From Minwuia sp. (GTDB taxonomy: Bacteria; Pseudomonadota; Alphaproteobacteria; Minwuiales; Minwuiaceae): 24,000 bases of DNA. The notes beneath the pieces are model-generated. The model saw only the letters and a list, made by a program, of their open reading frames with translations. It was not told where the DNA came from and searched no databases. The translations under genes were made by a program, and so were the position numbers. Shown piece after piece: positions 1-24,000 of the stretch. Every line of letters starts with the position of its first letter. Positions within the stretch are counted from its first letter, which is position 1. The stretch lies in the NCBI GenBank assembly GCA_965228535.1, contig CBDDHU010000003.1, positions 348,589 to 372,588 on the forward strand, written 5' to 3'.

Positions 1-521
1 CCCTCCGGGTCGCTGAACGCCCATTGCTTGATGGTCGGATGGTCACGGCTGCCCCCGCCCTCCACCATGTAGGTGGCGACGGTCCAGGGCGCCCCGGCAA
101 AGCCGATCAGAGCGGTCTCCGCAGGCAGGGAGCGGCTGAGACGGCTGACGGTTTCGTAGACCGGTGACAGCCCCTCGTGCAGCCGGTCCATGTCCGGCGC
201 CGGAATGTCCTCCACCCGCCGGATCGGTTCCAGCACCGGTCCCTCCCCGGCCCGGAAGGCCAGGTGCTGGCCCAGGGCCTGCGGCAGCAGCAGGATGTCG
301 GCGAACAGGATCGCCGCGTCCATGCCGAAGCGCCGGATCGGCTGCAGCGTCACTTCCTCCGCCAGGTCGGGACGGTAGCAGAGATCCAGGAAGTCCCCGG
401 CCTCCGCCCGTGTCGCCCGGTACTCCGGCAGGTAACGCCCGGCCTGGCGCATGAACCAGAAGGGCGGACGGTCGACAGGCTCACCGTTCAGCGCCGCGAG
501 AAACCGCTTCGTCTCAGTCAT
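1..521 (-). CDS. hemE: Uroporphyrinogen decarboxylase, N-terminal part (gene runs off the left edge)
   Basis: This gene is absent from the ORF track because it has no stop codon in the window. Hand translation of the minus strand from the ATG at 521-519 gives [84 protein letters not shown]... This carries the HemE signatures [11 protein letters not shown], VTLQPxxRF and DAAILFxDIL. Confidence 0.9.
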
Positions 522-589
522 CAGAACTCCAGTCAACAAGGGTTTCCGTAACGGGGGTTTCCGTGCGCTGCCCGGACACGGCAGAAGGC

Positions 590-1657
590 TCAGACCGGCT
601 CCAGGGGTACGGTCGGCCGCGTGCCCTCGACCACGATGCCGCCCCGGTCCCCGATGGTGGTGGAGCCATAGCGTTCCGCGTACACCTCTGGCAAGGGACG
701 TGCGCCGGGAATGGCCAGCCAGAGCCTGAGCAGGTGCCGCTTGCGCTCCGGCTCCGGCCAGTCCTGGTAGGCCAGCCGGTCATGCAGGATGGTGTGATTG
801 TGCACGAACTGCATGTCGCCGGGGCGGAACTCCATCTTCACGTGCATGGCGGGATCGTTGGCCAGCGCATCGAAGCGGTCCAGCGCCGCCAGCTCCAGCT
901 CCGTGACCCGGCGCGGCCCCTCCAGCCGGGCGGAGGAGGTGATGTAGCGCCGCGCATAGATCGCCGACAGGTGGCCGGCATGATGGTTGAACACCGGAAT
1001 GTCGAACCAGGCCTTCTTGCCGGGCGGGATCTCGCCCCGCCGGTCGGTCGGAAAGCTGTTGAACAGCGCCGCCAGCAGCTCCGGGCAGTCCCGGTGCATT
1101 TCGTTGTAGATCTGCATCGAGCTGACGATGGCCGACTCCCCGCCGGTCCGCGCCGTCTTCAGGCAGAGCAGGCCGACCACGTCGCAGGAATCGGTATGGA
1201 AGGTCTGCCGTTCCGTCGTCTGGTAGATCCTGACCTTCGGATCATCCGTGGACAGGCCCAGGTCCCGCACATGGCCCAGCAGGTGGCCCAGCGCGTTCTG
1301 GCTGCGTGGCACGCCCATCAGCAGGCCCAGCCCGTACCAGGCCGCTGCCGCCTTCTCGTGGCTCCAGTCATTGACCGGCAGCCCCCGTGCCAGCACGAAC
1401 CCCCTTCCTGACAGCAGGGTCTCGCACCAGTCCCGTGTCCTGGCGGTCAGCACCGGGTGCTGCATCTCGCCGGCGGTCATGGCGGCAAGGGGCTTGCCGC
1501 TGGCCAGGCAGGCATCGACCCGGTCTGACAGGGCCGCGATGAAGCTGTCGTCCAGCCGGTCGGTCCAGACCTCCGGCCGGTGCTGCAGCGCCTCGCCCCG
1601 CCAGGCGGATGGCCCGGTCACCGGATCGGGAAGGGTGAGCGTATCTCTGTCATTCAT
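590..1657 (-). CDS. TauD/TfdA-family Fe(II)/2-oxoglutarate-dependent dioxygenase
   Basis: This is the C-terminal 355 aa of track ORF 590..2497, starting at [12 protein letters not shown] (ATG complement at 1657-1655). It has a TauD-like core, including [14 protein letters not shown] (HxD iron ligands) and NHTILHDR (distal His). The upstream 280 aa of the track ORF is antisense to the DUF299 gene and is considered spurious. Substrate is unknown. Confidence 0.75.
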
Positions 1658-2089
1658 CGTGTGTCTGGTCCGTTCGTGCCGTTCACAGGCCTGCTGCCAT
1701 TCTCTTATCTTATAGATAAGAATCCTGAGGTTGTAGCTGGTCGCTGAGTGACGGGGATTGTTTGCTCTCCCGGATCGGCGCACAGCAGGATGCAGCACCG
1801 GAACGGATGTCCACATCTTGCCCGCCATTCCGGATCGCGGAATCCGGGCGGTCGCGATCATCGCTCCACAGGCCTGCGGGGACGGTTTCACATTCTCCCC
1901 GTGATTCCCGTTCCGCCGCCGCTTCGGACCGCCAGTCGGCGGAGCTGTGGAGGGGGAACGGGCCAGTGTGTGCGGATCCGGCAATCTGTGCCCTCGCATC
2001 GGATTCCCACCGGCTGTACATTCGCCTGTGGATGACCCCACCCGACGCCGGACTGGCACCGCTTCGGGCAACCCTGTCGGACCGGCACC
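1658..2089. other. Candidate chromosomal replication origin (oriC) and divergent promoter region
   Basis: This 432-bp divergent intergenic region sits in the hemE / DUF299-maf-aroE-coaE-dnaQ neighbourhood that flanks Caulobacter Cori. It has four TCCACA-core DnaA-box-like 9-mers: ATGTCCACA at 1807-1815 (+), CGCTCCACA at 1862-1870 (+), CCCTCCACA at 1946-1954 (-) and TCATCCACA at 2027-2035 (-). The last one matches TTATCCACA at 8 of 9 positions. There are four GANTC sites (1720, 1840, 1903, 2002). The only AT-rich patch lies at about 1698-1725. Confidence 0.45.
1703..1721. promoter_or_regulatory. AT-rich inverted repeat TCTTATC-N5-GATAAGA (candidate operator, or part of an unwinding element)
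   Basis: It has perfect 7-bp arms (1703-1709 and 1715-1721) around the spacer TTATA. It lies 46 bp upstream of the TauD-family start, inside a patch of about 26 nt that is roughly 77% AT by hand count, in an otherwise GC-rich window. Confidence 0.4.
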
Positions 2090-2911
2090 ATGAACCGTTT
2101 CCACCTGCACCTGGTTTCCGATTCCACGGGCGAGACGCTCACCGGGATCATGAATGCGGCGCTGGTGCAGTTCGCGGAAGCCGATGCCGTGAAGCATCTC
2201 TGGCCGATGATCCGCAACCGCGCCCAGATGGAACTGGTGATCCGCAGCATCCAGGACATGCCCGGCATCGTCGTCTTCACCGTGGTCGATGCCGAACTGC
2301 GCCTGATGCTGGAGGATGCCTGCCGCCGCATGGGGGTGCGCAGCGTCGCGGCACTGGACCCGGTGATGACCGCGCTCGGCAGCTTTCTCGGCGGCGAGAC
2401 GCGGGGCCGTCCCGGCATCCAGCACGAGATGAACAACGAGTATTTCGACCGTATCGAGGCGATGCACTTCACCCTGATCCATGATGACGGTCAGCATGTG
2501 GAGGACCTGGACCGTGCCGACGTGGTTCTGGTCGGCGTCTCGCGCACGTCCAAGACCCCCACCTGCATGTACCTGGCGAACCGGGGGCTGAAGGCGGCCA
2601 ACGTGCCCTTCGTCCCGTCGGTTCCGCTGCCGGAGCAGCTGCTGAAACTGCGCCGCCCGCTGGTGGTCGGGCTGACCACCTCCTCCGAACGGCTCAGCCA
2701 GATCCGTCGCAACCGCCTGCTCAGCCTCAGGGAATCCGGAGACAGTGATTATTCCGACCCGGAGATCGTGGCCAGCGAGCTGGCGGAGGCGAAGCGGGTC
2801 TTTGCCCGCAACCGCTGGCCCACCATCGACGTCACCCGGAAATCCATCGAGGAATCGGCGGCAGCCATACTTTCCCTGTACCAGCGTCGCATGGCCGGGC
2901 AGGAAGTATGA
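2090..2911 (+). CDS. DUF299 kinase/pyrophosphorylase (pyruvate, phosphate dikinase / PEP synthase regulatory protein; RP001/CC0001 homolog)
   Basis: 273-aa ORF with N-terminus MNRFHLHLVSDSTGETL and the motif LVGVSRTSKTPTCMYLA, both typical of the PDRP/PSRP family. Its stop overlaps the maf start (ATGA). Confidence 0.88.
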   Translation: MNRFHLHLVSDSTGETLTGIMNAALVQFAEADAVKHLWPMIRNRAQMELVIRSIQDMPGIVVFTVVDAELRLMLEDACRRMGVRSVAALDPVMTALGSFLGGETRGRPGIQHEMNNEYFDRIEAMHFTLIHDDGQHVEDLDRADVVLVGVSRTSKTPTCMYLANRGLKAANVPFVPSVPLPEQLLKLRRPLVVGLTTSSERLSQIRRNRLLSLRESGDSDYSDPEIVASELAEAKRVFARNRWPTIDVTRKSIEESAAAILSLYQRRMAGQEV

Positions 2912-3540
2912 CTTCAGGTGGTTCTACCGGGCTGATCCTCGCCTCCGGCAGTATGACCCGTCGCCGCCTGCTGGCGGCAACCGGTCTCGCCTTCCAGGTC
3001 ATGCCCGCCGACATCGACGAGGCTGCGGTGAAGCGGGCAGGAGTACAGCAGGGCCTGGCTCCCGAACGCATTGCCCTCACGCTTGCGGAGGGGAAAGCAA
3101 GCAGGATCAGTGACTTGTATCCTGATGCGCTTGTCCTGGCGGCGGATCAGCTGCTCTCCGTGGCTGGCGATCTGCTGGACAAGCCGGTAGGCCGGGAAGG
3201 TCTTGCGCGGCACCTGCAGCAGCTTTCCGGCCGGGTCCATCACCTGGTCAACGGGGTCGTACTGATGCGCGGGGCAGAGGTTATCTGGTCCTACTCCGAC
3301 CATTGCGAGATGGAAATGCGGCCCTTGACGGCGGCGGAGCAGGCGACCTACCTGGCATCCGCGCCGGAGGCGGTGATGTCGTCGGTCGGTGGCTACCGGA
3401 TCGAGGCGGAGGGGATTCACCTGTTCCGGCGCATGGACGGGGACTGGTCCGCCATCCTGGGCCTGCCGTTGCTGCCGCTGCTCGCTGCCCTGCGCGAGGC
3501 GGGGCTGACATGGCCGGAAGCGACCGGACAGGGGGAGTGA
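2908..3540 (+). CDS. maf: Maf-like nucleoside triphosphate pyrophosphatase
   Basis: 210-aa ORF with an N-terminal LILASGSMTRRRLL motif and a C-terminal GGYRIEAEG motif typical of Maf/YhdE proteins. It is translationally coupled to the upstream gene. Confidence 0.85.
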   Translation: MTSGGSTGLILASGSMTRRRLLAATGLAFQVMPADIDEAAVKRAGVQQGLAPERIALTLAEGKASRISDLYPDALVLAADQLLSVAGDLLDKPVGREGLARHLQQLSGRVHHLVNGVVLMRGAEVIWSYSDHCEMEMRPLTAAEQATYLASAPEAVMSSVGGYRIEAEGIHLFRRMDGDWSAILGLPLLPLLAALREAGLTWPEATGQGE

Positions 3541-3543
3541 AAC

Positions 3544-4395
3544 ATGTCTGACGATCATGCCGGGGCCTCCGTTCCCGGGGCCATCGCGGCGGTGCTGGGC
3601 TGGCCGGTGGCGCACAGCCTGTCGCCACGGCTGCACGGTTTCTGGCTGCAGGAACAGGGACTTGATGGCAGCTATCTCGGCCTGCCGGTTCCGCCCGACC
3701 GGTTCGAGACCGCGGTCCGCGGTCTGTCTGCGGCAGGTTTCAGGGGGGCGAACGTCACCGTGCCGCACAAGCTTGCGGCCCTGGAACTGGCGGACGAGAC
3801 CGACGCGGCGGCACGCGCCATCGGTGCGGTGAACACGTTGGTGTTCCAGGCCGACGGTCGCATCCTTGGCCGCAACACGGATGCCCATGGCTTCATGGCC
3901 AACCTGCGCCAGGGCGGGGTCGATCCGGAGGTGGGACCGGCACTGGTCATCGGTGCCGGTGGCGCGGCGCGGGCGGCGGTCCATGCCCTGCTCGACGCCG
4001 GCTGTCCCCGGCTCTACCTGACCAACAGGACCCGGGCAACGGCGGAGGCGCTGGCCGAGGGTATGGTTGATGACAGGATCACGGTATTGCCCCTTAACTG
4101 TCTGGAACAGTTGCCTGATGACATTGTATTGCTTGTCAACACCACCAGCCTTGGTATGGCGGGCAAGGGGGTGCTGGAAGTCGATCTGTCGGGCCTACCG
4201 CCGGGCGCCTGCATACATGACATCGTCTATGTCCCGCTGGAGACACCGCTGCTGCGGTCAGCCCGGGAACGCGGATTGCGGACGGTTGACGGGCTGGGCA
4301 TGCTGCTGCATCAGGCAGTACCGGCGTTCCGGGCCTTCTTCGGTCGGGACGTGGCGGTGACGGATGCGCTGCGGGCGCATGTGCTGGGGAGGTGA
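3544..4395 (+). CDS. aroE: Shikimate 5-dehydrogenase
   Basis: 283-aa ORF carrying [33 protein letters not shown] and the NADP-binding stretch [10 protein letters not shown]. Confidence 0.9.
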
Positions 4396-4397
4396 GG

Positions 4398-5006
4398 ATG
4401 GCTTACGTACTGGCCCTGACCGGGTCCATCGGCATGGGCAAGTCGGCGACGGCGGCGATGTTCCGTGCTGCCGGGGTCCCGGTCTGGGATGCCGATGCGG
4501 CGGTGCACGAGATCTATGCGCGCGGCGGCAAGGCCGTGGAACCGGTGCGGCAGCGGTTTCCCGACGCGGTGGTGGACGGTGCCGTGGACCGGGAAAGGCT
4601 GAGCGCGGAGGTGGTCGGCAACGACGCGGCGATCAGGGACCTGGAGGCCATCGTGCATCCGCTGGTCGGGGAGCATCGTGCCGCCTTCCGCGCCCGGGCG
4701 GATGCGGAGGGCGCGGAGATCGTGGTGGTCGACGTGCCGTTGCTGTTCGAGACGGGGGGCGAGAAGAAGGTGGATGCAGTCGTCGTGGTCAGTGCCCGGC
4801 CGGAGCAGCAGCGGGAGCGGGTGCTGGCCCGCCCCGGCATGTCGGCGGCGAAGTTCGAGGCCATCCTGGCCCGCCAGACCCCGGACGCGGAGAAGCGTGC
4901 CCGCGCCGACCATGTGATCGATACCAGCCTGACCCTGGCCGAGACCGAGGCACAGGTGCAGGCGCTGGTCGCGGCACTGCGCGCGAGGCTGGCAGCGGAG
5001 GGCTGA
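4398..5006 (+). CDS. coaE: Dephospho-CoA kinase
   Basis: P-loop [10 protein letters not shown] near the N-terminus. The ATG at 4398 is preferred over the track GTG at 4392 because the Shine-Dalgarno-like GGGGAGGTGAGG sits just upstream. The gene follows the aroE stop (4393-4395). Confidence 0.88.
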
Positions 5007-5067
5007 CAGGACTCCGCGCCATATGGTAGCTTCCGGCTCCCTGAGCACCAGATGATGGGTCTGCCTG

Positions 5068-5742
5068 ATGCGTGAGATCGTTCTCGACACCGAAACCACC
5101 GGGCTGGACCCGAAGGACGGCCATCGCATCGTCGAGATCGGCTGCCTGGAGCTGGTGGACCGGGTCTGGACCGGCGCCACCTTCCACGAATACATCAATC
5201 CCGAACGGATGATGGACGAAGGCGCCTTCAAGGTGCACGGCCTGTCTGACGAGTTCCTGGCCGACAAGCCGGTCTTCGCCGAGATCGCCGAGAAGTTCAT
5301 CGGCTTTGTCGGTGACGATCCGCTGGTGATCCACAATGCCGCCTTCGACATGAAGTTCCTCAACTGGGAACTGAAGGCAGCGGGCCACCGGGTGCTGCCG
5401 ATGGAGCAGGCCATCGACACGCTTGCCATCGCGCGCAAGAAGTTCCCCGGCTCCCCCGCCAGCCTGGACGCGCTGTGCCGCCGCTTCGATGTCGATACCT
5501 CGTCGCGTGACCTGCACGGGGCGCTGATCGATTCCCGGCTGCTGGCGGATGTCTACTACCACCTGGTCAGCGCCACGCAGGCGGGGCTGACCTTCGGCGC
5601 CTCCGGGACGGGCGATGATGGCGGTCCCGTCCGCCGCATCCAGCGGGAGGCACGGCCGCATCCGCCGCTGCCGGCGGCGGAGGAGGAAGCGCACCAGGCC
5701 TTTCTCGCGCAGGCGGTGAAGGACCCGGTCTGGCTGCGCTGA
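5068..5742 (+). CDS. dnaQ: DNA polymerase III epsilon subunit (3'-5' proofreading exonuclease)
   Basis: 224-aa ORF with Exo I (VLDTETTGLDP), Exo II (VIHNAAFDMKFL) and Exo III (HGALIDSRLLADVY) motifs. Confidence 0.92.
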   Translation: MREIVLDTETTGLDPKDGHRIVEIGCLELVDRVWTGATFHEYINPERMMDEGAFKVHGLSDEFLADKPVFAEIAEKFIGFVGDDPLVIHNAAFDMKFLNWELKAAGHRVLPMEQAIDTLAIARKKFPGSPASLDALCRRFDVDTSSRDLHGALIDSRLLADVYYHLVSATQAGLTFGASGTGDDGGPVRRIQREARPHPPLPAAEEEAHQAFLAQAVKDPVWLR

Positions 5743-5943
5743 CGTCATTTTCCGTTTGCAGCCCTGCCCGAACCGTGTATGGAAAAGACCGTTGCGGCGC
5801 GTCCGCGGCACCATTCCCTCTTACCGGAACCGGAAACTGACAGCCTCCAGCAGGCGCTCCCCGGCATCCGGCATCCACTGATGCACAGATACCGGTCCGC
5901 TCCCGGGGCCGGACCCTGATCCCTTCCAGATTTGATGGTTGCT

Positions 5944-7200
<1,257 letters not shown>

Positions 7201-7201
7201 G

Positions 7202-7325
7202 CCCCTCCTCCCCCCTGGTGGGGGAGGAACGAGGGGGGGGAAGCCCGGTGTTTCAGCTTCGTCACCCGAAGCTGCCACTGTCGCCGCGCACCCCCTTCCC
7301 GACCTTCCCCCGTCGAGGGGGAAGG
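7202..7325. terminator. Cluster of three GC-rich hairpins between convergent rho and the Nudix gene (candidate bidirectional terminator or REP-like cluster)
   Basis: Hairpin 1 (7202-7236) has inner stem CTCCCCC / GGGGGAG with loop CTGGT, plus outer stem CCCCTC / GAGGGG with a 4-nt bulge. Hairpin 2 (7254-7274) is CAGCTTCG-TCACC-CGAAGCTG. Hairpin 3 (7303-7325) is CCTTCCCCC-GTCGA-GGGGGAAGG. There are no clear U-tracts. Confidence 0.45.
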
Positions 7326-7369
7326 GGCGCAGACGGCTTTGCATCAGCGCTGCTGGCGGTTCTGCCGAG

Positions 7370-7795
7370 TCAACCGCTCGCCGCCGCGCGCAGTCTTTCG
7401 GCCATGGTGATGATGCGCATGGTCTCCGGCCACAGCCCCAGTCGCGGCACCTCCGACAGCGGCATGAAGCACGCGGCCATGGCGTCGCTGCCGGCCACCG
7501 CCTCCCCCTGCAGCCACTCGCCCCACATGTCGACCAGGGTGTAGTGATAGACCAGCCTGCCGTCGGCATCGCGGTTGATGCCGTCCACCACGTCGATCAG
7601 GCCGTGGATGCGGCAGGTGACGCCGGTTTCCTCCAGCACCTCGCGCCGGGCGCCCTCCGCCACCGTCTCGCCCAGTTCCTGGCGTCCGCCGGGGATTGCC
7701 CATTCGCCCTTGCGCGGGGCCTTGCCGCGCCGGATCATCAGCACCTCGTCGGCACGGAAGATCACGGCACCGACGCCGATCTCGGGCCTCTTCAT
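7370..7795 (-). CDS. Nudix-family hydrolase
   Basis: Nudix box GGRQELGETVAEGARREVLEETGV (GX5EX7REUXEEXGU). The ATG at 7795 is preferred, and the track start at 7798 is a GTG one codon upstream. Substrate is unknown. Confidence 0.85.
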   Translation of the reverse strand: MKRPEIGVGAVIFRADEVLMIRRGKAPRKGEWAIPGGRQELGETVAEGARREVLEETGVTCRIHGLIDVVDGINRDADGRLVYHYTLVDMWGEWLQGEAVAGSDAMAACFMPLSEVPRLGLWPETMRIITMAERLRAAASG

Positions 7796-7821
7796 CACGC
7801 TCTCCCCCTTGTCATGCCGTC

Positions 7822-7861
7822 AGACTGTGCCATCCCTCTCCCCATCGCCTCTACTGGAACA
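7822..7861. repeat. Degenerate copy of the REP-like element found at 12607-12755
   Basis: AGACTGTGCCATCCCTCTCCCC (7822-7843) matches TGACTGTTCCATCCCTCTCCCC (12607-12628) at 20 of 22 positions. The opposite terminal motif GGAACAG is present at 7855-7861. The interior of the hairpin has been lost. Confidence 0.5.
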
Positions 7862-7934
7862 GACCGGGAAAAAGCGCTAGAGCTTGGGGGAAGGCGAGCG
7901 GCCGGGGAGGGCCATTGCGCCGGGGAGGACCATC

Positions 7935-9161
7935 ATGAGCATTGCATTCGATCCGAACGCGCCCGAGACCATCACCGATCCCTATCCGGGGCTGGCCATG
8001 CTGCGGGCCGAGGAACCGCTGCACTGGAGCCAGGTCAGCCGCGCCTGGTACATCACCCGCTACGAGGATGTGCGGAAGGGGTTCCGTGACAGGCGCATGT
8101 CGGCGGACCGCATCCGCCCCTTCGTCGAGGCCCAGCGGAACGGCCCGGACGGGGAGGAGATCGGCTTCCTGGGCGACCATATCGGCCACTGGGCGGTGTT
8201 CAACGACCCGCCGCGCCACGGCCACCTGCGCGGCCTGATGAACAAGGCCTTCACCAGCCGCCGGGTCGAGAGCCTGCGTGGCCAGGTGGCGGAGATGGTG
8301 GAGGGGCTGATCGCCGACTGGCAGGACGGGCAGGAAGTGGATTTCCACCAGGCCTTCGCCTATCCCCTGCCCGCGACCGTGATCGCGCTGCTGCTGGGGG
8401 TGCCGCAGCAGGACGTGGATCACCTGAAGCGCTGGTCGGATGCGCTGGCGCAGTTCGTGCTGACCTCCAAGACCAACCCGGACAAGTACAGGGTCGCGGC
8501 GGCGGCGCTGGCGGAGATGAACAGCTACTTCCAGGGCTTTCTCGAGGACCGGCGGGCCAACCCGGGGGAACTGGTGACCGACGGCCTGATCGACGCCACG
8601 GACGAGGGCGACCGGCTGACCGCGGACGAGCTGGTGGCAAGCTGCATCCTGCTGCTGTTCGCCGGACACGAGACCACGACGCAGTTGCTGGCCAACGGGC
8701 TGCACGCGCTGCTGCAGCATCCCGACCAACTGGCCGAGTTCCGTGCCCATGGCGATGACGCGGCCTTCACCCGCAACGCGGTGGAGGAACTGCTGCGCTT
8801 CGACGGTCCCAGCCTCACCTCGCCGCGCATCGCGGCGGAGGACGTGGAACTGCATGGCCAGACCATCGCCAAGGGCCAGCGCATCTGGCTGTGGAACTGC
8901 GCCGCCAACCGCGACGGCACGGTGTTCGAGGATCCCGACCGGCTGAACCTGCGGCGGCCCAATGCCGACCGGCATGTCACCTTCGGCTTCGGCATCCATT
9001 TCTGCATCGGCGCGCCGCTGGCGAAGCTGGAGGCGGAGGTGGCCTTCCCCATCCTGCTGCGGCGCTTCAGCCGCATCGAGGCGGTGAAACCGGTGCAGCA
9101 ATGGTCGGATTCCTACGTCTCGCGGGGCATGACCAGCTTCCCCGTGCGGGTCTGGCGCTGA
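7935..9161 (+). CDS. Cytochrome P450 monooxygenase
   Basis: Carries the heme Cys-ligand loop FGFGIHFCIGAPLA, the I-helix motif LLFAGHETTTQ and the K-helix motif EELLR. The ATG at 7935 is preceded by GGGGAGGA, and the 17-codon extension in the track is unlikely. Confidence 0.9.
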   Translation: MSIAFDPNAPETITDPYPGLAMLRAEEPLHWSQVSRAWYITRYEDVRKGFRDRRMSADRIRPFVEAQRNGPDGEEIGFLGDHIGHWAVFNDPPRHGHLRGLMNKAFTSRRVESLRGQVAEMVEGLIADWQDGQEVDFHQAFAYPLPATVIALLLGVPQQDVDHLKRWSDALAQFVLTSKTNPDKYRVAAAALAEMNSYFQGFLEDRRANPGELVTDGLIDATDEGDRLTADELVASCILLLFAGHETTTQLLANGLHALLQHPDQLAEFRAHGDDAAFTRNAVEELLRFDGPSLTSPRIAAEDVELHGQTIAKGQRIWLWNCAANRDGTVFEDPDRLNLRRPNADRHVTFGFGIHFCIGAPLAKLEAEVAFPILLRRFSRIEAVKPVQQWSDSYVSRGMTSFPVRVWR

Positions 9162-9163
9162 CC

Positions 9164-9808
9164 ATGATGAAACTGGTCGGGCGCTACACCTCGCCCTATG
9201 TCCGCCGGGTCGCGATCACCATGCTGACCTGCGGGCTGGAATTCGAGCTGGTGGAACGGCTGCCCTTCGGCGAGGACAAGGCGGAGGTGCGGAAGTTCAA
9301 CCCGCTGGGCCGCATCCCGGCGCTGGTGCTGGCGGATGGCGAGACCATCGTGGAGAGCGGCACCATCATCGACTGCCTGGACGACATGGTCGGGCCGGAG
9401 CGTGCGCTGACCCCGCCAACGGGGGCGGAGCGCCGCGCGGTGCTGAACCTGCTCGCCGTCGCCTCCGGCGCGACCGACAAGCTGGTCTCGTCGCTCTACG
9501 AACATCACCTGCGGCCGCCGGAGATGGTGCACCGGCCATGGGCCAAGATGTGCGACCGCCAGGCCACGGACGGCTTCCGCTGGCTGGAGCAGCGCCTGCA
9601 GGGCGACTGGTTCGTCGGTGACCGCATGACCCAGGCCGACCTGACCGTCGCGGTGTTCTGGCAGTTCGGGGTGGAGAAACGCCCCAACTTCTTCGCCCGC
9701 ATGGATTGCCCGAAGCTGACGGCGCTGTCCGACCGCCTTGCCGCGACCGAACCCTTCCGCCTGACGCCACAGGGCGAGGGTCTGCCGAAGGGTATCGCGC
9801 TGGAATAG
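9164..9808 (+). CDS. Glutathione S-transferase family protein
   Basis: MMKLVGRYTSPYVRRVAITML...NPLGRIPALVLADGETIVESGTIIDCL is a GST N-terminal thioredoxin-like domain. The start lies 3 nt after the P450 stop (9159-9161). The track ORF 8891..9808 carries a spurious N-terminal extension that overlaps the P450 gene. Confidence 0.85.
   Translation: MMKLVGRYTSPYVRRVAITMLTCGLEFELVERLPFGEDKAEVRKFNPLGRIPALVLADGETIVESGTIIDCLDDMVGPERALTPPTGAERRAVLNLLAVASGATDKLVSSLYEHHLRPPEMVHRPWAKMCDRQATDGFRWLEQRLQGDWFVGDRMTQADLTVAVFWQFGVEKRPNFFARMDCPKLTALSDRLAATEPFRLTPQGEGLPKGIALE
9770..9808 (+). repeat. Direct repeat copy 1 (last 13 codons, including the stop, of the GST gene)
   Basis: CAGGGCGAGGGTCTGCCGAAGGGTATCGCGCTGGAATAG recurs at 11585-11623 with a single T/C difference, which is synonymous in the GST frame (GGT vs GGC). 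Confidence 0.9.
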
Positions 9809-9895
9809 CGCCGCCCGTCGCCGCTTGTCCCGTGATCCGGCGCGTGGTCTGCTGTGGTGAACGTGCAGGTGGCCGGACGGGGGCGGGATACACGC

Positions 9896-11482
9896 ATGGT
9901 GATGGGCGTGGGGGAGATCATCGGACTGCTGGCGCTGCTGCTGACGGTTCTCGGCGGCCTGTCGGCCTATTACCTCGACATGCTGAAACACCGCCAGGGC
10001 AAGGCCTTTCTGCGTCTGCGCGCCAGCCTGCGCAAGGGCAGTACCACCGCCCTGGTCTATGCTTGGACCCTCAAATGGCTGCTGGCGAAGGTCGACCGGT
10101 TCTTCGAGGGCGAGCCCTACGATCCGAAGGACGACATCGATCCGGCCACCCGTCTGGGCCGCCTCGCGCGCTGGCTGTTCCGCCGCCCGCCCGACTACCG
10201 CCGCCCACCGAAAATCCGGGACCGGTCCTGGCAGGCCCCGGCCTGGAGCGCCGCCAGCTATGACCGCTGCCTGCTGCTGGCAGTGATCTATCCGATTGCG
10301 TCCGCCCTGCTGTCCTGGCTGATCGCGGGGGAGGCCGGAACTCTCGGGCAAGCCCTTGGCCTCGTGGACATTTCCGATGCTCTCTACCGCCTCTATGTAG
10401 GAGGAGTCTTCACGGTCGGGACGGGTTTCTTCGTCGCCGGGCTGGCCCTCAATGGCTGGAAGGGCCCGGTTTGTGTCGTGCTTTATGTGGCAATCCTTGT
10501 TGGCGGAGGAAACTTGGCGGACACGCTGTTCGCCGACGCCGACGCCAGAGCATTCGTTGTCGCTTTCGCTGTCGCCTTCGCTGTCGCTGGCGCTTTCGCT
10601 GTCGCTGGCGATGTCGCTCTCGCTTTCGCTTTCGCTGTCGCTGTCGCTGTCGCATTCGCTGTTGCTGGCGTTGCCGCTCTCGCTTTCGTTGTCGCTGTCG
10701 CTTTCGCTTTCGCTGTGGCTTTCGCTTTCGCTGTCGCTGTCGCGGCGACGCTGGACAGGAGGACCATCGTCTTCGGTTGCGTGTCCATCCTGAATCTTGT
10801 TGCAGCATATGTTGTGGTCGGCCTCGCAGCCGGACCGGACGTATCAGAGACCCGGTTTGGGATCCTCGTCGGTTTGGTGCTCCTCCCCCTCGTCAACGCC
10901 CCGTTCGACTGGCTGTCGGTCGGGCTGACACGCTATCTGCTGCGCCTGGGTCTCCAACGGCAGCGGTTGCGGGAGCGGATTGTCTGGTGGCTGGCGGATA
11001 TTGCCGGGGCGGCGCTGTTGCTGCTGGGCGTTGCCGTTGCCATGGTGGTGGCGCTGGAGGGGCTGAATGCGGTGGGTTTCGCGGGTGGCATGAGCGAGCC
11101 CATCGCGCCGGTTGCGGCGACGCTGCATGACATCCGTGCCGAACCGGACGCGGCGCGGCATCTCTGGATCTACTTTGCCCTGTTCTCCACCCTGATTCCG
11201 ACCCTGGTGCATCTGGTGGTGATCCTGTTCAGCGCGCTGACCGCCAATTTTCCGCCGTTGCAGGGCATGATCGTGCGGCTCATCGCGCTGGGACCGGATG
11301 CGGGCTACAACCCGCTGATTGGCTTCCTGCTCAGCGTTCGCTGGGTCATCGCCATCGCGGCGACCGCGTTGCTGGCCTTCTGCATCTGGTGGATCGGGTC
11401 GGCGGTGCTGCATGTCTGGGAAGACCTGCTCTGGCTGCTGATCGAGGTGCAGAAGCTCAGCCGCGCCCTGTTTGTCGGGTAG
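9896..11482 (+). CDS. Orphan multi-pass membrane protein with a central (Val/Phe)-Ala dipeptide-repeat array; no family recognised
   Basis: This is the only long ORF spanning the region. From the ATG at 9896 it is 528 aa; the track GTG at 9854 adds 14 aa. It begins with a hydrophobic helix (GEIIGLLALLLTVLGGLSAYYL), followed by a basic, proline-containing stretch (RRPPDYRRPPKIRDRSW). Many hydrophobic segments then run to the C-terminus. Confidence 0.6.
   Translation: MVMGVGEIIGLLALLLTVLGGLSAYYLDMLKHRQGKAFLRLRASLRKGSTTALVYAWTLKWLLAKVDRFFEGEPYDPKDDIDPATRLGRLARWLFRRPPDYRRPPKIRDRSWQAPAWSAASYDRCLLLAVIYPIASALLSWLIAGEAGTLGQALGLVDISDALYRLYVGGVFTVGTGFFVAGLALNGWKGPVCVVLYVAILVGGGNLADTLFADADARAFVVAFAVAFAVAGAFAVAGDVALAFAFAVAVAVAFAVAGVAALAFVVAVAFAFAVAFAFAVAVAATLDRRTIVFGCVSILNLVAAYVVVGLAAGPDVSETRFGILVGLVLLPLVNAPFDWLSVGLTRYLLRLGLQRQRLRERIVWWLADIAGAALLLLGVAVAMVVALEGLNAVGFAGGMSEPIAPVAATLHDIRAEPDAARHLWIYFALFSTLIPTLVHLVVILFSALTANFPPLQGMIVRLIALGPDAGYNPLIGFLLSVRWVIAIAATALLAFCIWWIGSAVLHVWEDLLWLLIEVQKLSRALFVG
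10553..10744 (+). repeat. Tandem hexanucleotide repeat, about 32 units of (G/T)TCGCT
   Basis: The run GTCGCT TTCGCT GTCGCC TTCGCT GTCGCT GGCGCT ... is read in frame as FVVAFAVAFAVAGAFAVAGDVALAFAFAVAVAVAFAVAGVAALAFVVAVAFAFAVAFAFAVAVA. All six frames are open across it, which is why the track shows SLSLSL, RCRFRC, KRKRQR and ATATAKAK artefact ORFs. Confidence 0.9.
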
Positions 11483-11584
11483 CGGGTCGCTTCGCCTTCC
11501 CCCCGCAGACCGAGAACCTGATGCTTGGTCCGGCCCCTGGATGTTCGTGCGGTACTCCCGGATGCCCGGGTCGCGCCCACGTCG

Positions 11585-11623
11585 CAGGGCGAGGGCCTGC
11601 CGAAGGGTATCGCGCTGGAATAG
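11585..11623 (+). repeat. Direct repeat copy 2 (non-coding duplicate of the GST 3' end)
   Basis: CAGGGCGAGGGCCTGCCGAAGGGTATCGCGCTGGAATAG matches 9770-9808 at 38 of 39 positions. In the GST frame an in-frame TGA lies about 25 codons upstream, so no functional GST reading frame leads into it. Confidence 0.9.
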
Positions 11624-11670
11624 GGCAACAGGAGCGCGGGGCGGAGGTGTCCGGCGCGTTGATCCCCGGT

Positions 11671-12429
11671 TCAGTTGGTGAGCCAGCCGGAACGGGCGGC
11701 GATGGCGATGGCCTCGGTGCGGTTGGCGGCGTTGAGTTTCTTCATCACGTTGGCGACGTGGAACTTCACGGTGCGTTCGCTGATGCCCAGGATCTCGCCG
11801 ATCTCCGAGTTGCTGCGGCCCCTCGACATCCACAGCAGGCATTCCTGTTCCCGGCGGGAGAACATGACGTCCGCCAGTTCGCCCTCCCCGCCCAGCACCA
11901 GGTAGTCGGCGATGCTGACGGTGAAGCGCAGCGCCAGCCGGTGTACCTCGTTGGTGGTGGCGGCGATGGTCTCCGCCGCGCCGGCCGGGTCGCCCAGCAT
12001 GAACAGGTACAGGGCCTGGGTGCGCAGCGGGGTGTTCATGGGGATGAACAGGTCATGCTTGATGCCGAAGCGCTTCTCCAGCGCCCAGATCCAGCGTTGC
12101 CGCCGGGTCAGCACCATTCCCGACCGCTCCGCCAGGGTGGTGAAGGGGGCATGGCGTTCGGAGACAAGCTGCAGCATCGGGTCGAAGCGGAACATGCGGC
12201 GGCTGTAGTAGATTGCCTCGAACGCCTTCAGGAAGGCCGGCCCGCGAGAGAGCACGAACGCCTCCCCCGCCGCGACCTCGTCCAGCGGCATGCGGCGGTG
12301 GGTGTAGTAGACGAAGCCCGCATAGCCCATGCCGCGCACGCGGTATTCCAGCGCGTCGCCCAGATCGTCCAGCGAGATGGCCTCCGCCATCTGCCGCTCG
12401 AACTCCAGATCCGGTCCCTGTTCAGCCAT
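11671..12429 (-). CDS. LuxR-family transcriptional regulator with an autoinducer-binding-like N-terminal domain (LuxR solo in this window)
   Basis: 252-aa ORF. The C-terminus carries the HTH region SRREQECLLWMSRGRSNSEIGEILGISERTVKFHVANVMKKLNAANRTEAIAIA. The N-terminal region of about 170 aa resembles acyl-HSL receptor domains (for example RFDPM and FGIKHDLFIP). No luxI-type synthase is present in the window. Confidence 0.85.
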   Translation of the reverse strand: MAEQGPDLEFERQMAEAISLDDLGDALEYRVRGMGYAGFVYYTHRRMPLDEVAAGEAFVLSRGPAFLKAFEAIYYSRRMFRFDPMLQLVSERHAPFTTLAERSGMVLTRRQRWIWALEKRFGIKHDLFIPMNTPLRTQALYLFMLGDPAGAAETIAATTNEVHRLALRFTVSIADYLVLGGEGELADVMFSRREQECLLWMSRGRSNSEIGEILGISERTVKFHVANVMKKLNAANRTEAIAIAARSGWLTN

Positions 12430-12478
12430 CCGGTCCCCTCCGTCAGCGCCATACTGCTGCAGCCGGAACGGGAACTGT

Positions 12479-12498
12479 ACCTGTCCGAACGGTCAGGT
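12479..12498. promoter_or_regulatory. lux-box-like 20-bp imperfect palindrome upstream of the LuxR-family gene
   Basis: In ACCTGTCCGAACGGTCAGGT, 8 of 10 positions are dyad-symmetric. By hand alignment it is identical to the Vibrio fischeri lux box ACCTGTAGGATCGTACAGGT at 15 of 20 positions. Its centre is about 60 bp upstream of the ATG at 12429. It overlaps a perfect tandem GTCAGGT GTCAGGT (12492-12505). Confidence 0.45.
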
Positions 12499-12606
12499 GT
12501 CAGGTTTCATCGGGATCCTGCCGGTCGCGAACGCCTCGAGCCGGGCACCCGGGCCTGGCCCGGTCGCGCCGTGGGGTCCCGAGGCGACCTTCCGGGAGTC
12601 CATCGC

Positions 12607-12755
12607 TGACTGTTCCATCCCTCTCCCCCTCCCGGCCACTCAATAAGGATACTCCCGTGGGTGGCCGGGAGGGGGAGAGGGATGGAACAGGCCAACCAGC
12701 AAGTCCGGAGAGGGATGGAACAGACCACAGACAGACCCGGAGAGGGACGGAACGG
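12607..12755. repeat. REP-like element: a perfect 30-bp-stem hairpin plus two further direct copies of its terminal 17-mer
   Basis: Arms CTGTTCCATCCCTCTCCCCCTCCCGGCCAC (12610-12639) and GTGGCCGGGAGGGGGAGAGGGATGGAACAG (12661-12690) are exact reverse complements around a 21-nt loop. The motif GGAGAGGGATGGAACAG recurs at 12707-12723 and as the variant GGAGAGGGACGGAACGG at 12739-12755, with a period of about 33 bp. The element lies between the sdhB stop and the LuxR promoter region. Confidence 0.8.
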
Positions 12756-12775
12756 CAATCAGATGGCGAACCGGC

Positions 12776-13561
12776 CTAGAGCTTGCGCTCCACCATCATC
12801 TTCTTCAGCTCCGCGATCGCCCGGGCCGGGTTGAGACCCTTCGGGCAGGTGTGGGCGCAGTTCATGATGGTGTGGCAGCGATAGAGCTTGAACGGGTCTT
12901 CCAGCTTGTCGAGCCGGTCGCCCGTGGCCTCGTCGCGGCTGTCGATGACCCAGCGATAGGCCTGCAGCAGCACGGCGGGGCCGAGGTATCGGTCGCTGTT
13001 CCACCAGTAGCTGGGGCAGGAGGTGGCGCAGCAGGCGCACAGGATGCACTCGTACAGCCCGTCGATCTTCACCCGGTCCTCGCGGTCCTGCAGGCGCTCC
13101 CGGTCCGGCGGGGCCGGGGTCTTGGTCTGCATCCACGGCTCGATGGAGGCATACTGGGCGTAGAAGTGGGTCAGGTCGCCGACCAGGTCCTTGATCACGT
13201 CCAGGTGCGGCAGGGGATAGATCTTCACGTCCCCCTTCACGTCCTGGATGCCCTTGGTGCAGGCCAGCGTGTTGGTGCCGTCGATGTTCATGGCGCAGGA
13301 GCCGCAGATGCCCTCGCGGCAGGACCGGCGGAAGGTCAGGGTCGGATCGACCTCGTCCTTGATGCGGATCAGCGCGTCCAGGATCATCGGGCCGCAATCG
13401 TCGAGATCGACCTCGTAGGTATCGACCCGCGGGTTCTCGCCCGAGTCCGGATCATAGCGGTAGATCTTGAACTTCTTGGTGTTGCTGCCCGATCCGACCT
13501 TCGGCCAGGTCTTGCCGTTGGACTTGATCCGGGAATTTGCCGGAAGATTGAATTCGACCAT
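12776..13561 (-). CDS. sdhB: Succinate dehydrogenase iron-sulfur subunit
   Basis: 261-aa ORF with three Cys clusters: [31 protein letters not shown] and [17 protein letters not shown]. Confidence 0.95.
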
Positions 13562-13576
13562 GTCGTGTCTCCCAAT

Positions 13577-13606
13577 CCGGGGCCGGACTTGCTGATCCGG
13601 CCCGGG
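13577..13606 (-). promoter_or_regulatory. Intercistronic stem-loop between sdhA and sdhB
   Basis: CCGGGGCCGGA (13577-13587) pairs with TCCGGCCCGGG (13596-13606) at 10 of 11 positions around an 8-nt loop. It sits in the 60-bp sdhA-sdhB spacer. Confidence 0.35.
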
Positions 13607-13621
13607 AATTCTGGTGCTGGA

Positions 13622-15415
13622 TCAGTAAACGCGTGCCTTCGGCTTCACGTACTCCATCTCGTTGGAGAGGGTGTAGGTGTGCACCGGGCGGTAATCGATG
13701 GTGACCTTGCCGTCCTCATCGAACCAGCTCAGCGTATGCTTCATCCAGTTCTCGTCGTCGCGTTCGGAGAAGTCCTCGTGCGCATGGGCGCCGCGGCTTT
13801 CCTTGCGGTTCTCCGCGGAGTGCATGGTGACGACCGCCTGGCGGATCAGGTTGTCGAGCTCCAGCGCCTCCACCAGGTCCGAATTCCAGACCAGGCTGCG
13901 GTCACTGACACCGATGGACGGCATCTGGGTATAGACCTCGTCGATCAGACCCTTGCCTTCCGCCAGCACCTCGGAGGTGCGGAACACCGCGCAGTTGTTC
14001 TGCATCACCCGCTGCATGTTGCCCCGGATGCGCGATGTCGGCATGTCGCCCTTGGCGTGGCGCATCCTGTCGAAGCGGTCCAGCGCCTTGTTGAGCGATT
14101 CCTTGTTGGTGTCCTTGTGCGACGCGCCGGGCTCCAGGATCTCGGCGCAGCGCTTGGCGCAGGCCCGCCCGAAGACCACCAGGTCGATCAGGGAGTTGGA
14201 GCCGAGCCGGTTGGCGCCATGGACCGAGACGCAGGCCGCCTCGCCCGCCGCCATCAGGCCGGGCACCACCGCGTCCGGATCACCGTCCTTCAGCGTCAGC
14301 ACCTCGCCCTTGTAGTTGGTCTGGATGCCGCCCATGTTGTAGTGCACCGTCGGCAGCACCGGGATCGGTTCCTTGTTCACGTCGACACCGGCGAAGATGT
14401 GCGCCGATTCCGAGATCCCGGGCAGCCGCTCCGCGATGATCGCCGGATCCAGGTGATCCAGGTGCAGGAAGATGTGGTCGGCATCCTTGCCGACACCGCG
14501 GCCTTCCCGGATCTCCATGGTCATGGCGCGGGAGACGACGTCGCGGCTGGCCAGGTCCTTGGCGGACGGGGCGTAACGCTCCATGAAGCGCTCACCCTCC
14601 GAATTCACCAGGTAACCGCCCTCGCCACGCACGCCTTCCGTGATCAGGCAGCCGGCACCGTAGATGCCGGTCGGATGGAACTGCACGAACTCCAGGTCCT
14701 GCAGCGGCAGGCCGGCACGCAGCACCATGCCGCCGCCGTCACCGGTGCAGGTATGGGCCGAGGTGCAGGAGAAGTAGGCGCGGCCATAGCCGCCGGTGGC
14801 CAGGATGACCATCTGCGCCCGGAACAGGTGCAGCGACCCGTCCGACAGGTCCCAGCACAGCACGCCGGTGCAGGCGCCTTCCTCGTCCATGATCAGGTCG
14901 ATGGCGAAGTACTCGATGAAGAAGTGGGTGTCGTTCTTCAGCGACTGGCCATACAGCGTGTGCAGCATGGCGTGGCCGGTACGGTCGGCGGCGGCACAGG
15001 TCCGCTGCGCGGCCGGTCCCTCGCCGAACTCCGTGGTCATGCCGCCGAAGGCACGCTGGTAGATGCGTCCCTCTTCCGTGCGGCTGAACGGCACGCCGAA
15101 ATGTTCCAGCTCCAGCACCGCGTTGACCGCGTCGCGCACCATGTACTCGATGGCGTCCTGGTCACCCAGCCAGTCCGACCCCTTGACGGTGTCGTACATG
15201 TGCCAGCGCCAGTTGTCCGGGCCCATGTTGCCCAGCGAGGCGGAGATGCCGCCCTGCGCCGCAACGGTGTGCGACCGGGTCGGGAACACCTTGGTGACGC
15301 AGGCGGTGTTCAGACCGGCCTCGGCACAGCCCATGGCGGCACGCAGCCCGGCACCGCCGGCACCGACCACCACCACGTCGAACTTGTGCTCTGTAATCTC
15401 GTAAGCATCTGACAT
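13622..15415 (-). CDS. sdhA: Succinate dehydrogenase flavoprotein subunit
   Basis: Carries the FAD-binding stretch [14 protein letters not shown] and the covalent-FAD histidine context [10 protein letters not shown]. The ATG at 15415 (MSDAYEI) is preferred over the track TTG at 15424, which would overlap the sdhD stop. Confidence 0.95.
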
Positions 15416-15420
15416 CGTGC

Positions 15421-15810
15421 TCAACCCCCGAAGGCAATCTTGAGGACGGCAAGCGCGCAGATCAGGGCACCGATCCAGCAGCCGAACGTGTTGACGAACA
15501 TGAGGACCAGCTTCGACGCATGGCCGTGCACGTAATCCTCGATCACCACCTGAATACCCAGCTTCAGGTGCCAGAACACCGCCACGATGAGCAGCAGCAG
15601 CACACCGGCCACCACCGGATGGCCGACGATGCCGTCAGCGGTCAGGTAGTCGGCGGAGGTCAGGCGGATGGCCAGGACGACGAAGGCGAAGACCAGCGGC
15701 ACCAGCGCGATGGCGGTGACCCGCTGCATCCACCAGTGTTCCGTGCCGTCCTTGGCCGAGCCCAGGCCCCGGACGTTCTTCAGCGGCGTGTTGAGACGCG
15801 ATCTGGCCAT
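15421..15810 (-). CDS. sdhD: Succinate dehydrogenase membrane anchor subunit
   Basis: 129 aa starting [33 protein letters not shown], with three hydrophobic helices and the motif [15 protein letters not shown]. This is the C-terminal part of track ORF 15421..16308, and the rest overlaps sdhC in another frame. Confidence 0.88.
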
Positions 15811-15812
15811 GG

Positions 15813-16202
15813 TCAGCCTCCCCATCCGTAAGCGGCGATCCATGCCAATACGGTCAGGACCGTCGCGCCGATCACCACCATGTAGCCACTGCGGAATGCC
15901 GCGGAGACCTCGAAGCCCCAGCCGGCATCCCAGTACAGGTGCCGCAGGCCGTTGCAGAGGTGGTAGAACAGCGCCCAGGTGAAGCCCAGCAGGACCAGGC
16001 GGCCGATGATGCTGCCCGCGATCCCCATGACAAAGTCGTAATATTCCGGCCCGCTCGCCAACGCGACCAGCCACCAGAGCAACAGGACGAGACCGCCCCC
16101 CAGCGCCACGCCCGTGCCGCGATGCAGGATCGACAGCTTGGCGATGAGCGGAAGACGGTAGACCTGTAGATGCGGTGACAACGGGCGATTGGTGTTCGTC
16201 AT
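15813..16202 (-). CDS. sdhC: Succinate dehydrogenase cytochrome b556 subunit
   Basis: MTNTNRPLSPHLQVYRLPLIAKLSILHRGTGV is the SdhC N-terminal signature. The ATG at 16202 is preferred over the track start at 16226. Confidence 0.88.
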   Translation of the reverse strand: MTNTNRPLSPHLQVYRLPLIAKLSILHRGTGVALGGGLVLLLWWLVALASGPEYYDFVMGIAGSIIGRLVLLGFTWALFYHLCNGLRHLYWDAGWGFEVSAAFRSGYMVVIGATVLTVLAWIAAYGWGG

Positions 16203-16493
16203 GTCTGACCCCCTGCTTGCTGCCACGGGTCCCGGACGATGACCGTGCCGGATGGACCACGTGGAAAACCGATGGCACGCCGCCCGACCCTCGGACGCTG
16301 CGTACCATCCCCCAAATCCATGAACGTGACCGGCGGGAACAGACGAATATTCTCCGGCCCCCCGACCGCTCAGGCCGTCAGTGTGCGGTTGCGGGACAGT
16401 CCTGTCAAACGAAGCTTCTGTTATGCAAGCACTTGTTGACCGTCATCAATCCGTCCGAGGCACGGCAAACGGGGCCATGGACGCCGCTTCCGG

Positions 16494-16522
16494 TTGCCGG
16501 TTCCGCGCTTTCGGGTTTATAT
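16494..16522 (+). promoter_or_regulatory. Candidate sigma-70-type promoter for coaBC-dut-rrf2
   Basis: TTGCCG (16494-16499), a 17-nt spacer, then TTATAT (16517-16522), about 40 nt upstream of the coaBC ATG. This rests on the sequence pattern only. Confidence 0.25.
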
Positions 16523-16561
16523 GCGAACCACATGCCCATGACGTGAATTGGACGATTGCCC

Positions 16562-17788
16562 ATGACGGCTCCGACCGATGCCTCCCCGCTTGCCGGGCGC
16601 CGCGTGCTGCTGATCGTCGGCGGTGGCATCGCTGCCGTGAAGGCACCGGACCTGATCCGGCGGCTGCGGGAACGCGGGGCCGCCGTGCGCTGCGTGCTGA
16701 CGGCGGCAGGGCACGAATTCACCACCCCGCTGGCGCTGTCGTCGCTGTCGGAGGACCGGGTCTTCACGGAGCTGTTCGACCTGACCGACGAGGCGGAGAT
16801 GGGGCACATCCAGCTCTCCCGCCAGGCCGATATCGTGCTGGTGGCCCCGGCGACGGCCAACCTGATGGGCCGCATGGCGGCGGGCCTGGCCCCGGACCTG
16901 GCTGCAACCCTGCTGCTCGCCACGGACAAGCCTGTCATGCTCGCCCCGGCGATGAACGTGCGCATGTGGCTGCACCCGGCGACGCAGCGCAACCTCGCCA
17001 CCCTGCGCCAGGACGGCGTGCTGGTGGTCGGCCCCAATGACGGCAGCATGGCCTGCGGCGAGTTCGGGCCGGGCCGCATGGCGGAACCGCTGGAGATCGT
17101 TGCCGCGCTGGAGGCGCATTTCGGGCCCAGGCCGCTGCAGGGGCTGCGCGCCCTCGTCACCTCCGGCCCGACGCATGAGCCGATCGACCCCGTGCGCTAC
17201 ATCGCCAACCGTTCGTCGGGCAAGCAGGGCCATGCCATCGCGGCGGCGCTGGCCGCGGCGGGGGCCGAGACCGTGCTGGTCAGCGGCCCCACCCACCAGC
17301 CCGATCCGGCAGGGGTGGAGATCCGCCGGGTCGAGAGCGCGCGGCAGATGCTGACCGCCTGCGAGGATGCTCTGCCGGCCGACATTGCCGTCTGTGCCGC
17401 CGCGGTCGCCGACTGGCGGGTGGCGACGGAGGCGGGAGAGAAGCTGAAGAAGGAGAAGGGCGGCGGACCGCCCAGCCTCGCCTTCGCCGAGAACCCGGAC
17501 ATCCTCGCCACCCTGTCAGGGCGGGCCGAGGGGCGTCCCGGACTGGTGATCGGCTTTGCCGCCGAGACCGAGAAGGTGATCGAGCACGCGGTGGCGAAGC
17601 GCGAACGCAAGGGCTGCGACTGGATCCTGGCCAACGATGTCAGCCCGGCCACCGGCACCTTCGGCGGCGACAACAACAGCGTCATCCTGATTTCCGGCGG
17701 GGAGCCGGAGGCCTGGCCACCGCTGACCAAGCAGCAGGTGGCGGAGCGGCTGGTGCATCACATCGCACTGTTCCTGGGGCGCGCATGA
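16562..17788 (+). CDS. coaBC: Bifunctional phosphopantothenoylcysteine decarboxylase / phosphopantothenate-cysteine ligase
   Basis: The N-terminal flavoprotein domain carries [16 protein letters not shown]. The C-terminal CoaB domain carries [13 protein letters not shown]. The ATG at 16562 is preferred over the track TTG at 16556. The stop overlaps the dut start (ATGA). Confidence 0.92.
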
Positions 17789-18270
17789 GCAGCGATGTCG
17801 CCATCGCGCTGCGGCGGCTGGAGCATGGCGCCGACCTGCCCCTGCCGGCCTACGAGAGCGCGGGCGCCGCGGGCATGGACCTGCGGGCGGCGCTGCCGGG
17901 CGGCGGCATCACCCTGGCACCGCGGGGCGGACGGGCGCTGGTGCCGACCGGCATCGCCATCGCCCTGCCGCCGGGCTACGAGGCGCAGGTCAGGCCACGC
18001 TCCGGGCTGGCGCTGAAACACGGGGTCACGGTGCTGAACACGCCGGGCACCGTCGATGCCGACTACCGGGGGGAAGTCGGCGTCATCCTGATCAATCACG
18101 GGACGGAGCCGTTCGCCATCGCCCATGGCGACCGCATCGCGCAGCTTGTCCTGGCCAGCGTCGCGCGCGGCCACTGGCAGGAGCGCGAGACGCTGCCGGA
18201 GACGGCGCGCGGCGCTGGCGGTTTCGGCTCCACCGGGGGCCGGAAGACGACGGGGGAACCATCCGCATGA
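17785..18270 (+). CDS. dut: dUTP diphosphatase
   Basis: 161-aa ORF with the dUTPase motifs [27 protein letters not shown] and [10 protein letters not shown]. Confidence 0.93.
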
Positions 18271-18719
18271 CCGATGCACTGCGCCTGCCGAAGAAGACCC
18301 TCTACGCGCTGGATGCGGTGGTGGACGTGGCCTACAACGCCCGCCCCGACCCGGTGCAGTCCAAGGACATCACGGAGCGGCAGGGCATTCCGCCGCGCTA
18401 CCTGGAACAGGCGATGCAGCAGCTTGTCCGTGCCGGTATCCTGAAGGGCGTGCGCGGTCCGCGCGGCGGCTACACGCTGGCGCGGGAGCGGCGGCGGATC
18501 AGCGTGGCGGAGATCGTGCGCATCATCGCGGCGGATGACGAGGAACAGGACCAGGGCGGATCGGCACTGGGGCGGGAGATCATCCGCCCCTTCTGGACCG
18601 AGATCCAGGACGAGATCATGGAACGGCTGGAGACCGTGACGCTGGAGGATCTCTGCCGTCGCGCGCAGGATGCGGGCGTGCCGCGGGCCACCCGCGCATC
18701 CAGGGACTTCACGATCTGA
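18267..18719 (+). CDS. Rrf2-family transcriptional regulator (CymR-like; lacks the three-Cys Fe-S ligand set)
   Basis: 150-aa ORF. The N-terminal winged-helix region is [65 protein letters not shown]. The whole protein has only one Cys. An ATGA overlap joins it to dut, and cysK lies 58 bp downstream. Confidence 0.85.
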
Positions 18720-18777
18720 CCGCCAGCCTTATCTGAGCAGCTGAAACAGAAAACCAATTCCGGGGGAGTACCACATC

Positions 18778-19743
18778 ATGAGCACCGAACAGCGCTTCAC
18801 CGCCCCGCGCGGGCGCATCTACGATTCCATCACCGAGACCATCGGCTCGACGCCGCTGGTGCGCCTCAACCGGGTCACTGACAAGGTGGCGGAGGGCGCG
18901 CAGGTCCTGGCCAAGCTGGAATTCTTCAACCCGCTCTCCTCGGTCAAGGACCGCATCGGCGTGGCGATGATCGAGGCGATGGAGGCCGAGGGCACGCTGA
19001 AGCCCGGCGGCACCATCATCGAGCCGACCTCCGGCAATACCGGCATCGCGCTGGCCTTCGTCGCCGCGGCCAAGGGCTACCCGCTGACCCTGGTCATGCC
19101 GGAAAGCATGTCGGTGGAGCGGCGGCGGATGCTGAAGCTGCTGGGCGCGACGCTGGAGCTGACGCCGCCGGAGAAGGGCATGCCCGGCGCCATCGCCCGT
19201 GCCAAGGAGATGATCGAGGCAACGCCCGGCGCGGTGATGCCGCAGCAGTTCGCCAACCCCGCCAACCCGGCGATCCATGTCGCCACGACGGCGGAGGAGA
19301 TCTGGGCCGACACGGCGGGCAAGGTCGACGTGGTGATCTCCGGCGTCGGCACCGGCGGCACCGCCACCGGCATCGGCCGGGTGCTGAAGCAGCGCAACCC
19401 GGCGATGAAGCTGGTGGTGGTGGAGCCGGAGGACAGCCCGGTGCTGTCCGGCGGCAATCCCGGCCCGCACAAGATCCAGGGCATCGGTGCCGGCTTCGTG
19501 CCGGAGAACCTGGACACCGCCCTGGTGGACGAGGTGCTGACCATCGGCAACGAGACGGCGTTCGAGAACGCGCGGCGGCTGGCGCGGGAGGAAGGCATCC
19601 CCGTCGGCATCTCCTCCGGTGCCGCGGTCGCGGCGGCGCTGGAGGTGGCGCAGCGGGCGGACATGGCGGGCAAGACCATCGTCGTCATCCTGCCGTCCTT
19701 CGCCGAGCGCTATCTCTCCACCGCGCTGTTCGACGGCCTCTGA
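18778..19743 (+). CDS. cysK: Cysteine synthase A (O-acetylserine sulfhydrylase)
   Basis: 321-aa ORF with the PLP-lysine motif [21 protein letters not shown] and the glycine loop [18 protein letters not shown] Shine-Dalgarno-like sequence lies upstream. Confidence 0.93.
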
Positions 19744-19766
19744 GACCGGACAGGAAAAACAGCCGC

Positions 19767-20639
19767 ATGACCGAGACCGCCGACGCCGCGGAAGACACCT
19801 ACTGGCAGGTCATCACCCTGACCGACCTGCCGGACATGCAGGCGGTGGAGACGGCGCTGGGTGACCTGCCGCTCTCCACCTCCGTCTTCCGGGCGGAGGA
19901 CGGGCGCTGGCGGGTGGCCGCGATCCTGGACCACGAACCCGACCTGGCCCACTGGCCCTTGCCGGGGGACAGCGAGGCCGCGCCGCTGGAGATGCGGGAC
20001 TGGGTGGCCGAGTCGCAGGCGGCGCTGCCGGCGCTGGACATCGGCCGCTTCCATGTCCGGGGCGGCTGGGACCGGCCTGCCATCACCGGCCGCATCGACC
20101 TGGTGATCGAGGCCGGGCAGGCCTTCGGCACCGGTCGGCACGAGAGCACGGAGGGCTGCCTGGTGCTGCTGCAGCAGCTGGCGCGGCAGCGCCGGGTGCG
20201 GCGGGTGCTGGATGTGGGCACCGGGGCCGGCATCCTGGCCATCGCCGCCGCCCGGCTGACCGGTGCGCGCTGCGTCGGCACCGACATCCACGCGATCTCG
20301 GTCACGGTTGCCATCGAGAACGCGGAACTGAACGATGCGAAGCACCTGACCCGGTTCGCCGTGGCCGACGGCACGCGGCACCGGCTGGTCCGCGACGGCG
20401 GACCCTACGACCTGGTCTTCGCCAACATCCTCGCCCGGCCGCTGGCGGAGATGTCGCGCATGATCGCCGGGCAGGTGGCACCGGCCGGCGACCTGATCCT
20501 GGCCGGCATCCTGACCCGCCAGGTGCCGATGGTGCTGAGCCGCTATTGCCCGCTGGGTCTGAAACTGGTCACCCACCACCGCCGCAACGAATGGTCGGTG
20601 CTGCGGCTGTCACGCCCGTCGCGCAGATGTCTCCGATGA
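19767..20639 (+). CDS. prmA: Ribosomal protein L11 methyltransferase
   Basis: 290-aa ORF with GTGRHESTEGCL and the SAM-binding stretch VLDVGTGAGILAIAA. Confidence 0.85.
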   Translation: MTETADAAEDTYWQVITLTDLPDMQAVETALGDLPLSTSVFRAEDGRWRVAAILDHEPDLAHWPLPGDSEAAPLEMRDWVAESQAALPALDIGRFHVRGGWDRPAITGRIDLVIEAGQAFGTGRHESTEGCLVLLQQLARQRRVRRVLDVGTGAGILAIAAARLTGARCVGTDIHAISVTVAIENAELNDAKHLTRFAVADGTRHRLVRDGGPYDLVFANILARPLAEMSRMIAGQVAPAGDLILAGILTRQVPMVLSRYCPLGLKLVTHHRRNEWSVLRLSRPSRRCLR

Positions 20640-20922
20640 TTGCTGACCGGATCAACCGTACCGGAACCCCCGCCGCCTCCGGTTCGTCACTTCCGCCCAC
20701 CGCCCGAACTGACGGCGTGCCCGGGCATGACCCGGGTACCCATGATGCCGCACCGGCGTGGGGAACTGGGCTCTCGGGTCAAGCCCGAGAGCGCCGTGGT
20801 GTGGAGGACATCAAGGTCATCGCCATCCGCCGGGATCGGCCCCGACGCTGCCTCACCCTGTCGCACCAGCCACCCGCGTGGTGCTGGGACGCGTCGAAAC
20901 CTCACCCAACCGGAGTACAGTC

Positions 20923-22698
20923 ATGTCGGAACGCGTCAGCCGTCTCAGGGCGGAAATGCAGGCGGCGGGAATCCAGGGTTTCCTGGTCCCGCGCAATGAC
21001 GAGCATTTCGGCGAGTGGGTGCCGGCCAACTGCGAGCGGCTGGCCTGGCTGACCGGGTTCAACGGCTCCGCCGGTCTCGCCATCGTGCTGGCGGACCGGG
21101 CGGCGATGTTCGTTGACGGGCGCTACACGCTGGCGGTGCGCGACCAGGTGGACCTGGATACCTTCGCCATCCGCCACATCACCGACGAACCGGCCAGCGA
21201 CTGGCTGCGCGCGGAACTGAAGCCCGGACAGCGGCTCGGCTTCGACCCGTGGCTGCACACGGCGGCAGGCCTCGCCGGTATCGAGAAGGCGGTGAAGGAT
21301 GCGGGCGCGGAGCTGGTGCCGGTTGCAGCCAACCCGGTGGACCTGATCTGGCGCGACCGCCCGGCCCCGCCGATGGCCCCGGTGGTGCCGCACGATATTG
21401 CCCATGCCGGTGAGACGGCGGAGGCCAAGCGCCAGCGCATCGCCGCGATCGTGCAACAGAAGGGCGCGGACGCGGCGGTGCTGACCCTGCCGGAATCCAT
21501 CGCCTGGCTGCTGAACATCCGCGGTGGCGACGTGCCCCGCACGCCGCTGCCGCTGGGCTTCGCGGTGCTGCACGGTGACGCGCGGGTGGACCTGTTCATG
21601 GACCCGCAGAAGATCACCGACGCGGCCCGCGCCCACATGGGCAACGCGGTAGCCATCGCGCCCAAGGCGAAGTTCGCCGACGGGCTGACGGCGCTGGCCG
21701 GCAAGCATGTGCTGGTGGACCGGCCGAGCGCGGTAAGGGCGGTGACGGAACGGCTGCGCGATGTCGGTGCGGAAGTGGTGCTGGGCGAGGACCCGACCAT
21801 GCTGCCCAAGGCCTGCAAGAACCCGGTCGAGGTGCAGGGCAGCCGCGATGCCCATGTCCGCGACGGCGCGGCGGTGGTGCGCTTCCTGGCCTGGCTGGAT
21901 GCCCATGCCGGGGACGGTTCGGTGGACGAGATGCTGGCGGCGGAGACGCTGGAGGGTTTCCGGCGGCAGAACGAGCTGATCCGCGACCTCTCCTTCGACA
22001 CCATCTCCGGCTCCGGCCCGAACGGGGCCATCGTGCATTACCGCGTGACAGCGGAAACCAACCGCCGCCTGCAGCCGGGGGAGCTGTTCCTGGTGGATTC
22101 CGGCGCGCAGTACCTGGACGGCACCACCGACATCACCCGTACCGTCGCCATCGGCACGCCGACGCCGGAGATGCGCGACCGCTTCACCCGCGTGCTGCAG
22201 GGTCACGTGGCGCTGGCCACCGCGCGCTTCCCCGCCGGGACCACGGGCAGCCAGCTCGACCCCATGGCACGCGCCCCGCTCTGGCAGGCCGGGCTGGACT
22301 TCGATCATGGCACCGGCCATGGCGTCGGCAGCTACCTCAGCGTCCATGAGGGGCCGCACCGCATTTCCAGGGTGCACAGCGCCGTGGCGCTGCAGCCGGG
22401 CATGATCGTCTCCAACGAACCGGGCTACTACAAGGCCGGGGCCTATGGCATCCGCATCGAGAACCTGGTGACCGTGGTGGACAGCGTCATCGAGGGCGGG
22501 GAGCGCCCGACGCTGGCCTTCGAGACCCTGACGCTGGCCCCCATCGACCGCCGCCTGATCGTGACGGAGATGCTGACGGTGGCGGAGCGGGCCTGGATCG
22601 ACGGCTACCATGCCCGCGTCGCGGAAACCCTGACCCCGCTGCTGGACGGGGAGGCCGCCACCTGGCTGGCCGCGGCAACGCAGCCGCTGGAGGGATGA
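20923..22698 (+). CDS. Aminopeptidase P family (M24B Xaa-Pro aminopeptidase) protein
   Basis: MSERVSRLRAEMQAAGIQGFLVPRNDEHF begins a creatinase-like N-terminal domain. The C-terminal pita-bread fold carries HGTGHGVGSYLSVHEGP and SNEPGYY. The ATG at 20923 is preferred, and the 55-codon extension in the track has no support. Confidence 0.88.
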   Translation: MSERVSRLRAEMQAAGIQGFLVPRNDEHFGEWVPANCERLAWLTGFNGSAGLAIVLADRAAMFVDGRYTLAVRDQVDLDTFAIRHITDEPASDWLRAELKPGQRLGFDPWLHTAAGLAGIEKAVKDAGAELVPVAANPVDLIWRDRPAPPMAPVVPHDIAHAGETAEAKRQRIAAIVQQKGADAAVLTLPESIAWLLNIRGGDVPRTPLPLGFAVLHGDARVDLFMDPQKITDAARAHMGNAVAIAPKAKFADGLTALAGKHVLVDRPSAVRAVTERLRDVGAEVVLGEDPTMLPKACKNPVEVQGSRDAHVRDGAAVVRFLAWLDAHAGDGSVDEMLAAETLEGFRRQNELIRDLSFDTISGSGPNGAIVHYRVTAETNRRLQPGELFLVDSGAQYLDGTTDITRTVAIGTPTPEMRDRFTRVLQGHVALATARFPAGTTGSQLDPMARAPLWQAGLDFDHGTGHGVGSYLSVHEGPHRISRVHSAVALQPGMIVSNEPGYYKAGAYGIRIENLVTVVDSVIEGGERPTLAFETLTLAPIDRRLIVTEMLTVAERAWIDGYHARVAETLTPLLDGEAATWLAAATQPLEG

Positions 22699-23867
22699 AA
22701 CAGGACCCCGCGCCGGCATTCGGGGTCTACGTCCACTGGCCCTTCTGTGTCTCCAAGTGCCCCTATTGCGACTTCAACAGCCATGTGCGCGAAACGGTGG
22801 ACCAGGACCGCTGGCGCGACGGCCTGCTGGCGGAGATCCGGGCCTGGGCGGCGCGGGTGCCCCGGCAACCGGTGGACACGGTCTTCTTCGGTGGCGGCAC
22901 CCCGTCGCTGATGCCGCCCGCCACGGTGGCCGCGGTGCTGCAGCAGATCGAGGACTGTTTCAGCCTCGCCCCGGATGTGGAGATCACGCTGGAGGCCAAT
23001 CCCTCCTCCATCGAGGTCGGGCGCTTCCGTGATTTCCGCAGCGCCGGGGTCAACCGGGTCAGCCTGGGGGTGCAGAGCTTCGACGACCAGGCGCTGCGCT
23101 TCCTCGGCCGGGCGCATGATGCGGCTGCCGCGCGCCAGGGCATCGCCACGGCGGCGGCGACGTTCGACCGTTTCTCCTTCGACCTGATCTACGCCCTGCC
23201 CGACCAGACGGAGGCGGCGTGGCGCGCCATGCTGGCCGCCGCGCTGGACCTCGCCGGGGATCACCTGTCGCTCTACCAGTTGACCATCGAGCCCAATACC
23301 GGCTTTGCCGGGCAGGTCAGGCGCGGCGTGTTCGATCCGATGGACGACGACCGGGCGGCTGACCTGTTCGAGCTGACCGCCGCGATCATGGAGGATGCGG
23401 GCCTGCCGGCCTACGAGACCTCCAACCATGCCCGCCCCGGCGGGGCCTGCCGCCACAACCTGCTCTACTGGCAGTACGGTTCATGGATCGGTGTCGGCCC
23501 CGGCGCGCATGGCCGCCCGGTGCTGTCGGACGGCACGCGCCATGCCAGCGCCAACCACCGCAAGCCCGAGGCCTGGCTGGAAGCGGTCGAGGCCGGAGGC
23601 ACCGCCCTGGCGGAGGACCGCGCGATCCCGGCCCCGGAACAGGCGGAGGAAGCGCTGATGATGGGCCTGCGCCTGTCGGAGGGGATCGGGGAGGCACGGT
23701 TCCAGGCCCGCACCGGCGGCCAGCCGCTCGCCGCCATCCTCGACGCCCGCGCCCGCGAACGCCTCACCGCCGACGGCCTGATCGAGACCGCGAACGGTAC
23801 CCTCCGCGTCCGCCCCCCGGGACGGCTGCTGCTCAACAGCATCACCGGCGCCCTGCTGGGCGGGTGA
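22695..23867 (+). CDS. hemW: Radical SAM heme chaperone HemW (HemN-like, oxygen-independent coproporphyrinogen oxidase family)
   Basis: 390-aa ORF. YVHWPFCVSKCPYCDFNS contains the CxxxCxxC radical-SAM cluster motif. An ATGA overlap joins it to the upstream peptidase gene. Confidence 0.9.
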   Translation: MKQDPAPAFGVYVHWPFCVSKCPYCDFNSHVRETVDQDRWRDGLLAEIRAWAARVPRQPVDTVFFGGGTPSLMPPATVAAVLQQIEDCFSLAPDVEITLEANPSSIEVGRFRDFRSAGVNRVSLGVQSFDDQALRFLGRAHDAAAARQGIATAAATFDRFSFDLIYALPDQTEAAWRAMLAAALDLAGDHLSLYQLTIEPNTGFAGQVRRGVFDPMDDDRAADLFELTAAIMEDAGLPAYETSNHARPGGACRHNLLYWQYGSWIGVGPGAHGRPVLSDGTRHASANHRKPEAWLEAVEAGGTALAEDRAIPAPEQAEEALMMGLRLSEGIGEARFQARTGGQPLAAILDARARERLTADGLIETANGTLRVRPPGRLLLNSITGALLGG

Positions 23868-23879
23868 AGGGACATACGC

Positions 23880-24000
23880 AGCCTGTACTACATAAGTCCT
23901 GATTATTCCAATCAACATATCAAGAGATTTAATCTCGGCATATCAAGATTCTAGCATGTCTTCGGGTTCAATTGTCTCTCTATAGTTGTATTGTGAATCA
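23880..24000. other. Abrupt AT-rich segment (edge of a compositionally foreign region, truncated by the window)
   Basis: By hand count, 43 of the 120 bases at 23881-24000 are G or C (about 36%), whereas the preceding 23.8 kb is clearly GC-rich. The segment contains CATATCAAGA twice (23916-23925 and 23939-23948) flanking the 13-bp palindrome GAGATTtAATCTC (23924-23936). Confidence 0.6.

What the first reader, a model, noticed from the sequence alone, without database searches (positions are those of the whole stretch)
9770..11623. Single-gene 1.8-kb insertion bounded by 39-bp direct repeats that duplicate the 3' end of the GST gene
The last 39 nt of the GST ORF (9770-9808, including TAG) recur 1,815 bp downstream (11585-11623) at 38 of 39 identity. 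The only difference is a synonymous GGT/GGC change. Between the copies lies exactly one gene, the orphan membrane protein. The second copy is not preceded by an open GST reading frame, so it looks like a displaced gene end. Deleting one repeat unit would restore a compact convergent GST/LuxR junction with 47 bp between the stops. Duplication of a target gene's 3' end is the footprint of site-specific integration (attL/attR). It could also arise from a recombination-mediated cassette gain. However, 39 bp is far longer than a transposase target-site duplication, and the unit contains no integrase, transposase or terminal inverted repeats. A further shared 10-mer, TCCGGCGCGT, lies at nearly the same offset after both copies (9836-9845 and 11650-11659), hinting that the duplicated segment was once longer. 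An integrase-less single-cargo unit that rebuilds the gene it lands in does not fit any element class I recognise.
Basis: partly seen in the sequence, partly recalled or inferred. Interest (0 to 1): 0.72.

Follow-up and report, generated by a model that had tools for sequence, protein, structure and literature searches.

The report
Old single-gene insertion behind GST gene
A foreign membrane-protein gene was inserted long ago just behind a glutathione S-transferase (GST) gene in a marine Minwuia-like bacterium, duplicating the gene's last 45 bases; some strains carry it and others do not, and nothing shows that it moves by itself.

Summary
The last 45 nt of the GST gene (9764-9808) recur at 11579-11623. 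The 39-nt core matches at 38 of 39, and the spacing is 1815 nt.

Fifteen contigs from strains about 98% identical carry the empty site. In eight of them the GST stop is followed by exactly 47 nt and then the LuxR stop; seven have a 32-nt spacer variant. Four further assemblies carry the same insertion with the same junctions, so this is not an assembly artefact.

The insert looks foreign: its GC3 is 0.78 against 0.90-0.93 for neighbouring genes. It is also old. Two filled alleles differ by dS 0.21 inside the insert, against 0.04-0.08 in the flanks.

The displaced copy is decaying. Its stop codon has changed from TAG to CAG in two lineages.

The cargo is not an orphan. It belongs to an unnamed membrane-protein family of about 3000 clusters. 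That family was not found on plasmids, phages or viral contigs, and it has flanking repeats in only 1 of 34 other loci.

The 24-kb window holds no recombinase, transposase, terminal inverted repeats or attC-like structure.

I read it as a single ancient insertion that is now a presence/absence allele shuffled by homologous recombination. How the 45-bp duplication arose is unresolved. It could be illegitimate insertion, a decayed integrative element, or Campbell-type recombination.

The parts
9164..9808 (+). GST gene; intact, and ends with repeat copy 1
   Evidence: Pfam GST_N_3/GST_N_2/GST_C. Orthologues at 99% identity sit in both empty and filled alleles.
9764..9808 (+). Repeat copy 1 (c1): the functional last 15 codons of GST, including TAG
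   Evidence: Identical in the window, L100, L101 and L102. L110 carries a variant.
9809..9895 (+). Left non-coding end of the insert. It includes a leader at 9859-9895 that is conserved with the nearest homologue.
   Evidence: Absent from all empty alleles. 9859-9898 is 87.5% identical to the region upstream of the 62%-identical homologue in L009, with 0 of 2000 shuffles scoring as high.
9896..11482 (+). Cargo: a 528-aa polytopic membrane protein of an unnamed family
   Evidence: No hit in Pfam, NCBIfam, PADLOC or PHROGs. 3027 cluster representatives at E<=0.001. GC3 0.78. AF2 pLDDT 76 with no fold match. The same gene is called as 528 aa in L100 and L101.
10554..10743 (+). Hexanucleotide array (TCGCTG x 31.7) encoding the Ala/Val/Phe-rich segment; the most variable part of the gene
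   Evidence: 28.8% divergence plus indels between the window and L110. Homologues have the same low-complexity region.
11483..11578 (+). Right non-coding end of the insert
   Evidence: Absent from empty alleles. 10-16% divergent between filled alleles. No structure or Rfam family.
11579..11623 (+). Repeat copy 2 (c2): the displaced, non-functional original GST 3' end
   Evidence: Contiguous with the ancestral downstream flank. No open GST frame upstream. TAG has become CAG in L100, L101 and L110.
11624..11670 (.). Ancestral 47-nt GST-LuxR spacer
   Evidence: Same sequence directly after the GST stop in L012, L099 and L103-L109. A variant with a 15-nt deletion (32 nt) is found in L013-L018.
11671..12429 (-). 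LuxR-family regulator with an autoinducer-binding domain; right neighbour of the site
   Evidence: Pfam GerE + Autoind_bind. Adjacent to GST in all empty alleles.
9832..9845 (+). 14-mer GTGATCCGGCGCGT, similar to GTGTCCGGCGCGT (11647-11659) at the same offset after copy 2; unexplained
   Evidence: Banded test p=0.0018 for the window and 0.016 for L110.

Best explanation
A horizontally acquired 1.77-kb fragment was inserted once at the end of the GST gene. The fragment holds one membrane-protein gene with short flanks. The host is an ancestor of this marine Minwuia-like species.

The event duplicated the last 45 bp of GST. Copy 1 keeps GST intact. Copy 2, still joined to the original downstream spacer, is a decaying relic.

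The unit has no mobility functions of its own. It has stayed at this one site and now segregates as a presence/absence allele. It is gained, lost and scrambled by homologous recombination in the flanking genes, within the insert, and probably between the two 45-bp repeats, which would give precise deletion.

Shown:
- The insertion, the empty and filled alleles, and identical junctions.
- Foreign composition, old age, decay of copy 2, and the absence of recombinase genes or terminal structures.

Inferred:
- A single origin.
- Spread and loss by homologous recombination.
- Formation of the 45-bp duplication by a one-off illegitimate event, such as capture of foreign DNA at a staggered break that was then filled in, or a replication template switch that re-entered 45 nt behind the exit point. 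I favour this over a dedicated integrase.
For: Empty and filled alleles:
- Empty alleles at 98% identity match the window on both sides. The 45-48 nt overlap equals the repeat.
- There are 15 empty contigs and 4 further filled contigs from independent samples.
- The junctions are identical in three diverged filled lineages.
- The flank after copy 2, GGCAACA..., is the ancestral one.

Foreign origin and age:
- Insert GC3 is 0.78, against 0.90-0.93 in seven neighbouring genes.
- Within the insert, dS is 0.21 and non-coding divergence is 10-16%. Flank dS is 0.04-0.08.
- The cargo is under purifying selection: omega 0.42 overall and 0.125 in the C-terminal third.
- Copy 2 has lost its stop codon in two lineages and carries a Pro-to-Ser change in the window.

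No mobility machinery:
- No recombinase or transposase anywhere in the 24 kb.
- No terminal inverted repeats, no stable hairpins, no Rfam family.
- The cargo family is absent from PLSDB plasmids, INPHARED phages and IMG/VR.
- 33 of 34 complete homologue loci have no flanking repeat.
- The nearest relatives sit alone in unrelated housekeeping contexts, for example between atpC and the lysyl-tRNA synthetase gene.

Recombination:
- L100 equals the window over 9707-11232 (0 differences) but equals L110 over 11233-11633.
- The four polymorphic sites of the 45-mer occur in almost all combinations. Several empty-allele tails look like chimeras of copy 1 and copy 2 with different crossover points. For example, L012 = A,T|C,T, and L103 = A|C,T,C together with the window-type spacer.
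Against: - A 45-bp target duplication is far longer than anything known for transposases. It is also not a documented regular outcome of bacterial illegitimate recombination (my own knowledge, not tested here).
- The repeat ends at the stop codon. That is the pattern of integrase-mediated insertion into gene 3' ends.
- Copy 1 carries T and copy 2 carries C at site 9781/11596 in all three filled lineages. This needs one early substitution under in-situ duplication, but none if the cassette brought its own copy of the gene end.
- Copy-2 haplotypes match tails found in empty alleles. Repeated integration into different backgrounds would also predict this.
- One homologue locus (L044) has a 24-nt flanking repeat.
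- The 14-mer shared at the same offset after both copies (p about 0.002, post hoc) is not explained.
- The rest of the genome could not be searched for a trans-acting recombinase or for further copies.
Confidence: 0.55

Rival explanations
1. The unit is a decayed or satellite integrative element, comparable to a cis-mobilizable element (CIME). The 45-bp repeats would be attL and attR of a tyrosine-recombinase element that targets the 3' end of GST and supplies a replacement gene end. The integrase was lost by internal deletion or acts in trans from elsewhere in the genome.
For: - The direct repeats duplicate a gene's 3' end and stop at the stop codon.
- Copy 1 and copy 2 differ by a fixed T/C in all filled lineages, and copy-2 haplotypes equal the tails of empty alleles. 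This fits attL carrying element sequence and attR carrying host sequence.
- Known precedents exist. e14 in icd leaves a 163-bp pseudo-icd' (PMC6379469). CIMEs retain attL and attR without integration genes (PMC5704250). Degenerate tycheposon remnants leave partial tRNAs.
Against: - No recombinase gene or fragment lies in the unit or the 24-kb window.
- Only 87 and 96 nt of non-coding DNA flank the cargo, which leaves no room for remnants.
- No cognate element, second site or larger variant was found.
- The cargo family is not found on mobile elements.
- Both halves of the repeat look like local alleles rather than a diverged mimic.
- Apparent crossover points in empty alleles vary. That fits homologous rather than site-specific recombination.
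- Recombination inside the cassette has to be invoked in any case.
Confidence: 0.22
2. The insertion arose by RecA-dependent recombination on incoming DNA. One version is homology-facilitated illegitimate recombination anchored in GST, with the illegitimate joint falling 45 bp before the recipient's stop codon. The other is Campbell-type single crossover of a circularised fragment that already carried a GST tail next to the membrane-protein gene.
For: - It explains why the repeat ends at the stop codon: homology between donor and recipient ends where the gene ends.
- Copy 1 and copy 2 carry different population haplotypes.
- The locus recombines heavily.
- 45 bp is near the lower limit for RecA-mediated exchange (my own knowledge).
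Against: - It needs a donor in which the membrane-protein gene already lay directly behind a nearly identical GST gene. This only moves the origin problem back one step.
- No such arrangement without copy 2 was seen in any of the 20 alleles or 5 more distant relatives.
- The cargo's composition and its nearest homologues (62% and 50% identity, in other contexts) point to a distant source.
Confidence: 0.15
3. The repeat is an assembly artefact or a chance or dispersed repeat.
For: None beyond the general risk of misjoins at repeated k-mers in metagenome assemblies.
Against: - The same structure was assembled independently in L100, L101, L102 and L110 from four sequencing runs.
- The two copies are not identical, and their longest exact shared stretch is only 27 nt including the stop codon.
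- The 39-mer has no other copy in the window, with 0 expected by chance.
Confidence: 0.01

Closest known systems
e14 / phage 21 integration into the 3' end of icd in E. coli
   Same: The insertion falls in the 3' end of a protein-coding gene. The gene stays intact. A displaced pseudo 3' end lies at the far side of the insert as a direct repeat, with a few synonymous differences (PMC6379469).
   Different: e14 is a prophage remnant, far larger than this unit, and integrates site-specifically into icd (PMC6379469); that it encodes its own integrase is from my own knowledge. The unit here is 1.8 kb with one membrane-protein gene and no recombinase.
CIME (cis-mobilizable element): a decayed ICE or IME that keeps attL and attR
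   Same: [quoted passage not shown]
   Different: CIMEs are recognised by att sites shared with a known cognate ICE or IME that can mobilise them. No cognate element, no second copy and no remnant genes were found here.
Flexible genomic islet: a presence/absence accessory-gene polymorphism maintained by homologous recombination
   Same: Fixed chromosomal position between conserved genes. Filled and empty alleles occur in one species. Cargo alleles are divergent and the flanks are mosaic.
   Different: Such islets usually lack a long, clean target duplication that rebuilds a gene end (my own knowledge).
Transposon or insertion-sequence target-site duplication
   Same: Direct duplication of target sequence on both sides of an insert.
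   Different: Known duplications are about 2-15 bp, and the elements carry a transposase and terminal repeats (my own knowledge). Here the duplication is 45 bp and neither feature is present.

Membership tests
Integrative element with its own site-specific recombinase (genomic island, ICE, IME or prophage) | Tyrosine or serine recombinase gene inside the element | tested here: not met
   The only ORF with support is the membrane protein, which has no Pfam or NCBIfam hit. No recombinase lies anywhere in the 24-kb window.
Integrative element with its own site-specific recombinase (genomic island, ICE, IME or prophage) | Direct repeats (attL/attR) at the boundaries, often the 3' end of a gene | tested here: met
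   45-nt repeats at 9764-9808 and 11579-11623. The empty site was reconstructed from L012 and others.
Integrative element with its own site-specific recombinase (genomic island, ICE, IME or prophage) | Excision or integration at a fixed crossover position | tested here: inconclusive
   Tail haplotypes of empty alleles look like copy 1/copy 2 chimeras with different breakpoints. Only four informative sites exist, and recurrent mutation is not excluded.
CIME (cis-mobilizable element) | Lacks integration and transfer genes but retains attL and attR | tested here: met
   Definition from PMC5704250.
CIME (cis-mobilizable element) | att sites shared with a cognate ICE or IME able to mobilise it | not testable with these tools
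   The rest of the genome is not available. No related element was seen in 20 alleles of the locus, in plasmids, in phages or in viral contigs.
IS element or DNA transposon | Transposase gene and terminal inverted repeats | tested here: not met
   No transposase domain. No inverted repeat joins the two ends of the unit.
IS element or DNA transposon | Short target-site duplication (about 2-15 bp) | tested here: not met
   The duplication is 45 bp.
Integron gene cassette | attC recombination site (an imperfect inverted repeat that folds as a hairpin) 3' of the ORF, with an integron integrase nearby | tested here: not met
   The 96-nt 3' flank folds no better than shuffles (z = +0.9). No Rfam match. 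No integrase in the window.
Xer/dif-dependent integrating element (IMEX) | A dif-like 28-bp site at the junctions | not tested
   No dif model for this clade was available. The 45-mer is coding sequence of GST.
Unnamed alphaproteobacterial membrane-protein family (the cargo) | Conserved motifs LLPLVNAPFDW..GLTR and LFSTLIPT, with a central Ala/Val/Phe-rich region | tested here: met
   Alignment A1 gives invariant N334, D338, G343, T345, W424, S431 and P435. 3027 cluster representatives at E<=0.001.

The most novel reading that the evidence does not exclude
The unit is a minimal, recombinase-less cassette that carries a copy of its target's gene end. It repeatedly excises and re-integrates at the GST 3' end, using host RecA or an unlinked recombinase. 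In this reading copy 1 travels with the cassette, and copy 2 is whatever tail the recipient strain had. The 24-nt repeats around a distant homologue (L044) would hint that the membrane-protein family is prone to this lifestyle.
Probability: 0.1. Interest if true: 0.7.

Novelty: new member of a known kind. Interest (0 to 1): 0.32.

Why it matters
This is a cleanly resolved natural example of how one foreign gene enters a compact bacterial chromosome without harming its neighbours. Empty alleles, filled alleles and decaying relic sequences can all be compared in a single marine species.

The 45-bp duplication is unusually long for an insert with no recombinase. If its origin could be pinned down, it would show either how non-transposon insertions arise or how integrative elements decay to a single gene.

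Separately, the cargo belongs to a family of about 3000 clusters with no name and no recognisable fold. Its alleles here diverge several times faster than the neighbouring genes, which makes it a candidate for a surface- or phage-related function worth testing.

Tried and rejected
- **Assembly artefact:** rejected. Four independent assemblies show the same structure, and the two copies are not identical.
- **Dispersed repeat:** rejected. There are only two copies in the window, and in all related loci the 45-mer is found only at GST ends.
- **Transposon:** rejected. No transposase or terminal inverted repeats, and the duplication is 45 bp.
- **Integron cassette, structured RNA or terminator at the ends:** no signal.
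- **A family-wide property of the cargo:** I scanned 80 metagenome loci. Of 34 complete homologue ORFs with flanks, only L044 has a flanking repeat. Its repeat shares no significant motif with the window's repeat (p about 0.15-0.2).
- **Cargo carried by plasmids or phages:** no match in PLSDB, INPHARED or IMG/VR.
- **Defence-system or phage-protein annotation of the cargo:** no hit in PADLOC or PHROGs.
- **Exact-protein look-ups:** the window's GST and membrane protein are not on record.
- **A misleading result:** the first homologue search missed the near-identical proteins of L100 and L110 because of its candidate cap. Its 62% 'best hit' is therefore not evidence that the gene is unique.
- **A longer, inverted or decayed duplication beyond the stop codon:** only the 14-mer stands out. 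The reverse-complement and upstream comparisons are at chance level.
- **Flank phylogeny, to test whether filled alleles form one clade:** the trees are star-like and uninformative.
Full report
**1. The observation**

The 39-mer CAGGGCGAGGGTCTGCCGAAGGGTATCGCGCTGGAATAG lies at 9770-9808 and, with one mismatch, at 11585-11623. It has no other copy in the window, and none is expected by chance. The repeat finder extends it to 48 nt, 9764-9811 and 11579-11626, with 1815 nt spacing.

- cytochrome P450, 7884-9161
- GST, 9164-9808
- a Pfam-less membrane protein
- a convergent LuxR-family regulator with an autoinducer-binding domain, 11671-12429

The frame leading into the second copy is closed by a stop codon. 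The shared 10-mer TCCGGCGCGT is also present after both copies.

**2. Whose genome, and what relatives show**

A scan of species-representative genomes with the GST protein found only relatives at about 85% nucleotide identity. These are Minwuia and 'Kordiimonadales' genomes and MAGs.

In them GST is followed by GGCAACACGG, a hairpin, and a convergent rho gene. There is no LuxR gene and no membrane-protein gene. Two conclusions follow:
- The flank after copy 2 in the window (GGCAACAGG...) is the ancestral downstream flank of GST. The flank after copy 1 (CGCCGCCCG...) is not.
- The nudix-P450-GST block has been inverted relative to rho in the window's lineage. This is an older, unrelated rearrangement.

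**3. Empty and filled alleles in the same species**

Close GST homologues (99% identity) and their cluster members led to 19 contigs from independent metagenomes, about 98% identical to the window.

Fifteen contigs are empty sites:
- L012, L099 and L103-L109 have the GST stop, exactly 47 nt, then the LuxR stop.
- L013-L018 have a variant spacer of 32 nt, with a 15-nt deletion.

L012 aligns to window 6690-9811 and to 11579-12637 at 98.2% and 98.1%. The two alignments overlap by exactly the repeat.

Four contigs are filled. L100, L101, L102 and L110 carry a 528- or 530-aa gene at the same place with the same two junctions.

**4. Anatomy of the insert**

The duplicated target is 45 nt, from ACG to TAG. 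The inserted DNA, in order, is:
- 9809-9895: non-coding
- 9896-11482: the gene
- 11483-11578: non-coding

The 40 nt before the ATG are 87.5% identical to the region upstream of the nearest homologue (L009), although the genes themselves are only about 70% identical. The insert therefore brought its own leader.

No inverted repeats join the ends. No stable hairpin, attC-like fold or Rfam family is present. No promoter or terminator signal exceeds chance. The rest of the 24-kb window encodes housekeeping genes only (and the gene tables).

**5. Foreign and old**

GC3 of the cargo is 0.78. Even without the repeat array it is 0.81-0.82. Seven neighbouring genes have 0.90-0.93.

| Comparison | Measure | Value |
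|---|---|---|
| Cargo, window vs L110 | amino-acid identity | 82% |
| Cargo, window vs L110 | dS / dN / omega | 0.21 / 0.09 / 0.42 |
| Cargo, C-terminal third | omega | 0.125 |
| P450, GST, LuxR between strains | dS | 0.04-0.08 |
| P450, GST, LuxR between strains | omega | 0.0-0.13 |
| 96-nt 3' flank of insert, between filled alleles | divergence | 10-16% |
| Copy 2, between filled alleles | divergence | 7-9% |

Copy 2 has lost its stop codon (TAG to CAG) in L100, L101 and L110. In the window it carries a Pro-to-Ser change.

The insert is thus a functional gene. Its alleles are older than the coalescence of the surrounding core genes. This is not a fresh insertion.

**6. Recombination**

The locus is a mosaic:
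- L100, L101 and L102 are identical to the window from 9707 to 11232, with 0 differences in about 1.5 kb.
- They differ from the window by 1.1-1.8% in the flank to the left.
- From 11233 to 11633 L100 agrees with L110 against the window.

The four polymorphic sites of the 45-mer (9769, 9781, 9793, 9796) occur in nearly all combinations among copy 1, copy 2 and the tails of empty alleles. Some empty tails read like chimeras of copy 1 and copy 2 with different breakpoints:
- L012 = A,T|C,T.
- L103 = A|C,T,C, together with the window-type spacer, including the A at 11633.

This is what recombination between the repeats, or with DNA from other strains, would produce. With only four sites, recurrent mutation cannot be excluded. 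Flank trees are star-like and do not resolve whether filled alleles are monophyletic.

**7. The cargo**

It is not an orphan. A profile of 23 homologues finds 3027 cluster representatives at E<=0.001 and 1134 at E<=1e-30. Named members come from Alphaproteobacteria, including Minwuia, Rhodospirillum, Hyphomonas, Planktomarina, Methylocystis and Roseiarcus.

All members share the motifs LLPLVNAPFDW..GLTR and LFSTLIPT and a central Ala/Val/Phe-rich stretch. In the window that stretch is encoded by a TCGCTG array.

- No Pfam, NCBIfam, PADLOC or PHROGs model matches.
- An AlphaFold2 model (pLDDT 76) is an all-helical polytopic membrane protein with no significant match in the PDB or in viral structure predictions.
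- The family is absent from PLSDB plasmids, INPHARED phages and IMG/VR.

The closest relatives sit as single genes in unrelated places. One lies between atpC and a lysyl-tRNA synthetase gene in a Minwuia MAG, without flanking repeats. Among 34 complete homologue loci from metagenomes, only L044 has a flanking direct repeat (24 nt, 22 of 24 matching). Its sequence is unrelated to the GST tail.

**8. Mechanism**

Firmly shown:
- one insertion site
- one pair of junctions
- a 45-bp target duplication
- a foreign cargo
- great age
- no mobility genes
- recombinational shuffling

How the duplication arose is inference. I favour a one-off illegitimate insertion, either foreign DNA captured at a staggered break that was then filled in, or a template switch that re-entered 45 nt upstream. 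Three reasons support this: nothing else about the unit or its gene family suggests a mobile element, both repeat halves look like local alleles, and homologous recombination alone accounts for the population pattern.

The main rival is a decayed integrative element that kept its att sites. It would be CIME-like (PMC5704250) and analogous to e14 in icd (PMC6379469). Evidence for it:
- The repeat ends at the stop codon.
- There is a fixed T/C difference between copy 1 and copy 2.
- Copy-2 haplotypes match the tails of empty alleles.

Evidence against it:
- No recombinase, remnant, cognate element or second site was found.

A RecA-driven event on incoming DNA, either homology-facilitated illegitimate recombination or Campbell-type integration, would also explain the stop-codon boundary. 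It needs a donor that already had this gene behind a near-identical GST, and no such donor was seen.

The 14-mer shared at the same offset after both copies is unexplained (p about 0.002 in the window and 0.016 in L110, post hoc).

**9. Verdict**

The thing itself is best filed as an old, single-gene horizontally acquired islet with an unusually long target duplication. It is a new member of a known kind rather than a new class of element.

Interest is modest. The points worth following are the origin of the 45-bp duplication and the fast-evolving, uncharacterised membrane-protein family.

Noticed in passing
window 9896-11482; L110 2587-4179: The membrane-protein gene is hypervariable within one species. 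The two alleles are 82% identical in amino acids (dS 0.21, omega 0.42), while neighbouring genes differ by dS 0.04-0.08. The C-terminal third is conserved (omega 0.125).
   Followed up: partly
window 10554-10743: A hexanucleotide tandem array (TCGCTG x 31.7) encodes an Ala/Val/Phe-rich segment. Homologues, including L011, have the same kind of DNA-level repeat. It carries indels between alleles (528 vs 530 aa).
   Followed up: partly
L044 2547-2570 and 4439-4462: A distant homologue of the membrane protein (ORF 2678-4366) is flanked by a 24-nt direct repeat (22 of 24 matching, CGCAGCGAAGGTCGGCAATCCGCC), both copies intergenic. It is the only such case among 34 complete loci. I could not tell whether it is a dispersed repeat or an insertion scar.
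   Followed up: partly
window 5932-9811 versus L001-L004: In relatives at 85% identity, the nudix-P450-GST block is inverted relative to rho. GST there converges on rho across a shared hairpin, and no LuxR gene follows. In L004 (IMCC3096) GST lacks its first 40 codons, and about 4.5 kb lies between P450 and GST.
   Followed up: partly
window 12610-12753: A REP-like element: a 33-nt inverted repeat (97% complementary, 12610-12642 and 12658-12690), followed by three direct copies of GGAGAGGGATGGAAC. Related copies occur at other positions in the relatives' loci.
   Followed up: no
window 11641-11655 versus L013-L018: The GST-LuxR spacer has a 15-nt indel polymorphism among empty alleles (47 vs 32 nt). 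The indel is bounded by short GGCGCG repeats.
   Followed up: no
window 9832-9845 and 11647-11659: GTGATCCGGCGCGT and GTGTCCGGCGCGT sit at the same offset (about 24 nt) after the two repeat copies. Banded shuffle test p=0.0018. The divergent allele L110 keeps a weaker version (p=0.016). Its origin is unexplained.
   Followed up: partly
L011 9403-11387: Another homologue of the membrane protein is followed by about 1.9 kb of complex nested tandem repeats, with 25-nt and roughly 430-500-nt periods.
   Followed up: no
L009 and L010 (whole contigs): The closest distinct homologue (62% identity) was assembled twice, from different runs, as a 1.75-kb contig. Both contigs end in REP-like hairpins (GCCCGGACTTGATCCGGGC and GCTCGCGGATCAAGTCCGCGAGC). 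The contig breaks therefore reflect repeats and are not evidence of a free unit.
   Followed up: partly
L103 around window-equivalent 9695-9727: An empty allele has a cluster of six private substitutions within 33 nt, just upstream of the 45-mer. This suggests a short import from a divergent source.
   Followed up: no

What the first reader, a model, noticed from the sequence alone, without database searches (positions are those of the whole stretch)
10553..10744. About 32 tandem hexanucleotide units encoding a 64-residue (Val/Phe)-Ala dipeptide array inside a membrane protein
A nearly uninterrupted run of (G/T)TCGCT hexamers is read in frame as alternating V/F and A, with occasional G, L and one D. 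By my hand count, 25 of the 29 Ala codons in the array are GCT. That codon is rare in the surrounding genes, which favour GCC and GCG, so the array looks like a recent expansion of one DNA unit rather than selection residue by residue. Because the unit is 6 nt, slippage would change protein length by dipeptides without breaking the frame, making it a potential length-variable hydrophobic module. Sub-duplications are visible: GTCGCTGGCG(C/A)T at 10583 and 10601, and GCTCTCGCTTTCG at about 10616 and 10676. Strict X-Ala alternation puts small residues at every i, i+2 and i+4 position. That is unusual for ordinary transmembrane helices and could favour tight helix packing or a beta-type arrangement. 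I know of no described family with this architecture.
Basis: seen in the sequence. Interest (0 to 1): 0.7.

Follow-up and report, generated by a model that had tools for sequence, protein, structure and literature searches.

The report
Slippage-prone X-Ala repeat in membrane protein
A 192-base run of six-base DNA repeats really does encode a 64-residue (Val/Phe/Gly)-Ala stretch inside a membrane protein; the repeat turns out to be the length-variable hallmark of a large undescribed protein family whose relatives are often fused to immune "executioner" domains.

Summary
The array lies at 10553-10744: 32 hexamers, in frame, with 25 of 29 Ala codons GCT against 2 of 61 elsewhere in the gene.

The array is not a private recent expansion. 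It marks an uncharacterised family of about 500-aa polytopic membrane proteins with about 3,400 clusters at 50% identity. The family has no Pfam, NCBIfam, PADLOC or PHROG model and no PDB fold match. Homologs only 25-35% identical carry an X-Ala array at the same place.

Across 32 loci the DNA unit is conserved (NNC-GCT; GCA in a few lineages). The codons used are the ones that minimise predicted self-pairing. Near-identical orthologs in natural populations differ by in-frame 6-, 12- or 18-nt indels confined to the array, as expected from replication slippage.

AlphaFold2 and the positive-inside rule suggest three transmembrane helices. Function is inferred only. Of 58 N-terminally extended relatives, 37 carry DUF4062 (a TIR-like NADase), 3 TIR_2, 1 TIR and 1 a Cap4-type nuclease domain; another relative carries a caspase domain. 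That suggests a membrane sensor, scaffold or effector of a conflict system, but genomic context does not support this. The gene also looks like an inserted cassette.

The parts
9896..11482 (+). Gene for a 528-aa polytopic membrane protein of an uncharacterised family (alternative GTG start at 9854 gives 542 aa)
   Evidence: ORF list. 386 and 693 homologs in word-index searches. 3,392 cluster representatives at E<=1e-3 and 1,287 at E<=1e-30. AF2 mean pLDDT 84.4, pTM 0.84, all-helical. No Pfam, NCBIfam, PADLOC or PHROG hit.
10553..10744 (+). Hexanucleotide array: 32 units of NNC-GNT encoding 64 residues of (V/F/G/L)-Ala, protein residues 220-283
   Evidence: TRF period 6, 31.7 copies; codon list and counts; direct-repeat family with 12/18-nt spacing; modelled as three helices (218-235, 241-255, 259-286) with block pLDDT 53-80.
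9989..10249 (+). Basic, helical, probably cytoplasmic region (residues 32-118) between TM1 and TM2
   Evidence: 20 Lys/Arg in this stretch; positive-inside analysis; AF2 helices 36-45, 51-71, 86-94.
10262..10294 (+). Conserved motif DRCLLLAVIYP (residues 123-133) at the start of TM2
   Evidence: A129, Y132 and P133 invariant in 54 sequences; D123 invariant and R124, C125 nearly invariant in the 11-sequence set.
10883..10945 (+). Most conserved motif LPLVNAPFDWLSVGLTRYLLR (residues 330-350), polar residues inside a long helix
   Evidence: N334, D338 and T345 invariant; G343 and R346 nearly invariant. This motif was used as a search pattern.
11159..11212 (+). Conserved motif HLWIYFALFSTLIPTLVH (residues 422-439)
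   Evidence: W424 and P435 invariant; S431 and T432 nearly invariant.
9764..9811 (+). Left copy of the flanking direct repeat: the true 3' end of the upstream GST gene, including its TAG stop (9806-9808)
   Evidence: the repeat finder family D2; alignment; pattern search finds exactly two copies with 0 expected by chance; GST domains.
11579..11626 (+). Right copy of the direct repeat (92% identical): a displaced duplicate of the GST 3' end, about 100 nt after the gene's stop and 45 nt from the LuxR stop
   Evidence: An analogous 46-57 nt duplication of the upstream LuxR 3' end flanks the homolog in L004.
9812..9895 (+). Upstream leader with blocks conserved in the homologs of L004 and L002 (GCTTRTC-N16-17-ATGCTCTGCT; AACGTGCAGG..GGCCG..CGGGGGC.GGA.ACACGCATG)
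   Evidence: Alignment A9. No sigma-70-like promoter by consensus scan.

Best explanation
The array is a translated coding microsatellite. Its unit is six bases (NNC-GCT, giving X-Ala). It encodes the hypervariable central segment of a large undescribed family of polytopic inner-membrane proteins. Shown: the segment sits between two well-conserved halves of the protein; it is present at the same place across the family; it gains and loses units in multiples of 6 nt between near-identical orthologs, the footprint of replication slippage; and its codons are restricted family-wide to a narrow set (X = GTC/TTC/GGC; Ala = GCT, or GCA in some lineages). Inferred, nucleic-acid level: that restriction reflects selection or survivorship against self-complementary repeats, because the codons used are exactly those that keep predicted folding energy at the level of ordinary coding sequence. 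Inferred, protein level: the segment forms an odd number (here three) of transmembrane helices that carry a small residue at every second position, so small-xxx-small packing motifs occur on all faces. This gives a sequence-tolerant but length-constrained hydrophobic module. Inferred, function: the membrane module is a sensor, scaffold or effector of a biological-conflict (anti-phage type) system, because relatives carry interchangeable N-terminal NADase (DUF4062), TIR, caspase and nuclease-like heads. The slippage-driven array would then supply fast variation in the length and surface of the membrane-embedded part. The window's protein is a 'headless' version.
For: The array is real, in frame, and shows unit-level inheritance. 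It is a family hallmark: 16 diverse homologs inspected, and 32 of about 50 genomic loci have arrays of at least 20 aa. Family size is given. Codon restriction pooled over 32 loci: Ala GCT 85% inside arrays vs 20% outside, Val GTC 86% vs 40%, Gly GGC 85% vs 54%, base A 2.6%; 25 of 32 loci have Fisher p<0.001. GCT is not the codon of highly expressed genes (atpA 2%, atpD 6%, rho 3%, sdhA 2%). Folding energy per 100 nt over 18 arrays: native -34.4; all-GCT -32.6; GCA -29.3; GCC -47.3; GCG -67.7; Val GTT -32.9, GTC -34.8, GTA -43.6, GTG -43.9; non-array windows of the same genes -37.2 +/- 6.3. Slippage: all indel-variable columns fall in the array in 17 orthologs, with flanks 94% and array 63% identical; 6/12/18-nt indels at direct repeats; replicated in clusters P0053 and P0039, and absent where arrays are degenerate. 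Structure and topology: three helices in the segment in two independent models; acidic loop before and basic loop after the array. Fusions: caspase in L022, E = 4.5e-16; among 58 extended members DUF4062 in 37, TIR_2 in 3 (best 1.4e-24), TIR in 1, Cap4_nuclease in 1. DUF4062 is a TIR-like NADase effector of anti-phage systems that is coupled to variable sensing regions (bioRxiv 10.64898/2026.05.01.722283, 10.64898/2026.06.25.731849, 10.64898/2026.09.04.749371).
Against: Function is inferred only from fusions in relatives. The window protein has no effector head, and most retrieved members are headless. Genomic context does not support defence: there is no conserved partner gene, only about 6 of 126 immediate neighbours hit defence models, most neighbours are housekeeping genes, and the window gene sits among rho, P450, GST, LuxR and sdh genes. 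The strict alternation is dispensable in some members: the Minwuia paralog P0002 and cluster P0172 have ordinary hydrophobic sequence there. The array region has the lowest model confidence of the membrane part (pLDDT 53-80; 40-57 in P0002), so 'three helices' is tentative. The structure-avoidance explanation is correlative and does not separate selection on mRNA from differential survival of DNA repeats. Homolog lineages are not phylogenetically independent, so pooled counts overstate the number of independent observations. Length polymorphism was shown in other species, not in the window's organism.
Confidence: 0.6

Rival explanations
1. Tolerated low-complexity filler. The central segment only has to be hydrophobic and of roughly the right length. 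A slippage-prone hexamer happened to arise early and persists because any V/F/G/A mixture is compatible with the membrane. The length variation is neutral, and the codon pattern is pure survivorship: only units with weak hairpin potential can grow long without being deleted.
For: The spacing between conserved anchors is constrained (median 205 residues) and does not scale with the amount of pure X-Ala sequence (r = -0.13). Some members have ordinary sequence in place of the array (P0002, P0172). AF2 cannot place the segment confidently. The folding-energy ranking fits survivorship as well as it fits selection.
Against: Arrays of at least 20 residues are kept in most retrieved members across classes whose flanks are only 25-35% identical. 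A neutral microsatellite should decay by point mutation towards GC-rich codons in 60-70% GC genomes. X residues are mainly V, G and F rather than the equally hydrophobic L and I (878/653/649 vs 161/145), which suggests a constraint beyond hydrophobicity.
Confidence: 0.3
2. One reading: a recent, lineage-specific expansion of a single DNA unit in this gene, with no selection on the array.
For: Extreme codon homogeneity in the window array, and internal 12/18-nt sub-duplications. Arrays differ greatly between the closest homologs: 64 aa here, about 40 in P0001 and about 62 with a different arrangement in L004.
Against: The same kind of array, at the same position and with the same codons, occurs in dozens of distant homologs. 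Independent recent expansions would not be expected to converge on NNC-GCT each time. Each present-day array may be young, but it descends from a pre-existing array.
Confidence: 0.1
3. A housekeeping membrane transporter, channel or biogenesis factor. The conserved intramembrane polar residues (N334, D338, T345/R346, D368, S431/T432) form a substrate or ion site. The effector-head fusions belong to a specialised side branch and say nothing about headless members such as this one.
For: Conserved polar residues lie inside predicted helices. Neighbourhoods are mostly housekeeping genes. Most members are headless.
Against: No sequence or fold similarity to any transporter or channel family: Pfam none; Foldseek PDB best E = 0.11 with TM-score 0.18; PDB profile search gives 0 hits. 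Synteny is absent even between 50-69% identical homologs, there are two paralogs in one MAG, and the gene carries insertion-like flanking duplications. These are traits of accessory genes, not core genes.
Confidence: 0.3
4. Artefact or non-coding: an assembly artefact, a pseudogene, or a repeat whose function lies on the other strand or in another frame.
For: All six frames are open across the array. Some cluster members are about 230-250-aa fragments, which suggests that assemblies or gene calls often break at such arrays.
Against: Both flanks are conserved in the same frame across thousands of proteins from independent assemblies. The full-length AF2 model is confident. No Rfam family overlaps. 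Arrays are found in isolate genomes and long contigs.
Confidence: 0.02

Closest known systems
In-frame coding tandem repeats (VNTR-type length variation by replication slippage), as in bacterial surface proteins and reviewed in PMC3899988
   Same: The unit is a multiple of three. Units are gained and lost between close relatives without frameshift. Instability depends on repeat purity.
   Different: The array lies inside transmembrane segments of a polytopic protein, not in an exposed or disordered region. The unit's nucleotide sequence is conserved across a whole divergent family rather than arising independently in each lineage.
Spider-silk (spidroin) Gly/Ala-rich repeats
   Same: Small-residue repeats whose Gly/Ala codons end overwhelmingly in A or T: 86-91% in MaSp1/2 (PMC1885213), also in MiSp (PMC3522626). 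Replication slippage and intragenic homogenisation are invoked there too. In this family the Ala codons are likewise GCT or GCA, and almost never GCC or GCG.
   Different: Spidroins are eukaryotic, secreted fibre proteins that form beta-sheet crystals. This is a bacterial integral membrane segment modelled as helices, in genomes where A/T-ending codons are otherwise rare.
Transmembrane glycine-zipper / small-xxx-small packing motifs (my own knowledge of the motif class; examples in PMC10240207 and PMC3178497)
   Same: With Ala or Gly at every second position, every helix turn offers (G/A)xxx(G/A) pairs. This is the sequence signature associated with tight helix-helix packing and homo-oligomeric channels.
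   Different: Known zippers are short (8-12 residues) and fixed in sequence. This one is 60-100 residues, periodic with period 2, and length-variable. No packing or oligomerisation was tested.
Single-gene DUF4062/TIR-like NADase defence systems (Swarozyc, Evangelion, NIR-containing systems)
   Same: Relatives of the window protein have an N-terminal DUF4062 (or TIR) effector followed by a large variable 'auxiliary' region, the architecture described for those systems.
   Different: The auxiliary region here is a 10-12-helix membrane module, which is not mentioned in those papers ('transmembrane' occurs 0 times in each). The window protein lacks the DUF4062 head. No PADLOC model matches.
Integrative elements that duplicate the 3' end of their target gene (att-type direct repeats)
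   Same: The gene is bracketed by a 39-48-nt direct repeat that is the 3' end, stop codon included, of the upstream gene. A homolog in another genome shows the same arrangement at a different target.
   Different: There is no integrase or any other gene inside the 1.8-kb segment. The targets differ (GST vs LuxR 3' ends). No conserved element termini were found. Only 2 of 49 loci show such repeats.

Membership tests
In-frame coding microsatellite / VNTR evolving by replication slippage | Head-to-tail repeats with a unit length that is a multiple of 3, read in frame | tested here: met
   Period 6, 31.7 copies, no indels; in frame with the ORF.
In-frame coding microsatellite / VNTR evolving by replication slippage | Copy-number differences between close relatives, confined to the array and in whole units | tested here: met
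   Met in orthologous arrays of other species: Planktomarina-type set and clusters P0053 and P0039. Not testable for the window's own species, because no relative closer than 62-69% identity was found.
In-frame coding microsatellite / VNTR evolving by replication slippage | Codon homogeneity of the unit, i.e. inheritance at the DNA level | tested here: met
   First codon ends in C in 30/32 units, second ends in T in 29/32; substitutions at Ala positions keep the T; pooled family data.
Phase-variable contingency locus (on/off switching by frameshift) | Repeat unit not divisible by three, or located in a promoter, so that slippage switches expression | tested here: not met
   The unit is 6 nt and lies inside the coding region. 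All observed indels are 6, 12 or 18 nt.
DUF4062 / TIR NADase single-gene defence systems | Presence of a DUF4062 (PF13271) or TIR domain in the protein | tested here: not met
   The window protein has 0 Pfam hits at E<=1. Only relatives carry the domain.
DUF4062 / TIR NADase single-gene defence systems | Match to a known defence-system model, or location in a defence island | tested here: not met
   PADLOC gives 0 hits for the window protein and three homologs. About 6 of 126 immediate neighbours hit defence models.
DUF4062 / TIR NADase single-gene defence systems | Protection against phage and NAD+ depletion on infection | not testable with these tools
   Needs phage challenge and NAD+ assays.
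Glycine-zipper / small-xxx-small transmembrane packing motif | (G/A/S)xxx(G/A/S) repeated along a transmembrane helix | tested here: met
   Ala at 28 of 32 even positions of the array, so every i/i+4 pair there is small-small; helices predicted.
Glycine-zipper / small-xxx-small transmembrane packing motif | Motif-dependent helix packing or oligomerisation | not testable with these tools
Known membrane transporter or channel superfamilies (MATE/MOP, MFS, APC, etc.) | Significant sequence or fold similarity | tested here: not met
Integrative mobile element flanked by att-type direct repeats | Direct repeats at both ends that duplicate the target gene's 3' end | tested here: met
   9764-9811 and 11579-11626; analogous repeats in L004.
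Integrative mobile element flanked by att-type direct repeats | Element-encoded integrase or recombinase | tested here: not met
   The only plausible gene between the repeats is the membrane protein.

The most novel reading that the evidence does not exclude
The family is a new class of single-gene, membrane-embedded immune sensors or effectors. Its central transmembrane segment would be a built-in diversity generator: a coding microsatellite kept 'evolvable' by nucleotide-level selection (A-free, weakly self-pairing units). Slippage would continually retune the length and surface of three membrane helices, and so the trigger specificity or threshold of the attached NADase, TIR, caspase or nuclease head. 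In headless forms such as this one, it would retune pore formation by the module itself. This would be hypervariability placed inside the membrane rather than in a soluble receptor domain.
Probability: 0.15. Interest if true: 0.85.

Novelty: new variant of a known kind. Interest (0 to 1): 0.68.

Why it matters
First, it delimits a large protein family (about 3,400 clusters at 50% identity, mostly Alphaproteobacteria, with some Gammaproteobacteria and Betaproteobacteria). The family has no model in Pfam, NCBIfam, PADLOC or PHROGs and no detectable fold relative. It has clear conserved motifs and recurrent fusions to immune effector domains, so it is a concrete candidate for a membrane-linked defence module.

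Second, it is an unusually clean natural case in which synonymous sites of a repeat are more conserved than the amino acids. The third codon bases are fixed family-wide while the X residue varies. The pattern tracks predicted nucleic-acid self-pairing, which makes the question of why repeats keep particular codons directly testable by recoding.

Third, it shows that slippage-driven length variation can occur inside transmembrane helices of a polytopic protein. That raises testable questions about how membrane topology tolerates changes in dipeptide steps.

Tried and rejected
- Family libraries: Pfam, NCBIfam, PADLOC and PHROGs gave no hit for the window protein or for representative homologs.
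- Conserved operon partner: all-against-all clustering of flanking ORFs over about 70 loci found no neighbour in more than 6 loci, and those were housekeeping genes of related genomes.
- Translational-optimality explanation for GCT: rejected, because GCT is 0-6% of Ala codons in atpA, atpD, rho and sdhA.
- General C-to-T mutational bias: rejected, because GTT, TTT and GGT stay at about 8-11% in arrays while GCT is 85%.
- Quantised segment length (1, 3 or 5 helices): the anchor-distance distribution has a second mode about 55-60 residues longer, but that mode is largely one subfamily, so it is only suggestive.
- RNA element or expression signals: there is no Rfam match in 9000-13000. There is no sigma-70-like promoter. 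The one terminator-like site inside the array is no more than the chance expectation.
- Conserved cassette termini: none found downstream, and upstream only the leader is conserved.
- First attempt at the genome scan with the 54-sequence alignment failed for lack of a conserved stretch. It was repeated with 11 sequences.
Full report
**1. The observation**

Tandem Repeats Finder reports 10554-10743, period 6, 31.7 copies, no indels, score 205. The next best repeat in the window scores 102. It lies in frame in ORF 9896-11482 (+), which is 528 aa, or 542 aa from the GTG at 9854. It covers residues 220-283.

Of 29 Ala codons in the array, 25 are GCT, against 2 of 61 in the rest of the ORF. Neighbouring genes use GCT for 0-3% of Ala codons.

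Reading the 32 units as pairs of codons sharpens the point. The first codon ends in C in 30 of 32 units and the second ends in T in 29 of 32. The four non-Ala residues at 'Ala' positions are GTT (3) and GAT (1). These are single-base variants of GCT that keep the T, whereas Val at X positions is GTC. So what is copied is a DNA unit, NNC-GNT.

**2. The gene and its family**

The protein has no Pfam, NCBIfam, PADLOC or PHROG match, but it is not an orphan.

- A word-indexed search found 386 relatives.
- An exhaustive profile search of 1.84 billion cluster representatives found 3,392 at E<=1e-3 and 1,287 at E<=1e-30.
- Named sources are mostly Alphaproteobacteria (Minwuia, Rhodospirillum, Rhodospira, Hyphomonas, Planktomarina, Methylocystis, Methylocella). 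Some are Gammaproteobacteria (Thiothrix, Leucothrix, Nevskia), and one is a Nitrosovibrio.
- The best matches are only 62% (a metagenomic protein) and 69% or 50% identical (two paralogs in one Minwuia MAG). The window's own species is therefore not in the collections.

Conserved motifs include DRCLLLAxxYP, LPLVNAPFDWxSxGLTRxLLR and HxWIYFxLFSTLIPTxxH, with invariant N334, D338, T345, D368, W424 and P435.

AlphaFold2 with a 54-sequence alignment gives a confident all-helical model (mean pLDDT 84.4, pTM 0.84). It has no Foldseek relative in the PDB (best E = 0.11, TM-score 0.18) or among viral models. A profile search of PDB sequences gives no hit.

**3. The array is a family hallmark**

Every one of 16 diverse homologs I read has an alternating (V/F/G/I/L/S)-Ala stretch at the same position, between the conserved halves. 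The stretches differ in length and arrangement.

In the DNA of 74 related loci from reference genomes, 32 genes have arrays of at least 20 residues. Some reach 92-96 residues, and in some the array is almost pure (VA)n. A few members have ordinary hydrophobic sequence instead, for example the second Minwuia paralog P0002 and cluster P0172. The alternation can therefore decay.

**4. The codons are conserved too**

This is the unexpected part. The figures below are pooled over the 32 loci.

| Codon | Inside arrays | Outside arrays |
|---|---|---|
| Ala GCT | 623 of 732 (85%) | 469 of 2321 (20%) |
| Val GTC | 86% | 40% |
| Gly GGC | 85% | 54% |
| Leu CTG | 2 of 40 | the main Leu codon |

Adenine makes up 2.6% of array bases. 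25 of the 32 loci show GCT enrichment at p<0.001. Individual lineages reach 29/29, 47/48 and 43/43 GCT. A few lineages use GCA instead: L037, L026 and the Planktomarina group. None uses GCC or GCG in a long array. Short, degenerate arrays use the genome-typical GCC and GCG.

So the synonymous third positions are more conserved than the X residue, in a family whose flanks are 25-35% identical. A single recent expansion cannot explain that.

Two simple explanations fail:
- GCT is not the codon of highly expressed genes (atpA 2%, atpD 6%, rho 3%, sdhA 2%).
- A general C-to-T bias would also raise GTT, TTT and GGT, and these stay near 10%.

One explanation fits all four codon-level observations. 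Recoding 18 arrays in silico gives the following predicted folding energies.

| Sequence | Energy (kcal/mol per 100 nt) | Status in arrays |
|---|---|---|
| Native arrays | -34.4 | as observed |
| Non-array windows of the same genes | -37.2 +/- 6.3 | comparison |
| Ala recoded to GCT | -32.6 | used |
| Ala recoded to GCA | -29.3 | used in a few lineages |
| Ala recoded to GCC | -47.3 | avoided |
| Ala recoded to GCG | -67.7 | avoided |
| Val recoded to GTT | -32.9 | used (minor) |
| Val recoded to GTC | -34.8 | used (dominant) |
| Val recoded to GTA | -43.6 | avoided |
| Val recoded to GTG | -43.9 | avoided |

For the window's array alone the native value is -40 kcal/mol, against -82 +/- 7 with genome-typical Ala codons.

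I infer that long arrays are only viable, at the mRNA or the DNA level, with weakly self-pairing units. This is a correlation. It does not separate selection on translation or insertion from preferential deletion of hairpin-prone repeats.

**5. Length variation by slippage**

Seventeen Planktomarina-type orthologs from different samples are 94% identical in the flanks and 63% identical in the array. All 30 indel-variable alignment columns lie in the array, and array lengths are 48, 50, 52, 54 or 58 residues. At the DNA level four of them differ by 6-, 12- and 18-nt indels at short direct repeats; for example, GTCGCATTCGCA is present once or twice.

Among other 90%-identity clusters, P0053 and P0039 show indels of 2 and 4 residues confined to the array. 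Clusters with degenerate arrays (P0022, P0035, P0073) or none (P0172) show no internal length variation. Instability thus follows repeat purity, as slippage predicts.

It is not yet tested for this organism.

**6. What the segment is in the protein**

The positive-inside rule places the very basic stretch 32-118 in the cytoplasm. It places the acidic loop FADADA before the array in the periplasm and the DRR loop after it in the cytoplasm. The array must therefore cross the membrane an odd number of times.

AlphaFold2 draws three helices (218-235, 241-255, 259-286) that break at Gly-rich spots, with block pLDDT of only 53-80. The paralog with a degenerate array also gives three low-confidence helices there.

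The distance between conserved anchors is constrained (median 205 residues) and is independent of how much of it is pure X-Ala. A longer mode at about 260-270 belongs largely to one subfamily.

With Ala or Gly at every second residue, small-xxx-small pairs cover the helices. This is the sequence signature of tight helix packing. Packing itself was not testable.

**7. Function (inferred)**

The best clue is domain fusion. Some relatives carry N-terminal heads on the same membrane module:
- a caspase domain in L022 (E = 4.5e-16);
- among 58 extended members, DUF4062 in 37, TIR_2 in 3 (best 1.4e-24), TIR in 1 and a Cap4-type nuclease domain in 1;
- a weak esterase-like hit in L032.

Three 2026 preprints show that DUF4062 is a TIR-like NADase effector of anti-phage systems that is coupled to variable sensing or auxiliary regions. 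None of them mentions a transmembrane partner.

Interchangeable executioner heads on a constant module are typical of conflict systems. I therefore take the module to be a membrane sensor, scaffold or effector, and the window protein to be a headless version.

Several observations argue against this. There is no conserved neighbour. Only about 6 of 126 immediate neighbours hit defence models, and about 5 are resolvases or transposases. The window gene lies among housekeeping genes. I put about 0.4 on the conflict-system function, and much more on the descriptive parts.

**8. The gene looks inserted**

It is bracketed by a direct repeat, 9764-9811 and 11579-11626 (92% identical; the 39-nt core has one mismatch; 0 matches expected by chance). 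The left copy is the true 3' end of the upstream GST gene, including its stop codon.

In the Minwuia MAG the 69%-identical homolog sits after the LuxR gene. That LuxR protein is closely similar to the one next to the window gene. The homolog is followed by a 46-nt exact copy (about 57 nt with one mismatch) of the LuxR 3' end.

These are two different targets with the same kind of footprint and no recombinase inside. The other Minwuia paralog lies between atpC and lysS. Only 2 of 49 loci show such repeats, and no conserved element ends were found. The mechanism is unknown.

**9. Verdict**

- Observation: confirmed.
- Interpretation: partly supported.
- Closest known phenomena: in-frame coding VNTRs, and the A/T-ending codon bias of silk Gly/Ala repeats (PMC1885213).
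- Novelty: this is a new variant of that kind. The repeat lies inside transmembrane helices, and its unit is conserved across a large undescribed family with immune-type fusions.

Noticed in passing
window 9764-9811 and 11579-11626; L004 4954-5009 and 6962-7015: The array gene is bracketed by a duplicated copy of the 3' end (stop codon included) of whichever gene lies upstream: GST in the window, LuxR in the Minwuia MAG. This looks like the footprint of a 1.8-kb single-gene cassette inserted at two different targets. There is no integrase inside.
   Followed up: partly
window 9812-9895; L004 5100-5187; L002 1-92: The upstream leader is conserved among the three closest homologs (GCTTRTC-N16-17-ATGCTCTGCT, then AACGTGCAGG..GGCCG..CGGGGGC.GGA.ACACGCATG). 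It could be a promoter or regulatory element travelling with the gene. No sigma-70 consensus match was found.
   Followed up: partly
window 12610-12759: The intergenic region between the LuxR-type gene and sdhB holds a 33-nt inverted repeat (12610-12642 / 12658-12690, 97% complementary) that overlaps a 32-nt tandem repeat (12674-12753, 2.5 copies). The corresponding sdhB-LuxR spacer in L004 also looks repeat-rich.
   Followed up: no
window 11671-12429 (-): A LuxR-type regulator (autoinducer-binding plus GerE domains) sits between the sdh operon and the array gene. No LuxI-type synthase was seen among the neighbouring genes I scanned. The sdhB-LuxR pairing is conserved in the Minwuia MAG (L004).
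   Followed up: no
L004 and L005 (Minwuia sp. MAG JARGNO01, contigs 27 and 68): One genome carries two paralogs. One has an intact X-Ala array (69% identical to the window protein over the matched part). The other has the array decayed to ordinary hydrophobic sequence with charged residues (50% identical).
   Followed up: partly
protein clusters of P0053, P0039, P0060, P0172: Many members of these 90%-identity clusters are fragments of about 230-250 aa. This suggests that metagenome assemblies or gene callers often break at these arrays, so repeat lengths in public assemblies should be read with caution.
   Followed up: no
JGI sample 3300047160, 9.4-kb contig carrying P0162 (no locus id, DNA not retrieved): The TIR-fused family member lies next to a TPR-caspase (Peptidase_C14) protein, a resolvase and many small unannotated ORFs. 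This looks like a mobile or variable region, unlike the housekeeping context of the window gene.
   Followed up: no
window 15421-16308 (-): The ORF spanning the sdhC/sdhD membrane subunits uses GCT for 29% of Ala codons, far above the 0-3% of the other genes in the window. The ORF may merge two genes or include non-coding sequence.
   Followed up: no
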